Positions 1 to 64,000 of a stretch of DNA of 64,000 bases are shown here, piece by piece (position 1 is the first letter of the stretch; each line of letters begins with the position of its first letter). Source of the stretch: Cyanophora paradoxa CCMP329. Its lineage: Eukaryota > Plantae > Glaucophyta. The stretch is taken from positions 124,001-188,000 of the forward strand of contig QPMI01000516.1 of NCBI GenBank assembly GCA_004431415.1. Direction: 5' to 3'. The notes under the pieces were generated by a model that worked only from the letters and a program-made list of their open reading frames with translations, did not search any database and was not told the DNA's origin. The translations under genes and the position numbers were made by a program.

Positions 1-1583
1 AGATGCGATTCACTGGCGCAGAATAAACCACCGCCATGACGTTACTCGAGCCTGTAGAGAGCACGCACACGTTACATTGCAGCCGGATATCGACCACAGC
101 AAGCCTTTTATTTTCGGGTACTCAATCTACACAGAACGCGCACTGATCCAGTCCGACGACGTCCAGGTGCTGCCGCTGAGCGACAGGCGGCGAATCCGGT
201 CGTTGCCCTGCCAGGCGCTGGCGTGAGCTTGAGCGGAGACGGACAGAATTCATTCTTTTGCCCCCGATCGCGAGTCCCCTGCGACCCTATATCTATGCAC
301 CGTGTCCGCGACGAACAGTCGGGATGCGGAACTCGCAGTGACGCCGCTCAATGTGCTGTGCGAGACAGTGTTAATGGCCTATGGTCGAATTCCGGATAGT
401 TTGCTGCAATATGAAGTACAATATGCAGCGCGCACTCGTACATAGCACTCGTCCCGGCGCCGTTGTCGCTGCCTGAAGCCGATATTAATAATGGGCTCAG
501 ACAGAATGCGGTGATGTTTGATTTTGATTTAATTTTGATTTTGCCAGTTGGGCTCTCGTCTTCAGAGGCCTCTTAAATTACGACGTCGCAGACACGCAGA
601 ATCGTGCACCGGTGCTAGAAGGGGAGAGTCGCCCGGAGATGAGTGCCGAGGTGCAGGTGCCGTCGACGCGAAACACGCCGGACACCGTGACGACGTACAG
701 GTTCGAGTCGAAAGTGCTGTAGTGAGCGGCTGCGGAAGGGCACGGTTTCGATTTTAGTTTAAGACATATGTACATTGTTTACAGGCCTTTTTTCGATGGC
801 GAACCTCGGATCGTGCTAAAGACTGCATTCGAGCCCGTTCCTGATCGATATCATGGGCGGAGCGGCGCGTCGACGTCAGAGTTTTAGAGAATCGGCGAAT
901 AATTAATTAAAATAGATCAGGGGCAAATAGTGCCAGCGTTGTGGCGTTAATGACGCGCACCTGCGACCGAAGTTGCGGTGGAGGAGGCAGATCTTCCGAC
1001 ACAGAACGCAGAGGCCCCAGGAGACAGGCCGCTCAGCGCACTCGGAACGCCGGCCGGCGTCGGCGAAATTTGCAGGATAGCTCGTCGAATTTGAACGCTA
1101 GCGCCAGAGTCTGCTCGACCATCATGTGAATGACTCGTGATTGGTGAATTCTTATCATACAGTCAAAGTTTTCTACGAAATACGCATACACGCGCGCGCG
1201 CACCCCTGATCTCGGAGGATTTAACGCTCTCAGCGACCGAAATCGAATTATCCAGGGAATTGTCGAGCACAGTTGCGCCAGCGCCGTTCCATAATATTAA
1301 TGCTAGGGACGCCGCGAAGATGGCGAGAAACAGTGCTGCGAGCGCGGCGCCTCTGCTTGAACCTACGAAGGAGCATTTAGATGAGGCCAAATCATTTGAA
1401 TTAAAATTAATTATAAAGTAATATTCTGCCAAATCGTGCGCATGCGCACATGCGTATGCTCGCGTTACCCACGCGCCTGCCGCGATTGCGCTTATCCGCG
1501 GCCTGACCCGTGCACTTGTCGACGGCTTCGCTGCTGCAGCTGGTGCCGCCGACGCCTCCGCTGTCGTTGCTGCTGCAGCTGGT

Positions 1584-1621
<38 letters not shown>

Positions 1622-1663
1622 GCATCGATATGTGTGCTCTCTGCGCTCGCCCGCCGTATGCAT
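1..1663 (-). CDS. NHL-repeat (beta-propeller) membrane/secreted protein, multi-exon, runs off the left edge
   Basis: Spliced minus-strand exons give ...GTGSNAVFSTIR...SNLYVVTVSGVFRVDG...DNGAGTSAMY-DTLSGVTASSASRLFVADT|GNDRIRRLSLSG. LFVADTGNDRIRR is a typical NHL motif. Hydrophobic segment ALAALFLAIFAASLALILW near the N-terminus. Start uncertain (ATG at 1663 or 1625). Confidence 0.75.
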
Positions 1664-2235
1664 CCTATTCCGACGCGCTCCAGATGTATTTCGAGAGGAA
1701 CATCAACTCCGAGCAGAAAGCCTGGCCACCACGATCGATATGATGATCATCCAGATCTAGGTGTTCAGAGCTCGTAATCCGAAATACGCGCGCGCTGTAA
1801 TCCAGCTGGAGACTACACAGGCGCCGCGACACCTGGTAAGCTTAAGGCGCCTGCTGTGCCGTAAACGAGTCTATAATACAACACGTCCGCGTGCATCGGC
1901 GGCTGAGCGGCTGCTGATCATGAGCGCATGCGCACTTATTTGCATGTTTTCCTGCGGTTTTTACGCATACTAGTACTACGGCAGCTGCTACCGATCGCGA
2001 GTCAGATTCGCGACTCGCGAGTCGCGAGACTCGCGACTACTAGTAGTAAAAGTAGTAGCCGGCCGCCGGCGCCGGCCCGGCGGTTCGGCTGCGCCGGAGT
2101 ACTAGTCGCGCGCGCCGGTTGCTGCGGCCGCGGCCGCCGGGCCGGCGCAGGCGCCGGTCCGGAATCCCGCCGCCGGAGCTGCAGCTGGCTAGCGCTGCGC
2201 GTTCGCGCAGCGTTAACGTTGCGCGCGCGCCGCGG

Positions 2236-2349
2236 CGCCGCGGCGTGTGCCCGGCGCCAGCGCGCGCTCCCTGCGCACCGCGGCGTGTGCCGGGCGCGCG
2301 CCGAGGCGTGCCCGCCCACCCCTCCGCGGACTCGCGCACGTACCCCCCC
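2236..2349 (+). promoter_or_regulatory. Upstream element shared with the myosin gene (copy 1)
   Basis: Blocks 2236-2257 (22 nt) and 2306-2335 (30 nt) are identical to 12170-12191 and 12211-12240. Regulatory role is inferred only from position. Confidence 0.55.
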
Positions 2350-2681
2350 GACACGCGCCGAGCCCGCGCCGGAAAGGAAGATGAGAGGCCCGCGGCGCGC
2401 CTCGATCAAGGATCAGCGATCGGCGTACGCCTGCGCGTGCTTCGTGCGCGCCTCCTGTAGAAGCACATGCAGCGCGAAGTCCGCAACCTCGGCCAGCGCA
2501 CGCCGCTTGCAACCTCGGCGCTGTAAGCGTATCGGAGGATTCGGAGCGAGGTTCTCAGAGCGCCGAAGCCGGCGCTCTGCTCGCTCGGACCGCGGCTTGG
2601 TAGCGCGAACCATCTGCAGCTTGCGCAGTCGTAGGAATCGCTTCTGGCAACTGCAGCCCCGATCGCAAGCCGCGCACGTCC

Positions 2682-5600
2682 ATGCCGGCGGGAACGCACA
2701 CGCGGCGGCTGTCGGCGGGCGTCGCCTTCCTCGGCCTGTCGCTGGCGATCTTGCTCGCCGTCCACGGGGCCGAGGGCGGCGGCACGTCCGGCGATAGCGC
2801 TGCAGCCTCTGCTCGAGTGTACATCGTGGTGCGCGTCGCCCTGGGACTGCCCGCTGTCGAGCTTCTGACCGCGCCTGACCGATACCTGTGCCTTCGATTC
2901 GCGCAGCGCTTCAAAGAGCAGGCCGCAGGTATGTATGCGATCCGTACGCGCTTTCGAAGCCGCAGCTGCAGGCAGTCATTTCCCTCGCGCGCAGCGGAGG
3001 CCGTGGGCTCGTCCAGCCTCCGCTCGGCGCAAGTGCGAGCCGCGTCCGGAGAGCTCGCCGGGCGTCTTCGGAGCGCAGTCGGCCGCATGCACTCCGAGCG
3101 GCTCGCGGCGTTCCAGGAGCAGCTGCCGACGCTGGCGGCGGAGGCCAGCGCGGCGGGCCGCGGGCCACCGAGCGCGCCGCCCGCACCCGTCTTCGCCATC
3201 CGACGCGAGCTGCAGTCGATCTTTCCCGGAATCATCGCCAAGTGCGCGCGCCTACTCGCTTACTCAATCTCGCTGCTCCGGTCCTGCGCCGGCGCCGCCG
3301 CGCGCGCGGGTCGCTGATCGCGAGGGACCGAACGAACGCCCCGCAGCATGTCGAACGACGCGGCTATCCTCGCCCGCGGCATGTCCGAAGTCGCCGACGT
3401 GCGCCCCCCCACCTTTCCCGGCCCCCTCGACTTTCCTCCTCTTCGAAATTTGAATTCGAAAATTCGAATTCGGAAGGTCGAGGAGGACGGAATCGTCGAG
3501 GCGACCGCCACGCAGTCCGGGAGTGGTACGCCAAATTCAAAAACGGCGCCGCCGACCCCGGCGCTCACACGCGTACCCCCCCGCCAGGCTGGAACCTGGA
3601 TCGAATCGACCAGCGGCTGCTCCCCTTGAACAGCGCCTACACGTACGGCCCGACGGGCGCGTTCGAATCCCGCCCGCCCCTCTTTCGGCGCAGGCGCTGA
3701 TGAGTCCTTCCTTCGCTCCTGAGCAGGCGCCGGCGTCTCAGTGTCAGTGCTGTCTTGATTATTTCAAATTTGATCCGCCGGCGCTGAGCCTCTGCTCCGA
3801 GTTTAATTTGATCGAATTCGATCCGCGGCTGTAGGTATGTGCTGGACACGGGCATCCTGACGGCCCACACCGAGTTCGAGGGCCGCGCCGTCCCCTCTTT
3901 CGACGCCTTCGGCGGTGCGACGGCTACGCCGCGCCGGCGCCGCGCCGCTCCGGCCGCTCTTTCTGAACTTCTCGGGGGGTACAGGCGACGCGCAGGACTG
4001 CCACGGGCACGGGACGCACGTGGCGGGCACCGTCGGCGGGCGGACCTTCGGCGTCGCAAAGGGCGTGACCCGTGCGCCCCCCTTCTTCTTCTCTTCTTCT
4101 CCTCCTCCTAACCCTTCGCCCTGCAGTGCACGGCGTCCGAGTGCTCGACTGCGCGGGGAGCGGCTCGTGGTCCCGTGTGATCGCCGGGCTCGACCACGTC
4201 AAGGCCACCCGGTGCGCCTAACTGGTTACAAGGCCGCCGCCACCTAACGCACAGCTGCAAAGAGAGTGGAACCGCTTTTTCATTTTTCTTAGTATCATAA
4301 GCGTGGGAACGCTCGTTCGCTAGAAATGAGGACAATTCTGATCGTGACCGCGCCTCGCCCGGCTCGTTCGCAGGACCGGGCCCGCCGTGGCCTCGCTCTC
4401 CCTCGGCGGGGGCGTCTCCTCGTCCCTCAACGCCGCCGTCGAGAGGTGCGGTACCCCCCCCTCCCCGCGGCTCGAGGAGGTCAATTCGATCGATGTACCC
4501 CCGACACGGACCCGCAGCCTCGTCGCGGATGGGGTCGTCGTCGTCGGTACTGTACCCCCGTCCTCCCTCGTACCCCCCCTCCGCCCCTCACTCGTTTCCC
4601 GCGCGCAGTCTCAGCCGGCAACAACAACGCGGACGCCTGCCTTCAGTCCCCCGCCTCCGCACCAGGGTTCCCGCCAGCCACGCGTTCAGCAGAGTACCCC
4701 CCCGCTGCTGCTCACTCCCCCCCTCCTACCCCCCGGCAGGGCGATCACCGTCGGCGCCACGACGAGCACGGACGCCCGCGCCTCCTACTCCAACTGGGGC
4801 TCCGTAAGCTATTTACAACACTGCCACTTAGCGCCCAAGCCCCTCTAACTAACGTGTGACTCCGTCTGCAGTGCGTGGACATCTTTGCGCCCGGGTCGAG
4901 CGTTGCCTCGGCTGGCATCGCCTCCATCACCGCCCAGGTCCGCTCGCTCGCTCGCTCGCTCGCATTCCCCGTGGGCCTGGCCGGAAGCTAAGCCAGAAGC
5001 TAGAAATTTCCACACGGCACAGGGGTCTCCCCTTCCTCTGGGCAGGGGGGGGAAGGGGAGGGGGGTACACGCGCCTCGCGGAGGAAGCCGGCCCGGCTCG
5101 CGCGTTTGATCCAGGGGCAGAGATACCCCCCTCACACCCCCCTCCCTCCCGCCCCTCCCCCTCCTCCCCCAACCCCCCTCCCCTGCCCCTCCCCTGATGC
5201 CTCCACTCACGCCTTCGTCGCAGGCGACGATGAGCGGGACGTCGATGGCGGCGCCGCATGTCTCCGGCGCCGTCGCCCTCTTCCTTGAGGTACCCCCCGT
5301 CCTCCTCCTCCTTTTCCTCCTCCTCCTCCTCCTCACTCCTCCTCCAGGGGTCGCCGACGGCCTCGCCGGGGGACGCGGCGGCGGCCCTCGCCCGCTCCGC
5401 CACGCCAAACCTCGTCTCCGGCGCCGGCTCCGTGCGCCCACCCGCCCGCCCCTTCCTTCGCTCTTCTTCTGCTTCTGCTTTCTTCTCCTTTTTCTGCGCT
5501 TCCACTTCTTGAGCCCCCGCCTCTTTGCTCTCTAGCGCACTTTAGGCCTTCGAGATTTCCCGCCGCGAGGCTTTCTTCTGTCCTTCTTTCCTTCCGTCTC

Positions 5601-7858
5601 GGCTCCCGCGTTCCTTCTTCCTCTCCTTTCCTTTCCTGTCCTTTCTTTTCTCCCTTCTTTCGCCGCCTGCGCTGACCGAGTCATTCGCGGCGCGCAGCGC
5701 TCGCCGAACCTGCTCCTCTACGTGGATCCGCGTACCCCCCTGCGTGAGTCGCGTACCCGATCCGGTCCGATCCGATTCGTCTGACGCGCCCGGCCCGGCT
5801 CGCACGCAGAGGGCGATGCCTTCTCGCCGCCCCCGACCCAGGGCACGCCCGTCGCCACGCCGCCCCCGCCCACCCCGTCCCCTTCCCCCAAGCCGGCCCT
5901 TCCGACCCCGGCGCCCGGCACGACTGTCCCGGCCCCGGCGCCGGCCCCGCCGACCCCGACGCCCACCGCCCTCCCCGCCACCGGTGAGAAGAAGCCTTTC
6001 CCTCCCCGCCACTCGCCTCTCGCCTCTCTCCGAGAGAGCCTCCGCTGACCACCGGTCCTCCGCAGGCTCCTTCTCGTGCCCCGCGGCGGCCCGGCTCGCC
6101 GCCTGCTCGACCGTACAGGGCGACACCCGAGCGGCCGCCTCGCTCCTACCCCCCGCCTTCAGGTCCGAAAGAGAAGAGGAAAGAGTATAAAAGGGAAGAC
6201 CGGCGCTGACTCTCCCCCGCTCGCTCGCTCGCCCCGCGAAGCACGCACGCGAGCGGCGAGTCGTACTACTCCCTCCGCGTGGAGCGCAGCGGGTGCCCCC
6301 GCCCCGCCCGCCCCGCCTCCCCCAGGCTCAAACTCGAGCCCGCGCTCCCCCAAGGACGTACACGATCTCTCTGTGCACGGGGACCGCCTTCGACACGCTC
6401 CTCTACATCTTCGATTCCTGCCCGCTCGCCGGCGCCACCGCCACGGCCGCCCGACTCGTCCGCTTCGACGGTGCTCGGCCCTCGGCGTCGCCGCCGGCAT
6501 CGCCCTCGGCGTCGCCGTCCGGCTGACGGCGAGCGGTCCGTTCGGCGCATACGCAGACAACGGGTGCCCGCGCGGCGCGAAGCAGTCCCGCATGTCGGTC
6601 GCCCTCGCCGCCGGCGCCACCTACACGGTGCGCCCTCATTATTAGAGCAACATCTCTATTATCATCTTAAGCAATATCTCTATAATCATCTTAAGCAATA
6701 TCTCTATTATCATCTTAAGCACTATCTCTATTATCATCTTAAGCAATATCTCTATTATCATCTTAAGCAATATCTCTATTATCATCTTAAGCAAGCTTGG
6801 TCTCTTGGTCTTAAGCACAGTGCGCTATTCTTTTGATGAGCAATAGATCGAGTACTACTAGTACTCTAAAGAGCAAGCTTGGTCTGAGCGACTTGACCTC
6901 GACGCACCGACCGACCGCCCGCCCGCCCCCCCCCCCCCTTCCCCCCCCCCTCTTCCCTGGACCTCTCCTGCAGCCCCTCCTGACGCCTGTACTTGCTCGC
7001 TTCTGCTCACTTGTACTTGTAGGTCGTCGTGGAGGGCCGGAACCGCGCCTCGGGACCCTTCTCCCTCACAGTCGTCGCCGACGTGCAGGCCAACTGCCCC
7101 ACCGGTGCCCAGGAGCCACCCGGCTTTCGGCTTTCGGCCGGCCAACGCCCCTTCTTCTGAGCCGCGCCGCAGGCGTCGCCGCGAACGAGCACCTGGCGCT
7201 CATGAACCTAGCCAGCGGGGACGAGGAGGTGGGGGAGAAGGACCTCTCCGCTGCCTCCGCGTCGGCCGCCGGCGCCGCGCCCGCGCCCGCGGCAGGGAGG
7301 AGCGATTCCGGCGGCGCGGCCGCGACGTGGGTCGCGGCCGGCGCCGGCGTCGGGGGCACGCTCTTCGTCGTGGGCCTCGTCGCTGCGGTTGTGGCGGCCG
7401 CCGTAGTCGCGCGGCGGCGGAGGCGGCGGCGCCGCACGTCGGCCGCGCTCGTCGCGGGTCCCGCGCCCGCCGCCGCGCTCCCGCCGCCCACCCGGGCCAC
7501 AGCGCAGCCGCGCCGCCCTGCTCCTCATCGGCGGCCCGCCGGCGGACGGCATCGCCGGCGGGGCCCTGCAGCTGTCGCTGGCGCCGCCCTCGCCCAGCCA
7601 GAAGCGCTGCGACTCGCCGGAGAGCCCCCGGGCCGCCTCCTCCCCCGGCTCGGGGGGGGAGGAGGAGGGGTGCCCTGGGCCCAAGCGGCCCCGTACGCGG
7701 CGGGGGCGCACCCCGCGCCCCGGCCGCGCCGTCAGCGTCGCAGGGCCCGGGTCGCCTACAGCTGGCGCCGCCGCTGTCTCCGGCCGCCGCCTGTTCACGG
7801 GATTGGGCCCTCAGGAGGCCTAGGGGGCCCTTGGGCCCTATGTTTCCCTCAAGTATAG
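2682..7858 (+). CDS. Subtilisin (S8, proteinase K/aqualysin-like) with signal peptide, I9 prodomain, Pro-rich linker, PPC-like domain and C-terminal TM helix
   Basis: Spliced motifs: YIVRFK (I9), [17 protein letters not shown] (Asp), [11 protein letters not shown] (His), [23 protein letters not shown] (Ser), SPNLLLYV. Then [22 protein letters not shown]...DDNGC...[15 protein letters not shown]|VVVEG (PPC-like) and [29 protein letters not shown]. Roughly 20 introns. C-terminal frame uncertain (stop at 7823 or 7858). Confidence 0.93.
6638..6795. repeat. Intronic 24-bp AT-rich minisatellite (TATTATCATCTTAAGCAATATCTC, ~6 copies)
   Basis: Tandem array inside the subtilisin intron that starts at 6628. 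Confidence 0.95.
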
Positions 7859-9417
7859 TATCATATGACACCTTGACCAACGTTTAACATGTTCTCTTCT
7901 TTCAACCTAGATTGAAGGCACTGCGCTTTATGATGAAGCCTGGCCTCGCGCTTTTTGATTCCAGCGCTTTTTGATAATAGAAAACGAATTCATTCGATTT
8001 AATTCTGTCTTTTGCAGTCAGCTGCAGACATCTATAACTAACGATGCGTCCCTAGCGAGCGTACTTTTTCAGCTAGCGTGTTTATACCGCTGCCGCGCGG
8101 CGCCGGCGCGGCGTACGCCGCGCCTACGGTGCGCGGTCCTGCAGCTGCGCGGGGCTAAGCGCATGCGCTGCCATGATGCGCATGCGCAGCAGCCGGCGCG
8201 CCAGCGGAAGCCGGACCCATGGCCACGCCGGCTGATCATGAGCGCTGGTGCCGCAGGGCGCCAGCGCTGGCGTCGCGCGCGGCAGCGCTGCACTGCCGCA
8301 TGGCAGTCTCCCCGGCATACATGCGCACCGAAACGGCGCCGGCCCGCCGGCGCCGCAGCGCGCCCCGCGCGGACGCCGCCGGGCTCGGGAGCTCCGGCCG
8401 CCAAGGCAGCTAGCTGCCAGGCTGGGGCCCAGGGCCCGGGGGGGCCGAGCTCGAGTGGGGGCCTGGGGCCCTGGGGGTACCGCGCCAAGTTGACGGCAAC
8501 CGATCAAACCTCCGCAGCAATCGTTGACCAAAACAAAAAGCAAAAACAATATGTTTTTCATATCGCTTTGTCCCTTCAGACCTCGAAGCGGCATCCGCCA
8601 ATCAGCTCGCTTGCGCGCGCGTGCCGGCGCGCGCCGCAAACTATTATTTTTTCTTTTTTTGGTTGGATATTATCGGATATTATCGAACAGTTTCGGCTAA
8701 GCATTATACAGAAGTTCAGTTACTTCTGCAACTGAAAGGATTAATCCCGACATCACGTCGATTGCATCCATCAGCGGTTACGCAATCGATATCGCATGCG
8801 GATTGTGCCGAATTTGTGCGATCGCGAGCTTCCGAAGTTCGCAGCTCAATTGATGAAGCTTGCGATTTGCGCGCGCGCGCGGGCCGGCCGGCCGGGCGGT
8901 GCGCGCGCGCGGCCTTCGATAGCAAGCCGGCGCTGGCCCGGCGGCGCCCGGGCCGGGCCGGCCCGGCGCCGGCGCGCGCGCGGGATCGAAGATTCCGAAT
9001 TAAGATTCGCCTCCCGGATCGGAGATCATCGGACTCAAGTCACTCAACGCCGAGTCGGAGTCGCTTCAGCCTTCATGATCAGGCTTGCTTAAGCGCTGCA
9101 AGTTGCTTCCCTATCAGCTACCAACGCGTACTAGTATATATACACTGTGACTGTGTGACAGGCCAAGGCTCAGCGGCCCAGCCAGCGCCGCTGACATCAG
9201 CTGCAAAACGGGCCAAACGTCAACGTATTGCTTCCCCATCACTGAGAGTCAGTTGCAAGCTCCCAGCAGCTGCAGGCGCCGCAATAGATCAGCTGCAAAC
9301 GAGCCTCTCCGGCATCGATATATATCGCGCGCGCGGCGGTCCGTCGGACCAGCGCCCTTGAAACAGACACGTGCACAGCGGCCGACGCCGACGGCAGCAA
9401 CGTTAACAGTGCAGAGG

Positions 9418-10298
9418 ATGGAGAGCTCGAGCCGTAGCGTCGGCGCGCACGCGCATCGCCGCCGCGCTGCGAGCGCGCACTCCCTGGACCGACTGCTCGA
9501 CAACGTTAACGGATGCGCGGCCGGGCCGCAGGCGGACTGTCTCGTGTCGCAGCCGAGCCGCCTGAGCAGTCTCAACGTTGCAATTGACGCCGCCGGCTCC
9601 CCCTCGTCCCATAGCCATGACCAAGCGCCCCCCGTCGCGAGCACCGCCAACAACTGGCAAGGTCAGTTGCCGTGTTTTTCCCTGCAGCTGGTCCTGCCGT
9701 CCTGCCGTGCTTTTAATTTCCTGGGCTCGCGGCCGTGCGCTTCCCCTAATTAGAAAGCCTCGTTTGGATCTGCCCCCCCTAATAAGATCTACGCCCTCGC
9801 CGAGTCGTTCGGCCGGCGGCCGGCGGCCGTCAGCTCGAGCTCCCACTAAATCCGCCCTCTTGCCCGCGCGCAGTCGGGCAGTGCGACTCGCCGGCGTCGC
9901 CGCCGTCGACATCGGAGGAGCCGTCGGGCGCCCCCGGGGCAATTCGGTTGCGGGGAGCTCGGAAGGGCTCGCAGTCCGGATCCCCCGGCTCGGGCTCGAC
10001 CTCGAATCCCGAGTGGCGCGCCTTCAAATACGGCCGCGAGAAGGTGCGGAGGAGCGAGATGAACGAGCGGTTCCAGCAGCTCGCGGTGGCGCTGCACGTG
10101 ACCCTCGAGAAAGGCATAGTCCTCCAGCAGGCGATCTCGACGATCCAGAAGCTGCAGCAGCAGAACGAGTCTCTCGAGGACGACCTGAAGCAGATGAAGG
10201 CCCAGAACGCCGTGCTCCACAGCCTGCTCCGCAGCATGACAGGGCTGCCGACCTGCGGCTCGGCCCTTCCTTGCAGTTATAATTATGGCCTGCTGTGA
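9418..10298 (+). CDS. bHLH-leucine zipper transcription factor (2 exons, intron ~9662-9873)
   Basis: WRAFKYGREKVRRSEMNERFQQLAVAL...EKGIVLQQAISTIQKLQQQNESLEDDLKQMKAQNAVL: basic ExxRR, HLH and heptad leucines. A phase-1 GT-AG intron joins it in frame to the ATG at 9418. Confidence 0.88.
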
Positions 10299-12169
10299 TT
10301 TTGTGATGGTTTTTATTATTAGTCAGATTCTGCCCTTTTCCGTGATGGCATCGATGGTGCACAATCTTTTTCGATTTAGTACAGTACTAGCACAGATATC
10401 AGCTGCGGTGTTGCGGCCTGGCAGTGTTTTCACTGAGTCACCATAAATCACTGAGTCACCAGACTGTTCAGTAACCTCAGCGGCGCCGGCTAGCTATATA
10501 GATAAGATATATAGTTGTTTAAGTAGGTACCGTAGAAGAGTAACTGAAGCAGGTGAATTTCGAAATTAATCGAATTCGAGTGGGGCCCGGGGGTCACTGA
10601 ATCACTGCTCTGGTCGATTTGGCTGGATAAAATAATGGAAAGCGATTGGCGAGAAACTGAAGCGTTTAATACTAGCTAGTATGCATCTTGATGCTAGAAT
10701 AAGGCTCAGTTTCGTGCGGATGCGGTACGAAATTTTCCTAGATGTATGGCCATACAAAAGCGACGAGGAAAAGGCCAGTTTCGCGGCGAGCTAGCCGAGC
10801 TAGCAGCGCGCCCGGCCGGCGTCTTATTGCCCCAGCGTTCGAGTCCCGGGAAGGGCAGTTGGGGGGAGCGGGGGGGCCTGGGCGGGCCTTGAGCTGCCTT
10901 GCGCTGTCGAGGGCTGAAGAGGGGGCCGGGGCGCAGCGACCCCCGAGGCCAACTTCTGCACGGCGAGACATTGGCGCGAAACCAAAAATTTCCCTGCTCT
11001 AGATTGCTCTAAACTGCACTTCAGACGTGCTCAGTTTCGCGCCAATCGTTTGCTGTGCTCCGCTAGAATTTCGGTTGGACATGTATGGCGAATTCACTGG
11101 CTGAACTAGCTATATAGCGTTTGCCAAGTTGCACAGTGCAGTACTAGTGGCGAACTGCGACTCACTCAATGACTATAGCTAGCAGGGAGCCTACGCGTAC
11201 GGAAATTAATTAAACGAGGAGAGCTAAGCTGAGCTAAGCTAAGCAATATATCATAGTATATATACGTAGCAGGGCGCGTTAATGTGAACAAGGTGACTCG
11301 AGTGCACGTAGGTGATCATGACAGATCACCATGAATGAGGCTGCCGCGATTCCCATATGCATAAATTCGAAATATAAACGATGGAAAGCTCGCGCGCGCA
11401 GGCCAGTGCGATGCACGATGTATACGTAGCAGCGGGAAACACGGCGATCGAGCACGTACGATAGCGATCGCGATGGATACACGCACGATCACGATAGACC
11501 AGCTGCAGGCTGGAGGGTGATATCGATGGAAGAGGAGGGGGTGGGAGAGATGTAGATCTAGAGGGCCCGGGGGCGAAGGGGCCGGGAGGGGGGGGGAGGG
11601 GGGGGGGGGGAGGGGGAAGAAATTAAAGGGGAGAGGGGGGAATGCAGATCTAGCTATATATATAGCCTAGTAGAGGGGGGGTGGGGTTCACGGTTGAGGG
11701 CGGGAGATGACGAATTCGAATTCGAAGGGGTGTCCGCCGCATGCGCATGGGCGATCGCGAGCATGAGGCAGATCTAGCTAGAGGGCAGACTCCTGCGGAC
11801 GGATCCGGAAGAGTAAGCTTTTGATCATCGGATCTAAACGGGACTCGCCAGGCCGGGCTCGGGGAATCGCGATTGCTCGGCCGCGGGCGCACATCGGAGG
11901 GAAGCCTTGAAGCGAGCTCGAGGGCCTCCGGAGGCGAGGCCTACTAGCTAGGGGGACCAAGCGCTACCCCCGGTACCGGGTAGCTGCAGCTGATTTAACT
12001 CGCGTGCACGTGCACCCATAAAAGGCGACCGGACCGTCGGACATCATCGGGACATGTACATCGATATCGATCGATATCGATATCGATATCGAGCTAGATA
12101 CACTGCGGCGCCGGCAGGCTGGCGGCAGCGCCGCTCGGCGCCGGCGCGCGGCTGATCATGAGGGCCCGC

Positions 12170-12254
12170 CGCCGCGGCGTGTGCCCGGCGCACGCCTACA
12201 ATCCACCAGAGCGTGCCCGCCCACCCCTCCGCGGACTCGCACGCGTACCCCCCG
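12170..12254 (+). promoter_or_regulatory. Upstream element shared with the subtilisin gene (copy 2)
   Basis: Same blocks as 2236-2349. Ends about 175 nt before the myosin ATG at 12429. Confidence 0.55.
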
Positions 12255-12428
12255 TAACGCGAATGGGACTGGCCAGCGGCGCGCGCAGGATGCAGGGCCT
12301 CGCTCCGCTCTGCTGCGATCCCTCATCACCGTCGACGGAGCGCGACACCGATCGCCCTCCCCCGGATCCGCCTGCCGCGCTGTCTTCGATCAGCTGCAGC
12401 TGTGGCGGCAGGCCGAGGGCGTGTTCCT

Positions 12429-15400
12429 ATGGCGCCCGGAGCGCCAGCTTCGAAGGTGAGCATTTCCTCTGCAGGCGGATACGCATCTCGGCGGCAGCTC
12501 CGCGCGGGCGACCCCTGATCGGCTCGCGCCCGCAGGTCGTGTTCGTGCCGTCGAAGAGCGAGGGTTACGTGCTCGCGGACGTGCTCACACAGAACGAGAG
12601 AGAAGCCCGCGTACGCCCGCGCGCCAAGGATGAGCCGGTGCGCAGCTTACGCTTCCGCCGCCCGCCCGGCCGGGCGCCCGCCGCCCGCCCGGCCGGGCGC
12701 CCGGCGCCCGCCGCCCGCCTGGAGAGCCCTTCCGCGAAGCTCATGGGCCGCACGCGCAGGAGCGATGGGTGCCGGTGCCCGAGCTCCTCCCGTCGAACCC
12801 GGAGGGCGCGGCGCCGCCGGACGACAACACGGCGCTCATGCACCTCAGCGGGGCGACGCTGCTGCACAACCTGCGCGCGCGGTACGCCCGCGACCAGGTC
12901 TACGTGCGCTCCTCCCCTCGCCTCCGCCCCGGGGCCCGGGCGCCTCGCCGGCGCCCCGTAGCTAGCTAGCCAGCCCAGCCCAGCTCTGACTGACCCCGCG
13001 CCCCGCCCCGCCTCGCGCGCGCGCGCGCCCCTCGCCTCCTCAGACGTACACGGTGGGCTCGCTCTCCGCCCCGCCCCGCCTCTTCTCGCTAACGCTCTCG
13101 CTCACGCGCGCGCTCACGCGCCCTCTCGTGCAGGCGTACATCCTCCTGGCGGTGAACCCGTACAAGCCGCTCCCCGTCTACGACGACGCCCGCATGGCCC
13201 GGTGCGCCGGAAAAGCCATCGGGCGGGCGGGATCCCGGAGGGATCTGCGCATCCGTATCGACTAGACTCTGACCGCGCGCGCGCAGGTACGCGGGGAAAG
13301 CGATCGGGCGGGAGGAGCCGCACGTCTTCGCGGTGGCGGACCGCGCGTACCGCCTCATGCGCGCCGAGGGCGCCGACCAGTCCATCGTCGTCAGGTGAGC
13401 GGCCCCGCCCGGCCCGGCCCGGCCGAGGCTTAACATACACGCCTTGCTTAAGCTTGGTCGGCCGAGGCTCAAGCTTAGAAGGCCTAGGAGGCGCGTCCCG
13501 GGCCGGCCTAGGGCTTAAGGCCTAAGCCTCGTTTTAAGCTCCGACTTGGCTAGCCGAGCCGCGCGCCCGCGGCCGGCTAAGGCCGTACCGGCCTACGAAG
13601 CTGGGCCCTTAGCTTCAAGCCATCGATTAGCTGCCGGAGCGGGCGGCGCGCCCTAGACCTAGCCTAGGCTTAAAGCCGCGCGAGCCGCATGCCCGCCCGC
13701 CCGCCCATCCGCCAGGCTCTTCTCGTCGGAATCTGACGGATCCTTTCTTCAGCGGCGAAAGCGGGGCGGGCAAGACGGAGACCAGCAAGGCGAGCGGTTT
13801 CAAGCTCGCCTGAGCTCCTAGCCGACTCGAATCTGACCCTGTCTATCTATCAGTACGCGATGCGGTACCTGGCGCACGTGGGGCGGGCGGCGGGGAGCGC
13901 CGACCTGGGCGAGCGCGTCCTCGACACGAACCCCATCCTCGAGGCCTTCGGCAACGCCAAGACCCTCCGCAACAACAACTCCTCCCGCTTCGTGCGCCCC
14001 CCCCCCCCCCCCCCCCCCCCGCCCCCGCCTACCCCTCCCCCTCCCCCCCCCGCCTCGAACGCTCTCTATCTCTCTGTCCTTCTCTCCCTCCGATACCACC
14101 ATCGCCCCCCCCCCCCCCCCTCTCCCCCCTCCCTTCTCTTCGTCTGACCCCCCCCCCCCCCCCCGGCAGGGCAAGTACATCAAGATCGAGTTCTCGCGGG
14201 ACGGCGCGGTCGCCGGCGCCTCCATCGTCACCTGTACGCTCCCCGACCCCCGCCCCGCCCCCCTCGCCCTCCTCTCCCTCCCGCCGGCCCCCACCCGACA
14301 TCTTATCTCAACGTCTTATCATCGCTTCCTCGCGCCCCGCCCCGCCCCGCCCCCCTCCTCCCCTTCTTCTCGCTGCCGAGCGATCTCTGCCACGCAGACC
14401 TGCTGGAGCGTTCGCGGGTGGCGCAGCAGGACGCCGGCGAGCGCTGCTACCACATCTTCTACCAGGTGCTAAAGTCTTAATCTCAGTTTCACCGGTTAAC
14501 CGGCCAAGAGTTAGCTAGAGCGCTCTGGGACCTAGCCTGGGAGCGAGTTAACGTTGCAATTAGCTTATATATATCATAGCTGGGATCTGGCATCTTCTAC
14601 CAGGTGCCGCTGTCCCAGTCTAAGTTGCACCGGTTAAGCGCTCTACTTAAGCTGGGAGCTAACCCAGGCCTGAGAGCTAGCTCATATAACGTAGCTGGGG
14701 CCTGGCTAACCCGACGCCTTCTGCCAGCTCTGCGCCGGCTCTTCCGCCGAGGAGCGCGCCGCCCTGCGCCTCGGGCCCGCGAAGGACTACCCCTGCCTCA
14801 GGTCCGACCGGCGTCCCCCCCCTTCTTATACGAGCCACGCCGCCTAAACCGAGCCACCGCAGCGCGGGCGGCTGCGTGGCGATCCCGGGAGTGGACGACG
14901 CCGCCGACTTCGAGAGAGTGAAGGTCCGTCCGCGTCCGCGTGCAGCAAGCCATAGAAGCAAGATTCTATGCAACGGACTCTAACAGTGCCCAAAGAACGG
15001 CAAACCCCTCGCTTATGATCACTTCGTCCGCAGGGGGCGATGGATCGCGTGGGGATCGGGGCGGGGGAGCGCGCCGACGCCTTCCGCGTTCTCGCCGCCC
15101 TCCTCCACCTCAGGTGACGGGCTCCGCCCCCCCCCCCCCCATCTCGCCTTGACCTGACCTCGCCGCTCTCCTCCTCCTCCGCCTCAGCCGCGTCTCCTTC
15201 GCCGCATCCGAATCCTCCGACGGCTCCGAGGTGCTGCCACTCGTTACGAAGAAGAGTTGATAAGACTCTAATTAATAAGACAATGTTGCTGTGATGCCTT
15301 GCCCAGATCTGATCGATATGGGGCAGGTGGCGGAGGCGGGGGCGCTGGCGACGGCGGCGGGGCTGCTGGGCCTCGACGAGGCGAGCTTCCGGCGCGTCCT

Positions 15401-18400
15401 CACCTACCGCACCATGGAGACCCGCGGCCAGGTGCGGAAGAACGAGCAGACGTGAAGTTATAGGGCTTTGGAACAGACCTTAACTTAATTAAACGCGCGG
15501 CCAGGTCGTCGAGATCCCGCTGAAGCCGGCCGAGGTACCCATCTCAGTTCATTCTGAAGAGGAGCTTCTCGAGGTTTGATTTGGTGTCCAACAGGCGGCG
15601 AACGCGCGGAACGCGCTGGCGAAGGCGGTCTACCAGCGCCTCTTCGACTGGCTTGTCGAGCGCGTCAACGAGGTGAGAAGGAAGCCTCGGATTCCCTCCC
15701 GAGGGAGGCGCGCTGAGGCTGCTGGGGCTCGCAGGGCCTCGGCGGGGGCCGGGCGGCCGGGGGCACGTGCATCGGCATCCTCGACATCTTCGGCTTCGAG
15801 TACTTCGAGGTGCGCCGGCGAGGCCCGCGATCAATTTAACCGATGAGACCCACGGGTTATAATCCTCCGCCCCTCCCCCCGGCGTCCCTCCCTCCCGCCC
15901 GACCGCCCCGCCCCGGCCCCTCACCCTTCTTCTTGCAGCGGAACAGCTTCGAGCAGCTGTGCATCAACTACGCGAACGAGAAGCTGCAGCAGTACTTCAA
16001 CGAGCAGGTCTTCAAGCAGGAGGAGGTGCCTCCCCCATCCCCCTGTCCAGTTCCAGTTTTCTAGCGCTCTGCGTGGATCTCTCCATCTGACTGCCGGGGC
16101 GCGCTCGCAGGAGATCTACGCGCGAGAGGGCATCCGCGCCGAGCGCGTCGAGTTCCAGGTCCGCCCCGCGCCCGCCTGCGCGCGCCCGCACCCGCCCCTT
16201 TCCCCTCGAATTCCGACCGGGGCGGCGGCGGCGGCAGGACAACGGGGCGACGATCGAGCTGATCGAGCGGCGCCCCGGGGGGCTCCTCCACGTCCTCGAG
16301 GAGGAGGGGCGCATGCCCTCGGGCTCCGACCGCTCCTTCTGCCGCAAGGTAAAGAAAGCGAAACGAAAATCAAATCATAGAAAGAGCAGCAAAACATCAT
16401 GACCTTGACTCGCCTCCTCCTCACTCCCTCCCCCGCAGATCCACGAGGCGCACCGGGCCGGGGGCCGCCTGGGGGCCCCCGCCAACGCCGGCCGCCGCGA
16501 GTACGGCTTCCTCACAACCGACGAGGCACGCCCCCATTCTCAGACTTATTATATGCCGTTACTCAGACTCGTATCATTTTAGAGTCTTATTATTCCTCAC
16601 CACCGACGAGGCCCGCCCCTTTTAATATTCTTCTTCAAGACCCCGTTATTTCGGAGTATTATTGGACCTAGATCTTATTATCGTATCATTTTAGAGTCTT
16701 GTTATTCCTCACCACCGACGATATTCAGAGTCTTATTTTAGAGTCTTATCGGACCTAGATCTTATTATCATTATCTGAGAATGCGCCCTTCTCATTTGTC
16801 TTCTCTTCTCCCTTTCCCGCCTCCCTCCCGCAGGGCTTCGTCGTGAAGCACTTCGCCGGCGACGTGCGCCCCCGCCCCCGCCCCCGCTGCCCCGCCCCGC
16901 CTTCGCCTTCAGCACCCTCGGAAGGCGGGGCGGGGCAGGCGATTCTTAACCGTCCCCCGCCTGTCCCGCCCTGCTCCCGGCCCCGCCCGACTCGGGCGGC
17001 CCCTCCTCCTCCCCCTCGCGCTCAGGTGACGTACGAGGCGGAGGGGTTCCTGGAGAAGAACAACGACTCCGTGCACCCCGACCTCCTCGCCCTCCTCCAG
17101 GCAAGCGAGCGAGCCAGCGAGCCCGGGACATTAACATTAGACCCGGAGCCCCTGCTTCTCGCCCTTGGGGGGCCGTTTATCTCAGGCTATCTAACTCGAG
17201 CTCGCCCCGCCCGCCCCGCAGCGCTCGACGGACGCGTTCGTGCGGCGGCTCGCCCCGGATCCCCCCGCCGCCCCCAAGGTGCCCCGCTGTTCCTCCCCGC
17301 GGCAGCCGCCCGTGACGGGTCGGATCGGACCGGTCCCGCCAGTTCGGCCCCAAGGACCGGTCGACGCGGTTCTCGTCGGTGGGCGGCAAGTTCGCGGCGC
17401 AGCTGCAGGGCCTCATGGCCGACCTCGCCCGCACCAGGTCAGGCGGCCACCGCTCGGGGCCGTGCCGTCCCCATCTAGGCATATATATCTAATCATCTAG
17501 ATTCTAAAACAGGGCTTGTCACTATCTAGACATCTCTAAACATCTAGACTCCACTTCTACAACACTCTTTGACATCTCTCTTTAGAAGTTTAAGAAGAAC
17601 CCCGAAGCTCATTCGCCGTCTTACTCGCCTGCGGTCGCCCGCAGCTCGCACTTCGTGCGGTGCATCAAGCCGAACGGGGAGCAGCGGCCGGGCTCCTTCT
17701 CCGGCGGCACCGTCCTCGCCCAGGTCCGCCGCGCTTAGGACTAAACTTAAGGTCTTAAGCTCGTCTGGGATCCGGATCTGACCTCGGGCCCGTCCCCCCG
17801 TCGTTCCTCGCGCAGCTTCGGGCGGGGGGCATGCTGGAGGCCCTAAGGCTTCTGCAGGCCGGGTGCGCACGCATGCGCCCATCCCAAAGCAGAATTCCAT
17901 GCTCGGCTGACTTTGTCCACCTGACTGACTCGGCCGCCAGCTTTCCCACGCGGTGCGCGGTGGAGGCCATACACGGCCGGTGCGTGCGCGCGCCACATCG
18001 TCAGACGAATGGCAACAGAGCAGGCACCTAAAGGCGACAATATTAATCAGCCCCCGACAATCAGGAGCCTCATGTAGAATCTATAAAACATTCAACGAAC
18101 TGCTCGCCTTAATTAGAATCTATCGCCTTCAATCTAAAGAGCTCTCGCGCTCCTTCAGGTACGCGCCGGCGATGCCGGAGGCGCTGCGGCGCTCGGGCCC
18201 CGCGCACTTCTGCGGGGCCCTCCTCGCCGCCCTCGACTTCAAAGAGAGCGACTTCCAGGTCGGCCTCACCAAGGTCCGCCTGTCCCTCCTTCTTTCTTTC
18301 TTTCTTATAAGACTTTAAGCTTCCATGATCGGCCTTTCTTAAGCTTTCTAAGGAGCATTTACAAGCCGTTAGCCGTTACAAGCTCCTAGGTGCGCCCTCC

Positions 18401-21400
18401 GCGGGCTAAGGCTAAGCAGTTATATCTGTCTCGGCTTTCCAATCCAAATTCAAATTTGCTTCCGGATCCGCCGCCCTTCGGCCGCTCCACTCACGCAGGC
18501 CCAACCCCGAGCCTCGGCCCGCGCGCGGCTCACGCCCCGGCAGGTGTTCTTCCGGGCGGGGCACCTTGCGCGGCTGGACGAGCTCGTCGGGAGCGCCGAC
18601 CAGGCCGCCCTCGACGCCGTCGTCGCCAAGGTCCTCGCCCCCGCCCCGCGGACGCCCGGGAATGAGATCTAGATGGAGATTACAAGCATATAATTAAGGC
18701 GGATACTATAGAATCTTAAAGTTCCTTATGCAAAGAGGTGCTGGCTGGCCTGGCCTGGCCTGGCCCCCAAAGGTCCTCGCTCCCCGCTGAGCCCGCCGAG
18801 GCTATATAGCCTAGCCCGGCCCAGCCCCCCGAGGATCAGCGGGGAGCGAGGACCTTGGCGACGACGGCGTCCTCGATCCTCGATCCGACGCCGTCGTCGC
18901 AAAGGCGCTCGGGCGGCTGGGCTTGGGCTGGGCTGGGCATGGGCATGGGCGGCGGCTGACGGGGTCGGGGTCGGCTGACGCCGTCGTCGCCAAGGTCCTC
19001 GCCTCGATCTAGATGAGATATAGGAGAGTGAGAATGATATATAGATGGAGATTACAAGACTACAAGCTCGAAGACTAGCCAACCGTTGACTAGGATAGCT
19101 GGGGCCCTGGCCTGAGCGGCGGCTGACGCGATCGTAACGCAGGTGAAGCGGTGGCTGGCCCGCAAGCGCTGGCAGCGCCTCATCGGCTTCCACCGCGCAT
19201 GCACCCGCGGTGCGCGCGCGCGCCCCTAAAAGACCGGCCCGACGTCCTATCAACGTTATCCAATTCGAATCTAACCGGCCGCTCCTTCTTAGCCCGTAGA
19301 AGTCTAAATACGTTTACGTTTATATAATATTTGAATAATTTACAGGGCCCACTATGATCTCATTCTTGGCAATCGAGCCGTCCTCATTTTCGCCGCAGTG
19401 GTCCGGCGCCTGCGGGAGATCCGCTCCCTCCGACTGTTCCTACGCGCCGCCGGCCTCGCCCGCGCCTACTGCGCGACCTTCAGGCGGGCCCTCCTCCGCG
19501 CCCGCCGCCGCCTCGCCGCCCGCGCCCTCCAGAGCGGTGCGTGTCCGGCCTTCGCGTAAGCTTGAGACAGCAGAGTCTGACGTTTTTGAAGTGTTCCGGA
19601 CGCACGTGGCCCGGGCCAAGCTCACCCGCGCCCGCCGGGCCGCGACCCGCATCCAGGCGCGCTACAGAGGCCACAGGGTGCGACGCGATGCGACCTCGAT
19701 TCGGTTTAGATCGTTCATTCATTCATGTTGCTCGCAGGTGCGGGCCCTCCTCGGGCCGGTGCTGGCGGAGCGGCGGGAGGCGCGGCGGGCGGAGCTGGCG
19801 GCGCGGGCCGCGGCGGAGCGGGAGCAAGCGGAGCGAAAGCGGCGCGAGGAGGCCGCCGCGTACCGCGAGGTGCCCCCTCCTTTCTTCTTCAAGTTCTCGT
19901 TCTTATATTATTAGAGTCTTGTTGGGCCTAGATATTATTACTAGTACTCTTATATCATTGAGAATCTCCTCAGGCGGCGGTGGAGAGCCTGCGGAGGAGG
20001 GACCAGGCCGCTGCCGAGCGGAGCCGGGCCCAGCAGCCTCAGCCGCAGCCTCAACCTTCTCTGCCAGCACCGACGACGACGACGGTGGCAGCACAGCCCG
20101 CCGCCGCTGCCGCCGCTGCCGCCGCCTCCGCGGGACCGGCGCACCCTCCCACCCCTCCTCCTCCCCCTCCCTCCCCTCCCCCGTCCTCCTCGGAGGCGCT
20201 GGGGGCCTTGGGCGAGGCGGTGGCGCGCATGGCGGGGAGCCTCCTCGAGCTGCAAACCGAGGTCCGCCCGCACCCTCCTCTAGCGCCCCCGAGGAGGACG
20301 GGGGAGGGATGGGCCTAAGGTGGCGTAGGCTAGGCTAGGAGGGGTGGGCCTAATGTGGCGCCTCCGCCTAAGGAGAGATAGCCTAAGGTGGCGTAGGCTA
20401 GGCTAGGCTGTGCGCTCCCCGAGGTCCAGGCCGAGGTCAGCTGCAGGCCGAGGTCTAAGGAGAGATAGCCGAGTCGTTGCTTGCTTTGTTGTCTCGGCCG
20501 AGCCGCTCCTCCTCCTGCGCCGCCCTCCGCCCTCCGCCCTCCGCCCTCCGCGTCCTCGCTCCTCCTGCGCCGCGTCGCCGGACCCCTCGGCCGCCTGAGG
20601 AGAGATAGCCTAAGGTGGCGTAGGCGTGGAGGTGGAGTTGAGGCTAGGCTGTGCGCTGGGTTTCCTACGTCGACTCTAACCGTCCCGGGCGGCTGGCGCG
20701 CGCAGGTCCGCGCCCTCCGCGCCGCCGCCGCCGCCAAGGCCGACGCCTCCGCGGCGAGTCGTTTGCTTCTTCTGCTATCTTGGCCGAGCCGCTCTACAGA
20801 GAGCCATCTTTCAAACGTCATGTTTGACTTCGGCGGTGCAGGTGGAGGCGCTGCGGGAGGAGGCGAGGGCGGCGGGGCGCGCCCGCGACGACTCCTTCGG
20901 AGAGCTCGAGGGGCGGGTGCGCCTTTCAGGGCGGGTCTACGAAGCTTGAATTTCACGCTTTCTAAGACCATGAAGCACGCATAAGCTTACGAGGAGCGCT
21001 TCCAGCGTAAACTGACGTCAAGAGCTTTAGAGCTAACGTTTAGCTTACGAGGAGCGCTTTCCACTTTGGGCTGACGCTGCGGGGCGGGCAGGTGAAAGGG
21101 GCGGAGGCGCTGCTCGCGAAGACGGCGGCGCGGGCGGAGGCGGCCGAGGCGGCCCTGAAGCTCCAGCGCGAGGAGGCGCGGGCCGAGGCGGCTCGGCTGA
21201 GGGCGGCGCTGGAGGGCGCCAGGGGCGCCTCCGAAGAGGCGGCGAAGGAGGCGCGCGCGGCGGCGGCCGAGGCGCGCGCGGCGCGGGCGGCGGCCGACGC
21301 GGCGGCGGCGGCGGGGCGGCGGAGGCGGCGGAGCGGGAGCGGCGGTGGGCGGAGGAGGCGGAGGCGCGGGCGGAGGCGGCGCAGAAGGCGCTGCGGGCGG

Positions 21401-24400
21401 CGATGGCTGTCTCTGAGGCCTCCCTCCTCTCCCGCATCGGCGCCCTCGAGGTGCGCCGCTGCCTGTCTTCTTTGGGTGGGGAAGGGAAAGAGAGGGAAGG
21501 GGCGGGGGGTTGAGTCAAGAGGGGGGAGGGGGAAGGGGGTTCGATGCGAGAGGGGGCACGAGAAGCAGCTCGCCGGTGCGCCCAACGAGTTGTTGCTCAG
21601 TGCTGCAAATGCTGCGCTGACACCAACTGCGATGGCCCAGGAAACGGCATCCGCGAACGAGGCCGCACTGTCGCGCGCACAGTCGGCATCGCTGGAGCAG
21701 GCGAGAACTGCAGAGGCGGCGGTGACCGCGGCCGTCTCGAGCGCCGAGGGACGGATCGCCGCGGCGGCGGCCGAGCGCGCGGCGCAAGCGGACGCGGCGC
21801 TGGCGGCGGCGGAGGAGCGGCTGCGGGCAACGCTCGCGGAGCAGGTGCGGGCCGCAGAGGCGGCGGCGGCCGCAGCGGTGGCGGATACCGAGCGGCGTCT
21901 CGGGGCGGCGGCGGCTGAGCGCGCGGCGCAAGCCGAGGCGGCGCTGGCGGCGGCGGAGGAGCGGCTGCGGGCGGCTCTTGCGGAGCAGGCGCGGGCCGGC
22001 GAGGCGGCGGCGGCCGCAGCGGTGGCGGATACCGAGCGGCGCCTCGGGCGGCGGCGGCCGAGCGCGCGGTGCAAGCGGACGCGGCGCTGGCGGCGGCGGA
22101 GGTGCGGCTGCGGGCGGCTCTCGCGGAGCAGGCGCAGGCCGGCGAGGCGGCGGCGGCCGCAGCGGTGAAAGATGCCGAGCGGCGAATCGCAGCGGCGGCG
22201 GCCGAGCGCGCGGCGCAAGCGGACGCGGCGCTGGCGGCGGCGGAGGAGCGGCTGCGGGCGGCTCTTGCGGAGCAGGCGCGGGCCGGCGAGGCGGCGGCGG
22301 CCGCAGCGGTGGAAGACGCCGAGCTGCGGATCGCGGCGGCGGCGGCCGAGCGCGCGGCGCAAGCCGAGGCGGCGCTGGCGGCGGCGGAGGAGCGCCTGCG
22401 GGCGGCGCTCGCGGAGCAGGCGGCGGCGCACAGCGAGCGGGGCCTAGCAGCGATGGGAGAGCTCGAGGCGCGGCTAGCAGCAGCGGGCGAGGCCGCAGCG
22501 CGCGAGGCGGCCGAGCTGAGGGCGGCCGTCGGCGCGCAGGAGCGGCAGGCGGCGGCCGCTGCGGAGTCGGCGGCGGAGCTGCGCAAGCGGGTCGAGGAGC
22601 TCGCGATGGCGGGCGCCGAGGCGGCGGGCGCGCGGGCGGCTGTGGAGGCAGCGGAGGCGCGGCTTCAGTCGGCATTGGCTGCGGGCGTCGAGGATGCCGA
22701 GAGGCGAATTGCGGCGGCAGCGACCGAGCGCGCGGCGCAAGCGGACGCGGCGCTGGCGGCGGCGGAGGAGCGGCTGCGGGCGGCACTGGCGGAGCGGGCG
22801 CGGGCCGGCGAGGCGGCGGCGGCCGCAGCGGTGGAAGATTCTGAGCGGCGTCTCGGGGCGGCGGCGGCCGAGCGCGCGGCACAGGCCGAGGCGGCGCTGG
22901 CGGCGGCGGAGGAGCGGCTGCGGGCGGCGCTCGCGGAGCAGGCGGCGGCGCACAGCGAGCGGGGCCTAGCAGCGATGGGAGAGCTCGAGGCGCGGCTAGC
23001 AGCAGCGGGCGAGGCCGCAGCGCGCGAGGCGGCCGAGCTGAGGTCGGCCGTCGGCGCGCAGGAGCGGCAGGCGGCGGCCGCAGCGGAGTCGGCGGCGGAG
23101 CTGCGCAAGCGGGTCGAGGAGCTCGCGGCGGCGGGCGCCGAGGCGGCGGGCGCGCGGGCGGCTGTGGAGGCAGCGGAGGCGCGGCTTCAGTCGGCATTGG
23201 CTGCGGGCGTCGAGGATGCCGAGAGGCGAATTGCGGTGGCAGCGACCGAGCGCGCGGCGCAAGCGGACGCGGCGCTGGCGGCGGCGGAGGAGCGGCTGCG
23301 GGCGGCACTGGCGGAGCGGGCGCGGGCCGGCGAGGCGGCGGCGGCCGCAGCGGTGGAAGATTCTGAGCGGCGTCTCGGGGCGGCGGCGGCCGAGCGCGCG
23401 GCGCAGGCCGAGGCGGCGCTGGCGGCGGCGGAGGAGCGGCTGCGGGCGGCACTGGCGGAGCGGGCGCGGGCCGGCGAGGCGGCGGCGGCCGCAGCGGTGG
23501 AAGATTCTGAGCGGCGTCTCGGGGCGGCGGCGGCCGAGCGCGCGGCGCAGGCCGAGGCGGCGCTGGCGGCGGCGGAGGAGCGGCTGCGGGCGGCTCTTGC
23601 GGAGCAGGCGCGGGCCGGCGAGGCGGCGGCGGCCGCAGCGGTGGAAGATTCTGAGCGGCGTCTCGGGGCGGCGGCGGCCGAGCGCGCGGCGCAAGCGGAC
23701 GCGGCGCTGGCGGCGGCGGAGGAGCGGCTGCGGGCGGCGCTCAGGGAGCAGGCGGCGGCGCACAGCGAGCGGGGTCTAGCAGCGATGAGAGAGCTCGAGG
23801 CGCGGCTAGCAGCAGCGGGCGAGGCCGCAGCGCGCGAGGCGGCCGAGCTGAGGGCGGCCGTCGGCGCGCAGGAGCGGCAGGCGGCGGCCGCTGCGGAGTC
23901 GGTGGCGGAGCTGCGCAAGCGGGTCGAGGAGCTCGCGGCGGCGGGCGCCGAGGCGGCGGGCGCGCGGGCGGCTGTGGAGGCAGCGGAGGCGCGGCTTCAG
24001 GCTGCCATCGCGTCGGCTCAACTCGATTCCGAGCGGCTGGCAGTCGAGCTCGAGGCGCGGCTCGGCGGGGATCTGGGCCGGCGCGCAGCCGAAGAGTCCG
24101 CGAGGCACTCGTTGAGCCTTGACGGCCTCTCACGGAGGGTGTGCGAATCTTCCTTTCGGGGTTTTCCCATCTATCAACCCATATATTTACATCTGTCGCA
24201 GGTTGCGGAGCTTGCGGGGTACAGGGACAGGGCGGAGGGGGAGGCCGGGGCCAGGGTGGCCGGCCTCGATGCGCGCCTCGCGGCCGTCGCCCGGCGGGTG
24301 CGGCGGGGCCAAAGCTCGAAACCGATCTTCGATCCAATCTTCTTGAGCGGTTTGGTCCGTCCCCGCAGGTCGACGAGCTGGCCGCCGAGGCCGCGAAGGC

Positions 24401-26125
24401 GGTGTCCCTCGCCGGCTTCGAGGCGCGCCTCGCTGACTTGTCTCGGCGGGTGAGCCGCCAGCCCGACGGCTCTGCTCCGCTCTGTACTGCGAGGTTCCTT
24501 TCCTCACTCGAAGGGGCCGCCGCGCGTGAAGGTCGAGGAGGGGCTGGCGGGCGAGGGGGGCAGGCTCCGGGAGGGGGCGGAGGCCCTCGCCGGGCTCGAG
24601 GCCGGCCTCGCCGACGCCTCCAAGCGGGTGCGGCGGTTCCCCGCGCCTAGCCTAGCTCTAGGCGATATCCGAGTCTCACCTACGGGGCTTGGGCTTGCTG
24701 TCAATTCGAAAGTCAAGGGGGTCGAGGCCTACTAGAAAACTTCACTTGATGGATGTTAGACCGGCGGGCTAAAGGCTTAAGATATAAGGAGAGAAGCGGC
24801 TTCTGACAGCTTCCGTTCCTCTCCTTTCCTGCAGGTGGAGGCCCTCGGGAGCGCGGAGGCTGGCCTGGCGGAGGTGGCGAGGCAGCAGCGGGAGCAGAGT
24901 GCCACCCTCGCCAACCACTGGCAGCGGGCGCGCCCCGCCCCTCGCCACCCCCCCCCCCCCCCCCCCTCCCGCGCCCCCCCCGCGCCCCCCCCCCTCCCCC
25001 CCCCCCCCGAGCCCGAGAGAGACGCACTCGCTTGCCTTAGCTGAATCTTCTTTTTGCAGCTGTTCGACCTGGGCAAGCGGGTGCAGCAGCTTCAGGCGGC
25101 GTCGACGTCCCCGCCGGGCGACGACCGGGCGGGGCGGGGCTCGCCGGGCGCGGCGGGCGAGGGGCGCCTGGCGGCCCTCGAGGCGTCCCTCCAGCGCGCT
25201 CTCCGCGACATCGAAGAGCTCAGGCGAGGGGGGCGGAGCGATCGGGTGCGGCGGTCCCCTCGCCTTGCTCTAGACGTTCTCCGAGCCTCGCCTAATGGGG
25301 CTAGGCATTCTAGAGAACCTAATTATAATGGGGCTAGCTAGATATTCTAAAGCAATGCGATGCGGCCCCTGACATACTTGCATTCCTGTTCATCAGGTGG
25401 AGGCGGCCGCCGCCGCCGAGGTCCAGGCGATCCGCGCCCGCCTGAGCGAGCTGGAGACGGCCGCTTCGAACGGCTCGAACGGCTCGAGCCGCTCCATCTC
25501 GGGCGGCTTCAATTCGAACGGCTCCGACGAGGCCGGCGCGAGGCTCAAGCGGCTCGAGGTGGGCGCCCAGGACACCCCTAGATCGAATCCGTCCAGACCT
25601 TCTAATCCAAGAAATCGATCTAGCTATAGGATGCCTTGGGGGCCTCGGCGGCGGACCTGAACCCCCCCCCCCTCCCCCCCCCCCCTCCTCCTCCTCCTCC
25701 TCGCCCCGTCGCCCCGCAGGGCATCCCTAGAGGGCCTTCTATCTAAAGGCGATCATAATCGAAGATATAGACCGACCTGACCGACCTCCGCCCCCCCCCC
25801 CCCCCCCCCCCCCCTTCCCCCCCAGGTGGGCGTCCAGGACATCTTCGCCCGCCTCCAGGACCACCACCTCAAGCTCGCCGCCAAGGTGCCTAGCATCACT
25901 ATACGAGAATCTAGACAGAGGCCACGCCCGACTAACGAGCAAACACCTCAGGAGGCGCCGCCGGCGCCCGTGTCCCCCTCGCCGGCCTCGCCGCCGGCCG
26001 TCGGGCTCGAGGCAGCGACGGCGCGGCGGCTCGAGGCGAAGGTGGAAGCCCTCGAGGAGGGCTTCGGGCGCCTCACGAAGGCGATCTTCAACCCCGAGGC
26101 CCGCCGCCACGCCCAGCGCTTCTAG
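12429..26125 (+). CDS. Myosin heavy chain, class VI-like: motor, insert-2-like segment, IQ motifs, long Ala/Glu/Arg coiled-coil tail
   Basis: Spliced motifs: [123 protein letters not shown]. About 40 or more introns. Probable 1-nt indels in the tail. Confidence 0.96.
21745..24000 (+). repeat. Coding tandem repeat in the myosin tail: 144-bp (48-aa) units in a 522-bp (174-aa) higher-order repeat
   Basis: Repeated [47 protein letters not shown]. The [16 protein letters not shown]-type block recurs at 22430, 22951 and 23761. Confidence 0.95.
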
Positions 26126-26388
26126 GCACTCTTTTCAGGAGCCCTCTCTCCCCGGGCCCCGGGCCCTTAGATAGCTATAGGGCCCATTGGGGGCAGGCCT
26201 AGAGGCTCAGGCCAGACCCCCGCGATCATTCGCAAAGATGTGGATAGGTCTGAGTCACATGCATGTTTTGCAAGTGAACTGGTTCGGATTCAAAACAGCT
26301 AGGTGCTTGGGTTAATGACATGTACATGGAGGTTCGAAGGCGGGGGGCAAGCTTAAGGAATTCGAAGGCGGGGGGCAAGCTTAAGGGG

Positions 26389-28640
26389 TCACTGGATGGG
26401 GGGGACGTCGTCACGGAACACGACCTTCGTGTCGGGGAGCGCGGAGCGGAGGAACTCGCGCGCCTCGGCGTCCAGAGACTTCGCGGCCCAGTTGAGGAGC
26501 TCGAGCTTCTCGAGGCGGCGCAGGGAGGAGAGGGCCCGGAGCGAGTCGGGGAACCGCAGCGGGAAGTTGTTGATGCACAACTTCTTAAGGCTCGGCAGGT
26601 CCGACCCGATATGCTGCACGGGGCGCGCGGGGCGGTAGTTATATTAAGTGAGCAGGGCGAGGTAGATCTAGAGCCTAGGCCTACCTTGAGAAGCGCAACA
26701 GGAAACCAGACATCACTGACGATGACATCCGGATCCAGCATCGTGTTGCGCACGATGGTAACATCACGAAGTGATTTTAGCGACTCGAGGGGCTCGGAGA
26801 GCCGCCGCAGCACAGATTCCGAGCAGATCAATTTAAGCTCCTGCGCATGCCGAGATGGGGATTAATATTTACGTCTAATTTAATTCCACGCGAGAAAGAA
26901 GCTTGAGGCGCATGCGCAATTTTTGCAAGCTCAATAAAGAAAGCGCATGCTCAGGCGTAGACGTTGGCAGATTAAAATTGAATTTCTACTTAGTAGCAAA
27001 TTGAAGGCTAACGCTGAGTAGTTTGCAGCGTAGTACCTTGAGATGCGTGAGCTGTTGGATGGAAGGAGCGATGACCACGGAATCCGGATCCACAGGCTGA
27101 TCATGGGCTTTTCCATAGAGGCCTAGCTGTAGGCGCTGCAGAACGTGTGCCGAAGCCAGCAACGGAGTGAAATCGCATGCGCTATCGTGGCGCAAGACGT
27201 TCACACTAAGGACGACCAGCGAAGTCATTGGTCGAATGAACTCCAGCGAACTCAAGCAGGCATTCACCGCCAGCTCTGCGCATTGAATCGAAACATTAAC
27301 GTTAATTAAACTAAAGCGACTGATTGTTCGCTAGACGTACTCTTCAAGGAAGTCAACGATGCCAGAGGCTGCACTGCATACTCGGACAAGTTGAACCACG
27401 AAAGAGCGCAGGACGTGCTGAGGGTGCGAAGCGTAAGAGACGTCAATTGGGTGAGCGAGCCGATAGTTCCGAGTGCCGCCACTGGAATCTCAGCCTCTGC
27501 GAGAAGCAAGCTGATTTCAAGGGAGGTGACGGTAGCTGCGCGAACGGTGAACGTTAACGCCCCATGATCAGCGTTGATTGAGATTTTCGAATTCGCCGCA
27601 CCCCTCGACGGCCCCGATACGATGGTCTGCAGCGTGCTGCTTGAGACGGGGAAATTCACCAAATTGAGGCGCTCAAATGACAAGGCGTCAAGGAGTGCCA
27701 GCGAGTCTTGCACGACAGGCGAGGAGATCCTCGCTGCGTTACTCTCAAGCCGCTTGAACGCGATGGAAAGCCGGAGCGAACGGAGGCTGCTGTAGTGCTG
27801 GAGCAACGGAAGAGACGAGAAGGGAATGCTTGTTTGCTCGTGGAAGCCGACGCGAAGCTCCTGCAGCTGACTGCCGAATGCGCGGAACAAAGTTCGGAAG
27901 CCGTTGATCGAGAGGCTGCAGATGCGCACAGTAAGGCTTCGGATGCTGTCCCGCGTCTCCCCTGGCAGCTGCTGGAGGCCTTTCAGAGCGGAGCTGTTGA
28001 GTTTCGAGAGGACTATCTGTTGCCAGAGGCTGGGCTCCTTCGTAAGCGGCCGGAAACGGCGGCTGACCCGCGCGAGCTGTGCGAGCACGCGTGGCTCGGT
28101 CACCCGGTCGCCCCTCTCTCGACAATAACTTGCAGAGAAAAATATGATCTGCACGAGGATATTGTCCGGCATGCGCTCCAGTGCCGAGAGTGTCGCTGTT
28201 TGGAATTGATGATCAGCATCGATATCGTGCACGTGGCCATTGCCCGCCGCGGGAGCGCCCGCGGCCGCATGCGCAGGAGACGATTCCGATGCTGCGGGCA
28301 GAAATGAGCGCATGCGCGAGCGCGAGATTCGCATTCAAGGTCTCAAATTCGAACGCACCGCGGCCGCTTCCGGATCCGAGTGCCGAGATTTCGGATGCGC
28401 CCGAACTTGAGGCCGCGACCGCGGGCGGCGATTCCGACGCTGCAGGGCGGGAATTAGGAGCAAAAGCGCGTCCGAAACCTGCAAATTCACCGTTTCCCGC
28501 GTCCGGTGCCACGAATCCGAGCGCGGCACCGCCAGTGGCCGAGACCGCCGCCGTAGGAGCCGATTCCGGTGCTGCGGGCGGGGAATGAGCGCGGAAAGCG
28601 CAATTCTAGATCGAGAACTCACCGTTTTCCGCGCCCGCAT
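26389..28640 (-). CDS. F-box/LRR protein, multi-exon
   Basis: F-box-like LERMPDNILVQIIFF...LARVSRRFRPLTKEPSLWQQIVL, followed by LRRs (LQELRV, LRSLRLS, LTQLTSLTL, LKKLCI, LRRLEKLELLN). Start may be 28640 or 28334. Confidence 0.85.
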
Positions 28641-29197
28641 CGCCCCTCGCGCGCTTTGACGCGCGTTCAAGTTCTGCCATGTGCCGCCTGGATTTGATTC
28701 GCCGACCGCCGCCTGCTCCCCGAGTCCGTCGCTCACTGCCGGAGCGCTACAATGCGTGGGAGCTTGCTGCTCCGAGCCTGCCGCTCCGAGCCGGCCGCTC
28801 CGGCCCGCTCGACTCCAATGGGTACAGGCGCACAGCGAGCAAGACCGGTTCGACTCCCCGAGCGGAAGTTCGAGAGGTGGTGGGTGTCGACGTCGTAGCG
28901 TTGCAGGCGGCGTCGCAGGGACGCGTCGCGTGCACCGAAAGCACCGGAAGGCTGGCACAAGAGTTGGCGACGCACCGAAAGCACAGGGAGGCGAGGCGCG
29001 ACCTGCCCATCGGCGGAACGCAACCGCCGTGGCGGCGGCAGTAGGTCCGCGCAATGCTTCCACGCCGCTGGAGCGGATTCGGCCGCCGCGCCGGGCCCGC
29101 TAACCGCGCGACACAGGTTGCCGCGTCACGCCACCGGCCGCGCACGAGCGCTCTCGGGGGCCTGGCAGCAGCCGTCGCGGCCGTCTCCGCTGTTGAT

Positions 29198-32162
29198 ATG
29201 ATGGCCGCCGGGATCACGGCCACGGCCGCGGCCGTCGCCCGCGTCCCGTGGACGCGTCTCGGGCCGGCAAGCGTCAGCGAAACCCGCGGCGCGGGCTTCG
29301 TCTCGGCGCTTTCTCGGAGAGCCTTTCGTTCGGCAGCATCCAGCGCCGCATCGGCCGCCGTCCCGGCTTCGGCAAGGCCCTCGCAGCTCCGGCTCGTGGG
29401 ACGCACGAGCGGGCTCCGCCTGAGCGCGGCGGGCGCCCGCGCAGCGGCGGCGAGGCGCTCCGCGTCGAGCTTGAGTGCCGTGGCGCCGCCCGAGGCGGCC
29501 GCGTCACAGCGGAGGCCGGATACGCCGACCAAGAAGCGGCAGCGCCTGGAAGCGCGGGCGGCCGAGGTCGAGCGGCTCGTCGCTCAGAGGCGCCTCGATG
29601 AGGCGTTGGAGCTGCTCGAGAGCGACCGCGTGTGGCTCTCGCTCCGCTGGGTCGCCGAGGCGCTCGCGGAGGCCGGGCGCACCGCTGACGCCATCGCGCT
29701 CGTCGAGCGGTGCGCGCGGGAAAAGGCGACTCCGGCGCACGTGCGGATGGCCTGGTGGCAGATCGGTGAGGCCGCGCCGCCCGCGCGCGCGTCCCGCGTG
29801 CTCTGCTGACGCGCCCGGCGGCAGTGACGGCCCTAACGGAGCGCGGGGGGGCGCGCGAGGCGGCGGAGACCGCCGACGCGATGCTGAGCGCCCTGCGCCA
29901 CCTCGACGCGTCGCGCCTGGTGCACCTGGCGGCGGTGAACGCGCACGCGCGCCTCGCCGAAGAGTCGCGGTGCGCCCCCCGCCGCGCCGACGCTCCGCGC
30001 TCGCTTCACGCCGCGCCGCCGCGCGCGCTGACCGCCGCGCCGCAGCGACGAGGCCGCTCTGGAGCGCGCCCGCGCCCTTCTGGAGGAAGCTGCAGCCGCG
30101 AGCGTCGCGGTTGACGCGACGTACCTCGCCGTGGTGCGCCCGGCCCGGCCCGGCCCGGCCCTTCCGTCGCGCCCCTTCCTCCCTATGGCATCTGAAAGAA
30201 GAGTCCCGTGCAGGTTGGGGCGCTCATGGCGTTCGCGCGGCACGAGGAGGCGATCGGGCTGCTGGCGCGCGCCCCGGCGCCGATGCACTTCCGCCCCGTC
30301 AACCGGGCGCTCCACGCCTGCGCCGAAAGACGCGACTGGCGCGGGGGGTACGCCGTCTGGCAAGCAGCGAGGCGCTCCGGATGCGAGCCGAACCTGCGGC
30401 TCTACGGTGCGCGGCTCCCCGCCCCGCCCGCCGTTTGTCCCCTCGCGGCGCAGCTGACCGCCGCGCCCCGTCCCCACCGCAGCCCGGCTGCTGAGCCTCT
30501 GCCTGGCCTGCGAAGAGGAGGCGGTCCGGGAGCTGGGGCCCGAGCTGAGGGAGCGCGGGCTCCCCGAGGACGCGGACGGCCTCGCGCGGCTCGTGCGGGC
30601 CCTGGCCGAGCGCGACGGCGTCGGCTCCGGCGTCGACGCCGGTTTCTTCTGCACGGCCGTGCGCCCGTCTCCGCCTTGCTTCGCCTCGCTCTGCCCCGCC
30701 TCGCTGACTTGTCTCTTTCCGGCAGGTTGAGTTCTCGGTCGCCGCCGGCCGGCACGAGGCGGCGAGGCGATGGGCCGACGAGGCGCGCGCCGCGGGCGAC
30801 CGGGCGCTGGACGGGTACATCCTTCTGCTGCGGTTCGCGCTGCAGAACCGCTCGGAGGAGCAGGTGCGGGCGTTCTCTCTCGCCCTCAATCCGTCGATCC
30901 CGACTTTTGATCGCCCCAACAGGTGCGGCGCGTCCTTTCGGCGATGGCGTTCGACGATTTTGCGGCGTCCCAAGACCCGAGGTGCGCGCTCCCGTACCCC
31001 CCTCCCCTTCCCCCCCCCTTCCCCTGCGCCGCCGCTCGCCTCACGCCGCCACAGCGATCGGTTCCTGGAGGAGCTCGCCGCGCGCTCGGAGTACACGAAA
31101 TCCCAGCCGCCGCTCGCCGACGCGGTCCGTCCGTGACTCACGCCGCCGCCTCGCCCCCTACCCCCCCCCCTTCCCAACGCTTCGTGCGCAGGCCGAGGCG
31201 CTCTTCTTCGTCGGGCGCTTCGAGGACGCTTTGAGGCTGCTGCGCGCGGCGCGGGACCGCGGATGCGTGCTCCGCCCCGCGCCCTTCGCCACGCTCCTCT
31301 CCCGCCTCGCGGCGAGGAAGCAGTGGAAGTCCGGGCGGACGCTCTGGTCCATGACGGAGGCGCTGCAGGTGCCCCGCACGCCGAGGACCTTCGGTGCGCT
31401 TCCGGCCGCACCCGCCCGCCCGCCCGCCCCTACCGCCGTCCTCCTCCTCTCACCGCCCGGCTGCAGACGCGTTCCTGGCGCTGTGCCTGGCGTGCCAAAA
31501 AGAGGCGCTGGTCGACCTGGCCGACGCGCTGGCGGCCGGCTCGTACTCGGCGGACGCGGCCGGCCTCGCGGCGTACGTGGCGGACCTGGAGCGGAGGGAG
31601 GGCGCCCCCGACGCTGGCGCCGAGTACCCCGCTTCGCCGCTGGCGCCGCCGCCGCCGCCGCCGCCGGAGGAGCCCGAGGACGGAGGAGGCTCCGAGCGCG
31701 CCTCGCCACCGCCGCGGAAGCCGCTGTCGCCCGTCGAGCGGGCGGCCGCGGAGCTGCTTGCTCCGCGGCGGCCCAAGGCGGCCGAGCAGCCGGCCGAGCA
31801 GTCGGAACGGAGAAGCCCTCGGCGAGCGGCGCCGCCGTCGCCTTCTCCTCCTCCCGTCGAGTCGGCGTCCGCTGCGGCGGCGGCGGCACCGGAGCCGCCG
31901 CCGCCACCGCCGCCGCCGCTGCCGTCAGCGCGGGCCGAGCAGGCCGGCCCAGGCCCGCCGCCGAGGAGTCAGCTGCCTTCCTCCGCCTCCGCCTCTGGCT
32001 CCGGCTCCGGGTCGACCCGCCGCTACGCGCTCTCGCTGGACCCTCAACCGCCGCCGCCGCAGCCGCAGCCCCGCACCGCCCCCGCCGTCCCACCCCCCAC
32101 CGCCACATCCGTCGTCTTCGGCCGTCGGGCGAAGGCCGCCAAGGCAGAAGCCGAGACCCCGC

Positions 32163-32197
<35 letters not shown>

Positions 32198-35100
32198 ACC
32201 CCCGCGGTGCCTTTGGAGCGGCTCCTGGAGCAGGGGCGGCTGGACGAGGCGGCGTCGGCGGTGGAGGCCGCCCGCGCGTGGGGCGACCTCCGCCCCGTCG
32301 CCGAGGCGCTGGCCGCCTCGGGCCGCCTAAAACAAGCCGTCGCGGTGCTCAAGCGGAGCCTCCGCGCCGGCGCGCCAGCCGACGCCGTCACGCCGGCCTG
32401 GTGCCACGCCGGTGAGTAATGCAGAGGCGGCCCGCCCCGCCCCACGCCACGCCACGCCCCGCCCGCCCGCTCACGGCCCCTCCTCGGCAGTGATCGCGGG
32501 GAAGACCGCCGGCGGCGGGGCGCGCGAGGCGGCCGCCGCCGCCGACGCGATGCTGAAGGCTCTGCGGCCGCTCCGCGCCTCCCGCGCGCTGGCGTACGCC
32601 TCAGCTGTCGAGGCGCACTCCCAGCTCGCGCAGGAGGCCAAGTGCGACCCATCCCCGCCCTTCCTCACCCGCTCCCTCTCTCCCTTCGGCTCAGCGCCCC
32701 GCAGCGACGCGGCAGCCCTGGAGCGGGCCGGCGCGCTCATGGAGGAAGCCTCGGCCGCCGGCGCCGCGTCCGACTCGCTCTTCGTCGCTCTGGTACCCCC
32801 CGCCCAGCCCGAGGCCGGGGGGGTCGAGGGTGAGCGCGTGGGGCGGCCAGGCCTGCGCGCTGGCGGCGCACGGGAAGCCGGAGGAGGCCGGCATCGTCAT
32901 GCGGCGCGCGCCGGCGCCGGTGCACGCCCGGCCGGTCGTCCGCGCGCTCCACGCCTGCGCCGAGCGGCGGGACTGGCGCGGGGGGTACGTTATTTGGCGC
33001 GCCGCGAGGCGCTCCGGATGCGAGCCGAACCCGCGGATCTTCAGTGCGCCCGCCCTTCCTTCCTTGGCCGCCCCCACCTTACGGATCTGACAAGGGACCG
33101 CCCCGCCCGCCTTGCCCCGCAGCGGCCCTGGCCTCGCTCTGCCTGGCATGCGAGGAGGAGGCGGCGCGGGACCTGGGGACCGAGCTATCCAAGCGGGGCC
33201 TGCCCGCCGACGCCGACGGGCTCGTGGAGCTGATGCGCGCGTGGGCGGAGGACGCCGGTTCCACTCTCGACGCGACCTTTTACGGGACGGTGGTCCGTCC
33301 GCGTCCCCTCCCCCCGCCCGCGCGTCTCTCCTCTGACCTCTGACCTCTTCTCTTCAGATCGTGCACATGGTCGCCGCCGGCCGGCGCAAGGCGGCGAAGC
33401 GCTGGGCCGAAGAGGCGCGCGCCGCCGGCGCCCGGGCCCTGGAGGGGTTCGCCTTCTCCCTCCGGTACGCGCTGGAGAATCGTTCGGAGGAGCAGGTGCG
33501 GGCTTTTTTTTCTCTCTCCCCCTCTACCTCCGTTTTTCTTCGCTTGAGGGCCTTTTTCCGGGGTACAGGTGCGGCGCGTCCTTTCGGCGATGGAGTCGCG
33601 CGGATTCGCGGTATCCCCCGCTCCAAGGTGCCCCCGTCGAGCTCCCGTAGCCGCCTGCGCGCGCCGCCCGCCCCTTTGACCGGCCGCCCGGCCCCGCCCG
33701 GCCCCGCCCCGGCCCCGCCCCTCTCCGCCCGCAGCGTACCCCTCGTGAAAGAGATCGCGCGCATGGACAACACGAAGCCCTACTCGCACCTCGCGGACTT
33801 GGTCAGTCCGCGACTCACGGCGCCGCGATCTCCCCCCCCCCCTCTCTTGACGCTTCGTGCGCAGGCCGAGGCGCTCCTCTTCGCGGGGCGCGGCGCCGAC
33901 GCCTTTGCGCTGCTCCGGGCGGCCCTCAACGCCGGCGTCCTCCTCCGCCCCGTGCCCTTCGCCGCGCTGCTCGCCCGCCTCGCTGCGAGGAAGCAGTGGA
34001 AGTCCGGGCGGACGCTCTGGTCCATGGCCGAGGAGCTGCGGGTGCCCCGCACGCAGAAGACCTTTGGTGCGCCTCCGGCCGCACGCGCCCGCCCCCGCCG
34101 CCGTCCTCTCACCGCCCCGCTGCAGACGCGTTCTTAGCGCTGTGCCTGGCGTGCCGGGAGGAGGCGTTGGTCGACCTGGCCGGCGTGCTGGCCGCCGAGT
34201 CGCTCCCGGCAGACGCGGCCGGCCTCGTCGCGTACGTGGCGGGGCTCGAGCGGAGAGAAGGCGTCCCCGACAGCAAGGCCTGGGCCGGGCCCCGGGCGGC
34301 CCGCGAGCCGAAGGCGGCGGCGGCCGAGTCGGTCGCTGCGCCGCCCACGGCCGCGCAGGCGCCGGCGCGTGCGCCGGAAGCCCAGCCCGCCCCGAGCCGC
34401 GCGGCTCGGGAGCGGGCCGCGGCTCCGGAGCTGCCCCCATACATTTCGGTGCGCCGCGCCTCCCTCCAATCCGCCCGCGCCCTTCCTCCGCCCTCGCCGC
34501 CGCTGACGGCGCCGGCGCCGCAGTGGCGGGACGCGCCGCCCGAGGACAACGGCAGCTCCGATTTCGGCGCAGCGGATGGACTCGCGGATCGGCTGGCGGC
34601 TTCGGCGCGGGACGGGGACGCGGAGGCGGTCCGGAGGGCACTGGAGGAGCTCCGAAGGGACGGCCTCGGCCTCGTCCTGCGCCCCGCCCTCAGCGCCCGC
34701 CTCGCCCGGGTACGCGGAAAGGTTTATTATCTTTATCACTCCGTACCCCCCTCCGAGCGCCCCCGGCAGGAGCTGATGTCGGCCGACCGACCCGCGCGGA
34801 ACGCCCTCGTCATCGCCATGGTAGCCCCCTCTTCCCCCAAGCTCGTATTCCGTCCCGGCCGGATTCGAACCCGCGTCCCCTGCGCAGTCCGACTCCCTAC
34901 TGCTCGCGCATGGCCTGAAGGCCGCTCTTACGTTCCTCCGCGCCTGCTCCCGGTCCGCCCTCGTACCCCCTTGCTCTTTCTTACCTTCGAACGAACTCGT
35001 ACCCCAGGGAGCGCCTGCGTCCGGACGGGTACGTGATCGGCGGGCTCGTCTCGTCTGCTGCGAAGCGGCGGGACTGGCCGGCGGGGTGCGCCTTTTGGGA

Positions 35101-37224
35101 CCTTGCCGACGAGCTCGGGACGCACCGTACCCCCTTCGCCTTCCGTGCGCCGTACCCCCACACACATCAAACGTGAAGCAGACCTTATTTATGTCCCCGC
35201 TCAGAATCGTACCTGAGGCTGTGCCTGGCCTGCGAGGAGGAGGCGGTGCGGGAGCTGGGGCCCGAGCTGAGGGTGCGCGGCCTCCCCGAGGACGCCAACG
35301 GGCTCGCCCGGCGCGTGCTCGACGCCTGCGACGCCGCACGGGTGCGCTTCGACACCATCTCCTTCGGCTTCGTGGTGCGCCGTACCCCTCCCCCGCTTGA
35401 CCCTGTCTCCACCCATTCTGACTCCGCTTCCTCCCGCCCTCAGATCGACCACCTGGCCTCCAGGCAAGCAGCTGATCCGCTGCGGCGAAAGCCTCGCCCG
35501 CGGCCTTTGCCTGAGCCTCTGCTTTCGCCGCAGCGATCGCGTGGCGGCGGCCCGCGAGTGGATTGCCGAGGCGCGCGCCGCGGGCGAGGTACCCCCCCTC
35601 TCCTCCCCCCCCCCCCGGCCCCCCACCCCACCCTTTCCCCTCTTTCTCACCCCTCACCCCCCCCCCCCTCCAGGTGGACCTGGGTACTTACCTGAAGCCG
35701 CTGCGGGCGGCCATCGCCACGCGCGACCTCGACGAGGTACCCCCCCCTCCCCTCCCCTCCCCGCCACCCCCGTTCACCGTTCACCGCCCCCGCCTCATCA
35801 GATCCGGGGCCTGCTGGAGATGATGGAGGAGGATGGGCTGGGGATCGGCCCGGCCTCCTCGCTCCGCACCGTCGAGGTCTGTCCACGGGGGGGGCGGGGG
35901 GCGCAGGGGGCGCCGGGGGCGCAGGGGCGGGGCGGGGCGGGGCGGGCGGCCTTTTAGCTTGTGCCCTCATAGCTTTAGCTCGGGCTGGGGCAAAGGATAG
36001 GTAGGATAGGTATCTTAAGCTAAGGTTGGCTATATAGGACGGATAGGTATCTTCACTCCGCACCGTCAAGGTCCGCGGGGGGGCGCGGGGGGCGCGGGGG
36101 CGGGGCGGCCTCTTAGCCTGCGGCCTCCTTGCTGTTAGCTTGAGTCCGCCCCGGGGCGAAGGGACGTAGGGGCAGGCAGGGCGGGGCGGGGCGGGGCGGG
36201 GCAGCCCCTTAGCTTAGGACCGTATCGGCGCACTGCTTTCAGCAGCACGGCTCTGACGCGTACCCCCCCCCCACCTCCCCAGGCGCTGCAGGGGATGGAC
36301 CGGGCGCTGTTCGCGGCGGCGGTGAAGCGGCTGGCGCTGGCGGGGGCCCTCGTCGGGCGCGCCCGCGACGCCGCCGCCCTCCTCGCCGACTGCCACGCGT
36401 GCGCCCGCTTTGCTTCGCCCCGATCCTAAAAGATTCTGCTTGAGTGCCACGCGTCCGCCCCGCTCCGCCCCAGTCTAGAGCCTAGATACTAGATTCTAGA
36501 TTTTAGAGCCGAGTGCCACGCGTGCGCTCTGCTTTGCTTTGCTTCGCCCCGATCCTAGAGGATCCTAGAGCCCCGGCCCCGAGATCCTAGATTCTAGAGC
36601 CGAGTGCCACGCGTGCGCCCCGCCCGCGCCTCTCGCCCCGCCCCAATACTAGGAGATCCTAGAGCCTATGAGACTCTCTCGGCTAGATCCCAGCGGGCCC
36701 GCCCCGCCCCATCCCGCCCCGCCTCCGCCTCCGCCCCGCCCCGCCCCATCTTCCGTCTTCTGATGCGTTTCCCCTCAATGTCTAACAGGGCGGGTATGGC
36801 GGCGGACGCCGGCCTGCTGGCGCCCCTCCTCCTCGCCTGCGCCGAGCGGGGCCCCGCCGCCTGGGCCGAGGGCCGCGCCGTCTGGCGCCTCGCCCGCGAC
36901 CTGGGCCTGCACTCCGCGGCCCCTGTCGCCCGTGCGCCCGAATTTGATCTGATAGAATCTGATCTGATCTGATCTGATCTGATCCGATCCGATCCGATCC
37001 GATGTGCGTGCAGGGGCGTACGAGCGGCTCTGCGGGGCCTGCCAGGGGGACCCCGCCGCCGCCGCCGACATCGCCGCCGACCTCGGGTGAGCCTCGGCCC
37101 TCCGGTTCTTTCACCGGACTGTAGTCTTTAGATCCTTTCTAAATTACCCCGCCTCCATATTACCGTGTCTTTCACCGAACATGTTTGGATCCGATCCTCC
37201 CGTCTCTTCAGGCTTTCGTCCTGA
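29198..37224 (+). CDS. Large PPR-like helical-repeat protein with internal duplication, probably organelle-targeted
   Basis: Degenerate PPR motifs VNRALHACAERRDWRGGYAVWQAARRSGCEPNLRLY and FATLLSRLAARKQWKSGRTLWSMTEALQVPRTPRTF each occur twice, with a partial third module. Ala/Ser/Arg-rich N-terminus resembles a transit peptide. End at 37090 or 37224. Confidence 0.78.
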
Positions 37225-37895
37225 CGCGGCCGGGCGGGCAGGGCCGCGGGGCTCGAGCCCGCCACCGCCCGGCGGCCCCGCGCGAGCCTCGGCACCCTTG
37301 TCAAGTGAGCCCGGCGTCAACATCCAAGGCCCCGGGCCCCGGGCCCCCTCCGCTCTCTCCCACGGGGTACAGCACCCTCCGCCCCGCTCTTCCCCCTCCC
37401 CCCCTCCGTTCTCTCCCCAGTGTAGCCCCTCCTTTTTAATTTCCCTTCCCATTTAATCCCCCTCCGAAGCTCTTTGCGTCGTATTTGTGTTCGGCGGTCT
37501 CTTTTTCCCTTTCTCAGAGCGTTCGGACCCTCCGTTCTTTTTGTCCGCCGCTTTTGTCATCGACGTCGACAGAGAGAAAAGCCTCAAGCTTGCGCTAGAG
37601 AAGAATCGGCGCGGGGCCGGGTACACGATCGCGAGGGGAAATCAAAGGGAGAATCGAATTCGAAGGCGACCCGCATCGAAGAACCAGCCGCAGCACGGCC
37701 TTGACTCGCGCAGCAGAGCCTCGCGCGCGCCGACGTCGATACCCGCGGCGGCAGCAGAATTTGAATTCTCGAGCTCAGCTGCAGGCGAATTTCTAGAAGA
37801 GGCGGAATTTCAAAGCGGCCATTGAAGATCAAAACACGAAGCTTATTCAATCGAAGCAGACCCGCGACGAGCCGATTGCAGCGTCCGCGACATCA

Positions 37896-40410
37896 ATGCC
37901 GCGGGATGTCGAATCAACCGCATGCGCAGCAGCGGGAGCGATCGATGTCAATGCGCTGCCGGATGACGTTATGAGAGAGAAGCTGTTCCGTGCGTTCGGT
38001 TTCGAGGCGAGCTGGGCCCTGCGGAGCGTGTGCAGGTCCGATAGAAATTTCTGCTTGTGCAGTGCGCGCGCCCTTCAGTTCGAATTCCGACTTAGCGGGA
38101 ATTTCGACGTCAGGCGGTGGCGGCAAGTTATCGAGCAGACGGAGTGGCCGGACGTGGATCTGCGGATCAAGTGCGACAGAACAGCTGCAGCTGTAAACTG
38201 GTTTGAAATGTAATCTCCTGCGCATGCGGATGGCCCCTGCAAAATAAATTATGATTATTAAGAGCGGAACCTGACACCAAAGTCAGCGGCGCGGGACATA
38301 ACTGCCTGTCGGCGCTCTCGGCCGTCGAGAACGGCAGGCTTCGGCTCGGAGGCGCCAGCCTCTGCCTGCGGGTGGAGCTACCATCTGGCCCGTTCGCCAT
38401 CGCGGGCGCGGACTCGGGCATGATGTTTGCGGTGTGCAGGCTCCTCGCAGCAATCACGACCAGCGGCTCGCGATCGGTGCTGCCGCGGCCAAAGCAGGCC
38501 GTAGTTGAGCTTCTCGGGGGCCCGTGCCCTTTTGATTTTGACGTCGACGATGAAGACCGTGAAGCCGTCGATTACTCTGGCTTCGTCAGCGCCTACCTGC
38601 TCGGCGTGCTGCGGGCGCTGCGGCCGGCGGAGGGGGCGGCCAGCACTCTGGAGAGCCTCAGTGTTGGCATCACTCACGAGGAGTTCGCGCGCCCCAGATA
38701 CCTCGGCTACCCCGGCCGGTCGCCGTACGCGTGGCCGCGAGCCAACGAGCTGCAAGCCGCCCTCGCCCCGTTTGGCCAACTCCACACCTTCACTGTCTCT
38801 TTCAACGGGTCGGATTCCGGCGTCGGCCCCGATGCCGCAGCGGCCATCGCCAACTGCTGCCCTCTCCTCCGCTCCGTCAGCCTCCGCCCATTCGATCGCG
38901 AGTTGCAGATGCCCGCCGTAATGGCGGCTCTCGCGCGTCTGGGGCGGCTCGAGCACCTGGTTCTGATGCTGGATGGTGACAGCGTTCCCCACGGAGGCGG
39001 CCTCGGGTTGGTGCAACTCGCCGATGGCGCCGCGGGGAGAAGCCTTCGGAGCATCGACTTCGTTGGCAAGAGGAAACTGTACAAGCGCGCGACGGAAAAT
39101 TGCGTTGGGGTTTTGATAGCGATTCATTCCTCTAATCATCAATGTTCTGAATTGGCCGCGCTGTGGGGGAGGTTCAAATTTAGCTGGCCGCAGGGAAGGA
39201 GAGTTTCCGAGTAGATCCACTTCGTGCCCGGATTTCGAGCCTTTGCATGTTCCAATCAGTGACAGCGAGCTGCTCGCCCTGAGCAGCATGCCCAACATCG
39301 AGTTCATTGGAACGCTGTGGGTGCGAATTCCGAGTCGGATTCGAAGCCTGTTTGCTGGCCTCGCCCAGTTTAATTTACGTCGCCGGATTAATATTTTCGC
39401 TCTCAGCTTCGCTCTCTACGCGTGTCACCTGCAGCCATTCTGGCATTTGGCCGCAGCCCGACTCTGCGTGAGGTATCCTTGGCTATCGGTTATCCTGGAG
39501 CCCTGGTGGATGCGATTTCCATCGTGCATTCTATCTATGCCCTGGTGGATGCGATTTCCATGGCCAGCCTGCAGCTGTCTCGTCTGGAAAGGCTCAAGCT
39601 TTCCGTGCACGTGTATGCATGCTTTCATGCTTATCAATTTGAAAGCTACGGCGTCGTCGTCGCCGTTCTCGGGAGCCCCGGCGTGCATCACGCCCTGCAG
39701 CTGGTGGATTTGGAGCTGATCCTCGACTCCAAACGGGATCCCACTCCTCTGCGCGCCATCGCCGAGGCGATTCACACCGTTCATATCGCACTCACGGAAA
39801 GGCTGAATTCATGCAAGTTGATACTGGATGGTGAGCTGGACCCGACGATCTCCGCGCGCCCCGCACCTGTTGTCACGTTCTGTACTGATCATGATGACCA
39901 TTGAATATTGCTCTGCTTGTCAGATTGTCGAGCGGACCGCGTTCTCGCAGTGTTCGAGGCCGCCGGCGCGCAGGGGGCCCGGGCCCTCGCGGCCCCGTCC
40001 CTCCAGTACAGACGGAGGCCGCTGGAGGAGGCGGAGGCGGCGGCTGTCGTGGCGCTGCCGTCCCTCCGCCGCCTCCGAATCCGATCCGACCGCGAGATCG
40101 ACTCCGCCAGCCCCTCCTCCGTACGGCCCTTCGAGGTGCTCCCATATGCATATGCATGCATATGGCCTTTACTGCCTCGCTGCGATATATAGCAGGCCTT
40201 TATTTTATATGGCACACGCATATGGCCTCTATGTAACAGGCCAATGAATCACAATTAAATACACGAGGCCAACCCAAACCTCCCGTTAACTTCGGCCAGA
40301 TCCTCCGGAGGCTGCGCCCGGAGGTCTCGCTGGAACTAGCGGAGTGGAGAAAATCACGCGCTACACTGCGAGCCATGTTCGAAGGCCGCCCGTCCTTCAC
40401 GAATCTGTAG
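37896..40410 (+). CDS. F-box/LRR-like protein, multi-exon
   Basis: F-box IDVNALPDDVMREKLFRAFGFEASWALRSVCR|RWRQVIE, followed by degenerate LRRs (CPLLRSVSL, LGRLEHLVL, LSRLERLKL, LPSLRRLRI). Confidence 0.85.
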
Positions 40411-40872
40411 CTACAGTGCTGTTAGCTTCCAGAAATCGATATCATTAATATTCTTTCGAGAATCACAAGCATATATAGCCGCGCGCGGCCGTACGCGTGG
40501 TACACAAGCTGAATTATATAAGGGAGCCCTGAAGCTGAGCCGTGGGCGGTCATTATTGGTATAACCGTTGATGTATCTCGCACAAATCTAGCACGCTCAT
40601 TGATTCTGATCGTTCTGACATCGCCACTAGGAGAGACCCCCCCAAACTACATACATGTTAGCTACAGAGTTACGCTGTATGTGTGCGCCACAGTGCTCGA
40701 GGGGGGCACACATAGGCATTGATATCGCTTTTATAAAAATAGTTTTTTGCAAATTATATACAAAACGGCGAGCGCACATCCCGAAGCCCCTCAAAATTGC
40801 ATTGACGTTGTGGCCCAAAATATCGACAAGGCGAGGCAGCAATGCAATTGCACGCCCTGAAGCTGAAGCCGT

Positions 40873-42745
40873 TCACGCGACGGAGAGACACTCCTCCGCA
40901 GCGGGCGCCTCGGCGAGGACCGACTCCATCGCGTCCGCCTCCGCCTCCTCCTCGGCCTGCGCATGGGGCGGCGAAAGCGCTACAAGTTAGATCATGATCA
41001 GGGATTAGCCGGTGGGTTCAAGGCGACGGGCGCACGATCGCAAGGTCGAGAGCGTCGTCGTCCTCGGCGGCCTGCACCTCTTCGTCGAGCTGGGCCCGGA
41101 CGCGGATCGTGAAGGCTTGGTTCGACGCCTCCTGGTTGCGCGCCTGGATCTGCTGCGTGCCGCTGTCGTAGTGCCAGAAGCCCGCCGCATTGCTGACGTC
41201 CGTCGTGGCAATCTTGACTGCCACGCCGCCTGTCCCGACTGCCGTCAGGCTGGAGTCCTGCACCCACCTGCGCCGGCCGGGCGAGCGTGCACGCATCAGC
41301 TTGAGATATCGATAGGATATCTATACATGCACATGCGCATAGCTCACTTGACGCGTGCGTCGGGGTCGGTCGTCTGCGTGGTCCAGCCGCGGATGAGATG
41401 ACCGGACTTCCAGAAGCTGCCGCAGTTGCTGCTGCAGAAGTTCGGCAAATCGGGAATCCGGCCCTGGTTTCCGAGGCCGTGCCAGCCCTCCGCCTCCAGG
41501 TTGTCGCCGGTGGTGCCCGTGAGGTCATTGTATGACCACAGGAACTTCGCGGCGAGGTTGGCTGGCGAGAGACGTCACACGGCGTCAACGCCATCGCTCA
41601 TGGCGTATGGGATCCAGAGCGTATATATCTGAAGTAGGAAAGAAAATCATTTAAATTCCGCTCACCGGCAGTCGGGTCGCATGTTTCGGCGCGAAGGGCC
41701 CAGTCGCCCCACGCATCCTTTTGGGTTTCGTCGAAGAACAAGCACTTGCTGGAGGCGTTCTGCGACGTCCAAACTCGAATTAAATGAATTTAAATGCAAA
41801 GCTATAGCTAGTCCGGATCGCGACTTCGAATTTCCAGACGCACCTCCTGGATTGTAAACTTCTCGCCCGTTTTGGGAAGCGCAGCCTGCAGCATCGATCG
41901 CGATCGATCATGATCAGCTTTGGCGCCTTGCAGGGCGTCATGGAGCTCATGCGCATCCGTGGTTTTACCGCCGTGTAAACAGGGTCGACGTCAACAATAA
42001 AATTACTAGTGCTGATTATAACGAATTGATCATTGCGCCTTTCGGAATTCGTGGCGCACGTAGTTGGTGCAAACGCCATCGTACACGTAGGACTTGGTTC
42101 GTAGCACACCATCAGTTACGAAGCCCTTGCAATAGTCCGCCGCTTCGGTCTTACTGAAGACTTGAAAATTCCCGAGAGTATTGCCCTTGCAGTCCAGGGC
42201 ATCGTTGCAAGAACCAGAAGTGCCGTAGCTATAGGCTGATGGTGTTTGCAGGTTAGAATTCGCAATTGCTAAAGAAGGAAAGTTCAACGCATGTGCACTC
42301 ACAAGAGCCTAAGGCGCCGATCGAGGTTACAGAGGCCGCGACCGAGGCGTCCTGCAGTCCACGATATCGCGATCGATCATGATATGATGATCAGCTTCGA
42401 ATTCGGGGCCCTAGCGCATCAATCACGACGCCCTATGGAGTGGCGCACGTAGTTGGTGCAAACGCCATCGTACAAGTAGGACTTGGTTCGTAGCACACCA
42501 TCAGTTACGAAGCCCTTGCAATAGTCCGCCGCTTCGGTCTTACTGAAGACTTGAAAATTCCCGAGAGTATTGCCCTTGCAGTCCAGGGCATCGTTGCAAG
42601 AACCAGCAGTGCCTAAGGCTGATCATAATCGCAGGTTAGTATTCGTCAATGAAGGAATCCAGATCTAGATGTACGGCAGTGCGTATGCTCACAAGTGCCC
42701 ATGATGTCGAGCGAATTTGCGAAGTCCGATTCCTGCTGAAGAGAT
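40873..42745 (-). CDS. Cys-containing protein with a duplicated exon and a ricin-B (beta-trefoil)-like region; 5' end not found
   Basis: Two near-identical exons encode GSCNDALDCKGNTLGNFQVFSKTEAADYCKGFVTDGVLRTKSY(L/V)YDGVCTNY. Then FTIQE|NASSKCLFFD...WALRAETCD...KFLWSY (ricin-like pattern) and an acidic tail. Confidence 0.65.
42054..42612 (-). repeat. Tandem exon duplication (~170 bp at ~42054-42225 and ~42443-42612)
   Basis: The copies differ at only a few positions, while the flanking introns are diverged. Confidence 0.95.
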
Positions 42746-43222
42746 GTAGATGCGTAAATTTATAAGCTCGCACTCAGTGACTGCGCATGCGGAACTGCGG
42801 CACTGCGGCACTGCGGCACTTCGCCACAAACCCGAGGCAAAGTTGTAACGCCGTGACGCGTACGGTATACGTATCAGCGCTGCAGCTTTAGCTCTCTAGC
42901 TTTATAGATCTTCAACTCTAAGGCTTCAAAGTTGCCGGTATTGCAGGGCCAGGCCTAGCTATAGCCTAGTAGCTATAGCCTCCTAGGCTGGTCCTGGGCC
43001 CCTGGCTGGATCGCAGCAGCCGTTGCAATTGCGCATGCCAACCGACTTCGAGCTTTAGGCTGCTAGGAGGCTGTGGCCCTATGGAAGCTGCTGCCAAGCT
43101 GGGAGCTCGATCGAGCCTGGGAGCCTGTGGGAGGTGAGGCGGCGGGGCCGGCGGCCGGCGCCGCCCGGCGGCCGCGGGGCCCGCCGGCCGGGGAATCTCA
43201 TAGTAGAGACTCATACTACCGG

Positions 43223-43430
43223 TACCGTGTAACACTTAATTAGTGCACCAGAAATTAATGCGTTTTTGGACCCGGAGTCCCGGACCCCTAGTATTGATAT
43301 TAATGCGGCACCGAATTAATGCGTTTAATTTTGAAGCTTTTTGGTTGCCGTATGGGGATACATACGCATACAGCAGTTTCTTAGCGTTTCGGTATTAATG
43401 CGGTCCCAAATTAATGCGTAGTGAGGGTCA
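43223..43430. mobile_element. Probable DNA-transposon/MITE remnant with TTAATGCG subterminal repeats
   Basis: AT-rich, begins TACCGTG, five copies of (A)TTAATGCG. No matching second TIR found. Confidence 0.4.
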
Positions 43431-44526
43431 TATATATGTTTTTACGATATATATATAATCGATATCATGATTCATGATCCGACGTGGTGTCATATACATT
43501 GTGTCAATATTAATGTCGCCGAGTCGGCGCCGGCGGATGATTTGAAGCCAATCGTACGTTTCGTACCGATTCGCGCCTACTTCGTTACCGTTACGTATAC
43601 TGTCTACGTAGAGGGGTTGGGCTTGCGGTCAAGCCTTTAAGCCAAGGCCTCAAGTCCGCCCCGCGGCTCAAGCCCTTGCCCCGCTTGGCTTGGACTTGCA
43701 ATTGGAAGGGCTCGCAAGTCTGGGAAGGGGGGGGAGAAGGGGGGGGTGGAGCGGCTTCTAGCCGCACTTTCGCGCGGCAAAGGGGCTAGAGTAAGGTACC
43801 CCCCCCTCAAGCCCTTGCCGAGCTTCGCCCGACTCAATTTACGACTCAATTTACGAGTAATTTACGACCGACTTGAACAAGAAAAAGACGTTTTTGTGCA
43901 CGTTGTTTTTTTAACTGTTGGACCGTTAACGTTGAACCGTTGAACCTTCATTTGCGTCGTAAGACAAAACAACTTGCAAAAACAGAATTCGGACCATCCA
44001 TTGGCCCGCCGGGCCGCCGCCGGGGCGCCGGCGCGCCGGTCGGCCCGGGCCGGCGGCGCCGGCGCCGGCCGTCCGGATCCGCGGCCGCCACTGGCCCGCC
44101 ACTGGCCAGTAGGGCTGGGTTCACTGCGTTCAGCTCGCCTACTAGGCTACCCGGGTATGGCCTAATCACTCCCTAACTTGTAATCACTCCCTACTAGAGT
44201 CCCTAGTAGCGACTCTACTAGCGACTCCTAGTAGCGAGTCCCTAGACAGGACCCTACTGCGCTGCCGCAGTGCGTCTGCGCTGCTGAAGACTGCGCATGC
44301 CCGAGCACTGTGCTTGGCAACTTAGATGGATCGCATCTGGCCCATGGGTCATTTCAAGGGCCGGGTCATTATTCGGCGGGCCCCACAGGCGCTGGCATTG
44401 TCGGTTAGTAACGGCTGACTGGGGCTGGCCTCGAGCTGGCAGATTCTGTCCGGTACCGAGTATGCTTCTAGTATGCCAAATGGCGGCCACTGCTTTGGTA
44501 TATTTCACGTGCTATAGTTCTACCTA

Positions 44527-44764
44527 CTGTAAACGTAGGAATCTTCGACAGCGTCTTTATTTCGTCTATATTCGTCAGCCCTGCACTTTGACGAATATTT
44601 GATACTCTTGAACTGAAATTTTGTATGGAGAGGGGTACTAACGGCTGACCCTTCTATGGCGGAGCCGCGGGCTGACGAAAATTTGATGCCGTCGAACCAT
44701 ATTTTCGTCACGAGTTTCGGGTTTTGTCGAAATTAAGTCTCGACGAACATTTCTACGTTTACAG
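44527..44764. mobile_element. MITE (Tc1/mariner-type, TA target-site duplication)
   Basis: TA|CTGTAAACGTAGGAATCTTCGAC ... GACGAACATTTCTACGTTTACAG|TA. Imperfect ~23-bp TIRs, 238 bp, non-coding. Confidence 0.85.
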
Positions 44765-44941
44765 TATCAAGGTATACAGAAGTCTAACTTGGCCAATCGA
44801 ATCTTTTTCCGGGAAATCTTCGAAGATCTTCAGTGCCCAATCAGATCTTCACTGAGTTGCTAGACTCGGGCTGCGCCCGTACTAATTAATATTTGACTCG
44901 GACGCCGGGCCGAGTCCGACGGTCTAGCAACTCGGCCGAGT

Positions 44942-47684
44942 TTAGTCAATCAACTCGGGCGGACGGGGGCGGGCGGACCAGGCCTCGGCTTTCTTGGGGT
45001 GGTCGGCCCCCGCGATGGTCCGCACGTCGCCCCACATCTCCCGGAGCGCCTCCCGCGCCTCGCCGCGATTCTCCTGCGGGCAATCAGCGCGGGCGATCTC
45101 GGGCTCGGCGGGGCGGGCGGGGCGGGCCTTGATCCAGAAGATGGCGTCGAGGACGGTCGTCACGCCGAAGCTCGCCACCCCCTCCGCCACCAGCTTGCCC
45201 GCCCTGTACAGCTTCTCCAGCACCCGCACTGCGTCAGGGGCCTTCAGTGAGGAAGGAGTGTACATGCGCCGCCGGAGAGGCGCACCGGCGGCCTTCGCGC
45301 GGCGGACGGCGTCGCCGAAGCGGTCGTAGTCAGAGCTTGGGCGCACCAAGGCCTGCGCAGGACGGTCACGCGGGCCGCGCTGCGCTCGGGCGGGGCGCGG
45401 GAGCTGGACGGACCTCGCGCGCCAGGTGGGCCGCCGCCTCTGCCCGCCACGACCCCGCCGCCTCCGCCCGCTTCGCAATCTCCTTCAGGCGCGCGCCCAG
45501 CGGCTTCACGACCGCCTCATGGCTCAGCCGCCGCGCCTCAGCTGCGCTCCCATCAGCGGAGGAGAAGCGGGGCGGGGCGGAGGCCTGGGCGAGGGGGGCG
45601 GGGCGGGCCTTCGGCGGGCGGGGCGGCGGCGGCGGCGGCCTCGAGGGCGGAGAGCGCCGCGGCGACGAGCTCGAGCCGCGCGAGGTCGTCGTGGTCCTCC
45701 AGCCCCGCCCCCTTCACCCCCTCCAGCTGCGTCCAAGTCAGAGGGGGGTGGCGGTCGCGAAAGCGGGCGAGGGAGGCGGGGAGGGGAGGCCGGGGGTAGG
45801 GGGTGAGGGGAGGTGGGTGGTGGGGAGGGGGTCGCGGGGTGGGGTGGGGACAATGGAGGGGCGGGAGCGGGATGGGAATGGGCGGGGGAAGCGGAGGAGG
45901 GGGGGGGAGGAGGAGGGGGGATTGCCAGGGGAAGGGGGCGAAAGGGAGGGTGGGAAGGGAAGGGGAAGCCGGGGGCCTGGGGTAGGGGGCGGAAGTCGCG
46001 GAAGTCGCGGTGTGGGGAGGGAGGGCGCGGGCGGGTAGGGGCGGCGGGGGGAAGGGGGTTGGGCGGGGGATAGTGGGGGAGGGGATGGGGGCGGCGGGAG
46101 GGGGGGGGGGGGGGGGGCTAGGGGGTTGGGAGGAGGGAGGGACGAAGCGGGGGAGGGGATAGCGGAGAGGGGTAGAGGGTTGGGCGGTGGGGTAGAGGCG
46201 GGTAGAGGGGCGGGGGGGCGAGGGGTAGGGAAGCAGTACGGCGGGATGGGTAGCGGGGGATTGGGCGGCGGGGGAGATGGGGGGTGGGGGGAAGAGGGGT
46301 GGGAGGTAAGGGCGGCGGGGGCGGAGAGGGTGGGGGACGGATGGAGGAAGGGAAGAGGGTGGGCGAGGGGGGCGGGGCGTGTAGGCGGGGCGGGGGGCGG
46401 AGAGGGAGCGGGGGAGAGAGGGGGAGGGGGGCAGGGGAAGCGGAGGGGCAAGGGCGGGGGGAGGAGGAGGGGGCTAGGTCAGATCGGGCGGGGTATCGCA
46501 CCTGCTCCGAGCAGAAGTCGAGGAGGACGCGCCAGTCTGCGGAGGTGAAGGCGCCGGCGCCCTGCGGGAGGCAGCCGAGCGCCCCCACGAGCGCCGCCAG
46601 CGCGCCGCTGTCCGCCAGCGCCGCCCCTTCGCCCGTCCGATCAGCTCGTTCGCCAGCTGCGCCGCTTCGAAGTCAGGCGCGGCGCGGCGCGGCGCGGCGC
46701 GGCGCGGCGCGGCGCGGGCGAGGGCCGGTCCAGCGGAGGGGGCGGGCCGGGGCTCGGGGCGGCGCACCCCGCGACAGAGCTCCGGGTCGGCCGATGCGAG
46801 GAGGCCGCACACGTCCGCCAGGTCCTCCGCGCTCGGCACGCCCGTCTCCGCGAAGGCCGAGAGCGCTGCGGCGAGGCTCAGGGCGCGCGCGCGCGCGGGA
46901 CGGATGCAGTCGAGGCAGCCGCACCGCGCTCGCAGAGCCGCCGCAGCCGCTGCCGCGTGGCGGCGAGCTTCTGCAGCTCGCTGGTGCCGGCGGCCGCCTG
47001 CACGGCCGGCAGCTGCAGCGCGCGCCCGGCCGGCCCGTCCGCGGCGCAGTCCATCCGACGGGCGGCTGCCTCGCCGGCGGCGACGAGGCGGAGGAGGGCG
47101 GCGAGCTGCGCGACGCTGCGCGCCTCCCGCAGCGGCAGCGCCCGCAGCTCCTCCAGCGGCGGCCCCGCGCCCAGTGGCGCCGGCGACTCCTCGCCAGCAG
47201 AGTCCGCAATGTCGAGCGACACCTCCTCCGGATCCAGCGCTATGACGTGGACGGGCTGCGGCTTCGCGTCGCATTCTGCAGCGGCCGCGTCCGCTGCGCC
47301 CGCGGCTGCAGCTTTCAAGCCGCTGCCGCTATCGGCCGCGGGTGCTGCAGAGATCGACGCGGCTGCGGCTTTCAAGTCGTTGGCGGGGGCCTGGGCGGCT
47401 AGCGCTGGTGCGGCTTTGGATTCGCGGTCCGACTCGCAGGTTGCAGTCGCAGGTGCCGGTTTCGGGTCGCCAGCGCAAGAGCTAACGCTGGCGGCCGCGA
47501 GAGCGGCTGAAGCTGGCGCGGCCACGGCTTTCGAGTCGCAGACCGACTCGCGGGCTACAGCTTTCGGATCGCTGGATCGTGCCGCAGCAATCTCTTTTGG
47601 CTCGCGAGCTTTGGCGGGTGCAGCTGGAGCTGGGGCTGGATGCGCAGCTGGGCGCGGTTTGGGCTTGCTGCACCCGCAGCCCAT
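44942..47684 (-). CDS. Hypothetical protein with N-terminal dual-acylation motif (MGCGCSK), multi-exon
   Basis: MGCGCSK start, Ala/Pro linker, then helical exons (LEELRALPL..., FTSADWRVLLDFCSEQ, VRVLEKLYRAGKLV...LDAIFWIK). 3' end uncertain. Confidence 0.7.
45738..46495 (-). repeat. Low-complexity intron (C-rich on the sense strand, G-rich on +)
   Basis: About 750 nt dominated by G runs on the + strand, lying between two coding exons. Confidence 0.85.
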
Positions 47685-48105
47685 CGCAGGCGAAGCGGTC
47701 GCACCCTGAAGGCACGAAAAGCCTCGATGGATGACCTCTGCGCACGACCGAGCGCATCAGCAGCTGCACGCGGGCTCGGCAAGGCGATGGAGGGAGAGAT
47801 CTAGATCAAATGGCCCGCGCACACGCTCCTGAGTCCCGCAGGCACGCAACCGGGCCTGACAGCTGCTGGATCGATGCCGGCCTCTCGTACGCTGCTCGTT
47901 CTACTCGCGCTTGCAATTGCTCGCTCGCTCGCTGCAGCTCGGTGCTGCGAGCCTGCAACGCGTCCAACGTGCACCGCCGCCGCTGGCCGCACCAGCGTAG
48001 CCCCAACGCTTCGCTTCCGCATCGCCATCAGCGCGAAACCGGACCGGCGCGCCTTCGCCTGTACCCCGCAAGACCTTTGTTAAAGTTTGTTTTCGGCCGC
48101 GAAAG

Positions 48106-49944
48106 ATGGGCGACGGCGCCCCGTTCAGCACGAAGGCGCTGGTGGTGAAGAAGCGCGCCGCCCAGACGAGCGCGCCTTGTCGTCCAGGTCTTCGGTTCGC
48201 CGCCCGCCGAGTGTCGCTGCCAGACGTCGCATCTGTTATCTGCGCCAGACATGCTCGGCAGCGGACTTTAGGGAGAAGGACTTTAGGGAGAAGACCCGGG
48301 GTGAGCCATTCTGGCGTAGGGCGCTGCGGCGTCGCAGCCGGCAGCTGCGCAAGGGGCTGCGTTCGAGGCCGCTCACTGGCCGCCCCTCCGCATCGCAGGC
48401 CGGCGCGTCTGGATCCGGGCTGCGGCCGCTTTACGCCGCAGCTCCGCAGCTCTGCGCGAAGCTTTGGCTGCGAGCGCGCGCGGCGGAGAGAATCGTTAGC
48501 TACTCGCCCCTGTCGCGGTCTGCTCTCTCCCGCAGCTCCCGCGCGTACCGCCGCCCCGCCGCCCGCTGCAAGCGCTGCTGAGCGATGCCTCTCTCGCGGA
48601 TCGTTAGCTACTCGCCTCTCTCTTAGCTACTCGACCGGGGGCCCCCGCTCTGCGCCCTCAACCTCGGCGGGGTAGGCTGCATCATGGACGAGGATCTAGG
48701 GTACATGCTCCAGCGGTGCGCGCCCGGCCCACCCCTTTCACCGTCGCCCCGCTCACGCCCACCCCGCAGCTGCTGCGCCGGGCTGCTCGAGCTGCGGTCC
48801 GCCCGTACCCCCCTCTCGCCCCTTCCCCTCCCGACCAGCCGCGGCCGCAGGCTCTTCCGGTGCGGGTGGCTGACGCGGCCGGGGCTGGAGGCGGTCGCCG
48901 CCTGCCCGCGCCTCTCCCTCCTCGTCCTCTCGGGCTGCCGCGGGCTCCACCCCGCCGTGCGCCCCGCCCGCCCCCGCCGCGCCCCTCCCGGCCCCTGATC
49001 CGGTACCCCCAGGACCTGGCGCGGATCCCGGCGCTGGCGCCGTCGCTGACGGCGCTGCACGTGTCGTACTGCCGCCTCTCCGACGAAGCCGTCCGCGCCA
49101 TCGGCTCCGGCCTACCCCTCCTCCAGGTCCCGTACCCCCCTGCACCCCCCACCCCCGTCCTCCCCGACCCGGTACCCCCGCAGGCGCTGAACGTGTCCGG
49201 AACGGACGTGACGGACGCGGGCCTGGACTGGGGTACGCCCCCCGAGGGGGGGTACGCGCTGCGGGAGCTGCACATGCGGCGGTGCGGGCTGCTGCGGGGC
49301 GCGGGGCTGGCGGCGCTGCTGGGGCGGTGCCCGCGGCTCGCGCTGCTGGACGCGGGGCTCAACCGGCGGCTCGACGCGGCCGGCGCCGTCGCCGCCCTCG
49401 CCGCCCGCCGGCCCCCGCTGCGCTCCCCCGACCTCTCCTCGTGCCCGGCGCCCTTCGCCGAGGCCGCCCCGCCGGGCGCCGAGGCCGCCGCCGCCGCCGC
49501 GCTGCCCCCGTCTCTCCAGTCCCTCGCCCTCGAGGACGTGCGTACCCCGCCACGCTTCTCCCCCCCCCCCCCCCCCCCCCCCCACAGTGTCCGTGGGCGA
49601 CGGACGCGTTGACCATCTACCCCCTCCCCGCCGCAGTGTCCGTGGGCGACGGGCGCGTTCGTCGCTGCGGCGGCCGCGCGGCTTCCGAGCCTCACCCGCC
49701 TCGACCTCACCGACGTGCGCGCGTACCCCTCCCGCGCCCCCGCCCGTACCCCTCCCACTTCACCGACCATGCGCTTTGTGCAATCGCAGTGCCCCGGGGC
49801 CGGTGCCGGGGCGGTGGCGGCGGTGGTGGCGTGCTGCCCGCGGCTCGAGGAGCTGACCCTCGACCGCTACGCGTGCCGCCGGTTCCGTCATCGACATATC
49901 GTGCGGGGCTCCACTCTAGATCTGCGCACAGCCGTATCAGTTAG
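48106..49944 (+). CDS. Cys-containing LRR (FBXL/AMN1-like) protein, multi-exon; ends uncertain
   Basis: CPRLSLLVLSGCRGL, LTALHVSYCRLSDEAVRAIG, LQALNVSGTDVTDAGL, LRELHMRRC, CPRLEELTLD. Confidence 0.8.
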
Positions 49945-50596
49945 TCACCTAGTGACCGTTCGGAGGACCTATCGATATCTTCTCATCGCAGTACATGTAC
50001 ATGGGTTCCTCTAGCTATAGCTATAGTAGTAACAATGACCTTTTAGCGACAAGCAATTGCTTTTCGGCGGGTTTGTCCTCTGCTTTTGCTTCTGCTATAC
50101 CTTCCGAAAGTTCTGCCCTCTGGGCAGCCCCCCCAGCGCTAATGTCGAGAGAATGTGACCAGTAAATATATATGCATATGCACACGTACGCCGTGGGCCC
50201 GTGACGTATATATACACGAACTCGGAGGCGAGTCGGAGCTGATGATCCGCGGGCGCCGCGCGCGGCCGGCCGCTGCCGCAGTGCGCGCGCGCGGCTGCTT
50301 TCATGATCACAATTGCGCATGCAAGAAACTCAGCTATATATAGCTATAGCTAGCATGACGCGTACGGCGCCGCGGCCGGCAGGCCTAGGGGGGGGTGGGG
50401 GGGCAGGGGGGCCGTAGGGGTACAACCACGAACTGCCGGAGCTTGGGCTCGAGGTTGCGATTGAGGGTGCAACTTCTCCCTCTAGCGCTCGGCCGCAGAA
50501 CCAGCTTGTCTGGCACGGCCGCTAGGGCTACCCGATCCGGCCGGACGCGCCGAACATCGACGTCACAACTCCGACTCCGGATCGTGTTCGTCAAAC

Positions 50597-53500
50597 ATGG
50601 GCTGTCGCGGCTCCAAGCGAGAGCGGGCGGCGGCGGCCTCGGCGGCGGCAGTGTCGACGAGCGAGGTGGTCGTCGAGGTCTCCGGCAGCTCGCCCGCGGC
50701 CCCGCCGCCGGCACCAGCGCCTCTCAACGTCGCGCCCCCTGTGGCAAAGCCTCCCGCGCCTCCGGCGCCACCGGCGCCCGCGGCGCAGCCTTCGGCGGAG
50801 CAAAGGCAGCGGCAGCAGATCGTTTCGACGCCGCCGGCGCCGCAGGCGCCGCAGGAGAAGCGCCACGGCTTCCTCCCGCGCCTCGGCAGCCGGAAGCTGT
50901 CAACGACGTCGGCGTTGACGCCCGCGGGCGCGCCGGAGCCGGCGCCGCGCCACGAGCTGTCCCTCTTCGATCCCGCGCGACAGGAGACACGCGTCGTCCG
51001 GGTCTTCCTCAGGTGCGCCGGCCGTCCGCGTCCGGATCCGCCGCTCCGTGCGCCGGCGCCGCCGCCGCCGCTCACCTCCGAGGCTCTATGCAGCTCGACG
51101 TTCCAGGACATGGGGGCGGAGCGGGACGCGATCCGCGCGCTCGCGACGCCGCCGCTCAAGGCCCTCGTCGCCGCGGAGCGCGCCCTCTTCTGCCACGTCG
51201 CCGACCTCCGCTGTGCGCATGCGCGCCGCCGCCGCGCGCTCCGCTCGGCTCCGTAAGCGTTCGACTTCGAGCGCGGCGGCGGTGCAGGGGGGATCACTGA
51301 CGAGGCGGCGCGGGCGGGTGACGTGGTGCTCCTCTGCCTGAAAGAGATCGCCCGCTGCACGCACTTCGTCGCATTCATCAAGGGCCCGCCCGCCCGCCCG
51401 CCCCGCCCCCGCCCGCCCCGCCCCCGCCTGCCCGCCCCCGCCGCCCTCGCCCTGGAAGCCGAGGCGCGTGCGCGCGCAGGGCGATACGGCTGGCACCGCG
51501 ACGACGAGAAGGGCCCCAGCGACGCCGGCAACGCCCTCCTGAGCCGGCGTGCCGCCCGCTAGGTCCCCTGGACAAGGGCTCCTGGACTGAGGCGCCCGTG
51601 CAGGAACCTGGAGCGGGCGCAGGGCAAGTACCCCTGGATCGCCCAGTGGGCCGACCGCTCCGTGACCGAGGTACCCCCCCTCCTCCTCGCCCCCCCCCCC
51701 CCCCCCCCTTCCCTCAGCCGCCCCGCAGCTCGAGATCCGCGCCGGCGCCCTCAACAACCCCAGGCGCCTTTCCCTCCCTCCCCCCGCCCCCGCCCCCCCC
51801 CCCCCCCCCCCCCCCCCTCAGCTGAGTCGGGCGCGGGCGGCGGCAGGCGGCGCGGGGCCGGTGCGCCTTCTACTTCGCCGACGAGGGGCTGGCGGCGCGG
51901 GAGGCGGGGGCGCCCGAGGGGCCCCGCGCCGCCTACTGCCTCGCCGCCCTCCGCGACGAGATCCGGTGCGGCATGCTATCCTGTACCCCCCTCTACACGA
52001 CCTTGACCTGTACCCCACCCCCTTCGAAAACAGGCGGACGGGCCTGCCGGTGAGGGAGTACGGGTCGGCGGAGGGCCTCGCGGACGCTATTCGCGGGGAC
52101 CTGCTCGCTGTGCGCCGTACCCCCCCCTCCCCCCGCCGCCGCCGCCCCCCGCCCCCTCCTACCTTCGGCCGCCGGAGCCGACGGCGGGCCCGGGGCCGGC
52201 AGATGGTGGAGCGGGAGCACCCGGCGGGGCGGCACCGCTCGTGGCTCGACGGCGAGCGCGCCGCCGCCGCCGCCTTCGCCGCCTCCCGCCAGGCGCGGCC
52301 CCTGCCCCCCTTCCACCCCCCCCCCCCTCCTACCCCCCTCGCCCCGGTCCGAGCCGGGTCGCAGCGCGTGTACGTGAAGGACGAGGGGACCTCCAAGTAC
52401 CCCCCCCCCCCCCCCTCCCCCTCCGCTTCGGCTCGCGCTGAGGCGGCGGCAGTCGCTATGCGCGTACTGCGCGGCGGGGGGCCCCGAGGCGATGCTGGTG
52501 ACGGGCGACGGCGGCTGCGGCAAGTCGGCGCTGCTGGCGAACTGGTGGCGCGAGTGGGCCGCCACCCGCCCCGACGACCTCGCCCTCGTCCACTTCGTCG
52601 TGCGCCGCCTCGAATCCGCTCGGGCCCCTCTCTGAGCCCCCCGCAGGGCGCCTCGCAGAGCAGCTCGCTGCTGGCCTCGCTGGCGCGGCGCCTCTCCGAG
52701 GAGGTCTGCGCCCGCTGGCCCCACGCCGACCCCCTCGACCACCGCGGCTCCGACGCAGATGCACGTACCCCCCCCCCTGCCCCCCCCCCCCCCTCCGCAT
52801 TTTCTTAAGTGTTCTTAAGTGTTCTGAAGGTGGCGGGGCGGCTGGCGGCGTGGCTGGACCGCGGCGCCCGCGAGTGGCCCGCCCGCGTTGTCCTCGCCGT
52901 CGACGGCCTCGACCAGGTACCCCCCTTCAGCTCCTTCCTCCCCCGCTGGAGCCGAGGCTCCCCCCGCAGATGCTTGGGGACGCGGCGGCGACGGGCCTGG
53001 CGTGGCTGCCGCACGCGGCGGGGCCGCGCCTGCGTCTCGTCCTCTCGGCGCTGCCGGGCCCCGCCCTCGAGGCGGCGGCCGCCCGCCCGCACCTGCGGCT
53101 CGAGCTGCGGCCGCTGACGCTGGAGCGGCGGCGGCGGCTCGCGGGGGACGCGCTGGCGCTGCAGGGGCGCGCCCTCTCCGGCGAGCACCTTGAGCGCCTC
53201 GCCTCCGCCGCCCCCTGCGCCAACGCCCTCTTCCTCACAGTCCTCCTCGAGGTACCCCGGGTGGAGAGGGGGATACGCAGTCAGAGCGGCTAAAGGCTTA
53301 TTTAGAAGAAGCTCAAACGCGGCGTACCACGCTCCGGTTGAGCTTGGGCTTGAGAAGCGCGGCTGACGGCCTGGCTCGCAGGAGCTCTCGAACATGTCTG
53401 TGCACGCGAACCTCGACGCCGACCTGTGGACCCTCCTCGACGCGCGCACCCTCCCGGCCCCGCCCGCCCGCCCCGCTCCCGCCTCCGCCTCCGCTGAGGC

Positions 53501-56500
53501 CGGCCTACGCAGTGCGGCGAGCCGGTCGCGCTCTACCGCCGCCTCCTCTTCCGCCTCGGGCGCCAGCACGGCGCCCGCACCCTCCAGGCCCGCCCCGGCC
53601 CCTCTCTCCGGCCCTTTGCCACCTCTTTCTGAGCGGGCGGCGGGGCAGGACGCGGCGGGGGCGCTGGCGTGCGCGCGGCACGGGATGGCGGAGGCGGAGC
53701 TCGCCGCCTTCCTCAACGTCGGCGCCCCCGGCGGCCCCAACGCGGTGCGCCCCAGGGCCTCTTTGAAACTCCTACTAGACTATTATGAAAAACGTCTCAA
53801 CCTTCTTTCGTTCCTGGAGCTCAAACTTCTATGAAAGTTTTATTAGGCCTCTTCTCTTGAGCTTCATTAAACGGGGCGGGGCGGGGCGGGGCGGCAGGTG
53901 GCGTGGTCCCTCGCGTGGAGCGCCCTCCTTCCCCACCTCGTCTGCCGCGGTCCGCCCCCGCCCTCCTCCCCCCGCCCCCTCCCGCAGAATACCGCTTATC
54001 CCGCAGTTCTTTGTATAAATACCATCCGCCGCCCTTCCTACACTCTTTATCATCCGCCGTCCTCCCGCGCCGTCTGAGCCGCCGGCGGCCTCGACGCAGA
54101 CGGACTCTACTCCTTCTTCCACCGCTGCACCACCGAGGTGGACCGCCTCTCTTCTGTCTTACCCGCGGCGCCCTCTATCTAACTCTAAGAACGGGGGCAG
54201 GCGGTGGAGGAGGAGTACGGCCTGCGGGACGCCTCGGCCCCCGCCCGGCGGCACGTCCACGACCGCCTCGGCTCCTTCTTCGCCCGCGAGCCCGACTCCC
54301 AGGCGCCCCGCCCGCGGCTCCGCCCTCGGCTCCCATATATACATAAACTATACTAAGGTTTCATTGGCAGCGGCGGGCGGAGGAGGGCCCGTGGGCGCTG
54401 GCGCGGGCGGGCCCGCGGGCGGGGGAGCGGCTGGCGGGCCTCCTCTCCGAGCCCGACGTCCTCACCCGCCTCGACGACTACGAGCTCGCCTCCCTCTGGC
54501 TCGCAAGGTACCCCCCCCCTCCCCCCCCCCAGACACACACACACGCTTTTAAGCCTCCTCTTCCTTACTTCCCTTGCTTTGCAGCGGGCGCGGGGAGGAG
54601 GCGGCCTCGCGCTACGCGGCGACGCTGGGGCTGGGCCGGCGGGACGCCGACGCGAGCGGGCTCCTGCGCGCCGGCGAACTCCTCTCCGCCATGGGGCGGC
54701 CCTCCGAGGGCCTCCCCTTCGTCCAGGCCCGCCCCCCCCCCTCTCAGATCTGACCTGACCTGAGCTGATCTGAGCTGAGCGGCCCGGGTGCATGCGCAGA
54801 GCGCGGTGGCCATCTGCCGCGTGACCCTCTCGTGCGCACCCTTCTTAATAAGACTCCGCCGCTTCGCGGCCGATTTCGAGGGTCGGGGGGGCAGAGAGGA
54901 GCACCCCGGGACCGCGGCGGCGCTGAACAGCCTGGGGAACGTGCAGCGGGAGGTGGGCAACCTGCCAGCGGCCCGCCGCGCCTACGAGGAGGCCCTCGCC
55001 ATCCTCGGGCGGACGCTGGGCGCCGAGGACCCTGCCGCCGCCACCTGCATGAACTCCCTCGGCCTCCTCGTCAAGTGCAGTGCCGCCGCCCCTATCAAAA
55101 GACCGCGCAGAGCAACGCAGGCCGGCCCGGCCTGACGCAGAGCAGGCAGCAGGGCGACCTGGACGCCGCCGCACTCCTCTACGAGGCGAGCCCCCGCGCC
55201 TCCGCCTCCTCCGAGTCCTCTGAAGCTTTAGCGAAGTCTGACCGGCCGGCCGCGCCCCGCAGCAAGCCCTCCGCGTGCAGCGGCGGGTCAAGGGCCCCGA
55301 GCACCCAGGCGACCGTTCCCTCGCCCCTCCCCCTCCTCGCCTTGGCTGACGCGCGCGCGCGGGCGCCGCGGGCAGAGACGGCGAAGACGCTGCAGAACTA
55401 CGCCGTGCTGCTGCGCGAGAAGGGCGACCTCCCCGCCGCCCGCGCCGCCTACGAGGCGAGCGGGGCCCCGCCCACCCGCCCGCCCCCGCCTTCGCTCCGC
55501 TGAGGGCGGCGGGCGGGCCGGGGGCAGGAGGCGCTGCGGGCGAAGCGCAAGACGCAGGGGGCCGAGCACCCCGAGACGGCGAGCGCCTCTGGCTTTCGCA
55601 GCTTAAATTTCGCGGCTGACGCCGGGCCCGGCCCGGCCGCGGGGCGCGCAGGCGGGGACGATGCTGAACCTGGCGAACCTGCTCGCGCAAATGGGCCACG
55701 CGGAGGAGTCCCGCCGCCTCCGCGACGACGGCCTCCGCATCACCCGCGCCGCTCTCGGGTACCCCCCTCTACCTCCTAGGAGCTTCTCTTCTCGAGGCTG
55801 ACCTCGTCGGGGCAGGCCGGAGCACCCGGCGACGGCGGCGGCGCTGACGGGCGCCGCGCTGCAGCAGACGGAGGACTACGCGGGGGCGCGGCCGCTGCTG
55901 GAGGAGGCCCTGCGCATCACGCAGCGGGCGTACGGCACCGAGCACCACGAGACCGCCGGCTGCGTCATGAACATCGCAAGCCTCGAGCTGCAGGTGCGCG
56001 TACCCCCCTCCAACGTCCCCCCCCCTCCTCCTCTCGGGCCGACGCGGCCGGCCGGGCGGGCAGCACGGGCGGCTGGAGAGCGCGCAGGCGGCGTTCGAGG
56101 AGGCGCTGCGGGTGTACCGGGCGACTGTGGGCGAGGCGCACGCTGACTACTGCCGCGCCGCCGGCAACTTTGGCGAGCTGCTCGCCCGCCGCGGCGACCT
56201 CCCCGCCGCCCGCGCCGCCATGGAGGCCCGTGGCCCCTCCCCGTCCCCTGAAACGCTCCTCTGAAGCATTCGCGCCGCAGGGGGCGATCAAGGGGTACGA
56301 CGCGGCGCTGGGGCGGCACCACCCGGAGTCGGCGGCCGTCCGCGAGAACCTCGCCGCCCTCCTCCTCAGGCGCGCACCGCCGCCGCCCGCCGCCGCCGCT
56401 CACCCCCGCCTCTGAGGCCGCGGCCCGGCGCGCAGGGAGGGCGACGCGGCGGCTGCGCTGGGCCCGCTGCGGGAGGCGCTGGCGGGGTACCGGGCGAGCC

Positions 56501-56970
56501 TGGGGCCCGGGCACGCGAAGACGCGCAAGGCGACGCTCGCCCTCGGCGACGTCGCCGCCCGCGCCGGCGACCTCCCCGCCGCCCGCGCCGCCTTCGACGC
56601 CCGTCCTTCGCCCGCGGGCCCGCGGCACTCTTCTGCTCCGCTTAATGCGGTGGCGGGCGCGCGCGCAGGAGCTGCTGGCGGTGAGCCGGCGCGAGTTCGG
56701 GGCCCGCAGCATCGAGGCGGCCGTCGCGTCCTGGAGGGTGCGCGCGCCGCCCGCACGCGGCCGGTGCACGCGCGCGCTCACCCGACCCGGCCGCAGCTCG
56801 GGACGGTGCTGGAGGCGCAGGGCAGGTACGGCGAGGCGGCGCGCTCGCTCGAGGCGGCGCTGGCGGCGTACGAGCGGGAGATGGGCGGCTGTGCGCCCGA
56901 GACGGCCGCCCTGCGCGACGAGCTCCGCGCCGCCCGCGACAAGGCCGAACTCGCCGCCGCCATGGCCTGA
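50597..56970 (+). CDS. DUF4062 + STAND (NACHT-like) NTPase + TPR protein (NPHP3/TEP1-like), N-terminal MGCRGSK
   Basis: VRVFLSSTFQDMGAERD...DLRWGI...CLKEIARC...GRYGW...SVTELEI (DUF4062). Walker A LVTGDGGCGKSALL, Walker B VVLAVDGLDQ, NALFLTVLLEEL. Many HPxTAxxLNxLG kinesin-light-chain-type TPRs. About 34 introns. Confidence 0.92.
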
Positions 56971-57159
56971 TTTTGCACGATTTAATTTACTGTGCAATTT
57001 GCACTTGGTATCTGCGGTCTTGTCATTGTACACTCATTTGTTTTACAACATATGCATACCTGTCATCTGTCATACTTCGAGGACCCGAGTTTTTAGTTTT
57101 TTTTTGGAGATTAGGGCCAGCCCAGGAAATTTAAGACCGTCGGACACGCTAGAGATTTG

Positions 57160-57364
57160 CACATTAATCGCGGAGGCGACCGCTGTGCACGTTAATCGCG
57201 GAGGCAACCGCTGATTGGATAATTCGAAGGGAAGGAAAAGAGGGGATGGTTCGACGTCGTTGCTAGAATAGTTCAGGTCGGGTCAGGTTGCTAGATTGGA
57301 TAATTCGAAGGAAAGGAAAAAGGGAAGGGAACGCGTCGACGTCGTTGCTAGAAAAGTTCAGGTC
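57160..57364. repeat. Local direct repeats (TTAATCGCGGAGGCRACCGCTG x2; ~65-bp GATTGGATAATTCGAAGG...AGTTCAGGTC x2)
   Basis: Directly visible in the intergenic region between convergent genes. Confidence 0.85.
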
Positions 57365-57914
57365 TAGAATCTAGAGGGAGCACATGCCCAGGGGAAGTTG
57401 GGCGGGAGGAAGTACGCGCAGCTGCAGCTGCCGGGGCTGCGCATGCCGAGCTCGAGAGGGGTGACACGGAGAATTGGGAAATTGGGAGGAGGAGCTCGAG
57501 CTTGCTGAAGAAAGGAACACCTGTAGAGGACGAACATGCCACTTCAAGGCTTTTGGTCCTGCCAGGCTGTGCTTAATTAGAGTACCTGCTTTCGGAGCGA
57601 GTCGCAATTGATCTCCCTCGAGTGCCTCGGTACCGGTGTGCCATCCCAAGTGCACGTGCACAGTGCACGTGCTTTTCTGGCCATGGGTCGACCTCGGTAC
57701 CGGTGTTTGTTCGGCTCTGACCTGCAGTCCTATGGCACCCGGCCCCCCTCCCCTCCCCATGGCCAGTAAACCTTTAGTTTCCCTCCCGTTCTCCCTCCGA
57801 GCCTCCCGTACGCGTGGAACTTTGGAAATCTGAAGCATAAAACGAAGTTGTAGCCAAAGTCTGGCTGCTACTAAAGCTGAAGCATAAGACGAAGTTGTAG
57901 CCAAAGTCTGGCTA

Positions 57915-60260
57915 CTAGGCGATGCGTCCATTCGCGTAGAGGACGACTTGGGGGTCTGCGACGACTGCAACCTGCACAGGGCAGTTGAAGTACGCGTTCC
58001 AGTGAGCGAGTCGATTTGCCCTGTTCGCGGATCCTCCCGTGAAGCGGATGACAGCGCTGGCGCCCGCTATGCCGCTAACGCCGCAATGAATGTTGCGCCA
58101 CAACAACGCGCCCGCGCCGGCAGCAACATCCACGCTCAGCCCGGTGATGTTTGTGAATGCACTTAGGATAGCGTGCGCTGCAAAGACACTCCAGCTTAGT
58201 ACGTTCATTCATTGGTTTAACAGAGAACCAGCAAGAACTCACCATATCCAGTAGAAACACGGATTCCAGTAATGCCGCCGTTGAAATGCATGCCGCAAAG
58301 ATTGGGCTCCCCGCCTCGGACCTCGATCCCAACCGCATCTGGGGCCGGTGCTTTTACTTCCATCCACGACAGAAAGGCTTTGCCACTTGGGAACTGTGCG
58401 AAGATTAGCAACAGTCGAATGTTCGCTACATGATTTCAATGAAGACTCAAGTGATCACTTTTATTGCGAAGCCTCTTTGTCCTGGGTGTTCGACGTCAAA
58501 TCCACAGAAAACAGCATCGGACCGACACTCGATCGTGTTGGGGATCGACATTGCACCGCGGATGACGCAGGTGACCTCGTCTCGAGACGACTGTAGACCC
58601 TTGGCGCCGACCAGAGTGATGTTTCGGTTGATGACAGCTGGATTATTAAGGTTGTGCCTGCAATCTATTTAGGCTTTAGGTCCGTGTAACAGAAAGGCTT
58701 TCGCGCACACGCCAGGTCCCACATAGACAATGTCAAAGTCCTTGAGCATTCTTCCAGGAACCTGTTCTTGCAGGATAGCCTCCAGGGACATTAGATGACG
58801 CGCTGTGATGCTCGATGCCCTGAAATCAGCGACTGCCTCCAACTGCAAAACGACCGAAATTGAATAGACTGCAGCTAGCGCTGCGATCTCGAGCGCGAGC
58901 TCGAATTAAAATAAAATGGCACACCGCACTTGTATCTCGCCTTCCCATTGCCCAAATCGCACGTTTGAAGCGCTGCTCCGTGATAGCTGAATTGGACGCC
59001 ATGACAAACATTGTGCGGTAGAGGCGATGTTTGTGACGCTGAATAACACTTTCAGCAGACGCTACTCGCAGCATTTCATTTCGAAGCTGCATGTCCTGCA
59101 AGACGCATTTCAGCAGCTGCAACATGCATATGCATATGGATATGAAATCGAAGCACTCGTACGCGTATTGTTCACATGCACCTTAAGAACGAGTAGAAGT
59201 AGAAGCAGCCCGATATATGCACCTGTCGCTTGTGTGGGAACGTAGTCGTACATCCAGTCCGGAATTCGAACATCCAGTACTTCGGTGGGAGACAAATTCC
59301 TGCGAAGCAGCGCATTCGAATTCACAGCTGCAGGTGTTCTTATTCGAATTTAATTTATAGCGACGTTAACAATAGATAGCCCCCGACCTCAAACCGCAGT
59401 AGATGGCGAAGGCTATCCCGGAAAGACCTAAACAAATGCTTCCACCGATGGCCTGAGCGCCCAGCAGCAAATTGGAGTTGAACTCTTGAGCACGCAGGCT
59501 GAGCTCTCGAGCACGCAAACTAAACACGGCTGCCCAGCGCTCTCCGATATCCGCCAGTGCGAAGCTTATATGCCGTCCACCATTCTCGATCCCGTGGCCG
59601 ATGAAGTACCCCGATAAGGTCAACGGCAGAGCCACGGTCCTCACGGCCACAACCACAGCATCACCAAGCTTTGCAAACGCTGTTCGCACGTTATAATTAA
59701 ATAGAGATCGGTAGAAAGCGTAGCGCGTCGATGACGACAGCGCTGGCGCGTCAAAAACATAAAAAATTTAATAGAACCTTCGACGAGCCCATTAGACAGT
59801 CTGTCAGCACCTGCGCTCGCGGCTGACTGTGGGCTTCAAATCTTAAAAATTTCAACCTTCCAAGCATGATGCATATATATGAACCTTGCTCGATGGCCCG
59901 GCGGTGTTCAGCGCCCATATTACCGAGGCCTGCTTGAACCCATAATGCGCTATAGCTATAATATAGCTACTAGGCTAGGACTTTGGCATGCATCTTTCTT
60001 AAAAAGCAGACCTGTGGCGATTCCACCGCACAAATTCGTGCCGCCTGCGTTATTCATTTATATTCAAATCCTGCGGCATGCGCATGTGGCACTGTACATG
60101 TGGCAATCAAACCTGCGGCGAGCCCGGCATGCATGTATGCGCCGACATGTTCGGACCCGTCGCTCACGGAACGAGCCAGCCGTCTTCCAACATTATCGCC
60201 AGCCAACGCGCCTGCTAAAGCAATGCCGATTCCTACAAACGCGCTCTCGACCACACCCAT
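57915..60260 (-). CDS. Membrane protein with a C-terminal right-handed beta-helix (pectin-lyase/CASH-like) domain, multi-exon
   Basis: Spliced C-terminus: DIVYVGPGVHNLNNPAVINRNITLVGAKG...FCGFDVEHPGQRGFAIK|...GIEVRGGEPNLCGMHFNGGITGIRV. Upstream exons contain hydrophobic helices (AFVGIGIALAGALAG, ICLGLSGIAFAIY, YIGLLLLLLVLK). Linkage into one gene is inferred. Confidence 0.6.
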
Positions 60261-60699
60261 TCCAGCTGCAGCTCCCTAGTAGGAGTCTCTACGTGCGCGC
60301 GTGGCTGTATACGTAGCTGAACAGGTGCCAAGTTGAACCGCGGCCGCAGCCTGAACGTAACTTCCTGGCGAACCGATGAACGCGCCGCCGGCGCCCCCGT
60401 CGCCTTTCAAGAATCAGGAGTCTGGCGGCTCTGGCCCACCATCACGGCATGGCCAGAGGCCCAAAACGTGTATGAGCCTTCATCATGGCATAGTAGGCTC
60501 ATACTATATATGATAACTCATGCATATGATCATTACTTCAGTACCCGGGGCCGGTACATCAATGTAACATGTAGTAAGTGTCATGTACATCATCAGCCTG
60601 CATTATATATATGAAGTGACCGAGGTAATTCAGTGCCCTACGGTAATAACGGTATATGTTGTGAGCATGCGCAGTGCACAGTGCACGTACTACGGTAGC

Positions 60700-63480
60700 G
60701 GACGCCGCCGACGCCTCCCGCCGACGCCGAGCGAGCCCGTGCAGCCCCGCCCGCGCCCCCCGCCCGCGCGCCGCGCGCCCCACCGCAGGAGGCCGCGCGC
60801 CGCCGCCGCCGGACGCCCAGGACGCGAGGGACGAGGCCGCTACGCCGCCGACGCCTCCGCCGACGCGAGCGAGCCCGTGCAGCCCGCCCGCGTCCCCCGC
60901 CCGCGCGCCGCGCGCCCCGCCGCAGGAGGCCGCGCGCCGCCGCCGCCGGACGCCCAGGACGCGAGGGACGAGGCCGCGACGCCGCCGACGCCTCCCGCCG
61001 ACGCCGAGCGAGCCCGTGCAGCCCCGCCCGCGTCCCCGCCCGCGCGCCGCGCGCCCCACCGCAGGAGGCCGCGCGCCGCCGCCGCCGGACGCCCAGGACG
61101 CGAGGGACGAGGCCGCTACGCCGCCGACGCCTCCCGCCGACGCCGAGCGAGCCCGTGCAGCCCCGCCCGCGCCCCCGCCCGCGCGCCGCGCGCCCCGCCG
61201 CAGGAGGCCGCGCGCCGCCGCCGCCGGACGCCCAGGACGCGAGGGGACGAGGCCGCGACGCCGCCGACGCCTCCCGCCGACGCCGAGCGAGCCCGTGCAG
61301 CCCGCCCGCGCCCCCCGCCCGCGCGCCGCGCGCCCCGCCGCAGGAGGCCGCGCGCCGCCGCCGCCGGACGCCCAGGACGCGAGGGGACGAGGCCGCGACG
61401 CCGCCGACGCCTCCCGCCGACGCCGAGCGAGCCCGTGCAGCCCGCCCGCGCCCCCGCCCGCGCGCCGCGCGCCCCACCGCAGGAGGCCGCGCGCCGCCGC
61501 CGCCGGACGCCCAGGACGCGAGGGGACGAGGCCGCGACGCCGCCGACGCCTCCCGCCGACGCCGAGCGAGCCCGTGCAGCCCCGCCCGCGTCCCCCGCCC
61601 GCGCGCCGCGCGCCCCGCCGCAGGAGGCCGCGCGCCGCCGCCGCCGGACGCCCAGGACGCGAGGGGACGAGGCCGCTACGCCGCCGACGCCTCCCGCCGA
61701 CGCCGAGCGAGCCCGTGCAGCCCCGCCCGCGCCCCCCGCCCGCGCGCCGCGCGCCCGCCGCAGGAGGCCGCGCGCCGCCGCCGCCGGACGCCCAGGACGC
61801 GAGGGACGAGGCCGCGACGCCGCCGACGCCTCCCGCCGACGCCGAGCGAGCCCGTGCAGCCCCGCCCGCGCCCCCGCCCGCGCGCCGCGCGCCCCGCCGC
61901 AGGAGGCCGCGCGCCGCCGCCGCCGGACGCCCAGGACGCGAGGGACGAGGCCGCGACGCCGCCGACGCCTCCCGCCGACGCCGAGCGAGCCCGTGCAGCC
62001 CCGCCCGCGCCCCCGCCCGCGCGCCGCGCGCCCCGCTGCAGGAGGCCGCGCGCCGCCGCCGCCGGACGCCCAGGACGCGAGGGGACGAGGCCGCTACGCC
62101 GCCGACGCCTCCCGCCGACGCCGAGCGAGCCCGTGCAGCCCCGCCCGCGCCCCCCGCCCGCGCGCCGCGCGCCCCGCCGCAGGAGGCCGCGCGACGCCGC
62201 CGCCGGACGCCCAGGACGCGAGGGGACGAGGCCGCGACGCCGCCGACGCCTCCCGCCGACGCCGAGCGAGCCCGTGCAGCCCCGCCCGCGCCCCCCGCCC
62301 GCGCGCCGCGCGCCCCGCTGCAGGAGGCCGCGCGCCGCCGCCGCCGAACGCCCAGGACGCGAGGGGACGAGGCCGCGACGCCGCCGACGCCTCCCGCCGA
62401 CGCCGAGCGAGCCCGTGCAGCCCCGCCCGCGCCCCCGCCGCGCGCCGCGCGCCCCGCCGCAGGAGGCCGCGCGACGCCGCCGCCGGACGCCCAGGACGCG
62501 AGGGACGAGGCCGCGACGCCGCCGACGCCTCCCGCCGACGCCGAGCGAGCCCGTGCAGCCCCGCCCGCGCCCCCGCCCGCGCGCCGCGCGCCCCGCCGCA
62601 GGAGGCCGCGCGCCGCCGCCGCCGGTCGCCCAGGACGCGAGGGGACGAGGCCGCTACGCCGCCGACGCCTCCGCCGACGCCGAGCGAGCCCGTGCAGCCC
62701 CGCCCGCGCCCCCGCCCGCGCGCCGCGCGCCCCGCCGCAGGAGGCCGCGCGACGCCGCCGCCGGACGCCCAGGACGCGAGGGACGAGGCCGCTACGCCGC
62801 CGACGCCTCCCGCCGACGCCGAGCGAGCCCGTGCAGCCCCGCCCGCGCCCCCCGCCCGCGCGCCGCGCGCCCCGCCGCAGGAGGCCGCGCGACGCCGCCG
62901 CCGGTCGCCCAGGACGCGAGGGGACGAGGCCGCTACGCCACCGACGCCTCCCGCCGACGCCGAGCGAGCCCGTGCAACCCCGCCCGCGCCCCCGCCCGCG
63001 CGCCGCGCGCCCCGCTGCAGGAGGCCGCGCGACGCCGCCGCGGTCGCCCAGGACGCGAGGGGACGAGGCCGCTACGCCGCCGACGCCTCCCGCCGACGCC
63101 GAGCGAGCCCGTGCAGCCCCGCCCGCGCCCCCGCCCGCGCGCCGCGCGCCCCGCCGCAGGAGGCCGCGCGCCGCCGCCGCCGGACGCCCAGGACGCGAGG
63201 GGACGAGGCCGCGACGCCGCCGACGCCTCCTGCCGACGCCGAGCGAGCCCGTGCAGCCCCGCCCGCGCCCCCGCCCGCGCGCCGCACGCCCCGCCGCAGG
63301 AGGCCGCGCGACGCCGCCGCCGGTCGCCCAGGACGCGAGGGACGAGGCCGCTACGCCACCGACGCCTCCCGCCGACGCCGAGCGAGCCCGTGCAACCCCG
63401 CCCGCGCCCCCGCCCGCGCGCCGCGCGCCCTGCCGCAGGAGGCCGCGCGACGCCGCCGCCGGTCGCCCAGGACGTGAGGG
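60700..63480. repeat. GC-rich tandem satellite, ~139-140-bp unit, ~20 copies
   Basis: Unit ACGCCGCCGACGCCTCCCGCCGACGCCGAGCGAGCCCGTGCAGCCCC...CGCAGGAGGCCGCGCG...GGACGCCCAGGACGCGAGGG(G)ACGAGGCCGC recurs every ~139 nt. Confidence 0.97.
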
Positions 63481-64000
63481 GGACCCCGCTGCTGTCGGCC
63501 CGCCCCCCGCCACCACCTTGCCGACGCCAGCCGGGGGCCTGCATATGCATGCACTACAGCTGGATCTCTAGCCTGCCGTCCCTCGACTGCCCATGCAAGC
63601 AGACGCACGCACGCCGAGCATATGCATGCACATGCATCCACAGACAAAATCACCGACCTCAGGCATCTGCCCACGGACAATTGTTAACGCTAGCTACAGC
63701 TAGCTGTAGTCCTAAGACAGCCCAAACTCTGACCCGGGGGAGGAACAACCGGACGGGTACAGCAGTCAGCACCCTGGACGGCAATCCATTCGCACCGCTG
63801 GCGCGGCTGGGCGGCCGGATGGCGCCTGACGACGATGCTGACAGCAACGACGACCCCAACGCGGCGGCTGACCCCCGAACTGGCCGTGGCCCGGAAACCG
63901 GGCCGGGATCGAAGCGACAACGCCCGCAGTCGGCAGAGCCGGCCACCCCGTCCCGCCGCCACACGGAGAAGTCTATGCGTGGATACAGGCCGGGCGACAC

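What the first reader, a model, noticed from the sequence alone, without database searches (positions are those of the whole stretch)
13202..13312. Myosin intron begins with a decayed copy of the next exon (possible intron birth by tandem duplication)
The intron starts GTGCGCCGGAAAAGCCATCGGGCGGG (13202-13227). The downstream exon starts GTACGCGGGGAAAGCGATCGGGCGGG (13287-13312). That is 22/26 identity in the same frame (CAGKAIGR vs YAGKAIGR). This is the footprint predicted by the tandem-genomic-duplication model of intron gain, for which clear natural examples are scarce.
Basis: partly seen in the sequence, partly recalled or inferred. Interest (0 to 1): 0.8.

Follow-up and report, generated by a model that had tools for sequence, protein, structure and literature searches.

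The report
Myosin intron flanked by exon-copy repeat
An 85-base intron in a myosin gene of the alga Cyanophora paradoxa begins with a real, slightly decayed 27-30-base copy of the start of the next exon.

Summary
The other 28 introns of the gene score 4-11 of 26, and the empirical chance is about 1e-4 per intron.

The intron 13202-13286 is needed to keep the myosin motor collinear. The published Cyanophora paradoxa model tig00020951_g16443.t1 splices it exactly there.

The classical tandem-duplication model does not fit. The remaining 55-59 nt of the intron are unrelated to the exon (15/59 identical; Fisher p = 6e-7), and they supply the branch site and the AG. The layout is repeat-insert-repeat.

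My best reading (about 0.5) is one insertion-with-duplication event that made the intron, with the donor coming from the copied exon start. The main rival (about 0.3) is an older intron of about 60 nt that was lengthened by a templated copy placed just behind its donor. This gene and genome have many such junction "echoes".

Six distant myosin genes lack an intron at this site. DNA of the close paralogues and RNA reads were out of reach, so the age is untested.

It is a known kind of footprint with an unusually long repeat. Earlier notes of this scan describe similar cases elsewhere in this genome.

The parts
13134..13201 (+). Upstream myosin exon ([22 protein letters not shown] plus 2 nt of the Arg codon). 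It ends in phase 2.
   Evidence: Pfam Myosin_head profile positions 34-52. tblastn of paralogue P0002 residues 97-118. Annotated model P0421.
13202..13286 (+). The 85-nt GT-AG intron, phase 2. The donor is GTGCGC, the commonest donor of this gene. There is an in-frame TAG at 13263-13265.
   Evidence: Pfam positions run 34-52, then 56-90, with no gap across it. The homology-guided splice map recovers it. The published model P0421 reads ...[21 protein letters not shown]... across it.
13201..13230 (+). Repeat copy A (intronic): a decayed copy of the start of the next exon.
   Evidence: the repeat finder D1, 25/30 identical to copy B at spacing 85. Of the four mismatches in the 26-nt core, three fall on third codon positions of the exon frame. 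The fourth is donor position +3 (A in the exon, G in the intron).
13231..13285 (+). Unique part of the intron (the 'insert'). It carries the CTGAC branch-site motif at 13269-13273 and the acceptor region ending in CAG.
   Evidence: Ungapped identity to exon 13313-13371 is 15/59, and the best gapped local match is 9 nt (80 of 1000 shuffles reach it). There is no significant direct or inverted match within 1 kb or in the window. CTGAC sits 13-22 nt before the AG in at least 7 introns of the gene.
13286..13315 (+). Repeat copy B: the last intron base plus the first 29 nt of the exon. This is the functional copy and encodes (R)YAGKAIGRE.
   Evidence: The aromatic residue and the G-K-x-x-G pattern are conserved in paralogues and other myosins (RYRGKSIGK and similar). 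Pfam positions 56-90.
13287..13394 (+). Downstream myosin exon ([35 protein letters not shown]).
   Evidence: Pfam Myosin_head E = 4.9e-8. 75% identical to P0002 residues 119-154.
15432..15504 (+). Second intron of the same gene with an exact-flank repeat. The 14-nt motif ACNCGCGGCCAG|GT occurs at 15420-15433 and 15493-15506 (13/14), with the splice sites inside the repeat.
   Evidence: Among 28 CAGGT...CAGGT pairs on this strand, only three have at least 8/9 upstream matches.

Best explanation
The intron was created, or at least given its present boundaries, by one local DNA-repair event in a previously continuous coding stretch (...ATGGCCCG|GTACGCGGG...).

In that event about 27-30 nt of the target were duplicated and about 55-58 nt of unrelated DNA ended up between the two copies, giving repeat-insert-repeat.

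- The left copy begins with G|GTACGC. That hexamer serves as a donor elsewhere in this gene, so the copy could act as the 5' splice site at once.
- The insert supplies a CTGAC branch site and the CAG acceptor.
- Splicing therefore removes the left copy plus the insert (85 nt, the genome's mean intron size) and restores the original message.
- Since then the copies have drifted apart by about 15%. The exon copy differs only at synonymous sites. The intron copy changed at donor position +3 to the consensus GTGCGC.

Shown: the repeat, its exact register with the splice sites, the unrelated insert, the need for splicing, and the absence of this intron position in six distant myosins.

Inferred: that no intron stood here before the event, and the repair mechanism itself (a staggered break with fill-in, or polymerase-theta-type templated synthesis).
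For: - The repeat is 25/30 identical at a spacing equal to the intron length. It is an outlier among the gene's 29 introns (22/26 against 4-11; null 1.2e-4). Donor-likeness does not explain it.
- The left edge of the copy coincides within 1 nt with both the donor and the first exon base. A birth event predicts exactly this. For a duplication placed at random in an old intron it is improbable. The window holds about 68 short local repeats outside the arrays. I estimate under 2% that one of them falls in this exact register by random placement; this is my own calculation.
- The rest of the intron is unrelated to the exon (15/59; Fisher p = 6e-7).
- GTACGC is a working donor in this gene (intron 14234).
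- The Pfam and paralogue alignments are collinear only if the 85 nt are removed, and the published model splices it.
- No intron stands at this site in Amborella and Closterium class XI myosins, Nematostella and Caenorhabditis auriculariae class VI myosins, or Thraustotheca and Pavlovales myosins. The neighbouring IY|TYT phase-0 intron is shared by four of these six.
- A second intron of the gene (15432-15504) has the same exact-flank layout.
- New introns in Daphnia carry the same footprint with 4-12 bp repeats (PMC4202315).
Against: - No close relative's genomic DNA could be examined, so 'no intron before the event' is untested.
- This gene has about 29 introns, most of them not shared with the distant myosins. 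Absence there says little about recency.
- A 27-30 nt target duplication is much longer than the 4-12 bp seen in Daphnia.
- The insert already has a well-formed branch site and acceptor. That is easier to explain if it is the remains of an older intron. Without copy A, an intron of about 60 nt would remain, the same size as the shortest introns of this gene (60-64 nt).
- No source for the insert was found in the window.
- Junction copies inside pre-existing introns are common in this gene (introns 14466, 16526 and 18631). Local duplication into old introns is therefore a frequent background process.
- About 15% divergence means the event is not very recent.
- No RNA reads were available.
Confidence: 0.5

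Rival explanations
1. An older intron lengthened by a junction 'echo'. A short intron of about 58-61 nt already stood at this position. A break just behind its donor was repaired by copying about 25-27 nt from the start of the next exon, primed on the GGT shared by the donor junction and the acceptor junction. The repair then rejoined at a CGGG microhomology. The copy happened to supply acceptable donor positions +3 to +6, so splicing went on.
For: - The unique part has a complete branch site and acceptor. With GT added it would be about 61 nt, the size of the gene's smallest introns.
- Microhomologies GGT (left) and CGGG (right) sit at the two edges of the copy.
- Three long introns of this gene (14466-14727, 16526-16833, 18631-19142) contain copies of their own exon end plus donor.
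- The window has about 68 short local repeats outside the arrays.
- Earlier scan notes report many such echoes of 18-52 nt in other genes of this genome.
Against: - The clear echoes elsewhere in the gene span the junction (exon end plus intron start) and lie inside the intron. Here the copy holds exon sequence only.
- It starts within 1 nt of the exon boundary and abuts the donor exactly. Those are two coincidences unless the break fell right at the donor.
- Six distant myosins have no intron at the position.
Confidence: 0.3
2. Chance resemblance in a GC-rich, low-complexity genome. The exon start merely looks like a donor, and GGGCGGG is a common motif.
For: - GGGCGGG-type words are frequent in the window.
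- The exon start GTACGC matches the donor consensus.
Against: - Empirical nulls drawn from the same sequence give 6e-5 to 3e-4 per test.
- After conditioning on donor-like hexamers, the next 20 nt match 17/20 against at most 10/20 in 39 controls.
- The register equals the intron length exactly.
Confidence: 0.08
3. Classical tandem duplication of an 85-nt exon segment (Rogers model), with later decay of the intronic copy.
For: The period of the repeat equals the intron length, and the donor GT derives from exon sequence.
Against: - Identity is 22/26 in the first part but 15/59 (random level, 0.28 expected) in the rest. That heterogeneity is not expected for neutral decay (Fisher p = 6e-7).
- The exon segment that would correspond to the intron's end finishes in GGGC, not AG.
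- The best gapped match of the remainder is 9 nt (80 of 1000 shuffles reach it).
Confidence: 0.05
4. Copy A is kept because it is used. An alternative weak GC-AG intron (13227-13314) would give an isoform reading ...[16 protein letters not shown]...
For: - Three of the four mismatches are at third codon positions.
- A GC at 13227 and an AG at 13313-13314 are in frame.
- About 4 of the 29 mapped introns of this gene use GC donors.
Against: - The isoform would replace the conserved aromatic residue by Cys and drop one residue.
- GCGGGA is a poor donor.
- The strong CAG at 13284-13286 lies upstream of the alternative acceptor.
- The third-position bias is not significant (p about 0.11, my calculation). 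It is also expected if the exon copy drifts only at silent sites.
Confidence: 0.02

Closest known systems
New introns formed by insertion at staggered double-strand breaks in Daphnia pulex (Li et al. 2009; PMC4202315)
   Same: [quoted passage not shown] The inserted sequence is unrelated to the flanks. One splice site is drawn from the duplicated exon sequence.
   Different: The Daphnia repeats are 4-12 bp; here the repeat is 27-30 nt. The Daphnia cases are proven by presence/absence polymorphism, which is not available here. The copies here have already diverged by about 15%.
[quoted passage not shown]
   Same: Duplicated exon sequence provides the 5' splice site. The message is restored by splicing out one copy.
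   Different: Only about a third of the intron is duplicated exon. The AG, the branch site and the tract before it are not copies of the neighbouring exon or of the neighbouring intron. In the potato case they were inherited from the upstream intron.
Introners and transposon-derived introns (Micromonas, Aureococcus and others)
   Same: An insertion flanked by a target-site duplication in which the duplication contributes a splice site (this description rests on my own knowledge).
   Different: No second copy of the insert exists in the 64-kb window and it has no terminal inverted repeats. The repeat is far longer than the few-bp duplications of introners. The rest of the genome could not be searched.
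Splice-junction 'echoes' in Cyanophora paradoxa introns
   Same: Same genome, same size class of copied segment (18-52 nt), same short-range copying. s1-603120 describes the mirror image: the intron's 3' end is a 28-nt copy of the preceding exon's end.
   Different: Most echoes span the junction and lie inside long introns, which shows that the intron came first. Here the copy is exon-only and in exact register with both splice sites.

Membership tests
[quoted passage not shown] | The whole intron is a duplicate of adjacent exon sequence | tested here: not met
   22/26 identical at the start, but 15/59 (random level) for the remainder. Fisher p = 6e-7.
[quoted passage not shown] | Both GT and AG derive from a duplicated exonic AGGT | tested here: not met
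   The GT comes from the copied exon start. The AG lies in the unrelated part, and the upstream exon ends in CG, not AG.
[quoted passage not shown] | The intron is absent at this position in relatives | tested here: inconclusive
   Absent in six distant myosin genes. Genomic DNA of the paralogues and of other glaucophytes could not be reached.
Insertion with target duplication at a staggered break (Daphnia type) | [quoted passage not shown] | tested here: met
   13201-13230 versus 13286-13315, 25/30, spacing equal to the intron length.
Insertion with target duplication at a staggered break (Daphnia type) | The sequence between the repeats is unrelated to the flanking exons | tested here: met
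   No significant direct or inverted match to 1 kb on either side.
Insertion with target duplication at a staggered break (Daphnia type) | Intron-less allele or orthologue (proof of gain) | not testable with these tools
   No other Cyanophora strain or species DNA is in the collections. The metagenome scan with P0421 found nothing.
Introner / transposon-derived intron | Many near-identical copies of the intron elsewhere in the genome | tested here: inconclusive
   None in the 64-kb window apart from low-complexity words. The rest of the genome cannot be searched, and a look-up by sequence in the scan notes came back blank.
Junction echo in a pre-existing intron | The copy contains both exon and intron sides of the junction, which would show that the intron came first | tested here: not met
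   The copy starts at the last intron base and first exon base. The bases upstream do not match: 13198-13200 reads CCC against GCA at 13283-13285. By contrast, the echoes in introns 14466, 16526 and 18631 do include the donor.
Myosin motor domain (Pfam PF00063) | Collinear match of the exons to the Myosin_head profile | tested here: met
   Exons hit profile positions 2-29, 34-52, 56-90, 106-152 and 379-406. About 800 residues align to paralogue P0002.

The most novel reading that the evidence does not exclude
Cyanophora paradoxa is in an active phase of intron creation and growth driven by one short-range copy-and-paste repair process (copies of about 14-50 nt placed 50-300 nt away). When that process hits an exon next to a donor-like word, it makes a ready-to-splice intron flanked by an unusually long (about 27-30 nt) target duplication. 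This locus, intron 15432-15504 of the same gene and the mirror-image case s1-603120 would be three such births. If so, the alga would be a natural system, next to Daphnia and the introner-bearing algae, for watching intron origin. A more speculative variant is that the insert is a 5'-truncated retrocopy of an excised intron RNA. It ends exactly in ...CAG next to the downstream repeat, as a target-primed insertion would leave it.
Probability: 0.25. Interest if true: 0.7.

Novelty: new member of a known kind. Interest (0 to 1): 0.45.

Why it matters
How new spliceosomal introns arise is a long-standing question with few caught-in-the-act examples. This locus shows a clean repeat-insert-repeat footprint in exact register with both splice sites, in a gene with about 29 introns and a genome averaging 9.2 introns per gene (PMC6704402). 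The repeat is two to three times longer than those described in Daphnia.

On its own the locus cannot separate intron birth from intron lengthening. The same gene holds a second exact-flank intron and three introns with internal junction copies, and the scan has flagged similar cases elsewhere in this genome. Together these suggest that a genome-wide census in Cyanophora could measure how often local duplication makes introns and how often it merely lengthens them.

Tried and rejected
- Whole-intron tandem duplication: rejected by the identity heterogeneity.
- Insert built from inverted or direct copies of nearby sequence: local alignments to 1 kb on each side, on both strands, are not above shuffles. 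The best is 14/16 with the branch-site region of intron 13790-13853 (26 of 300 shuffles reach it).
- Insert as a repeated element: blastn-short against the window gives only GC-rich low-complexity words. A look-up by sequence in the scan notes was blank.
- Alternative canonical splice registers inside the repeat: no other GT/GC...AG pair at equal offsets (read).
- The window's own full-length protein or transcripts: searches with P0002, P0004 and P0002:70-200 returned only the 180-aa fragment model P0421. They found no Logan or other transcript-derived fragments of this gene, so there is no RNA-level evidence.
- Genomic DNA of the paralogues: P0002 and P0421 are not on record, and the clusters hold only EukProt entries.
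- Metagenome scan with P0421: no relatives. The exon alone was too short for that tool.
- A recurrent 85-nt spacing: three independent repeat pairs in the window share it, but I estimate a chance probability of about 0.1, so I do not rely on it.
- The microexon ACGTACACG resembling the next exon's start GCGTACATC: explained by the conserved peptide TYT-AYI, which the paralogues also have. It is not a duplication.
Exons were searched one by one by reference, and database proteins (P0002, P0421) served as guides.

Full report
**What is there.** The window is GC-rich eukaryotic DNA. Between about 12.5 and 19.5 kb the + strand carries a myosin gene cut into very small exons. Single exons, translated by reference, hit Pfam Myosin_head collinearly:
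- 12769-12903 hits profile positions 2-29.
- 13134-13199 hits positions 34-52.
- 13288-13392 hits positions 56-90.
- 13860-13991 hits positions 106-152.

Between the second and third of these lies 13202-13286. It is 85 nt long, runs GT...AG in phase 2, and has an in-frame TAG at 13263-13265. The profile positions run on without a gap, so the 85 nt must be removed.

**Source.** An exhaustive search with exon 13860-13991 and a cluster look-up gave three Cyanophora paradoxa myosins from EukProt as the nearest proteins. The closest is P0002 (tig00020614_g12171.t1), at 60-83% identity per exon.

A later word search returned P0421, tig00020951_g16443.t1. It matches the window at 90-98% over four exon blocks. 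The window is therefore contig tig00020951 of the published C. paradoxa assembly (PMC6704402).

It also wrongly keeps the stop-free 81-nt intron 13053-13133 and ends after 13392, so the myosin is chopped in the annotation.

Exons were searched singly by reference, and database proteins served as guides.

**The observation.** The repeat finder reports 13201-13230 against 13286-13315 as 25/30 identical with spacing 85.

I mapped 29 introns of the gene with P0002 as a guide. For each I scored intron start against next exon start.
- This intron scores 22/26 and the other 28 score 4-11.
- Random positions with the same lengths reach 22 with p = 1.2e-4.
- The rate over all position/offset pairs is 6e-5 in the gene region and 3e-4 window-wide.

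The exon start GTACGC looks like a donor, so I conditioned on donor-like hexamers at both places. The next 20 nt match 17/20 here and 1-10 in the other 39 pseudo-introns. The repeat is real.

**Why it is not the classical tandem duplication.** If an 85-nt exon unit had been duplicated, 13231-13285 should be a decayed copy of 13316-13370. It is not.
- Identity in the remainder is 15/59, against a random expectation of 0.28.
- That contrasts with 22/26 in the first part (Fisher p = 6e-7).
- The best gapped match is a 9-mer, and 80 of 1000 shuffles reach its score.

The acceptor AG and a CTGAC branch-site motif (13269-13273) lie in this unrelated part. CTGAC sits 13-22 nt before the AG in at least seven introns of the gene. 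The layout is repeat (27-30 nt), insert (55-58 nt), repeat. Splicing removes the first repeat plus the insert.

**Details of the copies.** Of the four mismatches in the core, three are at third codon positions of the exon frame. The fourth is at donor position +3: A in the exon (TAC, the conserved Tyr) and G in the intron.

The intronic hexamer is now GTGCGC, the commonest donor in this gene. The exon form GTACGC is itself used as a donor by intron 14234. The paralogues and other myosins keep an aromatic residue and G-K-x-x-G here, so copy B is the functional one.

**Is the position old?** I fetched six annotated myosin genes and mapped their introns exactly:
- Amborella class XI
- Closterium class XI
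- Thraustotheca
- Caenorhabditis auriculariae class VI
- Nematostella class VI
- Pavlovales sp.

None has an intron at this site. Four of them share the phase-0 intron at IY|TYT, which in the window is 12904-13043. The test is weak, however, because most of this gene's roughly 29 introns are unshared with these relatives.

The decisive comparison is with the Cyanophora paralogues and other glaucophytes, and it could not be made. Their genomic DNA is not on record, a metagenome scan found nothing, and no transcript-derived fragments of this gene turned up.

**Birth or lengthening?** Earlier notes of this scan report that C. paradoxa introns often hold copies of their own splice junctions. I checked this gene.
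- Intron 14466-14727 holds an exact copy of its exon end plus GT, 138 nt downstream.
- Intron 16526-16833 holds two to three copies of its exon end plus GC donor.
- Intron 18631-19142 holds direct and inverted copies.
- Outside the two big tandem arrays the window has about 68 short local repeats.

Short-range copying into existing introns is therefore common. That yields a serious rival: an older intron of about 60 nt, the size of the gene's shortest introns, received a templated copy of the exon-2 start just behind its donor. The copy would have been primed on the GGT shared by both junctions and rejoined at a CGGG microhomology.

Three points count against this rival.
- The clear echoes span the junction and lie inside the intron, whereas this copy is exon-only.
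- Its left edge coincides within 1 nt with both the donor and the exon boundary.
- I estimate under 2% that any of the window's local repeats would fall in that register by random placement.

A second intron of the gene, 15432-15504, shows the same exact-flank geometry with a 14-nt repeat containing CAG|GT.

I put birth by an insertion-with-duplication event at about 0.5. Lengthening of an old intron gets about 0.3, chance 0.08, the classical tandem model 0.05 and a dual-use alternative splice 0.02.

**Comparison with what is known.** The footprint is the one described for new Daphnia introns formed at staggered breaks, where the exon repeat at the opposite intron end is 4-12 bp (PMC4202315). 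Here it is 27-30 nt. It shares with the tandem-duplication cases (PMC3265369, PMC4974935) only the recruitment of a donor from duplicated exon sequence.

I found no paper on intron gain in Cyanophora. The genome paper gives 9.2 introns per gene and a mean intron length of 86 bp.

The scan has already flagged the same class of footprint on other DNA of this genome (for example s1-603120, the mirror image with a 28-nt exact copy).

**Verdict.** It is a new member of a known kind and of moderate interest, and it would become valuable as part of a genome-wide census.

Noticed in passing
window 15420-15506: Intron 15432-15504 (73 nt) of the same myosin gene is flanked by a 14-nt direct repeat, ACNCGCGGCCAG|GT (13/14), with both splice sites inside the repeat. 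This is the layout the AGGT-duplication model predicts. The 59 nt between the copies are AT-richer and unrelated.
   Followed up: partly
window 13044-13133: A 9-nt microexon (ACGTACACG, coding TYT) lies between introns 12904-13043 and 13053-13133. The published model tig00020951_g16443.t1 (P0421) reads through the stop-free 81-nt second intron, adding 27 spurious residues. It also ends after 13392, so the annotation chops this roughly 7-kb, roughly 29-intron myosin gene into pieces.
   Followed up: partly
window 12904-13043; L001, L002, L004, L005: The phase-0 intron between IY and TYT of the myosin motor is shared by Cyanophora, Amborella, Closterium, Nematostella and Caenorhabditis auriculariae. 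It is probably a very old intron position.
   Followed up: partly
window 16506-16722: Intron 16526-16833 holds two to three copies of about 27 nt that span its own exon end plus GC donor (TTCCTCACMACCGACGAGGCMCGCCCC). The first pair is 85 nt apart with unrelated sequence between, the same geometry as the finding.
   Followed up: partly
window 14452-14603: Intron 14466-14727 contains an exact 14-nt copy of its exon end plus donor (ATCTTCTACCAG|GT), 138 nt downstream. It is an unused decoy donor.
   Followed up: no
window 57246-57367: In another gene there is a 37-nt direct repeat (84% identical), again spaced 85 nt, that includes ...AGTTCAG|GT. It is a possible further exact-flank or junction-echo intron.
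   Followed up: no
window 13790, 16526, 17101 (and the doubtful 15094): About 4 of the 29 homology-mapped introns of the myosin gene use GC-AG (GCGAGC, GCACGC, GCAAGC).
   Followed up: no
window 21000-24100 and 60700-64000: There are two large tandem arrays, with periods of about 144 nt and 139-141 nt. They dominate every repeat scan and had to be masked for the statistics.
   Followed up: no
window 12500-19500: The nearest non-glaucophyte relatives of this myosin and of its paralogue P0002 are class VI-like myosins (Capsaspora MYO6 at about 50%) and protist myosins with RUN or PH tails. C. paradoxa has at least four related myosin genes: this one (of which P0421 is the annotated fragment), P0002, P0004 and P0006.
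   Followed up: no
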